DNA of 64,000 nucleotides from Candidatus Eremiobacteria bacterium (lineage in GTDB: Bacteria; Vulcanimicrobiota; Vulcanimicrobiia; Vulcanimicrobiales; Vulcanimicrobiaceae), in the NCBI GenBank assembly GCA_963696095.1, contig CAVOIN010000002.1, forward strand, positions 403,939 through 467,938. Reading direction: 5' to 3'. Position numbers and translations under genes: made by a program. Of this stretch, positions 1 to 64,000 are shown piece by piece (the first letter of the stretch is position 1; the number at the start of each line of letters is the position of its first letter). The notes below the pieces were generated by a model. The model ran no database searches and was not told the DNA's origin. It saw only the letters and a list, made by a program, of their open reading frames with translations.

Positions 1-6
1 AACCGT

Positions 7-1053
7 TTACGGAACGACTGTGATCGTACCGGTCATCCTCGAGTTGTCGTGATAGAGACACCCGTACAAGTAAGTGCCGGCCTTGACAAACTTCACCGAG
101 AACTTTTGATTAGCGATGAACGTCCCCGAATTAACAATTTTCGTGCCGTCAATCGGCGTTATCCCGGGCGCCGGAACAACGTTAATAGCCGGATCGGGTG
201 GAAGGGGCGGCAGTTGGTTGGCACCGGCTTTAGCAAACGTTACCGTATGCGGCTCGTTCGTGGTTTCGTTGACCCACGTCAAGACCGTTCCTACTTTCAC
301 CGTCTTGCTGCCGGCCTTTGCAACGTCATCGAAGTTGCCGTTGTTCAAAAACCGCAAGACCGTAGCTTGCGTTGGCGGGCCGTGTCCCAAGCCCGGGGCG
401 ATACCCGCCGCGAACGTGTTGCCATCCGCCGCGAATGGGAATGACGCGACCGAAGCGGCACCAGCCCGGAAGTCGTTCCATTCGTCTTGAGCGCCGGCGC
501 TGAGGTAATAGCCGGGCGTGTGGGGATACTTCGTTCCGGCGGGCTGCACGACCACGGTGCTTTCCATCGCCGGCTCATGGAACAGACAGAGAATCGGGTA
601 CGTCCCCGCCTTTGGGAAGTGCAGCGTGAACGACTGACCGCCCACCAGGATCCCGGAATTGACGAATTTTGTCCCGTCGATCGTATTGCCGCCGGCTGGG
701 ACGAGGTTTTGCGGAGCCGGAGGCGGCGGGATGGGCTGCCCTTTCGGTACGAACGACACGGTGTGCGCGTCGCCGCCCGAGCCGCTCGCGATACGATAAG
801 TGATCGAGTCACCAGCATCGACCGTTATCGCATTCGGATAGTAGTCGAGGTCCTGAATCGCATAGAAGTTGGTCGAGGCGCCGGTTTGAACGTTCCAAAC
901 CAGCGAGGAAAAGCTTTGGAATGTGGCATCCGCGCTTATGGAAGCTCGATCGTCAGCGCCTGAGGCCGCGGGAAGACTGGATTGTGATTGCATGGTGCCA
1001 CCCGCGCACGCCGATAATGCAATCACCCACAATAAGGAAAAGGCCTTTCGCAT
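7..1053 (-). CDS. two-domain cupredoxin (plastocyanin/azurin-like blue copper) lipoprotein
   Basis: ORF 7..1089. Internal ATG at 1051-1053 is preceded by AGAGGAGA. Lipobox LSAC follows a hydrophobic N-terminus. Two type-1 Cu ligand motifs: CLFHEPAM and CLYHDNSRM. Confidence 0.7.
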   Translation of the reverse strand: MRKAFSLLWVIALSACAGGTMQSQSSLPAASGADDRASISADATFQSFSSLVWNVQTGASTNFYAIQDLDYYPNAITVDAGDSITYRIASGSGGDAHTVSFVPKGQPIPPPPAPQNLVPAGGNTIDGTKFVNSGILVGGQSFTLHFPKAGTYPILCLFHEPAMESTVVVQPAGTKYPHTPGYYLSAGAQDEWNDFRAGAASVASFPFAADGNTFAAGIAPGLGHGPPTQATVLRFLNNGNFDDVAKAGSKTVKVGTVLTWVNETTNEPHTVTFAKAGANQLPPLPPDPAINVVPAPGITPIDGTKIVNSGTFIANQKFSVKFVKAGTYLYGCLYHDNSRMTGTITVVP

Positions 1054-1178
1054 GAAAGTTCTCCTCTGCGGGGCAACGGTAGAACTCAATTCTACTGCGC
1101 ATGGCAGATTGACATTACAGCCGAGTCTTTGCTAAGTCGCTTGGAGAACGAGCGCGTGAACCCAAATTGAGGATCGTT

Positions 1179-1877
1179 GTGAAAGGCTGGTCACTTTTAC
1201 TTGCGATTGGATTGCTGGCTACGCATGGCGCCTGCGGAGATCCCGCGGCATCGTCCACTGGAACGTTCGGCGTTGGCGCCGGCGTGCCGCTGCCGTCCGA
1301 ATCGGTAAGCTCCGACGGCCATACGATAACCGTGGACGAATCCTTCGGCGACAGAATGTTTACGACGGTTACTTCTCGTTACGATGCTAAGACATTCCAG
1401 TTACTCTCGTCCGAAAGGCACGCAAGCTGTTGCGGAGCATATTGGAAATCGTCGATCGAGCGCAACGGCGACGCCTCGTACGATATCGAATCAAAGACGT
1501 TTCCACCATCGCGAGATGGCAAAGATTTCTTGCTTGAAAGCCGGCCCCATTTCGAGACCGAGGCGAACCGCCCGCTTATTGCCGGCAGCCTGCTGTTCGT
1601 TCCATGGCTCTATCATGCAACACAGAGCAACGACCTAGTACGGATTTCGTTCGATCCGTTACGAACGGACTACATCATCATCGCCGATGTGCCTGGGGCG
1701 CCCTATCCTGACGGCGTGCCTTCGCACGACAAGGCACTCTCCGTCACGTCGATTTCGGATCGGCCCACGACAATGTGGTACGACCCCTGCACTTTCATCG
1801 TCGACGCTTATGGCAACAGAGGCGGCTCCGTCACCATTAGAACCGCTTTGGTAAAATCGGGCGCCTTCAAGTTTTGA
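1179..1877 (+). CDS. hypothetical lipoprotein
   Basis: ORF 1167..1877. GTG at 1179 sits 6 nt after GAGGA. Signal peptide with lipobox (LLATHGAC). No family recognised. Confidence 0.5.
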   Translation: MKGWSLLLAIGLLATHGACGDPAASSTGTFGVGAGVPLPSESVSSDGHTITVDESFGDRMFTTVTSRYDAKTFQLLSSERHASCCGAYWKSSIERNGDASYDIESKTFPPSRDGKDFLLESRPHFETEANRPLIAGSLLFVPWLYHATQSNDLVRISFDPLRTDYIIIADVPGAPYPDGVPSHDKALSVTSISDRPTTMWYDPCTFIVDAYGNRGGSVTIRTALVKSGAFKF

Positions 1878-1943
1878 CCCTCCGTGTTCCGAACGTGATA
1901 CGCTTTCCTAGCGCTCCACTAGCTGGAACGCATGGAGGGATGA

Positions 1944-2195
1944 CGGGCTCGACGCAAAGCGGTTGAGGATCTACTCGCGCAGTTCAACGGAACGCTGGAG
2001 ACGTTCTATTTTGCGTTCGGGGAAGACGACGCGGTGATCATCTTCGATCTTTCCGACGACACAAGCGCCGCGGCCCTGGCCATGGCAGTGAATACCTCCG
2101 GCAGCGTTCGCATAAAAACAACCGTGCCAATCACAGCCGAACTAATCGACGAAGCGGCGAAGAAACACGCTACGTATCGCCCGCCGGGAACTTAG
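1944..2195 (+). pseudogene. GYD-domain protein, N-terminus missing or frameshifted
   Basis: Open frame after TGA at 1941 translates ...VEDLLAQFNGTLETFYFAFGEDDAVIIFDLSDDTSAAALAMAVNTSGSVRIKTTVPITAELIDEAAKKHATYRPPGT*. This matches the GYD family C-terminal two thirds as I recall it. There is no in-frame start for the first ~28 aa. Confidence 0.45.
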
Positions 2196-2235
2196 CTCCT
2201 CGCGCACATCGGCGAAAGCCACGTCGAAACCGGAG

Positions 2236-2661
2236 CTAACCTTCGTTTTCCTCGTCTTGCTCGTGCTCGTGGTGCCCGTGCTCGTGTCCGTGGTGCCCGT
2301 GTTCGTGTTCGTGTTCGTGTTCCTGTTCGTGCTGGTGATGTCGGGCGTGCCCGAGGTCGATACCCGCTCTTATGGCTTCGAGTACAGCGCTGCGCTCATC
2401 GGCGCTGAACGTTAGGTTTCGGCCCTCACAAACTTCATCCAAAACCTGATTGGCATCTTTGAAGTCGTCTAGGGCGGCACCTAACTGGACACACGCGTTA
2501 GCAAGTCCATCGAGGAACCGGGCCGACGCAGCAAGGTTCTCAATCCTGCCGTCCTTTTTTAATAGCCCCACGAGTGCCGTGGCAATCTCGGAGGCCATGT
2601 CAGGAGGATAAGCCGATTCGTCGATGAGCAGACGCATTAAGAGTTGGTGCGTGATGGTCAT
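2236..2661 (-). CDS. hypothetical helical protein with His/Glu-rich C-terminal tail (putative metal binding)
   Basis: ORF with GGAGA RBS. C-terminus is HARHHQHEQEHEHEHEHGHHGHEHGHHEHEQDEENEG. Confidence 0.55.
   Translation of the reverse strand: MTITHQLLMRLLIDESAYPPDMASEIATALVGLLKKDGRIENLAASARFLDGLANACVQLGAALDDFKDANQVLDEVCEGRNLTFSADERSAVLEAIRAGIDLGHARHHQHEQEHEHEHEHGHHGHEHGHHEHEQDEENEG
2299..2328. repeat. hexanucleotide tandem repeat GTGTTC x4 (+1 degenerate) encoding the (EH)n tail
   Basis: Direct reading of 2299-2328: gtgttcgtgttcgtgttcgtgttcctgttc. Confidence 0.8.
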
Positions 2662-2994
2662 GTCATTTCTCCGATTTCATGTTCGCGGTCGATTTAACGC
2701 ACGAATCTGGCGAAAGCTCAAGCAGATGTTATTTCTTCATTGTCAAAATTCGACATTCGCTGTCGCGTTTTCGTCGAGCTCGCTTTTCGATCTACCGAAC
2801 ACTACCCACAAAATGCTATAAATGCGCCTGCTGCTGAGACCGAAATAGCGATAGCTTCGACGAACATGGCACGATGTTCACGCGACCTTTGTTGCGACAT
2901 TTTCCAATACTAGCGGAATCCTATGCCAGCAGGGCGTCACGATGCGTGTAGGCGCGACCTCGCTTGGCGCATCAAGTGATCTTTCGGCGTGAAC

Positions 2995-3021
2995 GAAAAA
3001 AGCGCGCCATTCGACGCGCTC
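2995..3021 (-). terminator. rho-independent terminator downstream of tRNA-Leu
   Basis: Minus-strand RNA AGAGCGCG-UCGAAUGG-CGCGCU followed by UUUUUU. Confidence 0.7.
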
Positions 3022-3035
3022 TTGCTCTAAGGTTT

Positions 3036-3366
3036 TGGGATGACCGGGACTCGAACCCGGACGCCCTTTCGGGCTGCAGATTTTCGCACCACTATGGCTT
3101 TCGCTACCGCACTATCGCGTTTGTGGTCCGGACTGTGCCTTGACCATGCGGATCGTTCTAAATCTGACCCGTTAGGCCGCGCCCATCCAGTCTCTACACC
3201 TTCTCGAATCTGCGTTCGCAGATCGAGCTTGGCTCGGCGTTGTCATGCGCTGAAGCGCGCGAAGAGTTCACCGACTTTGAGCGCATCCCGCACGGCGTTT
3301 CCCGATCGTGCGGCTCAAGGAGTGTTACCTCAAGTCTGCTGTGTCTACCGATTCCACCATCATCCC
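3036..3366 (-). tRNA. tRNA-Leu(UAA) gene interrupted by a group I intron (exons 3366-3332 and 3084-3036)
   Basis: 5' exon is GGGAUGAUGGUGGAAUCGGUAGACACAGCAGACUU. 3' exon is AAAAUCUGCAGCCCGAAAGGGCGUCCGGGUUCGAGUCCCGGUCAUCCCA. The spliced 84-nt product has a 7-bp acceptor GGGAUGA/UCAUCCC, and a D-arm UGGUGGAAUCGGUAGACAC as in E. coli tRNA-Leu(UAA) from memory. It also has anticodon stem GCAGA/UCUGC, loop CUUAAAA, a long variable arm, T-arm CCGGG-UUCGAGU-CCCGG and discriminator A. Confidence 0.85.
3085..3331 (-). ncRNA. group I (IC3-like) intron in the anticodon loop of tRNA-Leu(UAA)
   Basis: 247 nt lie between U34 and A35. The upstream exon ends in U and the intron ends in G. An internal GAG can pair with exon CUU (P1 with U.G). 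There is a hairpin CCGCACG...CGUGCGG with a GAAA loop. AACGCCGAGCCAAGC and GAAGGUGUAGAGACU match my memory of the Azoarcus tRNA-Ile intron core. No ORF inside. Confidence 0.75.
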
Positions 3367-3372
3367 ATAGCG

Positions 3373-3615
3373 CTACTGTCGATAGTGTTCGACAGTGTCT
3401 GCCGACCGCATATGCGCAATGTTTGGGTCTTGTCCTGCATCGCGACGTGCGCGGCGTTGACGCAGCAGATCCCAAAACCGGTCGAGTTGCACTTGAATGT
3501 CTTCTAAGCGCTTGCGGTCTTCTTCATTCAAATGGCCGCCGTCGCCGTGCTCGAGGAGACGATGCTCTTCAGCTACGAGACCCTCGATGTGATCATTGAT
3601 CTGCTTGTCGTCCAT
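3373..3615 (-). CDS. DUF2630 family protein
   Basis: ATG at 3613-3615 follows GGAGG. MDDKQINDHIEGLVAEEHRLLEH...WDLLRQRRARRDAGQDP... fits the DUF2630 pattern. The stop lies 7 nt before the tRNA 5' end. Confidence 0.65.
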   Translation of the reverse strand: MDDKQINDHIEGLVAEEHRLLEHGDGGHLNEEDRKRLEDIQVQLDRFWDLLRQRRARRDAGQDPNIAHMRSADTVEHYRQ

Positions 3616-3720
3616 GGCGCTACCTCCGGGAAGCCGTTGATGCCATCCTTCCCCCATTTGAACGCGGGCAGGCGGCGCTAGGCTGCTAAAAAGTTTCGAA
3701 TATGGGTAACCATAGTCACC

Positions 3721-4293
3721 GTGCAACAAGAGGATATACCTTCCACCTTCCTGGGCGACGGATTCGTCGGCCGGGGACATGCGACCGACAACCCGCCGGC
3801 TTGGTGGCGCACCTTCGTCTTCCGGGTGCTCACAGGCCGCCAGCTCAGCGTTCTTCTTTACCTTCTTACCTGTATGGCGACTCAGGACGAGTGCAGCCCG
3901 ACAACGGAAGAGATCCGCTCGTTCGTTGGCCTGAACCGGCCCAACATGGTCTTCGAGGCGCTCGACATTTTGGATGACTACGGCTTCGTCGTCCGGCACC
4001 GCCGCGTGCTTCCGGGCTTGAGCGGCCGAAGGAACTTGTACCAGCGTCCGCCGTGGGAGTACACGATTCTACGCTTGCTCCAGCTAGGAATTCTCGACGA
4101 GCGCCTGCGCGTGCGGCATCTTGAATCGAGCTACACGCCGGAAATCATGCGCGAACTCGATACCGCCGCGCGCGGATTGCTGGGGGATCGTTACGACGAA
4201 TACGCGTCGAGCGACGGCGGTCAGAGCAAGAAAATGCTCATGACGGCGCTGTCCGCAAAGATTGACGGACACCCGCACCTACGCTCGGTTTAG
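3721..4293 (+). CDS. hypothetical protein, possible winged-helix DNA-binding domain
   Basis: 190-aa ORF. The central segment LSVLLYLL...TTEEIRSFVGLNRPNMVFEALDILDDYGFVV looks wHTH-like. Start is uncertain. Confidence 0.4.
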   Translation: MQQEDIPSTFLGDGFVGRGHATDNPPAWWRTFVFRVLTGRQLSVLLYLLTCMATQDECSPTTEEIRSFVGLNRPNMVFEALDILDDYGFVVRHRRVLPGLSGRRNLYQRPPWEYTILRLLQLGILDERLRVRHLESSYTPEIMRELDTAARGLLGDRYDEYASSDGGQSKKMLMTALSAKIDGHPHLRSV

Positions 4294-5211
4294 ATATCTT
4301 CCTGATCGCGCTGTTGCAGCAAGTAGCCGAGAAGCAAATCGGAGCTGGTTGCGACGGCGCGATCCTTCGTCAGCATCTCGAGGATTGTATCGATGATGAT
4401 CATGCCGGCCGGCAAGATGTCGGCGCGTTGCGGATTCATGCCGGGGACGTCTTTCCGGCGTTCGTAAACGAGCGCGCACAGCACAGAGAGCGCGTGCGCA
4501 AGGTCGCTGCGCGTGAGATCGAATCGCTCGCCGGGTACACCGCCGTGAATTACCGCGGCCGCCGTCATTGCCGATCCGCCGACGATCGCGAGTTTATCGA
4601 TTGCACGAAATCGCGCGATCGGTTCGAGCGCTTCGCGAGCGTATTCGCGCGCGCGTTCCATTACTACCGATGCGAGAGCGCCGTCGTGTCCGGCAAGTTC
4701 GGGAACGCGCTTCGGTCAGACGAACGGCGCCGACTTCGCACGACACGGTGCGTTCGGCATGCGTGCCGCGGCCGATCGCATATTCGGTACTGCCGCCGCC
4801 CGTATCTACGACGCCGACCTCGGCGCCGTGCAGATGTCCGAATTCGCTGATCGCGCCGCGATAGGACGCTTGCGCTTCTTCATCGCCCGATAGCACGCGC
4901 AGTTTTGCGCCGGTGATGCGTTTAATCTCCGCCGCAAACGTTTCGCCGTTTTGCGCACGCCGCACGGCGGAGGTTGCAATTACGGAGAGACGATCGTACT
5001 GGCCGCGGATTCGTTCGAAGTGCGACTGCACCGCTTCCAGCGTTCGGCGCACCGGTTCTTCGCCGAGCTCGCCGCGTTCACGCAATCCTTCGCCGACGCG
5101 CGTCCCGGTCGCAAGCGCCAGTACCGTGCGGGGACGCTCGCCGGAAAGATCGGCCAACAGGACTCGCGTGGAGTTCGTGCCGATTGAAATGACGGCATCC
5201 TGTCGGCTCAT
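4290..5211 (-). pseudogene. Ppx/GppA family phosphatase, frameshifted
   Basis: The N-terminal frame (4594..5211) has ISIGTNSTRVLLAD and DTGGGSTE motifs. The C-terminal part continues in another frame (4290..4661). The frame switch is near 4660-4720. Confidence 0.75.
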
Positions 5212-5221
5212 GCGGATGCCC

Positions 5222-5586
5222 TTACTGTTCGCTGTGTTTGGATTCGAAGAGCGCTGCGCGCTTTTTCTTCTTTAGGAAATGGCGCTCGGCGGACGGCACG
5301 CCTTGCTCGTTGGCGTCCCACTCTTCGGTGCTGCTGCAAGTAGTGCGCGATCTGTTCGTCGAGTTCTTCGTCGTGAATCTGCGGCGCAATCGTCACCATC
5401 GGACGCCGTTCGCCCGGGATGAACCATGAACATCAAGCGTTTGCGGCCTGTTAGCCCGCGTTCGTATTCTGAGTGGTGCGCTTCGACGTCGCCGGCCGGC
5501 GCGCTCGCGAGTTCACCCGATTCCAGGCGCACCGTTGCGCCATACGCATTGACGTTGATGACGAAGCCGTAGACGGGATCGGTCAC
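5222..5586 (-). pseudogene. S1 RNA-binding domain protein (YabR-like), frameshifted
   Basis: GTG at 5584-5586 overlaps the upstream stop (GTGA). S1 core is YGFVINVNAYGATVRLESGELA. The C-terminus has to be read in two further frames (...IAPQIHDEELDEQIAHYLQQ / STEEWDANEQGVPSAERHFLKKKKRAALFESKHSEQ*). Confidence 0.6.
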
Positions 5587-5952
5587 GGAGCGGTGGACGG
5601 CGCGGCCGATGGGGCCGGGCTCACGAAAATAATCGCTTCGTTCGGCGCGACGAGCCGCAGGCGGTCGTGAATTTCGGGAATCGTTCCGTCGGGCGATTCT
5701 AAGCGGCGCAGTTCGCGCAACTGATGTTCGCGATGCGCGTGCAACGCGCTGATATCCGATTCGGTGGACGAGAGTTCGCGCGCAAGCGCGACGTTTTGAT
5801 TGATCACGCGCGTAAATTGCACCGTAACGAGCGTGAATACGAGAAGCGCAACAAGCGCCGCAGTCAAACGTCCGGCGAAGGAAACAACAGCGGAGCACGC
5901 GTGCGCTTCTTCACGTGCCTCTTCGATCGCTTCCCGGCGCTCGTTTTGCCAT
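5583..5952 (-). pseudogene. septum formation initiator (DivIC/FtsB family), frameshifted near the N-terminus
   Basis: The basic N-terminus is spread over frames from ATG 5950-5952 ([20 protein letters not shown]). A TM helix RLTAALVALLVFTLVTV, a coiled coil and ...RLRLVAPNEAIIFV follow. Confidence 0.6.
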
Positions 5953-5956
5953 GCGC

Positions 5957-6897
5957 CTATCCGCCGATATTTCGAATAGCGCGCCTCCTGCAACGCCTCC
6001 GGCGTCATTGCCGATAGCCGTTGCACCGAGGATCGGATTGCATCGAGCACTTTCGCAACCGTCGCCGCGGCTTCGCGATGCGCACCGCCGAGCGGTTCCG
6101 GAACGATTTCGTCGATGATGCCGAAGCGCTCGCAGATCCTCGGCGGTTAGTTTCAACCGCGTCGCCGCCTCTTCCGCCTTTGCGGCATCGCCCCAGAGAA
6201 TCGCGGCGCAGCCTTCCGGCGACGCGACCGAGTAAACGGAATGCTCGAGCATGATGACGTGGTCGGCAATTCCAAGCGCGAGCGCGCCGCCGCTGCCGCC
6301 TTCGCCGATGATCGTTGCAACGATCGGCACCTGCGCGCTCGGTGAACTCATAGAGGCAGCTCGCGATCGCTTCGGATTGCGCGTGCTCTTCCGACGTGAT
6401 GCCGGGATCGGCGCCCTTCGTGTCGATGAACGTAACGATCGGCACGCCCAAGCGCGATGCGGTATGTGCGAGCCGCTGCACTTTGCGATAGCCTTCGGGC
6501 GTCACCATGCCGAAGTTGCGACGCAGATTTTCTTTGGTGTCGCGGCCGCGCTGCTGCGCCGATCACCATGACCGGGTGCGCCCGAGCAGCAAGCGAAACC
6601 GCCGACGATCGCCGGGTCGTCGCGGATGAGCCGGTCGCCGTGCAGTTCGTCGAACCGGTCGAGTTGCGAGATATAGTCGAGCGACGTCGGCCGGTTCGGA
6701 TGGCGCGCCATGTGCACCTTCTCCCACGGCGTCAGCGATCCGAAGATCTCGCGCTGAATCTCTTGCGTATTTCTGCTCGAGCGCCGGCGATTTCGGCCGA
6801 CATGTCGACGGGCTGGCTGTGCGTTCGCGGCGCGCAGCTCGGCGATGCGGCGCTCGAGCTCGAGCAGCCCCTTTTCGCGTTCGACGATCAGATTCAC
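5957..6897 (-). pseudogene. accA: acetyl-CoA carboxylase carboxyltransferase alpha subunit, multiple frameshifts
   Basis: AccA motifs are spread over at least 4 frames: [28 protein letters not shown]; [30 protein letters not shown]; [31 protein letters not shown]; [11 protein letters not shown]. Confidence 0.8.
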
Positions 6898-6903
6898 GCG
6901 ACG

Positions 6904-7753
6904 TCACCTTAACCGAACTCCGACGGCGTACTCCAGCAAGCGCACGATCGTGGCTTTGAGCTCGTGACGGTCGACGACCATGTCGATGTGGCCTTTTTCG
7001 AGCAAGAATTCGGCCGTTTGAAACTGCTCGGGCAGTTTCTGGCGGATCGTCTGCTCGATGACGCGCCGTCCGGCGAAGCCGATCATGGCTTGCGGTTCGG
7101 CGACGATGACGTCGGATTCGAATGCGAACGACGCCGAGACGCCGCCCGTCGTCGGGTCGGTGAGCACCGTCACGAAGAAGTTGCCGTCGTCGCATGAAGC
7201 GCTGCACCGCGGCGGTCGTCTTGGCCATTTGCATGAGCGCGAGCATGCCTTCTTCCATGCGCGCGCCGCCGCACGCCGTGAAGATGATGCACGGAATGTG
7301 CGCGCTCGCGCGCTTCTTCGAGCAGCAGCGTGATGCGCTCGCCGACGACGGTGCCCATCGTGCCGCCGCGAAAGTGGAAATCCATCACGCCGAGCGCGAC
7401 GTCGAAGCCGCCGATCTGTCCGATGCCGCACACGACGCCTTCGGCACATGCCGCTCTTCTCTTGTCGCCGGCGATCTTCGACGGGATACGTCTTCTTGTC
7501 GACCCAGTCGAGCGGATCGCCCGGCTGCACGTCGGCGCCGATCTCCGTGAAGTCGCCGTCGATCAGCATGCTGATGCGGTCGTACGCCGCTCATCCGGAA
7601 ATGATGGCCGCACTTCGTGCAGACGTAGAGGTTCGCGGCGAGATCGCGCCGGTACAGCACCTCGTTGCACTTCGGGCACTTGCTCCAAAGCGCCGCGTCG
7701 CGCGCGTCTGCGTTCTTGCTGCGGCGGATGCGCAGCCATTCGGGCATCGGCAT
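6904..7753 (-). pseudogene. accD: acetyl-CoA carboxylase carboxyltransferase beta subunit, multiple frameshifts
   Basis: Zn-ribbon N-terminus [55 protein letters not shown] and [33 protein letters not shown] lie in different frames. Confidence 0.8.
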
Positions 7754-7759
7754 GGCGTC

Positions 7760-8482
7760 CTAACTCTTCCCCGGAAAGAGCCGCGCCGCTGTAGAGCTTG
7801 CGCAGCTGCTTCAGGTAGTTGAAGATTTCTTTTTCGTTCAGCTTCGACTCGCCGACGATGCGGTCGGTGAAGACGTACGGAACCTCGATGCGCGCTCCCG
7901 TAGTGCGCCTTCGCGACGACTTCGAGGCCGATCTTGAATCCGATCGGGTCGAGCTCGACGCCGTCGAGCGCTTCGCGCTTCACGAAGAAATAGCCGCTCG
8001 TGATGTCTTTCACGTTCGTCAGCGGCCGCGCGAGCCAGCAGGCGACTTTCGACGTAACGATGCGCTTCGCGGGCCAGTTGGTGATGCCGCCGCCCTTCAC
8101 GTAGCGGCTGCCGATGGCCAGCCCGTAGCCCCGATGCGAGCGCCTGAACCATCTGCGGCAGGATGTTGATGTCGTGGCTGAAGTCGGCGTCCATCGCGCC
8201 GAGCGCTTCGGATTCGGGACGCGCGAATTTCCAGCCGTCGATGACGCCGCTCGAAAGCCCGAGCTTGCCGGGGCGATGCAGGCATCGTACGGGGAGTTCC
8301 GCGGAGAGACGGTCGACGATCGCGCCGGTACCGTCCGGCGAGTTGTCGTCGACGACGATGATTTCGCCGTCGAGGCCGTTCTTTTTGAAGAGCTCATCGA
8401 GCCCGCGAAGCAGACGCTCGATACCGCCGGCTTCGTTATAGGTCGGAATGACGATGGAAAACGGGAAACTGCTCATCTTCAA
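7760..8482 (-). pseudogene. GT2 polyprenol-phosphate sugar synthase (Dpm1/Ppm1-like), frameshifted
   Basis: FSIVIPTYNEAGGI...VVDDNSPDGTG...MDADFSHD in one frame. GSRYVKGGGITNWP...DITSGYFFVKREAL and ESKLNEKEIFNYLKQLRKLY lie in others. Confidence 0.7.
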
Positions 8483-8531
8483 TCGGCGCTATTACGACGG
8501 AAGGGAGCCGGTTTCCTGATACGTCAGAACG

Positions 8532-9176
8532 TCAAACCAGGCCGGTTCGCATCGCGCGAATCACGAGCTGGGTGCGCGCGTTCACCCGCATCTTCGCGAA
8601 GATCTTCGAAACGTGATTCTTCACGGTCTTGTCCGAGAGCATGAGGCGCTGGCCGATCTCTTTGTTCGAGAGGCCTTCCACGATGAGACGGACGATCTGG
8701 AGTTCTCGCGGGGAGAGCTCGTTGACGTCGCCGCGGGTACGCGTCGCCCGCTGACGCAGCAACGCGCCGGCGAGCCGTCCGTCGGCGTGAAAGCCGTCGC
8801 TGACGATCGTCCGGATCGCGCGAATCAGATCCGCCGGCGACGTGTCTTTCACTACGTAACCGTCCGCGCCGGCTGCAATGGCGCGCAGCATCAGCTCGCT
8901 GCTCAAATGCGATGAGATCACGCAGATCTTCGTGCGACGGCTTGCGGCGTGGCACTCCCCGATCAAGCGCTCTAATTGGGCCAAATTGTCGTCGAGGTCC
9001 AGTACCGCGACGTCGGCACCGGCATCTTTGAATTCCTCGAGATCGAACGTGCGAGAATCGGCAACCGTAAAATCGCCGTCTTGAGACAGCACGGTGCTGA
9101 TCGCTTTTGCAAGCAAGACCTGCGGTTCGATGATATACACGGCCAAATTCCCGAGGCCGGTTGCCGGTGTATTCAT
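8532..9176 (-). CDS. NarL/LuxR-family response regulator with atypical receiver domain
   Basis: REC domain (acceptor D in VLDLDD, S in ICVISS, K in YVVKD), but the N-terminal acidic pair reads EP. C-terminal LuxR HTH is LSPRELQIVRLIVEGLSNKEIGQRLMLSDKTVKNHV. Confidence 0.8.
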   Translation of the reverse strand: MNTPATGLGNLAVYIIEPQVLLAKAISTVLSQDGDFTVADSRTFDLEEFKDAGADVAVLDLDDNLAQLERLIGECHAASRRTKICVISSHLSSELMLRAIAAGADGYVVKDTSPADLIRAIRTIVSDGFHADGRLAGALLRQRATRTRGDVNELSPRELQIVRLIVEGLSNKEIGQRLMLSDKTVKNHVSKIFAKMRVNARTQLVIRAMRTGLV

Positions 9177-9210
9177 AGCTTAACGGTATACGAACGATGA
9201 GCCATATGCA

Positions 9211-10167
9211 CTACCCACTTTGGTGGATATTTCGCGACTCTAAGGGCTGTAAGGAATAGGGCAGCGCGAATTTTCCGAGTGGAACAACCTCGAAATTGTT
9301 CGCCAGTTTCCGGAGCGAACGTTCGACGATGTCGAGTTTCTGTCCCAAATCGAAGTTCATCGCCGGGAAAAACGCTAATTCCGGACACTCTTCGCCGCCT
9401 AGAAAATCCAGCGGATGTAAAAGGATCGAGGGCTCCGTGCGCGTCAGCCGGCACAGCGCGATCGCCGTGTTGAAGTAGGCCGATGCAAGCGCCGGCGAGA
9501 TCGTCGCCGCATACAGCACGTAGCTGATGTGAATCGGCAAACGTGAGATCGGCATCGTAGTAACCGGAATCTCTACGATCGAGCTGCCGTTCGCGCGGAC
9601 TCGATGTTGGCGATTCGGCTGAAACCCATCGCTGAAGTGCCCAAAGAGATCCTCGCGGTCTTTCATCTCTTCTTTGCTGAGATTAGTGCTGCGGAAATAA
9701 TATGCGCGCGCGAGCGGGCCGATGAACGTGGGCAGCGTCGACGCGTCGTAGAGATAGCCGCGCCGCGCGAGAATGCTGAGAATCGCGGGCGAGCACGTGA
9801 ACCCGGGCCCGCGAAACCCATTCGGACGACATCCGGTGGCCGCTTCTATGCTTTCCTCGGCACGCGCGAACTCATCGTCGATGGACTGTTCGCTATGGCG
9901 GTGCATCCACGGCTCGTGATGGAACGAATGGTTGCCGATTTCATGACCACGCCGCGCGATCTCGCGCAGCATGTCGCGGTTCGATTCGATCGCCGCATCC
10001 TGTCCGACGATGAAGAATGTGATCCGAAGGTGCAAGCGATCGAGAAAATCCAACACGCGCGGGACGAGGACGTCCAGGTACGATGGAAACGACTCCCAGC
10101 CGGCGCCGCCGTGCGTCTTCATGTACGACCATTTGTTGTCGATATCGAGCGACAGCGCGGCCCTCAT
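9211..10167 (-). CDS. polysaccharide deacetylase (NodB-homology) family protein
   Basis: 318-aa ORF containing FFIVGQDA...GHEIGNHSFHHEPW. Confidence 0.7.
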   Translation of the reverse strand: MRAALSLDIDNKWSYMKTHGGAGWESFPSYLDVLVPRVLDFLDRLHLRITFFIVGQDAAIESNRDMLREIARRGHEIGNHSFHHEPWMHRHSEQSIDDEFARAEESIEAATGCRPNGFRGPGFTCSPAILSILARRGYLYDASTLPTFIGPLARAYYFRSTNLSKEEMKDREDLFGHFSDGFQPNRQHRVRANGSSIVEIPVTTMPISRLPIHISYVLYAATISPALASAYFNTAIALCRLTRTEPSILLHPLDFLGGEECPELAFFPAMNFDLGQKLDIVERSLRKLANNFEVVPLGKFALPYSLQPLESRNIHQSG

Positions 10168-11496
10168 GCGCTCGTCACCTGCAGCTGAGGCGCCACGCCG
10201 CCCGTAACTATCGGAAAAACCGCGTTCGCTAGCTTAACTGTTTCGTTCACGTTTAACGTTCCGTTCACGATGTGAGCGCTGTTGACGAGGTAAAGCCCGG
10301 GCATGCTGCGTCGCGACGGGCGGCAAACGATCTGAGTAGTTCAGCGTGGGAACCGGGAAAACGTAAGGAACTCGCGAGACGCGGAACGCTTGGATCGACG
10401 AACGCGAGAACCGCGGATGCATGCGCTCGAGCGCCGAAACGAACGTTTCCTCAATCTGCTCGTCGCTCGTGATGAACGCCGGATCGTCAGGCGCTACGTA
10501 CTTCGGCAGATAGACGAGCGATTTTCCGCGGAATGCTTCCCGGTCGACGATCGCCGTCATTTCGATCACGGCAGTAAACGGAATCGACGCGTCCGCGATG
10601 TTCGTGATGTAATACGGCGTGATCGGCTCGTCCAGAAGCATAGAGGCGCATACGATCCCCTGATACTCGATGTCCGATGCCAATCCGAGTTCCTTTAAAC
10701 CAAGCGTGGGGCAAATGCGCGCGGCAAGCGGAGATGCGAGCGTGACGATCGTGCGATCGAATCGCTCGAGACCCGAGGCGGCGACGGCTACGCGAAAGCC
10801 GCCTTGCGCCTCGGGCTCGATCGCCTCGATACGGGCGTCGAAGCGAACGTCAACACCAAGCTCGCTCAAACGCCGTTCGAACCTGCGGAGAATGCGCGCA
10901 TATCCTCCGCGAACGTAACCGAACATCTCTCGTTTCATGCCCGTTCGCCGTGCCGCATACATGCGCGCGATAATGGCCCAAATGAACGCTGCGGACGCGC
11001 GTTCGGCATAGGTCCCGAGCTTCGCCCGCAACAACGGAAGCCATACTTTTTCAACCGTTTTGCGTCCGCACTGCTGCGTCAGCCAATCGACGGCCGTAAG
11101 ACGCTCGAGCGGCTTCCAATCTTCGATGTGCGACGCGCGCAGAATCGTGGCCGCAAGCCGCGCTTTTTGAATCGGCGAAAGCGGCGGGAAATGCGCGTAA
11201 TCGAGCACCGATGAAAACGGATGCATCGCTCCGTCGATGAAGAATCCGGTTTTCGTCGTCACCCACTGCAGCGCATCCGAGAGGCCGAGTTCCTCGAGCA
11301 ACTCGCGCAGCGCGAGATCGGAGTACAGGGTAACGTGGTAGTGACGGTCCCAAACGACGTTGCCCAGTTGCCACGGCGCAGCGAGCCCGCCGGAATGCGA
11401 CGCGGCCTCGAAGATCGTTACGGAGTGCCCGGCCTTCGCAAGCTTCAAGGCAAGGGTCATGCCGAGCATGCCGCCACCGACAATACCAAAGCGCAT
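10164..11496 (-). pseudogene. NAD(P)/FAD-dependent oxidoreductase, single frameshift near 10.30 kb
   Basis: Dinucleotide fold MRFGIVGGGMLGMTLALKLAKAGHSVTIFEA..GG. The C-terminus continues in another frame as MPGLYLVNSAHIVNGTLNVNETVKLA...* and ends in an ATGA overlap with the deacetylase start. Confidence 0.65.
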
Positions 11497-11497
11497 G

Positions 11498-12120
11498 TTA
11501 GTGAGCTACGGCGGCGAGCTGCTTTACCGTCAACCTGTCGATCGTGTAGCGAGCGTGGCACTCGTGGCAAGCAATGTCAACGGGCCCCTCGACGATTCCC
11601 GGACCTGCGCCGGTGAGCGGATAGCCGCACGCGCAGACGTAACCGACGGCGCGCGCCGGGTTGCCGACGACGAGGACGAAGTCGGGCACGTCGCGGGTGA
11701 CGACCGAACCCATGCCGACCATGGCAAAACGCCCGATCGTGAGATTGCAGCCGATCGTCGACTGCGCGCCGATCGTCGCGCCTTCCCGCACGAGCGTCGG
11801 CAGCGTGTTTTCGTCGGGATCCGACGGCAGCAGATGACTCAAATCCGGCGTCGTGGCGCGCGGAAACCGGTCGTTGGTGAAGACCGTGCCGGCGCGATCA
11901 TCACGCCGCGTTCGATGGTGACGCCGGTGCAGATGTACACGAATGCGTTGATCTTCACGCGGTCGCCGATCGTCACGCCGTACGCGATGTACGTCTTTTC
12001 GCCGATGATGCAGTCTTCGCCGATGCGCGTGGAACGGCGAATGTGCACGTTGTCCCAAACGGCGGTGTTGCGGCCGATCGTCACGTCGGGTTCGATGAGG
12101 GCAGTCGGGTGAACGGCCAT
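11498..12120 (-). pseudogene. left-handed beta-helix (hexapeptide) acetyltransferase, WbpD-like, frameshifted
   Basis: ATG 12118-12120 follows GGAGG. Hexapeptide repeats: [27 protein letters not shown]...[11 protein letters not shown]. The second half (ATIGAQSTIGCNLTIGRFAMVGMGSVVTRDVPDFVLVVGNPAR) is in another frame. Confidence 0.7.
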
Positions 12121-12122
12121 GA

Positions 12123-13162
12123 TTACGAAGCCTCCGCGGAAGCGGGAATATCGAGCGAAACGATGTCGAAGTCGCTCATCTGGCCCTCGATGCGCTGCCA
12201 GCGTGCATCTTCGAGCGCAGCGTACGCCGCCTGAATGACTTCGACCGAGGCCAGCGCGTCGCGCGGCGTAATGACCAATTCTCCCTGTCCGGTGATCGCG
12301 TCGCAGAAATTTTCGATCTGATACGGAAGGCTTGGACCTTATCGTAGCCGCTTGCCGAAGACATGCCATTCCGGATCGCCGCGCCGGCGATACTTCGACT
12401 CGCGCCAACCGACGAGGATCGTGCCTTCGCTGCCGTAGATGCGCAGAAACGTTTCGAGCTCCTTGTCGATGCTCCACGACAAATCCGCGGTGCCCATGAC
12501 GCCTTCGTCGTTGCGCACGAACAACGCGAACCGTATCTTCAACCGCCAAGCCTTGCATCCGGCGGCCTTCGACGATCTGAATGTCGCGGAGATTGCCCAG
12601 GAAGTACCGCAGAATGTCGACGGCGTGCGTGCCGTTGTCGATGAGTACGCCACCGCCGCTGATCGCGGCGTCCGAGTTCCAACGGTTCCGCATGTCGACG
12701 TGCGACGTAAACGCGTTTTCGACGAATACGACTTCGCCGATCGCCCCTTCGCCGACGAGTTCGCGAGCTTCCGCACGTCGGCGACGTAGCGGAATTTCGA
12801 GGCCATCGTCAGCATCGCGTTGTTCCGGCGCGCCGTCGCGAGCATCCGCCGCGCCGCATCCTCGGTCGTCGCAAGCGGCTTCTCGCACAGCACGTGACGG
12901 CCGCTTTGCAGCAGGCGGCACGCAATGTCTTCATGGTAGGCCGGCGGCGTGCAGACGATGGCGGCGTCGAACTGCTCGTTCGCGAGGAGGCCTTCCAGCG
13001 AGCGATACGCTTGCACCCGATTCGCTGGGCGAACTCTTGCGCGGCGTTTTGCCGCACGTCGCAAACCGCCGCGATTTCGGCGCGATCCGTCGCTGCAAAG
13101 GCGGCTTCGTACGCCGCGCGATTGCGCCGGTGCCGATGAGAGCAAACCGCAAGGGCAGTCAT
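12123..13162 (-). pseudogene. Gfo/Idh/MocA-family oxidoreductase, WbpB-like, many frameshifts
   Basis: [59 protein letters not shown] and [19 protein letters not shown] are found in at least 4 frames. Confidence 0.7.
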
Positions 13163-14419
13163 GCCGGTACCGCTCCCTCGCCGAGCGACTTCGCGGCCCA
13201 CTTGAAGGCTTCGGCGATGTACTCGACGTCCTCTTCGGTGTACCGGTCGTTCCACGGAACGACCAAGACGCGTTCGAGCGCGTCGACCGTCCCCGGATAG
13301 TGATCGAGCTCGTAATCGACGGCCTCCGGCGCGCAACGTAAACGGGAACTCGCTCTTGCCGAACGTGCGCCGTTTCTGGAAGACCTCGCACATGAATGCC
13401 GGCTTTTGAATGTACCGCGGCACGGTCAGGATGTCGCGTTCTTTGAGCAATCGCGCCATCTCCAGCACCGCGCGAAGCCGGAAGGCTCGGGCCGATGCGA
13501 ATGCAGTACTTCCAGTAACTGTGCTGCGCGTTCTCCGCCACGAGCGGCGGTAACGATTTCCTCGATGCCCGCGAGGCGTTCGGTCAGCAATGCGGCGAGC
13601 GCGCGCCGGCGCTCGACAATCGCTTCGAGCTTCTCGAGCTGGGCCATCGCAACGCTTCCGCACAGTTCCGACATGCGATAGTTGAGCGCGAGGAAGTAGT
13701 GGTCGGGTTGCGGATCGCCGTAGCCCCACGCCTTGTTGATGAACAGATAGATGCGGCGCGCGAGAGCGTCGTCGTTCGTGACGACGATGCCGCCCTCGCC
13801 GGTGGTGATGTGTTTGCCTTGCTGCAGGCTGAAAGCGCCGATCGTGCCTGCCGTGCCGACGTAGCGGCCGTCATAGGTCGCCAGGAACGCCTGCGCGCAA
13901 TCTTCGATAACCGGAATCCCGCGCTCGGTCGCCAAGGCGACGATTTCGTCGACGTCGCATGGATTGCCGAACAGGTGCGTGACGACGATGGCTTTCGTTC
14001 GATCGCTGATGCTTCGCCGCAATCGTCTCGGCCGTGACGTTGCACGTGCGCGGATCGACGTCGGCAAAGACCGGAATCGCGCCCTGATACAGGATCGGCG
14101 CGAGCGCGCCCATGTCGGTGATCGACGTGGTGATGATCTCGTCACCGGGTTCGGGATCGATCGCCGCGATCGCGCAATGCACGGCCGCGGTGCCGGATGC
14201 GCACGCGTAGGCGTGCTTTACGCCCAGCATTGAAGCGAATCGCTTCTCGAGAGCGGTGACGAACGAGCCTTTGGTGCTCGTAAGCGTTCCGCTTCGCAAG
14301 GCTGCGGTTACGGCGGCAATCTCTTCATCGCCAAGCGTTCTGCCGGAGGCATCTTGATCCGACGGGAGGCTGCGACGGGACACAAGCGGGGAAGTCGTGG
14401 TCATTGTGTGCTCTTTCAT
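13159..14419 (-). pseudogene. DegT/DnrJ/EryC1-family sugar aminotransferase, WbpE-like, many frameshifts
   Basis: AYACASGTAAVHCAIAAIDPEPGDEIITTS, AIVVTHLFGNPCDVDEI..IPVIEDCAQA and FSLQQGKHITTGEGGIVVTND (PLP Lys) are split over frames. ATGA overlaps at both ends. Confidence 0.75.
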
Positions 14420-15348
14420 CCAATCTGGCTGTGGCGGCGATTTTGCAGTCGACGAGTGAAAAAGGTGCCGGCTTGCCCCGCGAAAATAGCGAGACTAGTG
14501 TACTGAATAACGACCGTCGTCGCGGTGCCCGCGGCTAATACCCATGGGCTCACGCGAAGCAATAGCAAAACCGCTACGACGACCGGCAGCAGGCCGGGGA
14601 TGAGCCCCGGGACGGCAAGCCATAGCGACGGCCGGTATTCGAAGGCCATCCGGATTGTGGCCCACATTTGTTTGAGCAGACGCGCGGGGCGCAGCCGCCC
14701 CGGAGCCGCGCGGCGCTCGGCACTCCATTTCAGCGTTGCCGGCACCTCCACGACGCGCAACTGTTTGCGCAGTCCGTCGAGCAGCATCTCCGCAATCGCA
14801 TCCATGCCGTTGCTTTCAAATTCGAGCTGCTTCATCGCGGAAACGCGAAACGCTCGAACCATACACGTAAACGTTGCGTATTTTCCGGCAGAAGCAAACG
14901 ACAGCAGCCGGTTCGCTTCGCGGCTCAGCACGCGTCGCAGTAAGGGCACGTTGACGACCGAGCCGCCGCGCACGTATGCCGAAGCCAGCGCGATATCGGC
15001 CTTTTGGCGTTCCAGCGCCTCGAGTAACTGCATGCCGGTGGAGGGCTCGTAACTAAGATCCGCATCGAGCACGATCGCGTACTCGGTCTCGACCTCGCGA
15101 AACGCCGTACGGAGCGCCGCGCCAAGACCCTGATTGTGCGGATGCTGAAAGACGTAAACGTTTTCTCGCCACCGCGCGAATGCTTCGGCCGCGACAAACG
15201 TTTCATCACGGCTTCCATCATCGACAATTATATACTTGAAGCCGTAATTGCGCTGATGGATCGAGAAGTGATCCGCTAGAGTAACGAGGTTGCTCGCGAA
15301 CGTCTCACCTTCGTTATATGCCGGAATGATTACGGTCACGCCGGTCAT
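14416..15348 (-). CDS. GT2 glycosyltransferase with C-terminal TM helices (GtrB/ArnC-like polyprenyl-phosphate sugar synthase)
   Basis: VTVIIPAYNEGE...IIVDDGSRDET...LDADLSY plus two hydrophobic helices at the C-terminus. Intact 310-aa ORF. Confidence 0.7.
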   Translation of the reverse strand: MTGVTVIIPAYNEGETFASNLVTLADHFSIHQRNYGFKYIIVDDGSRDETFVAAEAFARWRENVYVFQHPHNQGLGAALRTAFREVETEYAIVLDADLSYEPSTGMQLLEALERQKADIALASAYVRGGSVVNVPLLRRVLSREANRLLSFASAGKYATFTCMVRAFRVSAMKQLEFESNGMDAIAEMLLDGLRKQLRVVEVPATLKWSAERRAAPGRLRPARLLKQMWATIRMAFEYRPSLWLAVPGLIPGLLPVVVAVLLLLRVSPWVLAAGTATTVVIQYTSLAIFAGQAGTFFTRRLQNRRHSQIG

Positions 15349-17540
15349 GCGGTGCCCCCTGCAAGCGGCTGGGACGAAGTTGCGAAGTAGTCGGAGTAGT
15401 CGTTGACGCGCAGAGTGTCTTTATTGACGACCATACCGAGCACGTTATCGATGCCTAACGACGCCAATTGAGAGACGGCATAGCGCGCTTCTTTTTCGTC
15501 GGTATTACTTGTGACGACGAAGATTGCGCCGTCAACTTGCGTGGCAATCAGCAACCCGTCGGAAACCGCGCCGAGCGGCGGCGCATCCACGATAACCATC
15601 GTGTAATCGCCTTGCACTTTGGCAAGCACCTCTTGCAAGTGCGATTGCAACAAACTCACGGGGTTCGCCACGTCGGCCCCGGCCGTAAGAACGTCAAGTT
15701 GGGGCGAGGCATGCTGCACGGCCTCGCTTACGGGCATCGCTCCGGTAAGGACGTCTCCCAAGCCGACCGTATTCGGACAGTCGGTCTTCTCGTGCAGGCT
15801 CGGGCGCCGCAGGTCCGCATCGATAAGAAGCACACGCGGCTCCAGGGTCGCCATGGCTTTTGCCAAGTGGTAGGCGACAGTAGACTTTCCATCTCCGCGG
15901 CAAGCGCTGACGACAGCTAAAGTCTTGAGCGGCCGTTTGTTCTTCAAGCGTAACGTGATGCAAAGATGCAAGAAAGATTCGACGGTCATAGACTGGACCC
16001 AGGGCAACATGCGGCGATTCGGAGTGTTGAACGCTGGGATTCGTCCGATTACGGGGAGACCGAGGCGTCCCTCAAAGCTTTCTCGATCGCTACGCTGCTC
16101 GATCACTTCTAGGATAAAGATGACCCCGAGCGCCAGGAGCAAGCCGACTGCCAACGCGATTGCGAGGTTTACAATAAGACTTGGGCGGCGGATCGCGGTA
16201 TCGGCACTGGCCGGCTGAACCACGAAAATATCGCTGATGGCCGTGGTCTTAGCAATCAACGCGTCACTGTATTTTTGCGCGAGAGCGTCGTACACGTTTT
16301 GAGCGCGCTTAGCTTCTTCGCTCAGGGTCGCGTATTGCATGACCTGATCTGGCAATGCTCTCACGGTCGGTCGATAGGACTTCTTCTCGGCCTGTAACGC
16401 TTTTAGATCGCCGGCATCGCCCTCGATGCGCGCTTGGTAATTTGCGGCCTGCTGCTGCAACGACTGATAAATCGGATTCGGCCCAAGGGTCGTCCGGCTC
16501 ACAACCGATGACGGGAGGTTCGCGATCTGCGCCAACAACGTTTGACGCTGCTGTTTGAGCGAAATCACCGTTGGGTGCGCCGGAGTGTAGACCTGTTCTG
16601 CCTCGGCAAGCTGCGTTTGAACTTCGGCGAGCTTCTGTTCGAGACTCGCTGAAATGGGGTTTTCGGCTACTTCCTTAGAATTGTCCACCGTCGACGACAT
16701 CGCCGCCATCTGCGACTGCACGCTTTGAAGCAGGGACTTGGCTTCGCTTGTGTCCACGCCCAACTGGTCGATTCGTTGATCGATCGCCGACATACGGGAC
16801 ACAATATCCGATTCGTGCGCTTGCGCGTCTATGTAACCATGATCCGACTGGAATCTCGCCAGGGCACTTGCCGTATCGCGCAAGCGCCGTTCGGCTCGAG
16901 GCACTTCATTGGAGAGATAAGCCAGCGCAGCCACGGCCTCCGAGCGCACGAACTCGCGCTCTTGATCGACGAAGGCGTCGGCGAAGGCGTTGGCAATGCG
17001 CGCTGAGCCCTCCGGCGTCTTCCACGAAATGCTCAGATTGAGCAGCGTCGTATTGACGGTCGGTTTGACGCTCAAATTCGAAAGCAAGCCTTGGGGCGTC
17101 GTGCGAAGATTTAGCGTTGCGATCACTTTCGCTGCGAGGTCCCGCTGCTGCGCGAGCTGCGCAAAGGTCTCGGCCGACTGTTCGCCGTTTTGAAGGACCA
17201 GCGCATTCAGAATCGGCAGCGCGGTGTCGCCATTCGCCCTTGTCGCGTCGCTAGCAGGGCGTCCGGTCATCAAACGGACCGTCGTAGTATACGATTTCGG
17301 CGTTAGAAGCGTAGCGATGCCAACGATCGCTACGAAACCAGCGGTGACGGTAAGAAACATGCGCCAATGCTTGCGCACGAGCGCCCAAATCCTGAGCAGG
17401 TCTCGCGCGTCGGTCGATTGGCTTGGCGGTCTTTCGCTACGCGCCAGACTGCCGCTGGCGAGCGGTGCTAAATTCGACATCTCTGAGCGTGATAGTACGT
17501 TACCGCCGGCGCGCAAATAAGGACTGCACTGCTCAACCAT
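15345..17540 (-). CDS. polysaccharide co-polymerase (Wzz domain) fused to BY-type tyrosine autokinase
   Basis: 731 aa. N-terminal TM helix, long coiled periplasmic-type region, second TM helix, then P-loop ATPase VVSACRGDGKSTVAYHLA, VLLIDADLRRP and MVIVDAPP. Confidence 0.75.
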   Translation of the reverse strand: MVEQCSPYLRAGGNVLSRSEMSNLAPLASGSLARSERPPSQSTDARDLLRIWALVRKHWRMFLTVTAGFVAIVGIATLLTPKSYTTTVRLMTGRPASDATRANGDTALPILNALVLQNGEQSAETFAQLAQQRDLAAKVIATLNLRTTPQGLLSNLSVKPTVNTTLLNLSISWKTPEGSARIANAFADAFVDQEREFVRSEAVAALAYLSNEVPRAERRLRDTASALARFQSDHGYIDAQAHESDIVSRMSAIDQRIDQLGVDTSEAKSLLQSVQSQMAAMSSTVDNSKEVAENPISASLEQKLAEVQTQLAEAEQVYTPAHPTVISLKQQRQTLLAQIANLPSSVVSRTTLGPNPIYQSLQQQAANYQARIEGDAGDLKALQAEKKSYRPTVRALPDQVMQYATLSEEAKRAQNVYDALAQKYSDALIAKTTAISDIFVVQPASADTAIRRPSLIVNLAIALAVGLLLALGVIFILEVIEQRSDRESFEGRLGLPVIGRIPAFNTPNRRMLPWVQSMTVESFLHLCITLRLKNKRPLKTLAVVSACRGDGKSTVAYHLAKAMATLEPRVLLIDADLRRPSLHEKTDCPNTVGLGDVLTGAMPVSEAVQHASPQLDVLTAGADVANPVSLLQSHLQEVLAKVQGDYTMVIVDAPPLGAVSDGLLIATQVDGAIFVVTSNTDEKEARYAVSQLASLGIDNVLGMVVNKDTLRVNDYSDYFATSSQPLAGGTA

Positions 17541-17646
17541 CAGGGACCTTTGAAGGAGGTACTTGGGCCCCGTAGGCCTTGGTCACGCAGCGTGGGACTA
17601 AGGCCTCTCTGGACCTGACTGACGCGCGCGTATTATCAAGCAACAC

Positions 17647-19086
17647 ATGTCGACCCGCATCATCGAGCGACCGACGCCCAATAAGACAACGGTTCTAAAG
17701 GGTGCGCCCAGAGTGCACTCCAGGAGCTGGGTCACGGTGCTTTTGCTAAGCGACGTTTTCTTTTTTGTAGTCGCTTCCGGCTTGGGCGCGCTGATCGGTT
17801 TTCATCATTGGAACCTGCCGCGAGTCGTCCAAAGCCTCTTGATCGCAAACGCGATGTTCGTTGCCCTGTGGGTTCTCGTTTTTGACTCGCTCGGGCTGTA
17901 CCGCCGGACGTACGCCCTCTCGATCAAAGACGAGCTCTATTACACCGTTGCGGCATTGATTCTGGGCACCATACCGCAGCTTGTGCTCTTTACGATTTTC
18001 CCGAACATCTCCACGTCGCGAATTGCGTTGCTGTATGCGCTCGGCTTTTCGATAGTATTTGTTGGCTCGTCAAGAGCTGTCTTGCACCGTATACGGAAAA
18101 GCAAGCGCTTTAACGGTAGGCGGCGCACGTGCATCGTCGGAACAGCCGATCGCATCGGGCGAGCCCTCGAAAGCCTGGAACTTCCGGACGATTGCGAGAC
18201 GCTTTTACAAGTCGTCGACGACATTGACGAGGGAATAGGCCGCATCGATCTCAGCCGCGACGCGCAGCTCGAAAATATCGAGTGGTTCGCGCAGGCGCGA
18301 AAATGGGGCTGCGATGTTCTGATCCTCACGGAAATCGTCGCGCCGCACTTGGTGGGTCATCTTCTGGAAGTCGCCGCGCGCGAACACATTCAGCTCGCCT
18401 TCGCCCCACCGCGAATCGCCCGCTATGCCTACGATTTATCGTTTCAGATGGATGGGCGGCAGGCGCTAATCGTCCCGATCCGGCTGCGGGCATGCACGCC
18501 GCGCGCCCAGCTCTTCAAGCGTCTCGTCGATCTCGCACTCGGAAGCATCGCCCTCTTGCTGTCGGCACCGGTGATGATTCTTGCTGCCTTTGCCGTTTAT
18601 CTCGAATCAGGCTGGCCGGTGATATTCACGCAAGAGCGCGTGGGGACCGGCGGAAAGACTTTCGCCATACTCAAATTCCGCTCGATGCGCTTGGATGCCG
18701 AGCGCGACGTCGGCCCGGTTTGGGCGAGCCAAGCCGATCCCAGAAAGACGCGTGTCGGGACATTTATCCGGCGCTTCAGCATCGATGAGCTTCCGCAGCT
18801 TATAAACGTGTTGTGTGGGGAAATGTCGCTGGTCGGGCCACGCCCCGAGCGTCCGGTATTTGTCGACCTTTTCCGGACCACGCTGCCACGCTATGACGAA
18901 CGCCATCTCGTTGCACCAGGCATCACCGGCTGGTCGCAGGTTCACATGAAGCGCGCTCTGGATCCCTCGGCCGCTCGCGAGAAGCTCGAATACGATCTGC
19001 AATACATCGAGAACTGGTCGCTGTTTCTCGACATCTCCGTGCTCTTTCAAACGCTCTGTGAATTCCTATTCCATCGAGCGGCATAG
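17647..19086 (+). CDS. polyprenyl-phosphate sugar phosphotransferase (WbaP/EpsL-like initiating enzyme)
   Basis: Several N-terminal TM helices plus the bacterial sugar transferase domain (FAILKFRSM...DELPQLINVLCGEMSLVGPRPERP). Confidence 0.8.
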   Translation: MSTRIIERPTPNKTTVLKGAPRVHSRSWVTVLLLSDVFFFVVASGLGALIGFHHWNLPRVVQSLLIANAMFVALWVLVFDSLGLYRRTYALSIKDELYYTVAALILGTIPQLVLFTIFPNISTSRIALLYALGFSIVFVGSSRAVLHRIRKSKRFNGRRRTCIVGTADRIGRALESLELPDDCETLLQVVDDIDEGIGRIDLSRDAQLENIEWFAQARKWGCDVLILTEIVAPHLVGHLLEVAAREHIQLAFAPPRIARYAYDLSFQMDGRQALIVPIRLRACTPRAQLFKRLVDLALGSIALLLSAPVMILAAFAVYLESGWPVIFTQERVGTGGKTFAILKFRSMRLDAERDVGPVWASQADPRKTRVGTFIRRFSIDELPQLINVLCGEMSLVGPRPERPVFVDLFRTTLPRYDERHLVAPGITGWSQVHMKRALDPSAAREKLEYDLQYIENWSLFLDISVLFQTLCEFLFHRAA

Positions 19087-19088
19087 CG

Positions 19089-20198
19089 ATGAGCCGAAAG
19101 CTGCGCATTCTACACGTGATCCCAACCGTCGAAGGTTACGGTGCTGAGCACGTCATCGTAGAGTTACTCAAATACTTACCTTCGGACGAAATTCACGCAG
19201 CGCTGTTGACGATCTATCGCCCGCCGGACCTTCCGTTCCCCTTTGAAATCCTGACCGCTGGGCGCAAGAACCGGCAAGATCGCTTTTTTTTCGGTCGTCT
19301 CGTGCGGCAAATCCGGCGCTTCAAGCCCGACATCGTGCACACACATACGCGGGGCGGCCGGTACTGGGGGCGCTCGGCTGCGGTCCTCGCGGGCGTTCCG
19401 ATGATCGTGCACACGGAACACAACCCTTGCGACACTCGCAAAAAGCCGCTCGAGCGACTTGGTGACTTCGTCCTACATCGAGTAACGACGCGTTTCGTGA
19501 CCTTCTTCCGCGAACAAGCAGCCTTTTGGGCTAAAAATGAAGGCATTCCAAACGAGAAGCTCGCGGTAATTCCTAACGGCCTCCCTCTTCCTGAGGGTCG
19601 CAACGCCGATGCAACCGATACGCGCCGCGCCTTGGGACTTAAGCCGGAACAGTTCGCAATCATGGTAATCGCGCGCCTCCACGCGCAAAAAAATCAAACG
19701 TTAGTGCTTCGTGCGCTGGCCGAGATCCAAGAAGGTCTCCGCGATCGGCTGATGGTTTTCTTCGTGGGATCCGGTGAAGATGAAGTCTTGCTACGGGGCC
19801 TTTCGCGAGCGCTGAGCTTGGACGGTCACGTCCGTTTTCTTGGATATCGAAACGATGTGGACGCGCTGTTGAATGCCGCAGACCTTCTACTCATGACGTC
19901 TTGGTTCGAAGGCATGCCGCTGGCCCTCATCGAGGCCATGATTGCGGGCGTTCCTATCGTGACCACTCCCTGGGTGGGAGCCACCAACATGCTCGGTGAC
20001 GGCCGCTTCGGTTTTCTTACAGCGAATTATGAGGCTAAGCAGGTGGCGTCTCAGATCGAGCGTGCGCTTGCGCGACCGGCGACGCGGCACGATGTTGCCA
20101 TGCGCGCGCAGCAGCATGCCTATGAGTGCTATGGCATCTCGCAAATGGCCGATGCGCATAGAAGGCTATACCGTCAACTCGGGGCCGCAATCTCATGA
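19089..20198 (+). CDS. GT4 glycosyltransferase
   Basis: 369 aa. EGMPLALIEAMIAGVPIV (E-x7-E region). Confidence 0.7.
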   Translation: MSRKLRILHVIPTVEGYGAEHVIVELLKYLPSDEIHAALLTIYRPPDLPFPFEILTAGRKNRQDRFFFGRLVRQIRRFKPDIVHTHTRGGRYWGRSAAVLAGVPMIVHTEHNPCDTRKKPLERLGDFVLHRVTTRFVTFFREQAAFWAKNEGIPNEKLAVIPNGLPLPEGRNADATDTRRALGLKPEQFAIMVIARLHAQKNQTLVLRALAEIQEGLRDRLMVFFVGSGEDEVLLRGLSRALSLDGHVRFLGYRNDVDALLNAADLLLMTSWFEGMPLALIEAMIAGVPIVTTPWVGATNMLGDGRFGFLTANYEAKQVASQIERALARPATRHDVAMRAQQHAYECYGISQMADAHRRLYRQLGAAIS

Positions 20199-21412
20199 GC
20201 GGCAAGCGTTCGAACTTGCTCGTGGTAAGCTCGCGCTTTCCTTACGGTCATCAGGAGACGTACCTAACGACCGAGCTGCGCGAACTTGCGCCGTACTTCG
20301 AACGCGTCGCCGTGGCGCCGTTGCGCTCACCTGCGCCCCCGGCGGGTCTTCAAGTTCCGCCCGGGGTTGAGGTGCTGGCGTGGCCGCTCTTCGGCGCAGA
20401 AGTGCTAAGCCGGGCGATTCGCGTGCTCTTCGCGCGTCCACGCCGCACCCTGGTTACAATCGTAAAAATTCTAGCCTCGCGCGATCCGGGCAAAGCCAAG
20501 AATCTCACGGTCGTCGTGAAAGCCATGGCCCTCGCGCATTGGACGATCGAACACCGTTTCGAGCACATTCATGCCTATTGGATCTCTGCGCCTGCCACCA
20601 TGGCGTTTATTGCGGCGGAGATCAGTGGCGCGTCTTGGAGCTCTACGGCGCACCGTTGGGATATCTACGAACGAAACGCCTTCGATCTGAAGCAGCGCTC
20701 AGCAAAGTTTGTCCGAACCATTTCCGAACGCGGAACAAGGGATCTCTGCAAACATATGCCGCTGCTAGCGGATCGAGTGATCCAGGTCCGTTTGGGCACG
20801 GCGGTTCCGGAACTTACCGCAATTGCGAAGCGCCCGGAAAAGACATTGAAGCTGATCTGTCCGGCTGCGCTTGTCGCCATCAAAGGCCACGCCGATCTCC
20901 TCGATGCCATCGCAGGACTTAGAAAGAAAGGCGTGCCGGTAACGTGTGTCTTTGCGGGAACCGGTCCGCTACGCGAATTTTTGGAGCTGCGCGTTTCGCA
21001 ACTCGCCCTTGACCATGTTGTAAGTTTTGACGGATTCATTCCGCAGAGCACGTTGCATGCACGCTATCGTAGCGGCGAGTTTGCCGCGGTCGTTCTCGCG
21101 AGCCGCGCTGAGGGCGAAAAAACGATGGAGGGCGTTCCATCAGCATTGATCGAGGCCATGGCCTTCGGCGTACCGGTCGTCGCGACGGATTCGGGAAGCA
21201 TCGGAGAACTCTTGAACGACACCGTGGGACGACTTGTGCCTGCCGGTGATGCGAACGCTCTGGCCGGCGCGCTTCTAGACGTCTACGAACAGCCCGACGA
21301 AACACGCGAACGAGCGCGACGCGCCTATTCTTCGATCGTAAAGTACCACGACGTTCGCGTACAAATGAGAACGCTTGCCGCCGCGCTCTCTGGCGAAAGG
21401 ACCCTACAATGA
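20195..21412 (+). CDS. GT4 glycosyltransferase (WcaL-like)
   Basis: 405 aa. EGVPSALIEAMAFGVPVVATDSGSIGEL. ATGA overlap with the upstream gene. Confidence 0.65.
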   Translation: MSGKRSNLLVVSSRFPYGHQETYLTTELRELAPYFERVAVAPLRSPAPPAGLQVPPGVEVLAWPLFGAEVLSRAIRVLFARPRRTLVTIVKILASRDPGKAKNLTVVVKAMALAHWTIEHRFEHIHAYWISAPATMAFIAAEISGASWSSTAHRWDIYERNAFDLKQRSAKFVRTISERGTRDLCKHMPLLADRVIQVRLGTAVPELTAIAKRPEKTLKLICPAALVAIKGHADLLDAIAGLRKKGVPVTCVFAGTGPLREFLELRVSQLALDHVVSFDGFIPQSTLHARYRSGEFAAVVLASRAEGEKTMEGVPSALIEAMAFGVPVVATDSGSIGELLNDTVGRLVPAGDANALAGALLDVYEQPDETRERARRAYSSIVKYHDVRVQMRTLAAALSGERTLQ

Positions 21413-22689
21413 ACATCGCAGTAATAGGCTTGGGCTACATCGGACTTCCCACAGCAGCGCTTTTTGCCAATAGCGGCCATCGCGTCTACGGCTATGATGT
21501 CGACCCGCATCTGCGGCGCACCCTCCAGGCAGGCATTGTCCCCGCCACCGAAACTGAGGTTCGCGAAGCTGTAGAAATGGCGCTCACAAACGAACGCCTC
21601 TTTGTCGTCGATCGCGTTCCGCCGGCGCAGGTTTACATTCTGTGTCTGCCCACGCCTACGCACGAAGGGAAGCCGGACCTCTCGTTCGTCGAGGCCGGAG
21701 CGGCGACAATAGCCGCCATAGCCGAGCCCGGGGCGATGCTCGTGCTTGAATCGACGGTGCCACCCGGCACGACAGAACGAATCTTCGAAACCGCCTTGCG
21801 CGCCACAGGCAAAAACGCGGACGACTTCCACATCGCGCACTGCCCGGAACGCGTGATTCCTGGAGCAATCGTGCAGGAGCTGCAAAATAATTCGCGCGTC
21901 GTCGGCGGGCGGACGCCGGAAGATGCAGCCCTCGTAAAAGATTTGTACGCATCGTTTTGCCATGGTGGAATCGACATCGCATCCACTGCAGTCGCCGAGT
22001 TCGTGAAGGTGGTAGAGAACACGTATCGCGATGTAAACATCGCCTTCGCGAACGAACTCGCCATCTTTGCCGAGGAGTTGGGCGTAGACGTCTGGGAAAC
22101 GATAGCGCTCGCCAACAAACATCCCCGCGTGAACATCCTTTCTCCGGGTCCCGGTGTCGGCGGCCACTGCATCCCGGTGGACCCGCATTTTCTTTCGGAC
22201 GCGAACCCGCTGGTCACTGAACTGATTCAATCCGCCCGCCGCATCAACGAGCGCATGCCGTACAGAGTCGTACGGCGCGTCGCCGATATCGTTGGCTCCG
22301 GCTCGGGGCAGAAGATCGCCATTCTTGGTGCGGCTTACAAAGGTGACGTCGACGACGCGCGGGAGAGCCCGACAACGCGAATCGACCAGTTGCTTCGCGA
22401 TCGCGGTTACACGTGCGCGATCTACGATCCGCTCGTCACGAGATATCACCGCCCCCTGTGTGACTCGTTCGAAGAAGCCGTCACGGGCGCCGACGCATTA
22501 CTGCTGGTTGCACCGCACAAGATATTTCGCTCGGTCGCACCGCAAGAAGCGAGCAACTACATGCGCAAGTGCCGGCTGATCGACACGCGGCGATTCTTCG
22601 ACATACCTGCGTGGGAGCGTTGCGGATTCGAATGCTACGTGCTAGGGCGCCCGCTAAAACGCCTTGCGGCACGGGAAGCGGTCGCGTGA
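21409..22689 (+). CDS. UDP-N-acetyl-hexosamine 6-dehydrogenase (WbpA/WecC-like nucleotide sugar dehydrogenase)
   Basis: MNIAVIGLGYIGLPTAALFA Rossmann fold, catalytic-region GPGVGGHCIP, UDP-binding C-terminal domain. Confidence 0.75.
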   Translation: MNIAVIGLGYIGLPTAALFANSGHRVYGYDVDPHLRRTLQAGIVPATETEVREAVEMALTNERLFVVDRVPPAQVYILCLPTPTHEGKPDLSFVEAGAATIAAIAEPGAMLVLESTVPPGTTERIFETALRATGKNADDFHIAHCPERVIPGAIVQELQNNSRVVGGRTPEDAALVKDLYASFCHGGIDIASTAVAEFVKVVENTYRDVNIAFANELAIFAEELGVDVWETIALANKHPRVNILSPGPGVGGHCIPVDPHFLSDANPLVTELIQSARRINERMPYRVVRRVADIVGSGSGQKIAILGAAYKGDVDDARESPTTRIDQLLRDRGYTCAIYDPLVTRYHRPLCDSFEEAVTGADALLLVAPHKIFRSVAPQEASNYMRKCRLIDTRRFFDIPAWERCGFECYVLGRPLKRLAAREAVA

Positions 22690-23882
22690 ATGTTGCGTTG
22701 GTAACGCATTTTTATCCGCCGGAACCGTGCGCTGCCGCGACGAGAATGGCTTCGCTCGTCGACGCGCTGGCAAATGAAGGCCACCGCGTCACGGTCATCA
22801 CGACGTTTCCGTCCTTCCCTACAGGGCGTTTCGCGACAGAAGACCGGTTCGTCTTATGCCGTGCCGAGAAAACTGAGTGGGGATCACTGGTGCGGCTGTT
22901 CTCGGCGCATCCTCACAGATTCCCGGCGGCCCGGTTGATTCATTGGACTTCTGCCGCAGTTTCCGCCGCATTTTATCTCTCCACGCGCCGGACACGATAC
23001 GATCTTATAATCGTGAGCGCACCTCCGATAACGTTGGCATTGCCTGCTTTGGCCGGCGCCTTCCGGCATCGTGCAAAATTGGTGGTCGACGTTAGAGACG
23101 TCTTTCCGGACATTGCGATAGCTATGGGCGAATGGCGCAAAGACAGCCTCGTGTCGCGCGCGGCGGAGTTCGTCGTACGCCGCCTCTACCGGCGCGCCGA
23201 CCTGGTGGTTGCGGTGACGCCAACGGCTATCGCGCAAATTGCAACGCGCGGCGTGGAAAGATCCCGGCTGGTCCTCGCACGTAATGCGGCTGAAATTACA
23301 GCCGGAGAGCCGGGCTCGGCAACGGTAGAGCCCGAGGGCTTCACCGCCATTTACGCCGGCAACCTTGGGCTAGCGACGGATGTCGACCTCCTCGTCGATG
23401 CGGCCGCCTTATTATCCGAGGATTCTATAACGATTAAAATTGTCGGCGACGGAGCGCAGAGGGCACGGTTGGAAGATCGCTTACAAAAAGAAGCGATAAA
23501 AAATGTCGTAATGACCGGCAGTCGCCCGCGTGATGAGGCAATGAGGATGGTCGCAGCTTCAGACGTCTCCATCGTTCCGCTGCGAAAAGGCATCGCAGAA
23601 AGCGTCCCGACGAAACTGTACGATTCGCTCGCCCTGGCGAGACCGGTCATCGTTGCGGCCGACGGCGAGGCTGCCATCGAAGGAAACAGCCTCGGCGCGG
23701 TCTGTACGCCGCCCGGGGACGCATGCGCCTTAGCCGCCGAACTGCGGAAGCTCTCGCAGATGGATCCCTCCGGTTTGAGAGCGATCGGTGAAAAAGGCAA
23801 AGTCGCCGTTCAAAACCGCGCGAGCCGGGCCGGTATCATGAAGCAGTTAGTGCAAAGACTCTCTTCGCTCGCCGCCTCGTAA
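22686..23882 (+). CDS. GT4 glycosyltransferase (WbuB/WcaI-like)
   Basis: In-frame GTG at 22686 overlaps the dehydrogenase stop (GTGA). VALVTHFYPPEPCAAATRM... and the C-terminal GT-B fold. Confidence 0.65.
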   Translation: MNVALVTHFYPPEPCAAATRMASLVDALANEGHRVTVITTFPSFPTGRFATEDRFVLCRAEKTEWGSLVRLFSAHPHRFPAARLIHWTSAAVSAAFYLSTRRTRYDLIIVSAPPITLALPALAGAFRHRAKLVVDVRDVFPDIAIAMGEWRKDSLVSRAAEFVVRRLYRRADLVVAVTPTAIAQIATRGVERSRLVLARNAAEITAGEPGSATVEPEGFTAIYAGNLGLATDVDLLVDAAALLSEDSITIKIVGDGAQRARLEDRLQKEAIKNVVMTGSRPRDEAMRMVAASDVSIVPLRKGIAESVPTKLYDSLALARPVIVAADGEAAIEGNSLGAVCTPPGDACALAAELRKLSQMDPSGLRAIGEKGKVAVQNRASRAGIMKQLVQRLSSLAAS

Positions 23883-23887
23883 AGCCA

Positions 23888-25291
23888 TTACGCGGAAATA
23901 TTTTGCAACGTCGCGGGCCGTGGAGACAGAATGTCTCCCCTCGATTGCACTTCTTCGGGAACGATATTGCGAAGCAATACGATCGTCGAGAAGACCAGCC
24001 AGGCGTACTTATAGGTGAAAAGGTCGATAGTAAGCGCCACGAACGCGATAGCGAGCAATGAAGCTTCCATTACGAGACGGTAGTCATAAAGCTCGCTGTC
24101 GCGCTCGATGCGGCGCATCGAGCGAAATTCGAAGTAGAAGAACCCCACAATCATCGCAAAGCCTATGATGCCCAGCTCAACGACGTAGTGAAGCACTATG
24201 TTGTGGGCCGGGCTGCTCCATCCATATGGCTGAAGCTGGTGAACACCGATATAATACAAATCGTATGCGGTTGGGAAGTTTCCGATGCCGTAGCCCTGGA
24301 GCCAACGGTGCTTTGCGGCTTCCCAGCCTACGGACCAAATCGAAGTTCGACCCGACCCTCCGTCGCTAAAGACCATGGCCATTCTCGTCCAGATCGATGT
24401 TTGAACGGTGATCGCGAACGACAGTACGAGCGCAGCCGCTATAGCTACTTGTGCTCGATAGCGCGATCGCCAAATAAAGTAAAGCACGATCAGCATCAGT
24501 CCGCCTAAGGCCTCGCGCGATCCGCTAAGAAACAAGGCGACGGTCATCAGCGTTACAATGGCCATACCCGCTAACTTTCCCAGAAGCCGCGGGTTTCGCA
24601 GCGTCCACATAATTATAATCGCCAGAGGCAGCAGTAACGCATTTGCAAAGTGGTTTGGATCGATGGACTGATTGCCGGACTGCACCACGAGACGAGTGGT
24701 CGTCGGATCGGAAGCCACAAGCGAAGGATCGGTGTAGAAGGCGTTGGCCCCATAAATGGCTGCGCAAAGCCCGCTTACCACGATCAGGAATAAGACGAAT
24801 TTGAATTCCTTTAGCGTTAGCTTAATCATGGAGAGCGCAATGTACAGTAAGAACAGACCAGCGTATGTGGGCATTATCTGCAAGGCGGCTTCCTGATCGA
24901 GCGCCCACACCATGCTGATCGCCATCCATGCGGCAAGGACGGCCAAAAGTACCATTGATATCCCGCTCAACCCTGCGGTCTTGCGGCGCACTGCCAAAAG
25001 GATGAAGAAAATGCCGGCGGCTATTCCGAGCATTTTCGTAATCGTTCCCCCGGAACCCGAACCTAACAAATTGTCGAACGGTACGAGCAAGATGTATAAG
25101 CCGAACGGGAAGATCAGCGGGCGCAAAAGAGCGGCATACAACAGATACGGTACTGCTGCGATGCCGACGACCAAGAGCGCGCCCGACGTGTCGCCTGCGA
25201 TCAACAAGCGCACTGATAAGAAGCAGAAAAGTCCGGCGAACGCTACGAGCAGTACGCGAGGAAGGACGGACTGCGTGGAAGCGGCTATCAT
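23888..25291 (-). CDS. O-antigen ligase/polymerase family membrane protein (Wzy-like)
   Basis: 467 aa, about 10-12 hydrophobic helices, with a large loop around GSREALGG typical of Wzy_C proteins. Confidence 0.6.
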   Translation of the reverse strand: MIAASTQSVLPRVLLVAFAGLFCFLSVRLLIAGDTSGALLVVGIAAVPYLLYAALLRPLIFPFGLYILLVPFDNLLGSGSGGTITKMLGIAAGIFFILLAVRRKTAGLSGISMVLLAVLAAWMAISMVWALDQEAALQIMPTYAGLFLLYIALSMIKLTLKEFKFVLFLIVVSGLCAAIYGANAFYTDPSLVASDPTTTRLVVQSGNQSIDPNHFANALLLPLAIIIMWTLRNPRLLGKLAGMAIVTLMTVALFLSGSREALGGLMLIVLYFIWRSRYRAQVAIAAALVLSFAITVQTSIWTRMAMVFSDGGSGRTSIWSVGWEAAKHRWLQGYGIGNFPTAYDLYYIGVHQLQPYGWSSPAHNIVLHYVVELGIIGFAMIVGFFYFEFRSMRRIERDSELYDYRLVMEASLLAIAFVALTIDLFTYKYAWLVFSTIVLLRNIVPEEVQSRGDILSPRPATLQNISA

Positions 25292-25298
25292 CGTCGTG

Positions 25299-26048
25299 TC
25301 AGGGCGTCGTCAACGTCATTCCTGAAATTGTTGCATTGACGCGCGACGTCGTAGATCCGCCGGCATTGGGAAGGCCCCAACGCCATTTGTACGGACCGAA
25401 GTTCCACCACGGGCCGCCGCTGGCGGTTCCGGTATTCTTGTAGGTCGCACCCGCGATGTTCGCAACTTGGGCGCCGTTGCGAAAGAGCGTAATGTGCCCA
25501 TTGGGACCTTGGGATACGAGTACGATGAGCTTCCAATCGTCTTCCTCACCAGGGGTATAGGGGCCGGTCCATACGTTACCCGAGCAATTCGTCAAAAGCC
25601 ACTGCTGTGGGCCACCAACGACTCCCCCATTGAAGAAGTCCAGTCCAACGCATGAATCGCCGCCGCGATAAGGATGAATCTGAAATATCGAACCGCGGGC
25701 ATCGCGGTCGTAGCCCATCCCTTGCCTGGACGACGCCGTACCGTCTTTGAAGTGAAACATCCACGTGAATTGCTGGCCATCGGCGAGCCGGTAATCGTCG
25801 CCCGTCGCATCTGTGGGCTGCACTTGATTGCGCACGCAATTCATACCGCTCTGCTGCAGCGCAAATACAAATTTATCCCCGTCCAACGACGGGGCGCCGC
25901 ACTGCCCGTCCGAGGCGGTTCTCCAGCCATCTTTTCCGGGCGATCCAGCTTGCCAGAGAATCTTGGGATCGCCGGCCGCGCCGCAGCCGGATAGCAATAT
26001 GCTGACAGCGGCAGACGCTAGCGTTAAGGCTCTTAGAACTGACATCAT
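25299..26048 (-). CDS. secreted lipoprotein, polysaccharide-lyase-like jelly-roll domain (paralog 1)
   Basis: Start at ATG 26046-26048 gives MMSVLRALTLASAAVSILLSGC (lipobox). SIFQIH and WWNFGPYKWRW motifs. Paralogous to 27047-28000 and 28846-29694. Confidence 0.55.
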   Translation of the reverse strand: MMSVLRALTLASAAVSILLSGCGAAGDPKILWQAGSPGKDGWRTASDGQCGAPSLDGDKFVFALQQSGMNCVRNQVQPTDATGDDYRLADGQQFTWMFHFKDGTASSRQGMGYDRDARGSIFQIHPYRGGDSCVGLDFFNGGVVGGPQQWLLTNCSGNVWTGPYTPGEEDDWKLIVLVSQGPNGHITLFRNGAQVANIAGATYKNTGTASGGPWWNFGPYKWRWGLPNAGGSTTSRVNATISGMTLTTP

Positions 26049-26160
26049 CTTGCAACAGGATACGCCCATGGCGGGGGTAGGGCATGAAGCGAAGGACTCA
26101 GGTCCGAGGCCTAAGGGCCGATGCCGCGTCCAGGGGAACCGGCGTACGCTTGACTTTGCT

Positions 26161-26985
26161 GTGAATTCGCAAGGCTTTTGGACATGGCAGCTTGTAGTCG
26201 CCATGCTGCTCAACTCCGTCTTCCAAGCGCTCACAGTCGCTGCCTATGCGTCTCGCTTGGCTGCGGCTCGCTCCGGACGTGTGGCAACGGCGATCTCGCT
26301 TTTCAATATGTTTGCAACGAGCAGCCGATTCGCCCAGATGCTCTATACGCCGCTGCTGGGTTCGCTCTCCGACCGCGCAGTCGGACTCGACACGACGACT
26401 TTCCAGTGGCAATTGCGGTCGATCGTGTTTGCCGGAACGGCGGGAGTCGTTTTAGGAACGCTTGCAATTCCAACGTTCGTTATGCTCTATCTTCGCGCGA
26501 TTCGTTCCTTGGAGTATCGCGGAAGCGTCCTTAAATCCATGTTCCACGCGATGCGGCCTGCAGCGCTTCTAAGAATGTTCGGCGACATCAAGCTTCGCGT
26601 TGTCGATCCGATCAGCACGATCTCTTTCCGAGCCGTTCCGAAAGATATATTGATCCTTAACACATTGGTGACGGCCGTTTACGGCATCGGAATCGTCGCG
26701 GCTGCGTATGCAAGCGTGCTCGATCCGCACGCAGCCCGCACGGCGGTGCTATCCAGCGGCCTAGTCAATGGTATCGCAACCATCGCTTATAACGTGGTAG
26801 TCGACCCGCAGTCCGCCATAATTACCGATCGTACGGTAAGGGGTGGGCGCCCCATCGAGGACGTGAAAGGACTCGTTGCCGGCCTCTCGCTCACCGCGAT
26901 TCTAGGGTTTCTCCTTTCTCAATTTTTATTGCTTCCGGGAGCCGCCCTCATTGCGTACGTTGCCCACACGATCAACGGCCGCTAA
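26161..26985 (+). CDS. amj: Amj-family (DUF2837) lipid-linked oligosaccharide flippase-like membrane protein
   Basis: AAYASRLAAARSGRVATAISLFNMFATSSRFAQMLYTPLLGSL resembles the Amj N-terminal signature as I recall it. Multi-TM protein. Start is uncertain (GTG 26161 or ATG 26203). The upstream part of ORF 25828.. is antisense to the neighbouring gene. Confidence 0.55.
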   Translation: MNSQGFWTWQLVVAMLLNSVFQALTVAAYASRLAAARSGRVATAISLFNMFATSSRFAQMLYTPLLGSLSDRAVGLDTTTFQWQLRSIVFAGTAGVVLGTLAIPTFVMLYLRAIRSLEYRGSVLKSMFHAMRPAALLRMFGDIKLRVVDPISTISFRAVPKDILILNTLVTAVYGIGIVAAAYASVLDPHAARTAVLSSGLVNGIATIAYNVVVDPQSAIITDRTVRGGRPIEDVKGLVAGLSLTAILGFLLSQFLLLPGAALIAYVAHTINGR

Positions 26986-27000
26986 GAAGCCGAAAAGAAA

Positions 27001-27030
27001 AAGCCGCCCGGTTTCCCAGGCGGCTTTTCA
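27001..27030. terminator. bidirectional rho-independent terminator between convergent genes
   Basis: AAGCCGCCCGG-TTTC-CCAGGCGGCTT flanked by an A-run upstream and a T-run downstream. Confidence 0.7.
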
Positions 27031-27046
27031 TTTGCAGAAGGAAGTC

Positions 27047-28651
27047 TTACTGTTCGGTGAGGGTCATGTTCTGAATCGTTGCATTGACTTGCGTCATGGA
27101 CGATCCGCCGCCGCCGGAAAGCTCCCAGCGCCATTTGTACGGACCGAAGTTCCACCACGGATTCGTGCCCGCCGAATAGTTCGGACCGCTGACGTTCATC
27201 ACTAACTGGCCGTTGCGATAGAGCTGTTCGGTGCCGTTCGAAGTGCTCGAGACTTTGACGACGATTTTGAAGTCATCGGTTTCGCCTTGCGTGTACGATC
27301 CAGTCCACACGTAAAGCGGCGTACCGCCCAGCGAGAAGTCCCAGATTTGCTTTCCGCTGCTGTCATTGGCGAAGCCAAGGCTTGCACTCGCGCCGGAGGC
27401 ACCATAATCGTGCATCTGCCAAATCAACGAGCGTGCATCGCGGTCGGTGCCCATTCCAGGTCCGCTGCCGGTCGGCTTGCCGTCGATGTAATGGAACGTC
27501 CAGGTGTACGTGCGTCCATCCGTCAAGCGAAAATTATTTCCGTTAGACATCGGCGAGGCCTGATTCCGTCCACAGTTCGTTCCATTCAGGCCGAGCGTAA
27601 ACGTGAATTGCGAGCCGCTCTGAACCGGCGAACCGCACTGATACGTGTTCGAAACGATCCACTGGCCTAACGTCGGACTCCCGGCCTGCCATACGACGGT
27701 GCCGCTGGGGGCCGGCGTTGAAACCGGCGTTGCAGTCGGAGTTGCAGTCGGAGTTGCCGTCGGCGGTGCCGTCGGCGCTGAAGTCGACACGGGGGTGGGG
27801 GCCGGAGACGCTGCTACGGAGCTGGTTGCGGCCGCATAGTGCGCGCCGATTTGCGAAGCGCTCAAAGCTTTTCCAGCGTACACGGCGACTTCGTCGATCG
27901 TGCCCTTGAACGCCGGATTCGAGAAACTGGCGTCGTCGCCGATCGAGAAACCGTAACCGGTCGCGTATTTGAGCGTACCGGATGCCGCGGCGGACGCCGC
28001 AAGCGAGCCGTTCAGATACAGCTTTGCCGTGGCACCGTCGAACGTCGTCACGACGTCGTAGACTTTGTTCGTCGACAGTTGCGTTGGAGATGCAACTGCA
28101 ACATATCGGTTAGCTAATGTGTACTGCGCGACAATATGGCCGTTCTTGAAATACAGCTCGTACGAATCCGTCCCGCTACGCTGACCGTAGCCCGCGACCA
28201 TGGTGTAGTTCGCCGGCGCCGCCGGTATCTTTATGAGCGCTTCCAGCGAAACGGCATTGGACGGCTGTAGCTTCGAAGACGGAGTCACGTCTACGGCTCC
28301 TGCGCCCGATTGCTTGCCGGGGAAGCCCATTGCGGCATCGCTCGACGATGCGAGTAGACCGGAAACGTTTCGCTGCACGGCAGAACCGATCGTGCCGTTC
28401 AATCCGTTGCCCGATGCGTCGGTCGCAGTCGAGCCCGCGTCGTCAAGCGGATAATAAGCGGTCGGGGAGTCCTTCGTAATCACCGACCCGTACGTCGACA
28501 ACGTCGCCGACTGCGCGGTAATCGACTGGTTTTGGGCAGGTGACGAGTTGGCGGCGGGAAGAGTTCCTGGCGATGACGTTCCGCCGCCACCGCAAGCCGC
28601 TAAGCTCAAGCCCAGGGCAATCGGAAATACGCGCTGTAAGGGTTTCAGCAT
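27047..28651 (-). CDS. secreted LamG/ConA-like domain + Pro/Thr linker + polysaccharide-lyase-like domain protein (paralog 2)
   Basis: Lipobox LSLAAC. LamG-type module (YYPLDDAGSTATDASGNGLNG...FKGTIDEVAVYAGKALSASQIGAHY). Linker TPTATPTATPTATP. C-terminal domain with LIWQMH and WWNFGPYKWRWEL. Confidence 0.6.
   Translation of the reverse strand: MLKPLQRVFPIALGLSLAACGGGGTSSPGTLPAANSSPAQNQSITAQSATLSTYGSVITKDSPTAYYPLDDAGSTATDASGNGLNGTIGSAVQRNVSGLLASSSDAAMGFPGKQSGAGAVDVTPSSKLQPSNAVSLEALIKIPAAPANYTMVAGYGQRSGTDSYELYFKNGHIVAQYTLANRYVAVASPTQLSTNKVYDVVTTFDGATAKLYLNGSLAASAAASGTLKYATGYGFSIGDDASFSNPAFKGTIDEVAVYAGKALSASQIGAHYAAATSSVAASPAPTPVSTSAPTAPPTATPTATPTATPVSTPAPSGTVVWQAGSPTLGQWIVSNTYQCGSPVQSGSQFTFTLGLNGTNCGRNQASPMSNGNNFRLTDGRTYTWTFHYIDGKPTGSGPGMGTDRDARSLIWQMHDYGASGASASLGFANDSSGKQIWDFSLGGTPLYVWTGSYTQGETDDFKIVVKVSSTSNGTEQLYRNGQLVMNVSGPNYSAGTNPWWNFGPYKWRWELSGGGGSSMTQVNATIQNMTLTEQ
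27729..27788. repeat. tandem 12-nt repeats (about 5 units) encoding the TATP linker
   Basis: gttgcagtcgga gttgcagtcgga gttgccgtcggc ggtgccgtcggc gctgaagtcgac. Confidence 0.75.
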
Positions 28652-28766
28652 TGATCCTCTGTCATGATGTTTTGCAGGCCGCTAAAAGCTCGCGATTGCA
28701 GCTTTAGGTCCTGGCTCCAGCATCGCGTCCATGCTCTCTGCGTCGGTTTGAATCAACGCAGCTCCG

Positions 28767-28794
28767 AGGGGCGCCGAGGGCGCCCCTTATTTTG
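28767..28794 (+). terminator. GC-rich hairpin followed by TTATTTT (orientation and function uncertain)
   Basis: AGGGGCGCC-GAG-GGCGCCCCT then tatttt on the plus strand. It lies between two minus-strand genes, so it may instead be a 5' UTR element. Confidence 0.3.
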
Positions 28795-28845
28795 TCGGCA
28801 AAACCGTCAAATTGTTTAGATTGTCACTGCTTTTTTCTGCAGATG

Positions 28846-29694
28846 TTATCGAACGGTGAGCGTCATGTTTTGAATGCTCGCGTTAATTTGCGTCATCGAT
28901 GATCCACCACCGTTGGCAAGCTCCCAACGCCATTTGTAGGGGCCAAAATTCCACCACGGGCCGCCGTTGCCACCGCCGCTATTTGAATAGTTTGCGCCGT
29001 TCACATTTGCTACGAGCGCACCGTTGCGATAGAGCTTGACGTTACCGCTCGACGACTGCGACGGAACCATGACGATCGTCCAGTCGTCTTTCTCGCCGGC
29101 CGTATAGCTGCCGCTCCATACGTAGCCGCTGCACGTACTCAAGTACCACTTCTGCGCGGCTCCGACGACGCCGCCGTTATAGAAACCGAGACCCGTGCAC
29201 GCGTTTCCGCCGCCGTACGCGTGAACTTGAAAGATCGAACTGCGCGCATCGCGATCGTAGCCCATTCCTGGTCTGCTACCGGCAGATGTTCCGTCGACGT
29301 ACCGGAAGCTCCACGTATATTGACGTCCGTCGGTCAACCGGGAATTATTGCCATTCGCATCCATAGGCGAAGCCTGATTGCGGCCGCAGCTCGTTCCGGA
29401 GCGCGAAAGGGTAAAATTGAACGTTGCGCCACTGGCAACCGGGGACCCGCATTGATATGTGTTCGATTTCACCCAGCGTCCCAGTTGCGCGTTTCCGGCT
29501 TGCCAAACGACCGATCCGGCCGTTGTTGACGCCACTGCATCCGTAATACCTGCGGCCGCAGGCGCTGCCTGCGATGTGGAACTCGTAATTGCCGGCAGTG
29601 CCGACGGCGAATTGCCTGTGCTTCCGGCTCCCCCGCAAGCCGCAAGACTTATCGTCAAGGCAACAGGAAATAGACGCTGTAACGATTTCAGCAT
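28846..29694 (-). CDS. secreted lipoprotein, polysaccharide-lyase-like jelly-roll domain (paralog 3)
   Basis: Lipobox ISLAAC. SIFQVH and WWNFGPYKWRWELANGGGSSMTQINASIQNMTLT. AGAGGA RBS. Confidence 0.55.
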   Translation of the reverse strand: MLKSLQRLFPVALTISLAACGGAGSTGNSPSALPAITSSTSQAAPAAAGITDAVASTTAGSVVWQAGNAQLGRWVKSNTYQCGSPVASGATFNFTLSRSGTSCGRNQASPMDANGNNSRLTDGRQYTWSFRYVDGTSAGSRPGMGYDRDARSSIFQVHAYGGGNACTGLGFYNGGVVGAAQKWYLSTCSGYVWSGSYTAGEKDDWTIVMVPSQSSSGNVKLYRNGALVANVNGANYSNSGGGNGGPWWNFGPYKWRWELANGGGSSMTQINASIQNMTLTVR

Positions 29695-29882
29695 TAGTCC
29701 TCTTTATGTTTTGATTTGCCGGCGAGCTTGTCGCAAATGGCCGGCTCAAGCTGCTAATGCTTCCGTGCTTGTCTGCGCATCTCGGGGAGAAGTGAGTGCA
29801 GAACGCAGTTCCTAGGCACGCTCAAGCGCGCCCAACATTGTTATTTTCGGAGCCGAAGCGGCAGATATTAGCGCCGCATCAC

Positions 29883-29888
29883 ATTATA
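29883..29888 (-). promoter_or_regulatory. candidate -10 box (TATAAT) in an AT-rich 380-bp intergenic region upstream of paralog 3
   Basis: Minus strand reads ...ttaattgcattctaattcTATAATgtg. No good -35. Would give a 5' UTR of about 185 nt. Confidence 0.35.
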
Positions 29889-30078
29889 GAATTAGAATGC
29901 AATTAACCGTCCCTTGAGCTCGTAGAGATCACCTTTGCAGCCTGCGAGTTTAGGAGGATTGCAGTGGAGCGCAGGTCCGAAAGCGGCGCGAATGCGCCTG
30001 CGAGTGAAGATCGGACCTTCTTAGTGGAGAATGCTTTCGTTTGGCCCGGTGCGAGAAAGCTGCCTAGCTGAAGCAGAG

Positions 30079-31569
30079 CTATTCTGCTAAGCGTAGTAAC
30101 CGTACGCGAGAGCCGTAGAAATGCCTGTCGCTTAACGTTTTATAGCGGGAAGCAAAGAAGCGGTCGACTACCGGACATCCGAACGCAATATTTGCCGAAG
30201 TACATTCGCCGGCCGTAATCAGCCATATCTCGCGCGAACGCGGAACGCGCGCCCGAAGCTCAACTTCATTGTGCACCACAAACCGCGTCACGTCATATCG
30301 TTGAAAATTGACGGCTTCCGGGATCGCAACTACACGATTCGGCCCGTGATAGTAATATGCAAACGGCAGCGCATTCTCGGCTTCGAATATGACGATCGGT
30401 TCGCGGGAGCGTTCGTGAGACTGAAGATAAGCGGTTGCGCGTTGCCAGTCGCCGGGCTTGGCTAGCGGCGCATACGTTTGAGCTACAGCTAATGTAGAAA
30501 GAGCCAACGCGATCACGAACCACGCGTACGACGCTCTGCGTGCTAGTTTAGGCCGCAGAAAGGTTAACAGGCCGAATACGCTCAGAATAGCCGGTACGTA
30601 CATGAACGCGGCATGGCGGGTCAAGATATGCACCCTTGCCGCATAAGCCCCAAGCGCGAATAGGAAGACCGCACATATTGTAATGAATGGCAGCATGCCG
30701 TCGCCGCTTCGACGGAACGCGCGCCGGCCAAGAATCGCGGCGACTGCGCCGATGGCCGCCAGGGCGAGATAGATCGCGGTAGCGTGCTGCAGCAAAATAG
30801 GAAGGACGAAACGCAGCAATATCCGACACAAAAAGGCTAATGAGTGGAATGGCGACGCCGGCGCAGCGAAGCCCCCATCGAAGTTCTGCACCTGGCCCGG
30901 CACAACGAACACCATGGGAGAGAATGCAATAGCTACCGCTGCGTCGACGATGAGAAAAGACACGAGCGCGTCGCGCCGGTACGCCAGAAGCGCGAAGCCT
31001 TGCGCAGCAATAAGGAATGCCAGATAGTATTGCGTATAGAGCGCGACCACAGCGCACGCCGCGTAGAATATCACCGCTCCGATGGATCTGCGGCGCGCAA
31101 GGAATGCGTCGTAAAACGAGAGCAATAGAAGTGCCGAAAGCAGCACGACGAGCGCATAGACGCGCATCTCGACCGCAGCCCAAATGAGAAACGGGTTCCA
31201 TGCCGTTGCAAAGGTTGTTATCGCAGGGTTTACGCTCGGCAAATATCGGCGAGTGAGCGCCGGAACCAAAGCAATTGTAACGGCCGCACATGCTATCGAA
31301 AAACACCTGAGAAACAATACGCTCGAGGTGATGTGGCGAAGCAAAACTATCAGCACGAAGTACAGCGGCGCGTTTTGTTCAAACGCCAAGGACTGGTGCA
31401 CGGCGTACGCTACATCGCGACTGGTCGTTTGCAGCGTATAGGCCTCGTCTTGCCAGATATTTAGATATGCAGCGAGCGGAAACGTTACGAGAACGCAAAC
31501 GACGGCAGCCGTTATCGCTAGCGGAAGGCGGCGCACGCCAATCGAGGAAAGGCGGTCCGCAGCGGTCAT
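30079..31569 (-). CDS. GT-C fold glycosyltransferase (ArnT/PMT-like, GT39/GT83 type)
   Basis: 496 aa, many TM helices. An early loop acidic motif (NIWQDEAY) follows TM1. C-terminal soluble domain. Confidence 0.55.
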   Translation of the reverse strand: MTAADRLSSIGVRRLPLAITAAVVCVLVTFPLAAYLNIWQDEAYTLQTTSRDVAYAVHQSLAFEQNAPLYFVLIVLLRHITSSVLFLRCFSIACAAVTIALVPALTRRYLPSVNPAITTFATAWNPFLIWAAVEMRVYALVVLLSALLLLSFYDAFLARRRSIGAVIFYAACAVVALYTQYYLAFLIAAQGFALLAYRRDALVSFLIVDAAVAIAFSPMVFVVPGQVQNFDGGFAAPASPFHSLAFLCRILLRFVLPILLQHATAIYLALAAIGAVAAILGRRAFRRSGDGMLPFITICAVFLFALGAYAARVHILTRHAAFMYVPAILSVFGLLTFLRPKLARRASYAWFVIALALSTLAVAQTYAPLAKPGDWQRATAYLQSHERSREPIVIFEAENALPFAYYYHGPNRVVAIPEAVNFQRYDVTRFVVHNEVELRARVPRSREIWLITAGECTSANIAFGCPVVDRFFASRYKTLSDRHFYGSRVRLLRLAE

Positions 31570-32777
31570 CGCGCCTGCGGCTCAAGACAACGGCTAAACG
31601 TTGGGCGTGGACGCGCCAACTTCTTTTGAATCGCTGTGCGCATAATGGAGCCGGTGTTCTGCCAAGTGTAGCGCTTCGAGAGCTCCCAGCTTGATGCACC
31701 CATGCGCCGGCACACTGACTCATCGGCAAGCAGCGACGTGAGCCGATCCGCGTACGCTGCCACGTCACCCGGCGCCACGGTATATCCGTTCTTGCCGTCG
31801 ATGACGAAATCAGGAATCGCAGCGATTTTAGGTGCTACGACCGGAAGCTTATACGTGATAGCTTCGATGAAAGAAATTCCGAATGCCTCTCGCAGCGTCG
31901 GTAAGCAAAAGACCGAGGCGTTTGCGTAATGTTGCGCGACCTCGCTTGGCGGAATGCGTCCTACTACCTGAACGCCGGACTCTTTGATATCCGGGGAGCA
32001 GCCGACTATAGTGAGTGTAGCGTCAGGGATGCGCGCTCGCACGACGCGGAACGCTTCTAAAAGTTGCGGACCGCCTTTATTTTTCCAGTTTACCCCGACA
32101 AAAAGGACGTTCTTACGGTCGTATCGCTCTTGAGGGGCGAGCGATAGGGGAATATTGGGGCCGCCGTACGCGCAGACGACGCTTTCGGGATCGCAAGAAT
32201 AGTCCTCGATCATTGACCGGCCTACGTTGCTACTCATAACGAAGTTGGTCGATGCGCCGTGATAAAGCTTTCGCTCCAACCGGAGCCACAGGTCGCTTAC
32301 GGGAACGTCGCGCTCGGCGCAATCGGCATACTGACGGTGCGCTAGCACGGTATTGTCAGTGTAAACGAAGTTAGGTATGCCGGGCACGGCGGCATCGAAT
32401 AGCGACTGCATCTGAAAAGAAAAGAGGTAGTTGTCGCGTGTTGCAACGGCGGCTTGAGCCGCGCGGCTTCGCAGTTCAAACAGAAACGTCGTCCAATACC
32501 GCCGCCAGCGGACTTCCCACAGACGCGCCCCCATAGCGCGGTGGAACTCTTTGATCCCGTGGATCGACGTCAAAACGCGCATCGTGTTGTGCGTCTGCCG
32601 TTCCAATTCGACATTGAGGTCAATCCAGTCGACGTCGCAGTCGGGGAACTGCTGCTCCAGCATACGAGCGACGCTTGGATTCGTAAACGAATTAGCGCCG
32701 AGGCCTATCAGCGCTATGCGCGGGCGCTTTCCGCTCACGCCGGCACCGGACTTCCTCGAACTCACCGCGGCAGTCAT
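31566..32777 (-). CDS. GT4 glycosyltransferase
   Basis: 403 aa. REAFGISFIEAITYKLPVVAPKIAAIPDFVIDGKNGY. ATGA overlap with the downstream GT-C gene. Confidence 0.65.
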   Translation of the reverse strand: MTAAVSSRKSGAGVSGKRPRIALIGLGANSFTNPSVARMLEQQFPDCDVDWIDLNVELERQTHNTMRVLTSIHGIKEFHRAMGARLWEVRWRRYWTTFLFELRSRAAQAAVATRDNYLFSFQMQSLFDAAVPGIPNFVYTDNTVLAHRQYADCAERDVPVSDLWLRLERKLYHGASTNFVMSSNVGRSMIEDYSCDPESVVCAYGGPNIPLSLAPQERYDRKNVLFVGVNWKNKGGPQLLEAFRVVRARIPDATLTIVGCSPDIKESGVQVVGRIPPSEVAQHYANASVFCLPTLREAFGISFIEAITYKLPVVAPKIAAIPDFVIDGKNGYTVAPGDVAAYADRLTSLLADESVCRRMGASSWELSKRYTWQNTGSIMRTAIQKKLARPRPTFSRCLEPQAR

Positions 32778-32816
32778 TACATAGATTCTATGCTGCTCGC
32801 ATCAAGAAGTGCGCGT

Positions 32817-32832
32817 TGCGAAGGCCTTCGCA
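32817..32832. promoter_or_regulatory. perfect 16-bp palindrome in a divergent promoter region
   Basis: TGCGAAGGCCTTCGCA between the GT4 gene (minus strand) and the GT87-like gene (plus strand). Confidence 0.4.
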
Positions 32833-32932
32833 CCGGAGGTATAAAGTCCCTGACGCCTCTAGTTCCTTCGTTTCAAAATTTGGACGATTATCCCTAGCCG
32901 CGCCAAGCATTTGCCACTTAAGTTAAATTGGT

Positions 32933-34363
32933 ATGCGCAGAACCGGTGACACCCTAGGATTTATCGGCGTATCATTGCTCATAATAACCCTGAGTTTTAT
33001 GCTTGCGCGTGGCGGGACGCCAGAGCGTTCGAGCTTCAAAGCGTTTTACTGCGCCGGTGCCGCCATCGACGCCCATCGCGATCCGTACTTAGTGGAACCC
33101 CTGCGTTCTTGCGAACGCCATTTCGTTGCCAAAGAACTCCCTCCGGGATATGTAGAACCGGCTCCGCTACCCGGCTACACCTTGGCGCTGTTCGGGCCGC
33201 TCGCACGGTTGCCGGCAGTAGTGGCAGCGGAAGTCTTTTGTGCAATTCTGGCGTTGGCGACTATTGCTACAGCGGCATTTATTGCAGCGATAAGCGATAC
33301 GCCGAAAACGGCGGTGCTGCTCGCACTTATGCCGCTCGCGCTTTTAAACGCGGCCTACGGCGAATTACCGCCGATCGCCATGCTCGGAATCGCTGCGGCT
33401 GCCTATTTCTTGGCGAGGCGCAAGTATGCTGCGGCGGGCGTCGCCGTGTGCGTCGCGCTCATCGAACCGAACGTGGGACTGGTCGCGGCAGTTGCGGCCT
33501 TCGCATTTCTGCCTCGAACGCGGCTCGCTATTTCCGCCTCCGCCGCGTTTCTAGCGATTGCCAGCGTTCTCGCGCTCGGCGTCACGACGAACATAGAATA
33601 TTTTTCAGTGGCGTTGCCAATTCAACAGATATCGGAACTCGTAGCGTCAGACCAATACAGTTCGAGCCGGATCCTGTACGAGCTAGGATTTGCGCCCAAC
33701 GTTTGCATAGCCGTTGCGAAGGGCTTCTTCTTCTTGATGGCCGCATTTAGCATAGTACTTGCGTGGCAGGTCTCAAAGCGAACCCATCGCCACGAGTTCA
33801 TAGCGTTGATTCCCCCGGCCGTGATTTTGTTCGGCGGCATTTACGTCCATGACATTCAGATGATCTTGGCTCTGCCGGCAGCAATCACGGTGGCCGCAAT
33901 TAAGCGCGCCCCACTTTATAAGTGGACTGCCGCGCTTTCGACCGTGCTTTTGAGTCTGGTCTGGACCGAGCACGCCGGCCGCGCCGTAGTCGCGCTAAGC
34001 GCGACGTGCGCGGCCGGCGTGCTCTTCGCCTTATCGAACGATTCGGAACGTAAGCGGGTCTTCAATGCTGCGATCGGAGCCGTGTGCGCCGTTGTCGCGG
34101 TGATCATCATTCAACGCGCGCAACGGCCCATCGCGCCTAGCGCCTTTACCTCGCGCTACTTCGATGCTTTACCGTCCGAGATAGCCGCAATCGCTTGGGC
34201 GCGTTATCTTAATGCTACGCCCGCGTTAACGCACACGGAATACTTTCTAAAGCTTCCGTCTTGGATCGGGCTCTTGGGATTGATCGTGTGTTGCGTCTCT
34301 CTTGCTCTAAACCGGGAGGCCGGTGTGGAACCGCCTTACGCTAGTCCGTTACGAATGGCGTGA
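32933..34363 (+). CDS. DUF2029/GT87-like polyprenol-phosphate-sugar-dependent glycosyltransferase (GT-C)
   Basis: 476 aa, about 10 or more TM helices. N-terminal FKAFYCAGAAIDAHRDPY resembles the DUF2029 signature. Confidence 0.5.
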   Translation: MRRTGDTLGFIGVSLLIITLSFMLARGGTPERSSFKAFYCAGAAIDAHRDPYLVEPLRSCERHFVAKELPPGYVEPAPLPGYTLALFGPLARLPAVVAAEVFCAILALATIATAAFIAAISDTPKTAVLLALMPLALLNAAYGELPPIAMLGIAAAAYFLARRKYAAAGVAVCVALIEPNVGLVAAVAAFAFLPRTRLAISASAAFLAIASVLALGVTTNIEYFSVALPIQQISELVASDQYSSSRILYELGFAPNVCIAVAKGFFFLMAAFSIVLAWQVSKRTHRHEFIALIPPAVILFGGIYVHDIQMILALPAAITVAAIKRAPLYKWTAALSTVLLSLVWTEHAGRAVVALSATCAAGVLFALSNDSERKRVFNAAIGAVCAVVAVIIIQRAQRPIAPSAFTSRYFDALPSEIAAIAWARYLNATPALTHTEYFLKLPSWIGLLGLIVCCVSLALNREAGVEPPYASPLRMA

Positions 34364-34965
34364 ACTGCGGCTTGCGATCGAGCGGTGAAGTGCAACTTGG
34401 AGAAGATGTGACTGACATGATTCTTCACGGTTTTTTCCGACAGAATCAAGCGATGGCCGATGTCGCGATTTGAAAGCCCCTGTCCAATCAGACGGATGAT
34501 GTCCATCTCGCGCGGCGATAATTGCGTTCCGGTCATGCGATTTGCCGGCGCGCGGCGGCGAAAAAACGCACCCGCGACGCGCGGATCTACGTAGCTTGAG
34601 CCCTCGCCGAGCGTCTTGATGGCGCTCACCAGTTCCTGAAGCGAGGAGTCTTTCACAATGTAGGCGTCTGCGCCGGCCGAAAGACAATGTTGTAAAAACT
34701 CCGGTTGCGTGTGCATCGACAACGCGCAGATGCGAATCGCCGGAAATCGAGCGCGAAAGTGCTCGACGACATCGTCGATATCATCGTTATCGATGTCCAC
34801 GACCACTACGTCAACCTGCTCCATCCCTCGTAGAGTCGCCTCGCGGTCAGGGACGATGCCGAGAATTTTGACAGCCGGATCCGCGGAGAGAGCTTGGGCA
34901 ACCGCCTTCCCGAACAGAAGCTGTTTCTCGACAATGCATACGTTTGTAGGTTTCGACATATTCAT
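34336..34965 (-). CDS. NarL/LuxR-family response regulator with atypical receiver domain
   Basis: REC domain (VVVDIDND, ICALSM, YIVKD), but the acidic pair reads EK. LuxR HTH is LSPREMDIIRLIGQGLSNRDIGHRLILSEKTVKNHV. Start at ATG 34965 or 34959. 28-nt convergent overlap with 32933..34363. Confidence 0.75.
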   Translation of the reverse strand: MNMSKPTNVCIVEKQLLFGKAVAQALSADPAVKILGIVPDREATLRGMEQVDVVVVDIDNDDIDDVVEHFRARFPAIRICALSMHTQPEFLQHCLSAGADAYIVKDSSLQELVSAIKTLGEGSSYVDPRVAGAFFRRRAPANRMTGTQLSPREMDIIRLIGQGLSNRDIGHRLILSEKTVKNHVSHIFSKLHFTARSQAAVHAIRNGLA

Positions 34966-35206
34966 TGCTTTCTCGCGACGTGCTAGAAACAGCAACGCCG
35001 CCGAGCTCCAAGGCAGAAATCGGCTCAGTTCAGGGCAATATGCGGGGGCGCTTGCCGTTTACGCAGGCCCTTGCGCCTCAGCTGGAGCGAATGCCCTGGC
35101 ACTCGCTCCTGGGCTTATTTAAAAACAGATTAGAAGCATGAACAAGGGGCGAACGTACCGGGTCTAAAGCCACGGTAAATAGGGCTGAATACCAGCGGGG
35201 GCCGGG

Positions 35207-38185
35207 CTACGGCGTCCAGGCCGTGATTTTTCCACTTTCATCACCCACGTAAAGCTTTCCATTGACCACGATCGGACCGACGATGCCATGGCCGCTGAGC
35301 GCGGAGGTCCACAATTGCGTGCCGTTCAGATCGTTAAACGCGTAGGTCGCGTTGCTGCCGTAGTCGCTGATGTAAAGAACGCCGTTCGCAATCGCGATAG
35401 GAGAACGCGGTGTGTCATCCGAGGGGTTTGCAGCACCGTCTTCGCCGAAGGAGGCGTTCCAGACGGGCGTGGGGTTCAGCGTACAATTTGATTGCATCGC
35501 GAAGGCTGCTACACCCGGTTTATAGATCCCGTTGGTCGCAGGCAAGCCAACGTAGACGTATTGTGTTGTCGGGTCATATGCAGGGACGCCGATAAAATTG
35601 CCGTTATCCGTCACTATCGACATAGCGATCGTTTGGAGTGGTCCATTGCCGATGTTCGATCGATCGTATAAGACGAAGAGTCCTGATTTATTGACGGCCG
35701 CAAGCAGCGGCTGGCAACCGGACGGTTGGAAGAGGAGCGGCGTGGCTCCGTAGTCTGAGTCCGGACCCGGCGGCAACGTGGCATAGCTGTGCGCGAGGAC
35801 GCTGCTCACGTTCGAATTTAGTGCGAGAATTTGTTCTCCGTAGTAGTCGGACTGACGGACGCCGCTGACGCTGCTATCCGTGTTTCCGGTAGCAATATAG
35901 ACGTCGTTTGTCCCCGGATCTACCGATGCCCCACCGAAGCCCCAGATGCTCCCGCCGCTCGCTCCTTGCGACGGATAGAATGTTCCGGTGATAACGGCGC
36001 TCGACGTGTCTATCGACGCAATGAGGCCATGCCACGGCGAAATATCGCACGTAGAGGCCGTTTCGGCGTAAAGCAATTTGTTGGCCGGATTGTAGGTCAG
36101 ACCGGCGTAGAGAAAATCATGCCCAGATGTGCCCTGAATAGAAATTGGCCAACCTGTTGCTTCTGCTCCGGTAGCTAAATCCAGCGCGTGCACTTTCAGC
36201 GCACCGTCACCGACGTAGATCCGGTTGGTTTGGCGATCGATAACGGGAGCGCCGTTTGCGCCGAAGGTAAACGTTCCGGTACCGCACGAGTAGCCGGACG
36301 TACCTAACTGCTTCGTCCAAATCGCGATTCCGGTGTCGGCATTTATCGCAGCCACAAGCCCCGATCCACTAGCAGCGTACAAAACATTCGTAGCTTGACC
36401 GCCGACGTCCACGTTCGAAGCGTATACCGGCTCGCCGATTTCGCCTCCGGAAAGTGAATACGGCCGGCTCCAATACGCCTTAATTCCGGCGACGTTGCCG
36501 GCACCCAGTGTCTTTTCGTTCGGGTTGTATCCCGTTCGTTGTACGTCGTAACCCATCGTCAACCAATCCGTTGATGGACCGGGGCTGGGCGTGGCCGTCG
36601 GAGGCGGGCCACCACCGGTTTCGCCCGACGAATAGTGACTGGAAACCTGAGTAGCCGTGAGCGCCTTACCGGCATAGAGCGCAACCTCGTCGATAGTCCC
36701 CTTAAAGGGCGGATCGCTCAAAGTCGCATCGTCTCCGATCGCTAAACCATAACCTTTGACGTAATTCACTAAACTGCCGGAGGCTGCGACGCTAGCGGCC
36801 TGCACGCCGTTTACGTACAGACGCGCAGCGGCACCATCATAAGTGGAAACGAGGTGGTACGTAGTGTTTACTGCTAAACGCGTCGGCGATGCAACTTCGA
36901 CGACGCCGCTGCTCAAATAGAATTGAGCGACTAACTGAGACCCGGCGCGGAAGAACAATTCGTACGGAGCGTAAGAATAATCGCTTCCGTAGCCGGCTAT
37001 AACCGTATAAGCAGCCGGCGCCGTTGAGAAGCGAATCCACGCTTCCAGAGTAACGGCGGTAGCAGGCTGAAGCGCTACATTTTGGGGGAACGAGACGATG
37101 CCGCTTGCCGACGACATCCCGGGAAAAGCCATTGCCGTTCCGGTACTTGTAGGAACGAGCGAGGCAACGCCTTTCGTAACGGACGAACCGATCGTTCCGC
37201 TATAGCTGTGGCCGCTCGCGTCCGCCGCGATCGTACCCGAGTCATCGAGTTCATAAAATGCAGTGGGCTTATCGTTCAGGACTGTAAGAGCATATTGGTT
37301 GCTCGTCGACGGTGTCGGGGTCGGCGTCGGGCCTGACGTCGGCGTGGGGCTCGGCGTCGGGGTTGTTACAATCCCGCCAGTGCCTGCATTGTAGTGATTT
37401 TGCACTTGCGCCGCCGTCAAAACCGTTCCGGCATAAATAGCCACTTCGTCGATCGTGCCTTTGAACGCCGGGTCGCTTACTTGTGCATCGTCTCCTATCC
37501 CAACTCCGTAGTTTGGGACGTATCCCGAAAGAGTGCCCGTTTTTGCTACGCTCGCAACCTGATTACCGTTGACGTACAACCGCCCCGTGGTTCCATCGAA
37601 GGTGGACACGACATGATAGGTCGTATTCGCGACGAGTTTAAGCGGCGATTGAACTTCTAAAACGCCGGCCGTTGTATAGAATTGAGCTGTAAGCGCGCCG
37701 GCCGCGCGGAAGAACAGCCCGTAAGGGGCGTATGAAAGGTCGCTTCCGTAAGAAACAGCCATCGTGTAAGCCGCGGGAACGGCTGTAAAACGCAGCCAAG
37801 CTTCCACCGAAACAGCCGTGGCCGGCTGGAGCTTCGTATTTTTTGGAGTCGTTAGTATTCCCGCAGCCGACGCAGTTCCGGGGAAACTCATGGCCATGTC
37901 GCTCGAGGAGGTTAATAAACCTGGAGCCGACGTGACGACTGCTGAGCCGACGGAGCCGTTAATGCCGTTTGGCGAACTATCCAGCGCCGTAGTCCCAGTA
38001 TCGTCGAGGCGATAGTAAGCCGTTGGACCATCGGCGAGCACTACGGTCGAATAATCTGTGCCGGCCGCCAATGTGGAACGGCGTTCCAATGGCGGCAACC
38101 CAACGCCGCCGCCGTGTCCACGACAAGAGGACAGCGCCGCAACTGCTGCACTGGCAAGAATCAAAGCACGCCATGTTGCTCGCAT
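35207..38185 (-). CDS. secreted 992-aa protein: two LamG/ConA-like modules, Pro/Thr linkers, C-terminal PQQ-like beta-propeller
   Basis: Signal peptide with SSC. Two repeats of ...YY(R/E)LDD(T/S)G...FKGTIDEVA(I/L)YAG...(Q/S)HY. Linkers TPTPSPTPTSGPTPTPTPS. C-terminal half has repeated ...LYAAS.GLVAAINADTGIAIW, ...KVHALDLATGAE type blades. Confidence 0.65.
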   Translation of the reverse strand: MRATWRALILASAAVAALSSCRGHGGGVGLPPLERRSTLAAGTDYSTVVLADGPTAYYRLDDTGTTALDSSPNGINGSVGSAVVTSAPGLLTSSSDMAMSFPGTASAAGILTTPKNTKLQPATAVSVEAWLRFTAVPAAYTMAVSYGSDLSYAPYGLFFRAAGALTAQFYTTAGVLEVQSPLKLVANTTYHVVSTFDGTTGRLYVNGNQVASVAKTGTLSGYVPNYGVGIGDDAQVSDPAFKGTIDEVAIYAGTVLTAAQVQNHYNAGTGGIVTTPTPSPTPTSGPTPTPTPSTSNQYALTVLNDKPTAFYELDDSGTIAADASGHSYSGTIGSSVTKGVASLVPTSTGTAMAFPGMSSASGIVSFPQNVALQPATAVTLEAWIRFSTAPAAYTVIAGYGSDYSYAPYELFFRAGSQLVAQFYLSSGVVEVASPTRLAVNTTYHLVSTYDGAAARLYVNGVQAASVAASGSLVNYVKGYGLAIGDDATLSDPPFKGTIDEVALYAGKALTATQVSSHYSSGETGGGPPPTATPSPGPSTDWLTMGYDVQRTGYNPNEKTLGAGNVAGIKAYWSRPYSLSGGEIGEPVYASNVDVGGQATNVLYAASGSGLVAAINADTGIAIWTKQLGTSGYSCGTGTFTFGANGAPVIDRQTNRIYVGDGALKVHALDLATGAEATGWPISIQGTSGHDFLYAGLTYNPANKLLYAETASTCDISPWHGLIASIDTSSAVITGTFYPSQGASGGSIWGFGGASVDPGTNDVYIATGNTDSSVSGVRQSDYYGEQILALNSNVSSVLAHSYATLPPGPDSDYGATPLLFQPSGCQPLLAAVNKSGLFVLYDRSNIGNGPLQTIAMSIVTDNGNFIGVPAYDPTTQYVYVGLPATNGIYKPGVAAFAMQSNCTLNPTPVWNASFGEDGAANPSDDTPRSPIAIANGVLYISDYGSNATYAFNDLNGTQLWTSALSGHGIVGPIVVNGKLYVGDESGKITAWTP

Positions 38186-38284
38186 AGTAGTTTCAGCGTA
38201 GGGGCCGCCTCTGCGTCGCGGCAGAGCATTGCGTCGCGTGCGCTAGGACAAACGACTTAGTTCAAAACTGGGATTTCGCGGCGC

Positions 38285-38560
38285 CTATGCGCTGAGATAA
38301 TTCAGAACCGAAACCACGAACAGAGCGGCCGTTTCGGTTCGAAGAATTTGTTCGCCAAGTGAGAGTATCGCGGCACCGTGTTGCTGTGCCGACTCCGCTT
38401 CCTGATGTGAAAATCCGCCCTCGGGGCCAATTACGATAAGCACGCGTCTCGCGTTTTGAATCAGCTTCGGCAGCGTCTCGCGTAGCGGGATGCGATCGGC
38501 AATCTCCCACGGGAACAGTACGGTATCGTACGAATCGAAATAGCATGTTCGCCTTGCCGG
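38285..38560 (-). pseudogene. rsmE: 16S rRNA (uracil1498-N3)-methyltransferase, C-terminal fragment only
   Basis: Minus-strand frame gives ...YFDSYDTVLFPWEIADRIPLRETLPKLIQNARRVLIVIGPEGGFSHQEAESAQQHGAAILSLGEQILRTETAALFVVSVLNYLSA* (stop 38285-38287). About 150 N-terminal residues are absent, and the frame runs into the unrelated high-GC segment. Confidence 0.7.
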
Positions 38561-38613
38561 TAAGGTCTGTCGGAGCAGGAAGAGGCGATTCGCTTCGAAA
38601 GGGGGAAGGTCGC

Positions 38614-38967
38614 ATGAGCTTCGCTCTCATCCATCGCGACGACTGCGAGACCGCCGGCAACTGGAGGCTGGTCCGGCGCTCCCTCGGGGTGCAGTCCTTT
38701 GGCGTCAATCTCGTCGACATCCCGCCGGGCGAGCAGCTTCCTGCGCACGACGAGACCGCGCGCGACCAGGAGGAGCTGTTCTATGTCCTCAGCGGCAGCC
38801 CGACGCTCGTGATCGACGGCGAGGAGCACGCGGCGCCGACCGGCACCTTCGCGCGGATCGACCCCGAGCATCCGCGCACCGTCCGCAACGACGGGGAGGC
38901 CGGCGCGAGCGTGCTGATCGTCTCTGCGCCGCGATCGAGCGGATACGAGTCGATGGAGTGGGCATGA
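38614..38967 (+). CDS. cupin domain protein
   Basis: ATG 38614 follows GGGGGAAGG. FGVNLVDIPPGEQLPAHDE...EELFYVLSGSPTLVIDGEEH. Confidence 0.65.
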   Translation: MSFALIHRDDCETAGNWRLVRRSLGVQSFGVNLVDIPPGEQLPAHDETARDQEELFYVLSGSPTLVIDGEEHAAPTGTFARIDPEHPRTVRNDGEAGASVLIVSAPRSSGYESMEWA

Positions 38968-39389
38968 GCGCGGCGACCGATGCACTGCGTGCGACGATCG
39001 ACGCCTACAACGACGCGTGGAACGCGCACGACGTGGCCCGCATCGGCTCCATGCACGCACCCGACATGGTCTTCGAGAACCACACGGCCGGTGAGCGGGC
39101 CGAGGGCGAGCAGGCGCTGAGGCACATCGCCGGCATCTTCGAGTCCTGGCCGGACATCGAGTTCCAGACGCGCCGCCTGTACGTGCGCGAGGACCTCGTC
39201 GTCCAGGAGTGGACGGCGAGCGCGACGCATGTCAGGCCGCTCGCGCGCGGTGAGATCGTGGCCGAGCCGTCGGGCAGGCGCATCGAATGGGACGGCATGG
39301 ACATCATCCCCTTCGAGGACGGCAAGGTCAGCCGCAAGGACGTCTACTCGGACTCCGTCTCGATCCTGCGCCAGGTCGGGCTGTTGTAG
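38958..39389 (+). CDS. SnoaL-like / NTF2-fold protein
   Basis: ATIDAYNDAWNAHDVARIGSMHAPDMVFENH...GRRIEWDGMDIIPFEDGKVSRKDVYSD. Confidence 0.6.
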   Translation: MGMSAATDALRATIDAYNDAWNAHDVARIGSMHAPDMVFENHTAGERAEGEQALRHIAGIFESWPDIEFQTRRLYVREDLVVQEWTASATHVRPLARGEIVAEPSGRRIEWDGMDIIPFEDGKVSRKDVYSDSVSILRQVGLL

Positions 39390-39422
39390 CCGCAGAGCTA
39401 GACCGGCCGGCGCGCCGCGCGC

Positions 39423-40511
39423 TCAGGGAGCGGTGAGCAGCGACGCCAACCTCGGAACGGTGCCGAACGAGGGAAGCAGCGCAAGCGCCCCCGGGCTGCG
39501 CCTGAGATAGCCATCCAAGAAGGCGACGCTGACGCGCTCGACGATCGCGAGCTGGGGCTGCTCGCGGGTGTAGGGCGGGAGGTGGCCTGCCCCGAGCAGC
39601 CGCAACAGGTACTTCGGGTGCCGTGCGGCGGCGAAGAACGCGTAGGTGAAGCGCGGTTCATTCGTGGTGTCGGCGGTTCCCTGGATCGCGAGCAGAGGCG
39701 GGGAACCGTGACCGAAGTCGAAGCCTCCGACTCCTGACATCTCGGCGCCCGACATGATCACCGCGGCGCTCACGCGGCGGTCGCGGAAGCGTCGGCTGTA
39801 GGCGACTGCGAGCGCCGTCATGCCGCCGTCGGACTGTCCCGCGACGGCGATGTGCGCCGCGTCGATCAGGCCGGCGAGCGGCCCGGCGGCGGTGCTGCTG
39901 TCCGCGAGGACGTTTGAGATCACGAAGCTCATGTCGGTCGGCTGGTTGATCAGGTCGGACTCGTCGGGCCCGCCGGGCGCGTTGGCGCTGGCGAGCGGGA
40001 ACTCGGGGGCGGCGACGATGTAGCCGGCCCGCGCGAAGCTCGCCAGCAGGCGCGCGTAGGTCCTCGGAGTGACCGCGAAGCCATGCCCGAAGACCACGAG
40101 CGGATACGGGGCGTCGGCGTGCGCCGCGGGCGCATCGGGCACGTCGGTCCGTGCTACGGGGCCTTGCGCGGGGTAGCGCACGTAGGTGAGGAGTGTCCGC
40201 GCCTCGGTCCTACCGTTCGGCAGGCGAATCGTGCGCGAGCGGTCCACTAGGCGCAGCGTGCGCAGCCCGACGGCGAAGGGCGGCCCGTGAGGCGCGGGCG
40301 GCGCCGGCGGGACCGGCGGGACCGGCGTGGGCGACGCTTCCTGTCCACCGGTCACGGCGCTCCGGGCGGACGGCGCGGCGCCGCTCGGGGGACGAGATGG
40401 GATCGGCCGGGCGGCGGCTGGCACCGCGGTGAATGTGAGCGCGACCAGCGTCGCGAGCGCGCCCGCCAGCCGGCCAAGCGCGATCGCCTGCGTTGCGCTC
40501 GTGCCCGACAC
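39423..40511 (-). CDS. secreted alpha/beta hydrolase (PAF-acetylhydrolase/chlorophyllase-like)
   Basis: Ala-rich signal peptide. VVFGHGFAVTP and nucleophile elbow GQSDGG. Confidence 0.6.
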   Translation of the reverse strand: MSGTSATQAIALGRLAGALATLVALTFTAVPAAARPIPSRPPSGAAPSARSAVTGGQEASPTPVPPVPPAPPAPHGPPFAVGLRTLRLVDRSRTIRLPNGRTEARTLLTYVRYPAQGPVARTDVPDAPAAHADAPYPLVVFGHGFAVTPRTYARLLASFARAGYIVAAPEFPLASANAPGGPDESDLINQPTDMSFVISNVLADSSTAAGPLAGLIDAAHIAVAGQSDGGMTALAVAYSRRFRDRRVSAAVIMSGAEMSGVGGFDFGHGSPPLLAIQGTADTTNEPRFTYAFFAAARHPKYLLRLLGAGHLPPYTREQPQLAIVERVSVAFLDGYLRRSPGALALLPSFGTVPRLASLLTAP

Positions 40512-40532
40512 CGCGCCATCGTGTCAGATCGC

Positions 40533-41384
40533 TCAGCCCCGGCGCACCATGTTGACGAGCGCGCCGAGCCCGTCGACCTCGACGGTGACGGTGTCGCCGT
40601 CTCTGAGGAAGCGGTCCTTGCTGGCGCCTACTCCGGCGGGCGTCCCGGTGGCGATGATGTCGCCGGGGAGAAGCGTGAGCGTGCGGGAGAGCCACGAGAT
40701 CGTCTGGGGCACACCGAAGATCAGCTCGCGCGTGTTCCCCTCCTGGAGCAGCTCGCCGTTGACCCGCGTGCGCAGGCCGAGCGCGTGTAGATCCTCGATC
40801 TCATCCAACGTAACGAGCGCCGGGCCGCACGGTGCGAACGTGTCGATTGCCTTCCCGCTCGTCCACAGCGGGTTCTGGAGCTGCAGGTCGCGTGCGCTGA
40901 CGTCGTTGAAGGGCATCGCTCCGGCGACGTGATCGAGCGCGTCGGCAACGGGGACGTCGCGGGCGGCACGGCCGATGACGACCGCGAGCTCGGCCTCGTA
41001 GTCGACGTAGTCCGGATGCGAGTCCGGCAGGACGATGTCCTGGCCGCTGCCGACGAGCGAGTTCGCGAACTTCGCAAACCACATCGGCGCCGTCGGGATC
41101 TCCTGGCCGGACTCGGCAGCGTGGTCTCGGTAGTTCAGCCCGAGGCAGATGATCTTCTGCGGGTCAGGCACCGGGGCGAGGAGCCGCAGGTCGGTGAGCG
41201 CGACCCGATGGGGCGCGGCTTCTGCTCGACTGGCGAGCTCGAGGAGCGCAGCCGCATCGAGCGTCGCGAGAAGGCCACGAACCGAGTGCGATGGGGCATC
41301 GAGAGTGCAGACGGGGACCACGTCCTCGCCGAGCAGCACGCCTGCACTGGGGCCGGGCTCGTCTTGATAGCTCACGAGGCGCAT
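40533..41384 (-). CDS. fumarylacetoacetate hydrolase (FAH) family protein
   Basis: 283 aa. KIICLGLNYRDHAAE...YEAELAVVIG...LLPGDIIATGTPAGVG. Confidence 0.8.
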   Translation of the reverse strand: MRLVSYQDEPGPSAGVLLGEDVVPVCTLDAPSHSVRGLLATLDAAALLELASRAEAAPHRVALTDLRLLAPVPDPQKIICLGLNYRDHAAESGQEIPTAPMWFAKFANSLVGSGQDIVLPDSHPDYVDYEAELAVVIGRAARDVPVADALDHVAGAMPFNDVSARDLQLQNPLWTSGKAIDTFAPCGPALVTLDEIEDLHALGLRTRVNGELLQEGNTRELIFGVPQTISWLSRTLTLLPGDIIATGTPAGVGASKDRFLRDGDTVTVEVDGLGALVNMVRRG

Positions 41385-41474
41385 CGCTCACCGCAGTTCC
41401 TACTCGATCGGCATGGCCGCCCACGCGCCGGCCATCGGCCACGGAGCCGTGAGCCGCGGATACGATCGCGCCCA

Positions 41475-42275
41475 ATGACGACGCGAAGGCCGACCTCTGG
41501 CTGGCTCCTCGCCCGCCTTGGAACCACCCGCCGGTTCGCGGGTCGGGCGAGCCACGCCGTACGGCGAGTGTGCTGGGCGGTCGAGGACCGACGTCTCACG
41601 ACCGAGCAACGGCGCGGCGTGCTCGGGCCGGCACATCTACGCTGGCGGCCCCCGGTCGACCATCGGCGGTGTTGGTCGGACTACGACTGGAGCGGGCGAG
41701 GGGAGGAGTGGAACGCCTCGCCCGAGTGGAAGCAGGCCCTCGTCGACGACGTCCTTGCCCGCTGGATCCCAGCCGGCGGAGCAGTCCTCGAGATCGGCCC
41801 AGGCGCGGGACGCTGGTCGGAGGCGTTGGCGGCGCGCGCTTCGCGCCTGGCGCTCGTCGATGTCAGCGAGCGGCCGCTGGAACTGTGTCGAGAACGCTTT
41901 CGCGAGGACACCAGGATCGAGTACATCGTTTCCTCCGGAAACGATCTGCCCGGTGTCGAGGACGAATCCATCGATGCGGCGTGGTCGTTCGACGTCTTCG
42001 TCCACCTGACTCCCCGCGACCAGGCGGCCTATCTGGAGGAGATCGCGCGTGTGCTGGTGCCGGGCGGTGTAGCGGTGTTGCACCACTCCGACGGGCGTAA
42101 CCGCGGGCGCCTCCAATCCCGCTCGGGCTGGCGCTCACCGATGTCGCGACGCCTGCTCGCGGCGCTGGCGGTCGAGCGCGACCTCCGGGTTGAGTGCCAG
42201 TTCGCCTCATGGGGCCGGGACCAACGCCATGACCTGAGCGCCTTCGCAGATGCCATCACCGTGTGCAAGCGTTGA
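41475..42275 (+). CDS. class I SAM-dependent methyltransferase
   Basis: ATG 41475. Motif I VLEIGPGAGRWS. ALVDVSERPLE, SIDAAWSFDVFVHL. The upstream part of ORF 40929.. is antisense to the FAH gene. Confidence 0.65.
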   Translation: MTTRRPTSGWLLARLGTTRRFAGRASHAVRRVCWAVEDRRLTTEQRRGVLGPAHLRWRPPVDHRRCWSDYDWSGRGEEWNASPEWKQALVDDVLARWIPAGGAVLEIGPGAGRWSEALAARASRLALVDVSERPLELCRERFREDTRIEYIVSSGNDLPGVEDESIDAAWSFDVFVHLTPRDQAAYLEEIARVLVPGGVAVLHHSDGRNRGRLQSRSGWRSPMSRRLLAALAVERDLRVECQFASWGRDQRHDLSAFADAITVCKR

Positions 42276-42453
42276 GCGCCCACGATCTCCTCCTGCGCAT
42301 CGTTTCGGGCGCGGGCCAGAGCGCGGGAACCCCCGGCGAGCGTTCGCACGGCGAGACGCCGATTGGCTAGGATTTCTCACACGTCTCGTCGAGCCTGAGG
42401 GGGTAGCGATCAATCCCACAGACACAAGGAGCGACCGTCAGCGCCACGGGGAC

Positions 42454-42831
42454 GTGCTGACCGCGATCTCCGACGGGATGGTCGCGCTGATGAAGGAGTT
42501 CTACGGGCGAGGCCCGACCCGCGCGAAGTCCTATTACGAGGACGACCTGGTCGTATGCGTCCTGCGCGGCGGCTTTTCGCGGGCAGAGCAGACCCTGCTC
42601 GACGGCGGCCGCGGGGCCGCTGTCATTCAGCAGCGCATGGAGTTCCAGGAGGTCATGCGCGGGCGCTTCGACGACGTGATCGAACGCGCAACAGGCCGAC
42701 CGGTGATCGGCTTCATGAGCGGAAACCAGCAGGCGCCGGACATGATGTGCGAGGTCTTCATCCTGGGCCCGACCGATCTCGTTGACGAGGACGAAGTTCC
42801 GGCCGCCGGGCCCTCTCCGCCCCACACCTGA
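42454..42831 (+). CDS. DUF2294 family protein
   Basis: ISDGMVALMKEFYGRGPTRAKSYYEDDLVVCVLRGGFSRAEQTLL...EVFILGP. Start is uncertain (GTG 42454 or ATG 42478). Confidence 0.6.
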   Translation: MLTAISDGMVALMKEFYGRGPTRAKSYYEDDLVVCVLRGGFSRAEQTLLDGGRGAAVIQQRMEFQEVMRGRFDDVIERATGRPVIGFMSGNQQAPDMMCEVFILGPTDLVDEDEVPAAGPSPPHT

Positions 42832-42970
42832 ACCGAGGTCGCAGAACTGGCCTCGACGACCGGGCGGCGCTATGCTCTCCCAAGGAGGGCATCACTGGGG
42901 CGTGTTTGAGGCGGGACGGGCAGCACGAACTGGCTTCTGGCACCTGCTTACGCAAGCAGCCGGAGGTCGC

Positions 42971-43474
42971 ATGTCTCAGCTCCCCGCAGTAGCACAGGCG
43001 ACATCGCGATCTCGTGCCGCGCCTTTTGGTTGCGGTCTGCGCCGAGCCGGCACGGATGCGACGTGGGTCCATGCTGGCGGAGAACTCGACTTGTCCACCG
43101 CCCCACAGCTCGAGCGCACGATCCGAGCGGCCCAACTCCACGCCCGCCTGGTAGGGCTCGATACGCGCGAGGTTTCCTTCATCGACTGCTCCGGCCTTCG
43201 CGTGATCCTCGCGGCAAGCGCGGGCGTGGAACGGGGCGGGCCCCCGTTGGTGATGGTGCCCGGCCCGGTCGTGGACGATCTGCTCAAGCTCGCAGGCGTC
43301 GACGATCGGATCTGGACCCTTGACCTCCCCCCGCCTGAGCCCGACCGGAATCTGCACCTGGTGCCCGGGGTGCCCGCGGACGGAGGCTGGTCGACGCTCC
43401 AAGACTTGAACGGTACGGGCCCCCGGGCCGCCGTTCGGGAAGGCGCCGGGCGAGGACTCCTGTCGCGGCGCTAA
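42971..43474 (+). CDS. STAS domain protein (anti-sigma-factor antagonist-like)
   Basis: ATG 42971 follows GGAGG. HAGGELDLSTAPQLERTI...VSFIDCSGLRVIL. C-terminal extension. Confidence 0.6.
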   Translation: MSQLPAVAQATSRSRAAPFGCGLRRAGTDATWVHAGGELDLSTAPQLERTIRAAQLHARLVGLDTREVSFIDCSGLRVILAASAGVERGGPPLVMVPGPVVDDLLKLAGVDDRIWTLDLPPPEPDRNLHLVPGVPADGGWSTLQDLNGTGPRAAVREGAGRGLLSRR

Positions 43475-43538
43475 ACCGGCGTGACCGTACCCTCCCCTCG
43501 GGTGCGGTCACGCCTACCACGCGTCGCTGGGTCCCCAG

Positions 43539-43928
43539 CTAGAGGACTGCGATCGCCTCGACCTCGATCATCATCGCTGGGAATGCAAGAGACTTGACCT
43601 CGACTGCCGTAGAGGCCGGCTGCTCGGCCTTCACGAACTCGGCTTTGATCCGCCCGTAGTCCGCAAGGTTGGTCATGTCGGTCAGGTAGACGGTCAGCTT
43701 CGTCACCGACTCGAACGACGCGCCGGACTGATCGAGCACCGTCTTGAGGTTCTCAAAGGTCTGGCGAGCCTGCGCGTCGAAGTCGCCTTCCCCCACGATC
43801 TGCCCGTCGGCCGATACCGCTGCCTGTCCGGAAACGAACACGATTGACTGAGCGCCGTCAACTCTCCAGGCCTGCGAGAACCCAAACTGGTCTTGCCATG
43901 TCCACGGGTCCACCTGCCTCTTCGTCAT
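43539..43928 (-). CDS. RidA/YjgF family protein
   Basis: ATG 43926-43928 follows GGGAGGG. VFVSGQAAVSADGQIVGEGDFDAQARQTFENLKTVL...IEVEAIAV. Confidence 0.75.
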   Translation of the reverse strand: MTKRQVDPWTWQDQFGFSQAWRVDGAQSIVFVSGQAAVSADGQIVGEGDFDAQARQTFENLKTVLDQSGASFESVTKLTVYLTDMTNLADYGRIKAEFVKAEQPASTAVEVKSLAFPAMMIEVEAIAVL

Positions 43929-43962
43929 GTGCCCTCCCACCCCATGGTTTGCCGGCGGAAGC

Positions 43963-44469
43963 TCACTCATCGACAGCGGCTTCCCCTAGGGGCATGAAGT
44001 CGATCCCGCTGTCTCGGCCCACACTCGCGACACGCTCGAAGTCCGGAGGCCCCGCCAACGGCGCCGGCAGGACCCCGGGCTCCAGCGGCTCGCCAAGCGC
44101 CTCGAAGAATCGCTGGTGCTGGCTTCCCGGCGAGACGATGGTGAGCATCCGCGCCCATCCCGGACCAGGGTTTCGGAAGGAATGGACGACTCCCGGCGCG
44201 ACGCCCAGGAAGTCTCCCGGCGCGCAGCTGAACAGTGAACCGTCGGCCTCGATCTCGAACGTGCCTTCGAGCACATAGAAAGCCTCGTGGTTTCGCTCGC
44301 TGTGAGGGGGAACGCCCCCTCCGGCCGGAGTCCTGCATTCCCAAAGAAAGAATCCGTCGTCAGTGGCGTCAGGCGTCTCGAGAAATGTCAGGCCATGCCC
44401 AAGCACGGCAAGACTTGGAGTAGTGCCCGCCTTGACGCTCGTTACCTGGCTGGATCTGACCTTCATCAT
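43963..44469 (-). CDS. cupin domain protein
   Basis: 168 aa. GGGVPPHSERNHEAFYVLEGTFEIE...GVVHSFRNPG. Confidence 0.65.
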   Translation of the reverse strand: MMKVRSSQVTSVKAGTTPSLAVLGHGLTFLETPDATDDGFFLWECRTPAGGGVPPHSERNHEAFYVLEGTFEIEADGSLFSCAPGDFLGVAPGVVHSFRNPGPGWARMLTIVSPGSQHQRFFEALGEPLEPGVLPAPLAGPPDFERVASVGRDSGIDFMPLGEAAVDE

Positions 44470-44482
44470 CGCCCCACCCCCG

Positions 44483-44511
44483 TTAGTATCAGCGTCGTAC
44501 TAATATAGTAC
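44483..44511. promoter_or_regulatory. overlapping inverted repeats in the cupin-marR divergent intergenic region (candidate MarR operator)
   Basis: TTAGTA-N9-TACTAA (44483-44503) and GTACTA-ATA-TAGTAC (44497-44511), an AT-rich island in a high-GC context. Confidence 0.5.
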
Positions 44512-44527
44512 ACGACCCGTACGAATC

Positions 44528-45004
44528 ATGCGAGGGACCACGATCGACATCGGCGAGCGACAGCCACATATCGGAGGCCTCCTACGGCTGGCCTGGCAGC
44601 ATGTTCGCCGCGGCATCTACGCCGGCGTCGAACGAGCTGGCTATGCCGACCTCCGCCCCGCTCATGTCGCGCTCTTTCGCTATCCCGGTATTGAGGGTCT
44701 GCGCCCGACCCAGCTGGCCGAGCAGGCCAACCTCACAAAGCAGTCGGTAAACGGCCTGCTCCGTCATCTCGAGAACACCGGCTATGTCGAGCTACGCCCG
44801 GACCCAGAGGACGCACGAGCACGGTTGATCACATTCACCCCTCGCGGCCGGGAGTTCATGGATCTGATCTGGCGTCTCGCCGCCCAGGAGGAGCTGGAGT
44901 TCGCCCAAGTCGTCGGCGAACAGTCATTCCGGGAGCTCCGGGCAGGGTTGGAGCGGTTCGTCGCCGCCAACGGCAAGCCGGATACAGACTTCGACATGGC
45001 TTGA
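44528..45004 (+). CDS. MarR family transcriptional regulator
   Basis: 158 aa. LRPTQLAEQANLTKQSVNGLLRHLENTGYVELRPDPEDARARLITFTPRG. Confidence 0.8.
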   Translation: MRGTTIDIGERQPHIGGLLRLAWQHVRRGIYAGVERAGYADLRPAHVALFRYPGIEGLRPTQLAEQANLTKQSVNGLLRHLENTGYVELRPDPEDARARLITFTPRGREFMDLIWRLAAQEELEFAQVVGEQSFRELRAGLERFVAANGKPDTDFDMA

Positions 45005-45041
45005 CTGCTGTCGGGACGGCGCCGAAGCCGCCCACGGGACG

Positions 45042-45443
45042 CTAGTCAGCCCACCAGCCGCGCTCACCCTCGACATCTTCGCGCGGAGCGTCGCCGAGAC
45101 TGGGCGCGCCGAAGACGATGATCTCGAGGCCCTCCGGTCCGGCCTCGTAGCCTCGCCAAGTACCGGGCGAGACGCGCACCACGTCCCACTCCTTGAGCTC
45201 GGCGATGTCGTCGTCGAGCTTCATCCGCCCGCTCCCGCGCATGACCACGTAGACCTCCTCCTGCGTCCTGTGCGTGTGGCCGTACGGGAAGCGATAGCCG
45301 GGCGGGACGCGCTGGTAGCTCAGGCCCGACTGTTCGAGCTCGAGCGCCTCGGTTGCGAGGCGGAACTCCAAGTCGGGCGCGCCGTCGAAGTTGGACCCGA
45401 CGTCCTTTAGATCTTCCTTGAGGTTCCTGAGCGTGAACGACAC
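45042..45443 (-). CDS. cupin domain protein
   Basis: YRFPYGHTHRTQEEVYVVMRGSGRMKLDD...VVRVSPGTWRGYEAG. Start is set at in-frame GTG 45443 and is uncertain. Confidence 0.6.
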   Translation of the reverse strand: MSFTLRNLKEDLKDVGSNFDGAPDLEFRLATEALELEQSGLSYQRVPPGYRFPYGHTHRTQEEVYVVMRGSGRMKLDDDIAELKEWDVVRVSPGTWRGYEAGPEGLEIIVFGAPSLGDAPREDVEGERGWWAD

Positions 45444-45777
45444 GGGCGCAACTCTAGTGTTCGATGTCCCACCAACGACGGCGACCGCCCTGAGTGACGG
45501 TCGCAGATCAACGACATAGCGGGGGCGGGATTGATACCCAATCCTGCGACCGTTGATGGCCCGCAAACAGGGGCCATAGCCCGCAGGGTCGAGGAGTCGT
45601 GCCTACTCGGATAGCCGGTGTCGTCCAAGAAAGGCGCGCAAGTCAGTGCTTACGGGACACCCGCGACTCCCGCGCGGGTTGGCGCGTCCAGGCAGCATTC
45701 GACGCGGCCTCGTGGACGCAAGGACGCCGCGTGGCGCGGCTGCTACCGGAAGCTCACAACCGCCAGCGCCCAGCCGT

Positions 45778-45805
45778 CGTGCATAGGCGTTTACGTGCAT
45801 AGGCG
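45778..45805. repeat. direct repeat CGTGCATAGGCG x2 (16-bp period) at the 5' end of the MTHFR-like gene
   Basis: cgtgcataggcg-ttta-cgtgcataggcg read directly from the sequence. Confidence 0.6.
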
Positions 45806-46745
45806 CTTAGTTACGCTTCAGCGCGTGGAGCTGCAGCGGCGCATTGCGGAGGGGGCGGGTGAGTTCTTGCTGTTCGCGCTGACCCCACCGCGCCTGACGA
45901 CCGAACCGGAGCAAGCCGGTCAGATCGCCGCGAAAACGCTCGAGCGCCTGCGCTCTGTGGGCCTCGACGGCCTCGTGCTCTACGACATTGATGACGAGAG
46001 CGACCGCAATCCCGAGGAACGCCCCTTTCCGTTCCTACCCACGATGGACCCAGCCGACTACCTCGCTCGCTATCTCGTCGGCTTGGAAGTGCCGGCCATC
46101 GTGTACCGCGCTGTCAGCAAGTATCCAGAGCAAGGTCTTCGCTCGTGGCTCAGCGAACAAGCCCCAACCCACGCGCTGTCGGTGTTCGTGGGTGCGTCCT
46201 CTCGTGAGAAGGCGGTAGCAACGTCTCTGTTGCGAGCCTACGAACTCAGGACCGAGGTGCGCCCGGATCTCCTTCTCGGAGGTGTCGCGATCCCAGAGCG
46301 GCACACGCGCGGGCGCGGGGAGCATGTCCGTCTGCTGGCGAAGCAGGCGGCAGGTTGCTCGTTCTTTGTCACCCAGATCATCTATGACGTCAATGCCGCG
46401 AAGAACTTGGTCTCCGACTATCACTACGAGTGTGCCGCTCGTGACGTCAAGCCAGCACCGATCGTGTTCACGTTCTCGGTCTGCGGCTCGCTGAAGACAC
46501 TGGAGTTCGTTCAGTGGCTCGGTGTCGATGTGCCGCATTGGATCGAGAACGAGCTGCGCCACGCGGACAACACCCTCGACGCGTCCTACGATCAAGCCGT
46601 CGCCACGGCCGTCGAGCTCATCGCATTCTGCCGGCGCGTGGGAGTTCCATTTGGGCTCAGCGTCGAGAGCGTCTCGATCCGCCAAGTCGAGATCGAGGCC
46701 TCCGTCCGCCTCGCCACCCGGCTACAAGCAGAGCTACGTCGCTAG
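45795..46745 (+). CDS. methylenetetrahydrofolate reductase-like protein
   Basis: LLFALTPPR...GLDGLVLYDIDDES...FFVTQIIYD...VFTFSVCGS. TIM-barrel MTHFR-like pattern. Start is uncertain (GTG 45795 or 45825). Confidence 0.5.
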   Translation: MHRRLVTLQRVELQRRIAEGAGEFLLFALTPPRLTTEPEQAGQIAAKTLERLRSVGLDGLVLYDIDDESDRNPEERPFPFLPTMDPADYLARYLVGLEVPAIVYRAVSKYPEQGLRSWLSEQAPTHALSVFVGASSREKAVATSLLRAYELRTEVRPDLLLGGVAIPERHTRGRGEHVRLLAKQAAGCSFFVTQIIYDVNAAKNLVSDYHYECAARDVKPAPIVFTFSVCGSLKTLEFVQWLGVDVPHWIENELRHADNTLDASYDQAVATAVELIAFCRRVGVPFGLSVESVSIRQVEIEASVRLATRLQAELRR

Positions 46746-46774
46746 TCCCAGGTCCGATCGGCTCGGCTGACGCT

Positions 46775-47377
46775 ATGGTCCGTTTCGTGAGTGACGTGGG
46801 TGAGACGATCGAGAATCCCATCAACGGCGAGCGGATCACGTGGATCGAGACGGCCGAGACCACGGGAGGCGAGTTGCTCTCGCTCGACCTGTCGCTCCGT
46901 CCGGGCGCGGCTGTGGCAGCCGAGCATCGGCACATGCGCCAGGAGGAGCGTTTCAGGGTTGACGCAGGACGAATCGGGCTTGGTCTCGGAGGCGAAGAGC
47001 GCACGGTCTCAGAAGGAGAAGAAGTAACGGTCCCGGCCGGTGTCCCGCACCGCTGGTGGAACGAGGGAACGGTGGAGGCAACCGTGCGTGTCGAGCTCAG
47101 ACCGGCTCTCGACACCCAAACGTTCTTTGAGACGCTCTTCGGCCTCGCCCGAGACGGCAAGACCAACGACAAGGGCATCCCGGGGCTGCTCCAGATCGCC
47201 GTCGCCTACCGTGACCTCGGCGACTCCTGTCCGACGCTCGCCAAGCCGCCTGCGTTCGTCCAGCGGATCAGCTCTGCGTTGCTGGCCCCGATCGGGAGAT
47301 CCGTGGGTCGCCGGGCCATCTACGCCAGGTACAGCCCGCGACACAGGGCCTTGGCCGTCCGCCCTCGCACCGAGTAA
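46775..47377 (+). CDS. cupin domain protein
   Basis: ATG 46775. GGELLSLDLSLRPGAAVAAEHRHMRQEERFRVDAG...VTVPAGVPHRWWNEG. Confidence 0.6.
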   Translation: MVRFVSDVGETIENPINGERITWIETAETTGGELLSLDLSLRPGAAVAAEHRHMRQEERFRVDAGRIGLGLGGEERTVSEGEEVTVPAGVPHRWWNEGTVEATVRVELRPALDTQTFFETLFGLARDGKTNDKGIPGLLQIAVAYRDLGDSCPTLAKPPAFVQRISSALLAPIGRSVGRRAIYARYSPRHRALAVRPRTE

Positions 47378-47474
47378 GAGCGCGACCCGCCGTGTAGAGG
47401 GTCGTGTCCAGATCGCCGCCACGACTGCCGAGCGAGTGGCCGACCTGCTGGACGGCACGGTTGCGCCGGAGAAA

Positions 47475-47548
<74 letters not shown>

Positions 47549-47633
47549 TCGCTCCTCATGTTCTAGCAAAGAACGGGCATCGCGGCCACCCCAGGGCCGC
47601 CTCGGAGCGCGCCTCGAGCGAGCGCGGAGCCGC

Positions 47634-48356
47634 TCAGAACGCCACGGGCTGGCCGTCGCGGAAGAAGCCGCCGGTCGGCCCGTCGTCGTCGGGAGCGTGC
47701 GAGCCACACGATGCCGGCGGCTCCGTCCTCGACGGGCTTGGTGGCGCCCATCGGACCACCCATGTCGGTGTTCACGAAGCCGGGGCACGCCGAGTTCACG
47801 AGGAAGCCGGCGTCGTGCAGCTCGGTCGAGAGGATCCGCGTCATCGCGTTGAGCGCGGCCTTCGAGACACGGTAGCCGGGCGACCAGCCGCCCATCTCGG
47901 TGACGCCGCCCATGCCGCTCGAGACGTTGACGATGCGCGGATGCGGGCTCTCGCGCAGCAGGCCCAGCAGCTCGATCGTGAGCCGGTAGGCGCCGAAGAA
48001 GTTCGTGTCGAGCGCACGCTGGATCGCCTCGAAGTCGGGGTCGACGCCGGCGACGCCGAAGTCGCTGCCAATGCCGGCGTTGTTGACGAGCACGTCGAGG
48101 CGTCCCGGGTCGGCGCGCACCGCCGCGGCGGCCTCGGAGATGCTCTGCGGATCGGCCACGTCCAGGGTGAGCGGCTTGACGCGCGCCACCGGTGCCCGCT
48201 GCCAGCTCCGCGGCCGCGGCGCTCGCCTTCTCGCCGTCGCGGGCGCTCAGCAGGACCTCATAGCCACGCGCTCGCCAGCTGTCGTGCGACCTCTCGTCCG
48301 ATCCCGCGGTTCGCCCCGGTGACGAGCGCCACACGACCTTCGCTCCCGTCGCTCAT
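47634..48356 (-). pseudogene. short-chain dehydrogenase/reductase (SDR), multiple frameshifts
   Basis: ATG 48354-48356 follows GAGGAGGGAG. VALVTGANRGIG, then LVNNAGI, NVSSGMG, YRVSKAAL and a GFFRDGQPVAF* end in at least 3 frames. Confidence 0.7.
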
Positions 48357-48404
48357 CTCGCTCCCTCCTCGTTCGTGGACTCACACACCTCTAGCATCTC
48401 ACCG

Positions 48405-49336
48405 GTGCGCGTAGCGGTCGTGGACATCGGCACCAACTCGACGCGGCTGCTGATCGCGGACGTCGATCGCCGGTCGGGCGGCCTCACCGAGCTCGCCAGG
48501 CGCTCCCAGGTCACCCGGCTGGGCGAGGGCGTGGACTCCAACGGATCGCTGTCGCGAGGCGGCCGTCGAGCGCGTCTTCGCGACGCTCGGCGAGTTACCG
48601 CACCGAGATCGACGCACATCGGTGCGAGGCCAACCTCGCCGTGCTCACCTCGGCCGTGCGCGACGCGGCCAACGGCGGGGAATTCGCGGCGCGGGTGCGC
48701 GACGGCTACGGCCTCGACGCCCGCGTCCTGAGCGGCGATGAAGAGGCGCAGCTCACCTTCCTCGGCGCGATGTCCGGCCGCCCCGAGCCCGAGGAGCCGA
48801 CGGTCGTGATCGACATCGGCGGCGGCTCGACGGAGTTCATCGTCGGCCGCGGCCACGACGCCGGCTTCCACGTCTCGCTGCCCGTCGGCGTGGTGCGCAT
48901 GAGCGAGCGCCACATCCACACCGACCCGCCGGCGCCCGAGGAGCTTCAGGACCTCGCGCAGGAGGTGCGCGAGATCCTCACTCGGGGCCTTCCGCCGGAG
49001 CGAGCGCGACGCCGGTCACGCGGGGCATCGCGGTCGCAGGCACCGCCACCTCGGCCGCCGTCGATCGACCAGGAGCTCGATCCCTACGACCCCGACCGCG
49101 TGCACGGATACGCGCTGCTGCTGGCGACCGTCGAGCTGCTGCTCGCGCGGCTCGCCGACATGACCGAAGCACAGCGTCGCGAGGTCGTCGGGCTCGATCC
49201 GAGCCGCGCTCCCACGATCGTCGCCGGCATGATCGTGCTGGGCGAGGCTCTCCGCGCGTTCGACCTCAAGCAGGTCGAGGTCTCAGACCACGACATCCTG
49301 CACGGCGGCGCGCTGCGGCTCGCCGGCGTCGGCTGA
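48405..49336 (+). pseudogene. Ppx/GppA family phosphatase, frameshifted
   Basis: VAVVDIGTNSTRLLIAD in frame 1. LTSAVRDAANG...VIDIGGGSTEF... in frame 2. A short out-of-frame stretch lies near 49.0 kb (ERARRRSRGASRSQ). Confidence 0.7.
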
Positions 49337-49342
49337 CGCGCG

Positions 49343-51001
49343 CTAGGCGAGGTTGGACCGGCGGGGGTAGACGACCGCCGGATCGGTCAGCACGTTGACG
49401 AGCGCGGGCTGACCGCACGAGAGCGCGCGGTCGAGCGCCGCGCGCAGGTCCTGTGGGCGCTCGACGAGCTCGCCGTGGCATCCCAGCGCCTCCACGACCT
49501 GGTCGTAGCGCGTCGCCGGGCGCAGGTCGGCCGCTACCGAGTACCCGTAGAGGAACTCCATCGGGTGCTTCTCGAGCGCCCAGATGCCGTTGTTGCCCAT
49601 AACGCCGACGACGTTCACCCCATGCCGTGCGAGTGTGTCGAACTCCATCCCCGAGAACCCGAACGCGCCGTCGCCCAGCAGCAGCACGACCTGCCGGTCG
49701 GGCCGCGCAAGCTTCGCCGCCAGGGCATAGCCCGGGCCGGCGCCGAGGCAGCCGAACGGTCCCGGGTCAAGCCAGCACCCGGGCGCGAAGCTGTCGACGA
49801 CGCGGCCCGCGTAGGAGACGAAGTCGCCGCCGTCGCCCACCACTATCGCGTCGCGATCCAGCACCTCGGCAAGCTCGGCATACAGGCGCATCGGGTGAAG
49901 CGGCGCGCGGTCGTCCGCGAGCTCTGCGCGCTCGCCTTCACGGCGCTCGGTCTCGGCCGCGCGAAGCTGGGAGATCCAGGCCTCGCTCGCGAGGCCCCTG
50001 CCGCCGGCCATGTCGCGGATGCCGGAGAGCGTCGCGGGCAGGTCTCCGTAGCACTCAGCCGCGACGGCCCGTGGATGGCGGCGCTCGGGCTCTGCGACAT
50101 CGACGACGACGATTTCCGTGTCCTCGCCGAACGATGCGCCGAAGCCGAGACGGAAGTCCATCGGCACCCCCACCACCAGCGCAACGTCCGCGCCTTTGAG
50201 AGCATCCGAGCGGGCCCGCGAGAAGAACAGCTCGTGGTCGGCGGCCACGCAACCGCGGGCCAGCCCGTTCAGGAAGACGGGGATCCGCAGCGCTTCGGCG
50301 AGCTCGAGCAGAGCCTGCTCGCCCCGCCCCCAGTAGAGGTCGGTGCCGGCCATGATCACCGGACGCTCCGCTGCCCGGAGCAGCTCGCCGGCACGGTCGA
50401 TCGAGGCGGGATCGGCGGCGCGGGCGGCCGAGGTCGAGGCGGCGTGCCCGTTCAGCGGCTCGGGCTCGGGCGCCTCCATGAAGACATAGTCCAGCGGGAA
50501 GTCCACGAACGCCGGCCCGAAATGCGGCGTCAGCGCGGCGGTGAACGCGTCGTCGAGCAGACCCGGGATCTCGGCGGTGCTCTCGGGGGTCGCGGCGAGC
50601 TTCGTCAGCGGCCGCACGAACGGCACGTGATCGATCTCCTGCAGGGAACCCTGTCCCCAGCGCATCGCCGGGGCGCGACCACCGAGCACGACCATCGGCG
50701 AGTGGTTCGCCTGCGCGGCCGCGATCGCGCTCATCCCATTGGTCACCCCGGGGCCCGCCGTCAGTGCGCAGACCCCGGCCTCGCGCGTGACCTTCGCCCA
50801 GCCCTCTGCGGCGAAGGCGGCGGTGGACTCGTGGCGCACGTCCACGATCTCGATGCCCTCCGAGCGGCAGCCGTCATAGATCGAGAACAGGTGCCCGCCG
50901 GACAGCGTGAAGAGCTTGCTGACGCCGTGCGCCTTCAGGCGCCTTGCGACGTGCCGGCCGCCGTGAACCATCGTGGTCTCCTGCGCGCTGTCGGTCGACA
51001 T
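49343..51001 (-). CDS. thiamine diphosphate-dependent enzyme (acetolactate synthase large subunit-like)
   Basis: 552 aa. [10 protein letters not shown]...[14 protein letters not shown]...[11 protein letters not shown]...[17 protein letters not shown]...GNNG. Confidence 0.75.
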
Positions 51002-51055
51002 CCGGCCGCGACTCTACCCGCTGGCGGGCGCGACCGCTCCTGGCGGGCGGCTCGA

Positions 51056-51139
51056 TGCCCGGGACGGGATTCGAACCCGCAGGCTCTTGCGAGCGGCAGA
51101 TTTTAAGTCCGCTGACTTTGCCAATTTGTCTACCCGGGC
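51056..51139 (-). tRNA. tRNA-Leu(UAA), uninterrupted
   Basis: Reverse complement is GCCCGGGUAGACAAAUUGGCAAAGUCAGCGGACUUAAAAUCUGCCGCUCGCAAGAGCCUGCGGGUUCGAAUCCCGUCCCGGGCA. 7-bp acceptor, loop CUUAAAA, long variable arm. Confidence 0.8.
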
Positions 51140-51336
51140 CCGGCGATCGTATCGCCGCCCGCCCCGAGCAAACGGCCCCCGGCCGCCGCGGAGCCACGTC
51201 CGCCCCATTTATCGGGGTTTTACGGCGCGTTTAGGCCACACTGGGACCCCTCTGGCAGTCTGTACGGGGCCCTGCCTGGGCGCAACTTCGGCGCTGGTAC
51301 GGTGTCTATACGCCCCGAGGAGGGTAAAGACAGTTC

Positions 51337-52938
51337 ATGGAGGCCTCCGCACTAACACGTTCGAGGACTGCGCCGGGCCTGCGGGGCCCGTCGCCGTTGC
51401 TGCGCCTGCAGTCAGACGAGCGTCTGATCGCGTTGACTCGCCGCGAACAGCCTGCGGCGTTCGAGGTGCTCTGCGCGCGCTACCAGTCGCGGCTGCTCTC
51501 CTTCTGCCGGCACCTGCTCGCCTCGCGAGAGGACGCCGAGGACGTGCTCCAGGAGGTCTTCGCAGCGGCCTACAACGCGGTGCTGGCGGACGAGCGCGCG
51601 ATCAACGTGCGCCCGTGGCTCTACAGGATCGCCCGCAACCGCTCGCTCAACCACCTCCGCCGCGCCTCTGCGATCGGCGTCGACTCGATGGACGTCCATT
51701 TCGCCGACCACGGCCTTTCGACCGGCGACCGCGTGATCCGGCGCGAGAGCTTCCGTGAGCTCGTCGCCGACGTGCACGAGCTCCCCGAGACGCAGCGGAC
51801 CGCGCTGCTGCTGCGCGAGATCGACGCTCTCTCCTACGAGCAGATCGCGGACGCCATGGAGACCACCGTCCCGTCTGTCAAGTCGCTGCTCGTGCGCGCC
51901 CGCATCTCGCTCGCCGAGGCTGCCGAGGCGCGCAAGCTCAGCTGCGAGCAGGTCCGCCTCGAGCTCGGGGAAGCCGCCGAGGGCCTCGGCAAGCTGAGCA
52001 CCCCCGCCCGTCGCCACGTCCGCGGCTGCGAACGGTGCGGCCTCTTCAAGAAGCAGCTGAAGGACAATAACCGTGCGCTCGCCGCGATCTTCCCGGTCGG
52101 ACCGCTCGTCCTTCTCCACAAGCTGCTGCTCGCAAAGCTTGGCTCGACCGGCGCCGCCGGAGGCGCCCACGTGGCAGGTGGCGCGGGCGCCTCGGTGGGC
52201 GCGAGCGCCGGAGCGACCGTCGGAGCCGGAGCCGTCGCCGGCGCCGGAGCGACGGCCGGAGGGAGCCTCGGCGGCGGCCTGCTCACGGCCGGCGCAGGCG
52301 CGCTTGCGACCAAGGCAGCCGCCGGCCTCGCCGCAGCTGCGCTCGTGACGGCTGGAGCCGTTGCGGCCGACCGCACGGCGCCCACCCGTCATGCCCACCG
52401 CGCCCTCGCGTCGGCCTCGGTGCCGGCCGCGACGCGCGACGCCGAACCGGTCGTCGTCAAAGAGCAGAGCCAGCCGCTGAGCATCGCCACGCACGCCCGC
52501 GCCGCGCACCGCCACCGCCTCGCCGTCGCCTCGAAGGCGGCCAAGCACGCCCCCGTGCCGCTCCCCGTCCCCGCACCCGCGGCCCCCACCGCCGCGCCGG
52601 TGGCCGCGGTCGCGCCCGCGAGCAAGCCGATCGACAAGCAACCACCCGTCCAGGCGACCGAGGTCACGACCGAAACGACCCAGCTCCCGCCCGCTGCGAC
52701 CAGCAGCCCGACCCAACCCACGACGCCGTCGGCCCCGCCGACGCCCGTGCCGGCCGGCGAAACGCCGCCCCCGCCGCCCAGCAACCTTCCGACGGCCGAA
52801 CCCGTGCCGCCCCCCACATCGGGCTCCACGCCGCCCCCGGCGGGTGCCGGGCCGGCGCCCGCCGCCAGCGCTGCGAGCTCTCCGCCGGAAGGCGAAGCGG
52901 GCAGCGTCACGGGCGGCACCCCACCCGCCGGCGGCTGA
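51337..52938 (+). CDS. ECF-type sigma-70 factor fused to a zinc-finger anti-sigma-like motif, TM/Gly-Ala segment and Pro-rich extension
   Basis: Sigma2 (EDVLQEVFAAAY...WLYRIARN) and sigma4 (LPETQRTALLLREIDALSYEQIADAM). Then HVRGCERC (H-x3-C-x2-C), a hydrophobic Gly/Ala stretch and about 180 aa rich in Pro/Ala/Thr. Confidence 0.7.
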   Translation: MEASALTRSRTAPGLRGPSPLLRLQSDERLIALTRREQPAAFEVLCARYQSRLLSFCRHLLASREDAEDVLQEVFAAAYNAVLADERAINVRPWLYRIARNRSLNHLRRASAIGVDSMDVHFADHGLSTGDRVIRRESFRELVADVHELPETQRTALLLREIDALSYEQIADAMETTVPSVKSLLVRARISLAEAAEARKLSCEQVRLELGEAAEGLGKLSTPARRHVRGCERCGLFKKQLKDNNRALAAIFPVGPLVLLHKLLLAKLGSTGAAGGAHVAGGAGASVGASAGATVGAGAVAGAGATAGGSLGGGLLTAGAGALATKAAAGLAAAALVTAGAVAADRTAPTRHAHRALASASVPAATRDAEPVVVKEQSQPLSIATHARAAHRHRLAVASKAAKHAPVPLPVPAPAAPTAAPVAAVAPASKPIDKQPPVQATEVTTETTQLPPAATSSPTQPTTPSAPPTPVPAGETPPPPPSNLPTAEPVPPPTSGSTPPPAGAGPAPAASAASSPPEGEAGSVTGGTPPAGG

Positions 52939-52948
52939 CGGCGTGAAC

Positions 52949-52973
52949 ACACCGCGGCCGGTGGCCGCGGTGT
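52949..52973. terminator. perfect 11-bp-stem hairpin between convergent genes
   Basis: ACACCGCGGCC-GGT-GGCCGCGGTGT. No U-tract, as is common in high-GC genomes. Confidence 0.45.
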
Positions 52974-52995
52974 CCCGACTAGTCTCCGCCCGCTG

Positions 52996-53646
52996 CTAGC
53001 CGAAGGTGAAGGTCTTCAGCGGCCGCAACAGAACGCCCGTCGAGGCGACTTCGAGCGGAGAGTCGACCTGGGCGTTGGCGGTCGGCGAGGTCAGCATCAC
53101 GATCTCGACCCCTTCACGGGCGCCTGCCCTTTCGGGCAGCAGCAGCACGTCACGGCCGTACATGGTCCGTCCCTCCACGGTCGCCGTGTAGAGGACCTGG
53201 TAGGCGGGGACCGCGTTGACCCTCGTCTTGCCCTCGCCGCGCAACACGAAGCCCGTGTCACGCCGCTGGAGTCCGCGTATGTAGCCGGCGGCATACACCG
53301 GCAACTCGCCCGACAGTTCGCCCGAGTAGGGCGGCAGGGCCAGGGGCTGCACCGCATAGGAGTCCTCGAGCGTCCCGTCGGAGCGACGGCGCTGGACCTT
53401 CACGTAGCCCCCGGGGTCCGGCGCGACCCGGTAGAGGCTCCTGTAGGCGAAGCTGAACGGAACCGTGCCGCCGTGGGAGAAAGTGGCGTTCTCGAGCGTC
53501 AGCACGGCGGCGACGAGCACCGCGACCACGCCGACGCCGGCGGCGATCACGAGTCCCCGCAGCATCGGCGACGCCGCACGCCAGCGGGGTGAGAGCAGCC
53601 GGCCGAGCGTCGGACCGTACTCCGGCTTCATCGGCACCGCGGTCAT
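52996..53646 (-). CDS. hypothetical membrane-anchored protein
   Basis: ATG 53644-53646. One TM helix (GLVIAAGVGVVAVLVAAVL) followed by a soluble domain. Confidence 0.5.
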   Translation of the reverse strand: MTAVPMKPEYGPTLGRLLSPRWRAASPMLRGLVIAAGVGVVAVLVAAVLTLENATFSHGGTVPFSFAYRSLYRVAPDPGGYVKVQRRRSDGTLEDSYAVQPLALPPYSGELSGELPVYAAGYIRGLQRRDTGFVLRGEGKTRVNAVPAYQVLYTATVEGRTMYGRDVLLLPERAGAREGVEIVMLTSPTANAQVDSPLEVASTGVLLRPLKTFTFG

Positions 53647-53659
53647 CTCGATCAGACGA

Positions 53660-53941
53660 TCATTCCCCGATCGAGAACAGGGCCTCGAGGTCGTGGCGCG
53701 AGTAGGCCGCGAAAGCGACGAGCGTCTGCGTGCGCGCAACCCCCGAGATGCCCCCGATCCCGACCGTCACGACGTCGGCCAGCTGCTCGTGGTCGGCCAC
53801 CCGCACGATCGCCACGAAGTCCCACTCGCCGGTCACCGAGTAGGCCTCGGCCACACCCTCGATGTCGGCGAGCTCGCCGCCGAGGCTGGACAGCGCATCG
53901 CGCTCGGCCTCGATCAGCACAACGGCGTTCGTCATGGTCAT
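53660..53941 (-). CDS. Lrp/AsnC ligand-binding (RAM) domain protein
   Basis: 93 aa. IEGVAEAYSVTGEWDFVAIVRVADHEQLADVV. Confidence 0.65.
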   Translation of the reverse strand: MTMTNAVVLIEAERDALSSLGGELADIEGVAEAYSVTGEWDFVAIVRVADHEQLADVVTVGIGGISGVARTQTLVAFAAYSRHDLEALFSIGE

Positions 53942-54022
53942 CGCAGACCATCATAAGGACACTCGAGTGGCGCCCGGCGGCGGGCCTGCCCCCGGCTGCG
54001 CGACCGCCCGCGGGCCCGGTGC

Positions 54023-54813
54023 CTAGAACTCGCTGGGATCCTCGCGACGCAGGCCGAGGCCGACGACCAGCCCGATAACGGCGCCCGTCACCCCGCAAGC
54101 CAGCTCGCCTCGGGTCGCGCATAGGGGATCGCGAGCAGCAGCGCGGCGATCGCCGCCGCGCCCAGCAGGTCGCCCTCGTAGTAGGAGCGCCTGCGGGCCG
54201 CCACGAGGTCCGGTGCGGCCCACGCGGTCAGCAGGGCCAGCGCGCCGGCGTTGCCGCCGCTGACGATCGGGAACGGGTAGACCGCGGTCGCGACCAGCGC
54301 GCCCACGGAGCCGGCGCCGATGAACAGGGCGAGCACCACGAACGGTCCGTGCCGGCGCTCCAGCAACCACCCGAAGATCGCGATCGTCGCGAGCGTCAGG
54401 AACGCGTACAGGCCGTTCGCGTAGACGAACTGGCTCGTGAAGAGCTTCCACCAGTCGCCGTGCAGCGGGCCGATGATCGCCATTTCGACATACGCGCGAG
54501 GTTCGGCGTGCCAGACGATCCATCCGGCGGAACCGGCGACCACGAGTGCGATCGTCGCCTTGGGACGCCCGTAGCCCCAGCGGTCGCCCGAGCTCGCAGC
54601 CCGCCGCCGGCGCACCGCGAGCGGGCTCGCCTTCAGCCGGCCGAAGAGTGGCCGGCGTGCAGGGCGCGGGGGTCGCCCGCCGCTGCGCGCGCGCGGCAGC
54701 TTGGGGGCGCGCCGGCGTAGACGGTTGCCGCAGTACGGGCACTCGGTGATGTACGGGCTGACCTCGGATCCGCATTGCTTGCAGACCACGAAGAGATCGG
54801 CGCCGGAGGACAT
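54023..54813 (-). pseudogene. rhomboid-family membrane protein with N-terminal zinc ribbon, frameshift near 54.10 kb
   Basis: CKQCGSEVSPYITECPYCG. Rhomboid-like core DWWKLFTSQFVYANGLYAFLTL...IVSGGNAGALALL. The last helix continues in another frame (..GVTGAVIGLVVGLGL). Confidence 0.6.
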
Positions 54814-54873
54814 GTCGATCCATTCTAAGGACCTCTCGACCGCGCCTCGCACGCCTCTGGAATACTCACGGCC

Positions 54874-55797
54874 ATGACTCTCGGCTACGACCAGAAGCTC
54901 TACATACTCGCGTTCGACCACCGCGGCTCCTTCCAGAAGAAGTTCTTCGGCATCGAGGGCGAGCCCGACCCGGAGCAGACGGCGATCATCGCCGACGCAA
55001 AGCACCTCATCTTCGAGGGTCTGCTGCAGGCCGTGGGGGCCGGAGCGGACCCGTCGGTGACCGGGGTGCTGGTCGACGAGCAGTTCGGATCGACGGTGCC
55101 GGGCGAGGCGCGTGAGCGGGGCCTGAAGCTGGCGATGCCGGTCGAGCGCTCGGGCCAGCCGGTCTTCGACTTCCAGTACGGCGAGGACTTCGGCGAGCAC
55201 ATCGAACGCTTCGCCCCGGACTTCTCGAAGGTTCTCGTCCGCTACAACCCCGACGGCAACAGCACCGAGAACCAGGAGCAGCTGCACAAGCTCAAGCGCC
55301 TCAGCGACTGGCTCCTGGGGCACGATCCGAAGTTCCTCTTCGAGCTACTGGTCCCGGCCGAGGACTTCCAGCTGGAGTCGGTCGGAGGCGATGTCGAGCG
55401 CTACGACGTGGAGCTGCGCCCGGAGCTGATGCGCAGGGCTATCGCCGAGATCCAGGATGCCGGCATCGAGGTCGATGTCTGGAAGATCGAGGGCGTCGAC
55501 AGGCGCTCGGACTGCGAGATGCTCGTCGCACAGGCGCGTTCAGGCGGCCGCGACAACGTCGCCTGCGTGGTGCTCGGCCGGGGTGCCGACGACGCCAAGG
55601 TCGACCACTGGCTCACCCAGGCCGCCCCCGTGGACGGCTTCATCGGCTTCGCGATCGGCCGCTCGATCTGGTGGGACCCTCTGAAGGCCTACGTCGACGG
55701 CAAGATCGAGCGGGCAGCCGGTGCGCGGAAGATCGCTGAGAAGTTCCTGCACTTCGTCTCCGTCTACGAGCGGGCAAAGGCGCCCGTCGCCTCCTAG
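54874..55797 (+). CDS. DUF2090 / 5-dehydro-2-deoxyphosphogluconate aldolase-like domain protein
   Basis: 307 aa. KLYILAFDHRGSF...VLVRYNPDG...VDVWKIEG. Confidence 0.55.
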   Translation: MTLGYDQKLYILAFDHRGSFQKKFFGIEGEPDPEQTAIIADAKHLIFEGLLQAVGAGADPSVTGVLVDEQFGSTVPGEARERGLKLAMPVERSGQPVFDFQYGEDFGEHIERFAPDFSKVLVRYNPDGNSTENQEQLHKLKRLSDWLLGHDPKFLFELLVPAEDFQLESVGGDVERYDVELRPELMRRAIAEIQDAGIEVDVWKIEGVDRRSDCEMLVAQARSGGRDNVACVVLGRGADDAKVDHWLTQAAPVDGFIGFAIGRSIWWDPLKAYVDGKIERAAGARKIAEKFLHFVSVYERAKAPVAS

Positions 55798-55817
55798 CGG
55801 ACGAGGCGTGAGCGCCG

Positions 55818-56056
55818 ATGAAGATGCGTCAGAGCCTGGCCGACTGGGAGCAGGCCTTCGCGAAGGAGGCCTCGCTCGACCGGCGCCGCCGCGCGTCGCT
55901 GAGGCGCACGACCGAGCAGCGGGCGCTCAAGCGCGAGGTCGAGCGACGGCACAAGCGCGGCTCGGTTCGCTTCGTGCTGCTGGTGCTCACGCTGATCCTG
56001 ACCGCGGCGATCGTGACGTCGCCATGTTCCGCACGCTCTACCTGCTGCTCGGCTGA
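55818..56056 (+). pseudogene. small basic membrane-anchored protein, frameshift near 56.01 kb
   Basis: MKMRQSLADWEQAF...RFVLLVLTLILTAAIVT continues in another frame as ..VAMFRTLYLLLG*. Confidence 0.35.
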
Positions 56057-56335
56057 GCGCGCCTCGCGCCAGCTCGCGCGCGCTCGCCGCGGCGACTCGC
56101 GAGCCGCCGAGCTTTTCGAGCGACTCGCGCACGTCGGGCCGTGACCGTCGCCGTCGACCTCGATCGTGCCGTCTTCGCGATGGATCTCGAGGTAGATCTC
56201 CTTGCGAAAGACGGGGATGCGCTGAGGAGCCTGAATGCCGATGCGCACCTTCTCGCCCATGACGGACAGGACGGACACCTCAATATCGTCGCCAATCATG
56301 ATGCTCTGGTTGGACTTGCGAGTCAGAACCAGCAT
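55829..56335 (-). CDS. csrA: carbon storage regulator CsrA (conserved domain 56140-56335; 3' end unresolved)
   Basis: ATG 56333-56335 follows GGAAGG. MLVLTRKSNQSIMIGDDIEVSVLSVMGEKVRIGIQAPQRIPVFRKEIYLEIHRE closely matches E. coli and B. subtilis CsrA from memory. The frame stays open for 168 codons through an Arg-rich tail antisense to 55818-56056. Confidence 0.75.
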   Translation of the reverse strand: MLVLTRKSNQSIMIGDDIEVSVLSVMGEKVRIGIQAPQRIPVFRKEIYLEIHREDGTIEVDGDGHGPTCASRSKSSAARESPRRARASWREARSAEQQVERAEHGDVTIAAVRISVSTSSTKRTEPRLCRRSTSRLSARCSVVRLSDARRRRSSEASFAKACSQSARL

Positions 56336-56542
56336 TTCGGTGCACCTTCCTTTTGCCGACAAGGCGACCGGCGCAGCTCCCCATACCGCCGGTCCAGCAA
56401 GCATAGTCCCACGACCGGGGGAACGCGGTCCTGATTCTTCCAATCCCGCAACGAGCGGAAGACGTCGAGTGACGAGCGTCGCTGCTCGCTGCCGACAGTC
56501 GGCGCGGCGGGCGCCGCTTTGCGCTAGTCTCCCGGACCGTCC

Positions 56543-57099
56543 ATGCCTCGCAAATCCCTGCGCCCGCACCTGAATCAGATCCGCTCCTGGGTGCGACAGG
56601 GCCGCACCGACGCCTGGATCGCGCACCAGCTGGAGGTGTCCGTCCGCGACATCGAGCAGTTCAAGCGCATGAACGAGCTCGTCGGCGACGACGCCGCGGC
56701 CACCGAGGGCTCCGCCTCGCCCGAGTATCCGGAGGAGATCGACCTGCGAGCCGAGGACGACGCGCTGATCGCCGCCGAGCTCGAAGCGGCCGAAATCGCA
56801 GCCGAGCGAGCGCGCGCCGAAGCCGAGGAGAACGGGGAAGAGGTCGACGAGGAGCCGAGCCGTCTCCCGAGGGCGCCGCCGCAGCCGTCGTGGCGGGCGC
56901 GGGCGCCGTGGCGCAGCGCGCGGCGCCGAGCCGATCGAGGGCACCTTCGATCACGGCGAGGAGGGCTACGGCCTGTGGCTCGACCCGGCGATCCAGGACA
57001 ACCCCATCTACGCCGAGCACTGGGCCGGCCACCGGCCCGATCGAGGTGGCCGTCGAAGAGGACCGGATCGTGATCCGGCGCATCGGCGACGACGACTGA
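56543..57099 (+). pseudogene. hypothetical protein with N-terminal HTH-like segment, frameshifted
   Basis: MPRKSLRPHLNQIRSWVRQGRTDAWIAHQLEVSVRDIEQFKR..., an acidic linker, then the C-terminus in another frame (..IEVAVEEDRIVIRRIGDDD*). Confidence 0.4.
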
Positions 57100-57144
57100 G
57101 CGCCGCGATCGCGCCCAGCGAGCTGCCGCTGCGCGCGCGGCCGT

Positions 57145-57471
57145 TCAGGCCTCGGAGAGCGCCCGCCGTCCGCCGGCATAGTCGGAGGCCTCGCGCAGGT
57201 ATCGCGCGAACGCGGCGTCGACCACGACGCCGGCCTCCCATGCCCACGGATCCTCCGGCGCCGTCCTCATCGCCAGCTGCAGGCACCAGCCGGAGCCGCT
57301 GTCGTAGAGCTCGGCGAGCTCCTGAGAGGAGAAGCGACCGCCGAGCCGCCGGCGCAGCTCGCTGACGAGGGCATCGACGACGCGCTCGAGGACGGCGCGG
57401 CGCTCCGGGGGGGCGTCCTTCAGCCGGCGCTCACCCTGCCTCCACTGGTAGATGGCGTTCTCGAAGGACAT
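57145..57471 (-). CDS. hypothetical protein
   Basis: Intact 108-aa ORF. No family recognised. Confidence 0.4.
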   Translation of the reverse strand: MSFENAIYQWRQGERRLKDAPPERRAVLERVVDALVSELRRRLGGRFSSQELAELYDSGSGWCLQLAMRTAPEDPWAWEAGVVVDAAFARYLREASDYAGGRRALSEA

Positions 57472-57485
57472 CGCAGCCGAGGCTA

Positions 57486-59348
<1,863 letters not shown>

Positions 59349-59406
59349 TCAGCCGGGCGTGACTCGCTTCTGGTGGGCACGTGAAGCGTGCGTACCGCGC
59401 GCTCGA

Positions 59407-60543
59407 CTACGGCGCCGGGGTGGTCGTCGTGCCCGTCTTCGGTTCCTTGAACTGCTGGCAGTCTTTGACGACGTACCCCGAGCGGCATTCCGTCATGGCC
59501 TTCCACTTGTTCCGGAAGTCTTTGACGAATTTCGTCAGCGCCGTCTGCGACTGGGTCGAGGTCAGCTGAGATTTGATCGCCGCTTCCGCCTGGGCGAGTG
59601 ACTGCTGCGTACCCGGCGTCGAGCTCTTGACGCGGTAGACGTAGTAGCCGAAGGCCGTCTTGAGAGGGCCGCCCAGCGCGTTCGCCTTCGCGGAGAAGAT
59701 CGCAGCATCGAGCGATTTCTCCTGCTGGCCTTTGACTACTTCGGTCAGCAGGCCACCGTTGGCCTTGCTCGTCGGGTCGATCGACACCTGCTTCGCAACG
59801 CTCGCGAAGCTCTTGCCCGATTCGACTTCCTGCTTGGCTTTGTTCGCGGCCGCTTCGGTCTTGGCGAGGATGATTTCGACGTTCCGCTTTTCAGGCGTGC
59901 CGTAGCGCTGCTTGTTTTCGTTGTAGAACTTTTCGACGTCGGCTTTCGTCACGGTGTGTTTCTGCTTGGCGATCTTTTCCTGGATCTTCGCGGAGAGCAG
60001 GTTGAGCTTCACCCTCAGCAGCAGATCCGACGTCGACTGACCCGTGGAGGCGAGGAATTTTTCGAATTCGGCGGCCCGCGGGAACTGCTGAGTCTTGATT
60101 TTCTGGAACTGCTTGTGAACTTCGGCGTCGGACACTTTGACCCCGAGATGGGCCGCTTCACCGACCACCCAGTCGGATGAGATCAGGAAGCCCAGAACCT
60201 GCTGCTGGAGCTGTTTGTACTGCTGTTCGCACTGCGACTTCAGCTGTGCCGTGGTGGGAGCGGTCTGACCTTTGGCGGGCGCTGGTGTGGTCGCCTGAAG
60301 GTGTGCGATGCAGGCCTTGTAGGTGGGGGGTTCCGGGACCACCGGTTTCGACGCCGCGCTTCCCGCCGCGGGCGAGCTGGCCGTGGCGGCGATGGCCATC
60401 CAGTGGTTGAAAGCGTCTTTGGAGACGGGCGTGCCGTTGACTTGCACCACGGCGTTGCCGGGAATTCCACCGCACGCCGAGAGGCCTGCCAGGGCAAATA
60501 AAACGGCGCCTAGCGCCGGGATGAAACGGAGGGTCCTGTACAT
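59407..60543 (-). CDS. peptidylprolyl isomerase lipoprotein (SurA/PrsA-like, parvulin domain)
   Basis: ATG 60541-60543. Lipobox LSAC. SurA-N-like helical region plus parvulin segment GGLLTEVVKGQ...GPLKTAFGYYVYRVK. Confidence 0.65.
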   Translation of the reverse strand: MYRTLRFIPALGAVLFALAGLSACGGIPGNAVVQVNGTPVSKDAFNHWMAIAATASSPAAGSAASKPVVPEPPTYKACIAHLQATTPAPAKGQTAPTTAQLKSQCEQQYKQLQQQVLGFLISSDWVVGEAAHLGVKVSDAEVHKQFQKIKTQQFPRAAEFEKFLASTGQSTSDLLLRVKLNLLSAKIQEKIAKQKHTVTKADVEKFYNENKQRYGTPEKRNVEIILAKTEAAANKAKQEVESGKSFASVAKQVSIDPTSKANGGLLTEVVKGQQEKSLDAAIFSAKANALGGPLKTAFGYYVYRVKSSTPGTQQSLAQAEAAIKSQLTSTQSQTALTKFVKDFRNKWKAMTECRSGYVVKDCQQFKEPKTGTTTTPAP

Positions 60544-60593
60544 CGACGGCGGTACTCTAGCGGAAACTCGAGCAGGGATGCGCCGGTTGCCGC

Positions 60594-64000
<3,407 letters not shown>

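Follow-up and report, generated by a model that had tools for sequence, protein, structure and literature searches.

The window analysed here, a 64-kb stretch of DNA, encodes on its minus strand a tRNA-Leu(UAA) that is very probably functional. Its gene is split between U34 and A35 by a genuine group I intron of the IC3 type, a predicted ribozyme. The intron is an ordinary new addition to the bacterial IC3 tRNA-Leu(UAA) family, found in a phylum without an explicit earlier description, and it leaves the knowledge of group I introns unchanged.

Gene organization and tRNA identity

Reading of the minus strand between 2900 and 3500 gives two exons, 3366-3332 and 3084-3036, that join into a class II tRNA-Leu(UAA). 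The gene and its immediate surroundings comprise the following elements:

3373-3615, minus strand: co-oriented DUF2630 gene upstream of the tRNA (Pfam PF10944, E=2.5e-28)
3332-3366, minus strand: 5' exon of tRNA-Leu(UAA), 35 nt (GGGAUGAUGGUGGAAUCGGUAGACACAGCAGACUU, ending in ...GCAGACUU), with the acceptor 5' strand, the D arm, the anticodon stem 5' strand and C32, U33 and U34
3085-3331, minus strand: intron, 247 nt, 5' end GAGG, 3' end GUGCG, between U34 and A35 (CUU/AAAA)
3036-3084, minus strand: 3' exon of tRNA-Leu(UAA), 49 nt (AAAAUCUGCAGCCCGAAAGGGCGUCCGGGUUCGAGUCCCGGUCAUCCCA, starting with AAAAUCUGC), with A35, A36, A37 and A38, the anticodon stem 3' strand, the long variable arm, the T arm, the acceptor 3' strand and the discriminator A (A73); CCA is not encoded
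2996-3023, minus strand: GC-rich hairpin resembling a terminator, located 13 nt downstream of the tRNA and continued by UUUUUU

The spliced 84-mer is identified by ARAGORN as tRNA-Leu(taa), and its cloverleaf has a 7-bp acceptor stem, a long variable arm, A73 and the anticodon UAA. In its intron mode, ARAGORN also returns tRNA-Leu(taa) from the unspliced DNA, with a 247-nt intron directly 3' of the first anticodon base. An earlier interpretation made from the letters of the window (the sequence-only reading) had proposed the exon lengths, the class II tRNA-Leu and the loop CUUAAAA, all of which are borne out to the base by the sequence read and by ARAGORN, and its placement of 247 nt between U34 and A35 is confirmed by the intron mode and by manual joining. 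Both the exon-terminal U and the intron-terminal G that it pointed out are present: U34 (3332), the final base of the 5' exon, is U-1 of the 5' splice site, and the final G of GCG (3085) is omega-G. The exons are 93-95% identical to those of three Eremiobacterota orthologues (four species compared), and the variable arm carries compensatory changes among the orthologues (GCCCGAAAGGGC, GUCCGAAAGGAC, GCGGGAAACCGC). In the window, the locus is missed by default ARAGORN and by the Rfam scan at the gathering score, which find only tRNA-Met at 47475-47548 and an uninterrupted tRNA-Leu(UAA) at 51056-51139. Because default settings miss the gene, annotation pipelines run in this way likely under-count tRNA-Leu(UAA) and likely leave 330 nt unexplained in the genomes of this lineage.

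The stop codon of the DUF2630 gene lies 6 nt before the start of the tRNA, which suggests that the two genes are co-transcribed. The same neighbour is common to eight related loci (L031, L128, L133, L135, L136, L137, L141 and L145). The hairpin downstream of the tRNA has a predicted energy of -19.7 kcal/mol (z=-3.3), and none of 200 shuffles was equally stable. No promoter was found at the locus in the promoter/terminator scan, whose consensus scanner also missed this minus-strand hairpin.

Among the matches listed, the closest relatives of the pre-tRNA belong to Candidatus Eremiobacteraeota bacterium (L031), Candidatus Elarobacter sp. (L005) and Vulcanimicrobiota bacterium (L036), with 76-80% identity to the window over the whole pre-tRNA. 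The neighbouring genes in L031 are 66-79% identical to those of the window and their order is conserved, and Candidatus Elarobacter is placed under Vulcanimicrobiota in the NCBI taxonomy. The host had been suspected from the surrounding genes not to be a cyanobacterium, and this agrees with the Eremiobacterota (Vulcanimicrobiota/WPS-2) labels of the syntenic and orthologous loci; the host, a soil bacterium, most likely belongs to this phylum. The NCBI labels Solirubrobacteraceae, Solirubrobacterales and Actinobacteria on close Mfd relatives conflict with three independent Eremiobacterota labels at syntenic loci and were set aside as probable mis-assignments.

Assignment to the group I introns

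To search the window with a profile independent of the lineage, nhmmer was used with 88 tRNA-Leu(UAA) introns of other phyla, leaving out the window and its three closest relatives. Across the whole 64 kb, this profile yields one significant match, at 3338-3077 on the minus strand (119 bits, E=4.6e-36), which spans model positions 2-240 of 241 (239 of the 241 profile positions). A second match at 50479-50545 (E=0.013) falls inside a ThDP-enzyme ORF and is considered a chance hit. The Rfam model for group I introns, which had been suggested as a check, gives a borderline result: in a permissive scan of 2850-3550 (701 nt), the alignment of RF00028 is full-length (model 1-253; 3341-3106 of the window on the minus strand) with E=8.5e-5, yet its 27 bits do not reach the gathering score of 50 bits, and the gathering-threshold scan contains no entry for the locus. 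This gathering score is an operational threshold and not a structural feature. One survey states that the RF00028 seed contains zero bacterial sequences and gives a cut-off of 18-20 bits for tRNA introns (Williams, 2020; bioRxiv 10.1101/2020.01.27.920355). Since the RF00028 score is borderline, membership in group I rests on the lineage-independent profile and on covariation. Both support the IC3-like reading that had been offered, and these comparisons place the insert among the genuine group I introns of the IC3 type, as a tRNA anticodon-loop intron of type Leu.3Ug. Additionally, two stretches that the sequence-only reading had likened to the Azoarcus core (AACGCCGAGCCAAGC and GAAGGUGUAGAGACU) are found in the Azoarcus olearius tRNA-Ile seed of Williams (2020).

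Further candidates in the region were discarded. Weak Rfam matches to isrK, sX14 and mascRNA (E=0.23-5.4) fall on the T arm and on the terminator and represent chance or generic hairpin and tRNA-like signals. A protein-coding reading of the insert was likewise rejected, as its three overlapping ORFs have no Pfam match; no homing endonuclease was found in the 247-nt intron, and the remark that it is too short to carry one holds.

Secondary structure and covariation

The seed alignment of Williams (2020) served as the homology template for drawing helices P1 to P9 on the window sequence, and the only non-canonical pair in the model is an A.C in P9b. In 5' to 3' order of the RNA, the elements are:

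3314-3334, minus strand: P1 hairpin, formed by exon CUU and intron GAGG together with CCUUGAG, the internal guide at 3320-3314
3290-3311, minus strand: P2 hairpin with a GAAA-type L2; four of five outer pairs show compensatory changes within the lineage
3279-3284, minus strand: P3 5' strand, GCGCUC, pairing with GGGCGC at 3184-3179
3234-3274, minus strand: P4-P5 domain, with P4 (3274-3270/3238-3234), J4/5 GAA and the P5/P5a hairpin (3262-3243)
3198-3233, minus strand: P6/P6a hairpin, with the base GCC...GGU and a 10-bp extension with a bulged U
3189-3194, minus strand: P7 5' strand, G-A(bulge)-GACU, pairing with AGUCC at 3134-3130
3179-3184, minus strand: P3 3' strand, GGGCGC, placed by the homology model and covariation
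3142-3178, minus strand: P8/P8a hairpin with the internal loop CCUAAC...GCAUGG; the base pairs of P8 covary across phyla
3130-3134, minus strand: P7 3' strand, AGUCC, preceded by J8/7 AAGGCAC
3085-3127, minus strand: P9 three-way junction, made up of P9.0 (ACCAC/GUGGU), P9a (GAUA loop) and P9b (GAAA loop); GCG follows on its 3' side

Two sets of sequences were used to evaluate this model. In a MAFFT alignment of 30 diverse tRNA-Leu introns from many phyla, 95.2% of the helix cells are paired, compared with 30-43% after the 3' partners have been shifted by 1-3 columns, and double changes occur in 27 of the 47 pairs; none of 500 shuffles reaches the observed values. The covarying helices in this alignment are P3, P4, P6a, P8, P9.0 and P9b. 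Within the lineage (18 sequences), 95.4% of the cells are paired under the full model, P3 and P7 are invariant, and compensatory changes are present in P1, P2, P6, P6a and P9b. RNAalifold, applied free of annotation to the 18 distinct lineage members, recovers the anticodon stem formed between the exons as well as P1, P2, P4, P5, P6a, P8/P8a, P9.0, P9a and P9b, with compensatory changes in 28 of 74 pairs, and mis-draws the P3/P7 pseudoknot, as expected. A foldable P3-P7 core with a G-binding sequence had been named as a test of the proposal, and the complete P1-P9 model, supported by covariation, contains it. The intron is concluded to be a real feature and to be under selection in the lineage. 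When the intron is folded on its own, its minimum free energy does not surpass that of shuffled sequences (z=-1.1), and the fold fails to yield the core; a weak single-sequence result is expected because the RNA is pseudoknotted and GC-rich, which makes this energy uninformative for such a ribozyme.

At the 5' splice site, the wobble between U34 (3332) and G (3316) is invariant in 30 of 30 and 18 of 18 sequences, and the neighbouring pairs of P1 covary; the pairing of an internal GAG with CUU that had been noticed earlier is thereby present as C6-G26, U7-A25 and U8.G24 of P1. P7 is equally invariant and 100% paired in both sets (30/30 and 18/18), and the columns of GAGACU...AGUCC and J8/7 do not vary across the 30 introns. 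By homology with the Azoarcus and Tetrahymena literature, the G-C pair of P7 beside the bulged A is a putative guanosine-binding site. For P3, 100% of the cells are paired and five of six pairs show double changes across phyla, with no variation within the lineage. P4 (UCGGU/GCCGA) is also 100% paired and two of its pairs covary; both P4 and P5 are among the helices recovered independently by RNAalifold. All four outer pairs of P6a covary, the base of P6 is invariant across the 30 introns, and P9.0 and P9b covary upstream of omega-G. The internal loop of P8 resembles the 11-nt GAAA-tetraloop receptor and may form the corresponding contacts, by analogy with the Azoarcus structure.

Independent assemblies and intronless alleles

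Exact look-up of the proteins of the two flanking genes led to independent short-read (Logan) contigs from other samples. One of them (L126) covers the whole pre-tRNA with an intron 97.5% identical to that of the window, and another (L127) runs through the 5' exon and 152 nt into the intron. In both, a C-G pair of P6 in the window is replaced by U-A. In L126, P8a is longer on both strands and the A.C of P9b is mended to A-U, and the corresponding pair in L031 is G-C. Structurally, these differences of L126 and L127 from the window are compensatory. Relative to the window, both short-read contigs are one G shorter in L2 and one A shorter in the P5 loop, so that L2 reads CGGGAAACG in the window versus CGGAAACG, a clean GAAA tetraloop, in the two short-read contigs. 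A third contig (L124) differs from the window by four further single-base indels across 2.5 kb of coding sequence nearby, where it encodes an intact Ppx (306 aa). Because of these single-base differences from short-read contigs, the window assembly appears somewhat indel-prone. The actual length of the intron may be 245 nt, and the A.C pair in P9b and the non-canonical L2 may reflect either assembly indels or a real weakening of the window copy.

In addition, a scan of metagenomes (JGI) was performed with the 3' exon alone, a query able to catch both interrupted and uninterrupted alleles. Of the 22 contigs retrieved, 20 either contain an intron of 222-260 nt or break off inside it. The other two (L136 and L137) are intronless (...CACAGCAGACUU|AAAAUCUGCAG...) and have the same DUF2630 gene upstream. 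The presence of both alleles at one syntenic locus makes it usable for studies of intron gain and loss.

These data bear on two other accounts of the locus. The indels of the window assembly could raise the suspicion that the insert was created during assembly, as an artefact or chimera, or its likeness to group I introns might be fortuitous. Such an explanation is next to inconceivable: independently assembled contigs of other samples extend across the entire pre-tRNA (L126) or the 5' half of it (L127), orthologous introns occur in 20 JGI metagenome contigs and three species-representative genomes, and a chance resemblance is already refuted by the profile match (E=4.6e-36). The artefact that the sequence-only reading had listed as a possible refutation is likewise refuted by the insert in L126, L127 and 20 of the 22 metagenome contigs.

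A second account takes the intron to be a decaying or protein-dependent remnant that has kept its fold and self-splices inefficiently, in a weak or silent gene, with the copy at 51056-51139 decoding UUA and UUG. That second tRNA-Leu(UAA) could make the interrupted gene dispensable, the window copy is irregular in P9b (the A.C mismatch) and in L2, and relatives carry intronless alleles at the same locus. In many plastid trnL introns, self-splicing has been lost, which counts in the same direction. This account is nevertheless improbable, since 20 distinct members of the lineage retain every core helix with compensatory changes, no variation is seen in P3, P7, J8/7, omega-G or the U.G wobble, the exons are still under tRNA-like constraint, and the irregularities of the window copy are missing from the short-read contigs of the same population.

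Proposed splicing pathway

If the tRNA-Leu(UAA) gene is functional and its intron a ribozyme, transcription would probably proceed together with the DUF2630 gene and end at the hairpin and U-tract around 2996-3023. In the precursor, the exons would form the anticodon stem, and the intron would adopt the P1-P9 fold, including the P3/P7 pseudoknot. An external guanosine, docked in P7, is predicted to attack after U34, held in the U.G wobble of P1; the terminal G (3085) would then occupy the same site, and the freed 3'-OH of U34 would attack after this G. Ligation of the exons should produce the mature anticodon loop CUUAAAA, with the junction ...GACACAGCAGACUU|AAAAUCUGCAGCCCG (GGUAGACACAGCAGACUU|AAAAUCUGCAGCCCG).

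The excised or unspliced intron might also have a regulatory role, for instance by tying the supply of tRNA-Leu(UAA) to guanosine nucleotides or stress, and this role, in place of neutrality, would account for its retention. The intron is kept in 20 of 22 related contigs in spite of having no endonuclease, and its location immediately after a protein gene hints at joint transcription. Retention is explained equally well by the precise deletion that is needed to lose the intron without destroying the tRNA, and nothing in the analysis points to regulation; such a role, which would be compatible with a self-splicing intron in a functional gene, is considered very unlikely.

Distribution of the intron type

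A pattern consisting of the intron core and the first bases of the 3' exon was scanned against one genome per GTDB species and retrieved at least 119 loci, and all 119 that are listed are matched by the intron profile. ARAGORN reports tRNA-Leu(taa) with an intron directly after U34 in 87 of the 119 loci among the matches listed, and a stricter manual extraction identifies at least 96 of them as tRNA-Leu(UAA) split at U34/A35. The hosts among the matches listed all belong to non-cyanobacterial phyla and include cultured strains, with a pattern that had been chosen to disfavour the cyanobacterial GUGCAG variant. In these matches, Alphaproteobacteria are represented by Rhodovulum steppense, Sphingomonas yantingensis, Bradyrhizobium lablabi, Reyranella soli and Paracoccus, Betaproteobacteria by Burkholderia and Paraburkholderia, and Gammaproteobacteria by Carnimonas nigrificans and Microbulbifer. 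Acidobacteriota, Planctomycetota, Bacteroidota (Arsenicibacter, Emticicia), Chloroflexota, Bdellovibrionota, Binatia and Bacilli are further hosts among the matches listed. The ARAGORN intron mode also reports tRNA-Glu and tRNA-Arg 'introns' in L005, which have no profile match and are false positives.

The idea that the host lineage and the history of the intron may be unusual does not stand against at least 119 loci with the same intron core across many non-cyanobacterial phyla. A tRNA-Leu(UAA) intron was reportedly described before in a gammaproteobacterium. In the literature consulted, no paper links Eremiobacterota with group I introns. In a survey that comprises 5292 tRNA introns, Leu.3Ug is given as one of four classical types (Williams, 2020; bioRxiv 10.1101/2020.01.27.920355).

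Relationship to known introns and evolutionary history

Identity of the core to the window intron is 69% for an alphaproteobacterial tRNA-Arg seed (Rur1.Arg.5Ug), the nearest sequence outside the lineage, about 57-64% for other tRNA-Leu introns, 58% for Azoarcus and 53% for the trnL intron of Synechococcus elongatus, the lowest value among the sequences compared. In a neighbour-joining tree, which is crude (210 well-aligned columns, without support values), the 20 Eremiobacterota sequences form one clade, and the tRNA-Arg(CCU) intron of the Agrobacterium type (Rur1.Arg.5Ug) is its sister.

The cyanobacterial trnL intron shares with the window intron the tRNA and the site (CUU/AAAA, U34/A35), U-1, omega-G, the lack of an ORF, the IC3 architecture and a three-way P9 with a GAAA-capped arm. 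In both, an anticodon stem can form between the exons, and the Anabaena intron is said to need this stem. Unlike the cyanobacterial introns, the window intron has a P2 that directly follows P1, a GAU-type J2/3, approximately 58% GC and an Eremiobacterota host, and it reads GUGUAG where the Synechococcus elongatus seed has GUGCAG. The Anabaena intron also reads GUGCAG. Non-cyanobacterial Leu.3Ug introns have the same gene, site and fold, and the shared helices covary; most have a UGC spacer after P1 and a GYAGAA J2/3, whereas the Eremiobacterota clade has CC and GGGAU. The tRNA-Arg(CCU) intron has in common with the window intron the GAU of J2/3, AAAGUCGG, GACUGGAUGGGC and the layout of P9, but it interrupts another tRNA, two positions further 3' in the anticodon loop (5 versus 3). 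The Azoarcus tRNA-Ile(CAU) intron is an IC3 model ribozyme with crystal structures. It contains the core strings CAACGCCGAGCCAAGC and GAAGGUGUAGAGACU, a P2 with a GAAA loop, the order of P3 to P8 and a CCUAAG/UAUGG-like P8 receptor, as in the window intron, and differs in its tRNA and site (5Ug) and in a P9 that is a simple hairpin instead of a three-way junction.

It is conceivable, at rather low probability, that the Eremiobacterota clade descends from an Arg(CCU)- or Ile-type IC3 intron that moved into U34/A35 of tRNA-Leu(UAA), and not from a cyanobacterial trnL intron. Under such a switch of site, the 'ancient cyanobacterial' position would be a hot spot that has been occupied more than once, and a shared site would become a weaker argument that the trnL intron arose just once, at an ancient date.

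Longer relatives of the intron (L044, L066, L069 and L098; 687-847 nt) carry HNH ORFs and have hosts in Chloroflexota, Chloroherpetonaceae, Bacilli and Chitinophagaceae, which offers a plausible route for the spread of the family between phyla. The Eremiobacterota introns occupy a fixed locus, group in a single clade and lack an endonuclease, which speaks for vertical transmission and occasional losses: the intron appears to be inherited vertically in this lineage, and some relatives appear to have lost it or never had it. The second tRNA-Leu(UAA) of the window (51056-51139) contains the same CUUAAAAUCUGC target sequence and is uninterrupted, which fits an immobile element.

Intron-plus and intron-minus alleles

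Two related JGI metagenome contigs, L136 and L137, carry a tRNA-Leu(UAA) gene that lacks the intron behind the same DUF2630 gene, the co-oriented upstream neighbour of the intron-bearing tRNA:

L136, 304-393, intronless tRNA-Leu(UAA) allele
L137, 1151-1236, intronless tRNA-Leu(UAA) allele

Compared with the intron carriers, these alleles constitute a natural intron-plus/intron-minus polymorphism at a single locus. The window also contains a further gene for this tRNA, 48 kb from the interrupted one:

51056-51139, minus strand, uninterrupted second tRNA-Leu(UAA), Rfam tRNA model score 54 bits

This copy has no intron. Its identity to the intron-bearing tRNA after splicing is about 60%, and CUUAAAAUCUGC is present in both. 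Since one isoacceptor is thus encoded by two genes, the question arises which of them is the main decoder. The D loop of the second copy is unusual (AAAUUGGCAAA).

Variation within the intron family

Across the P1-J2/3 region of alignments A1 (MAFFT, 30 diverse tRNA-Leu introns) and A2, at least two layouts are found among tRNA-Leu(UAA) introns. The majority layout has a UGC spacer after P1 and GYAGAA as J2/3, whereas the minority layout, which is nearer to tRNA-Arg and tRNA-Ile introns, is devoid of the UGC spacer, reads G(G)GAU or GUGAAU at the junction and is carried by the Eremiobacterota clade, one Planctomycetota locus (L009) and one Burkholderiales locus (L092). Among the matches listed, four loci have long tRNA-Leu(UAA) introns of 687-847 nt (L044, L066, L069 and L098, hosted by Chloroflexota, Chloroherpetonaceae, Bacilli and Chitinophagaceae); their ORFs, 119-214 aa long and containing HNH or HNH_3 domains, likely encode homing endonucleases. 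In two further loci the complete intron is accompanied, at a distance of a few hundred bases, by a partial second match to the intron profile; this match may represent a truncated duplicate copy or remnant:

L013, 6112-6257, minus strand, E=3e-34
L015, 934-1052, minus strand, E=2.5e-10

Assembly, host lineage and neighbouring genes

The source assembly of the window seems prone to indels, a common trait of long-read assemblies. In 3338-5902 it differs from independent short-read contigs by single-base indels (four against Logan contig L124), and differences of this kind probably extend through 5500-7800. The indels break ppx (4290-5211) into several frames, while Ppx-GppA is intact in L124 (306 aa); accA/accD are probably disrupted likewise.

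60594-63863, minus strand, Mfd

The closest relatives of this protein (P0003, P0009-P0011, P0014; 93-96% identity) are named Solirubrobacteraceae, Solirubrobacterales or Actinobacteria bacterium at NCBI, and Eremiobacteraeota, Elarobacter or Vulcanimicrobiota are the labels on syntenic loci that carry the orthologous tRNA intron. Public taxonomy labels for the host lineage are probably wrong.

2236-2661, minus strand, 141-aa ORF a short distance downstream of the tRNA
3721-4293, plus strand, 190-aa ORF, oriented divergently to the DUF2630-tRNA unit

The former, found as an identical protein in five other assemblies and without a Pfam match, ends in a histidine- and glutamate-rich C-terminal tail (HHQHEQEHEHEHEHGHHGHEHGHHEHEQDEE) and may be a metal-binding protein. 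The latter gives a weak, sub-threshold match to the LexA DNA-binding domain (E=3e-4) and has been called as a gene on each of the four Logan contigs.
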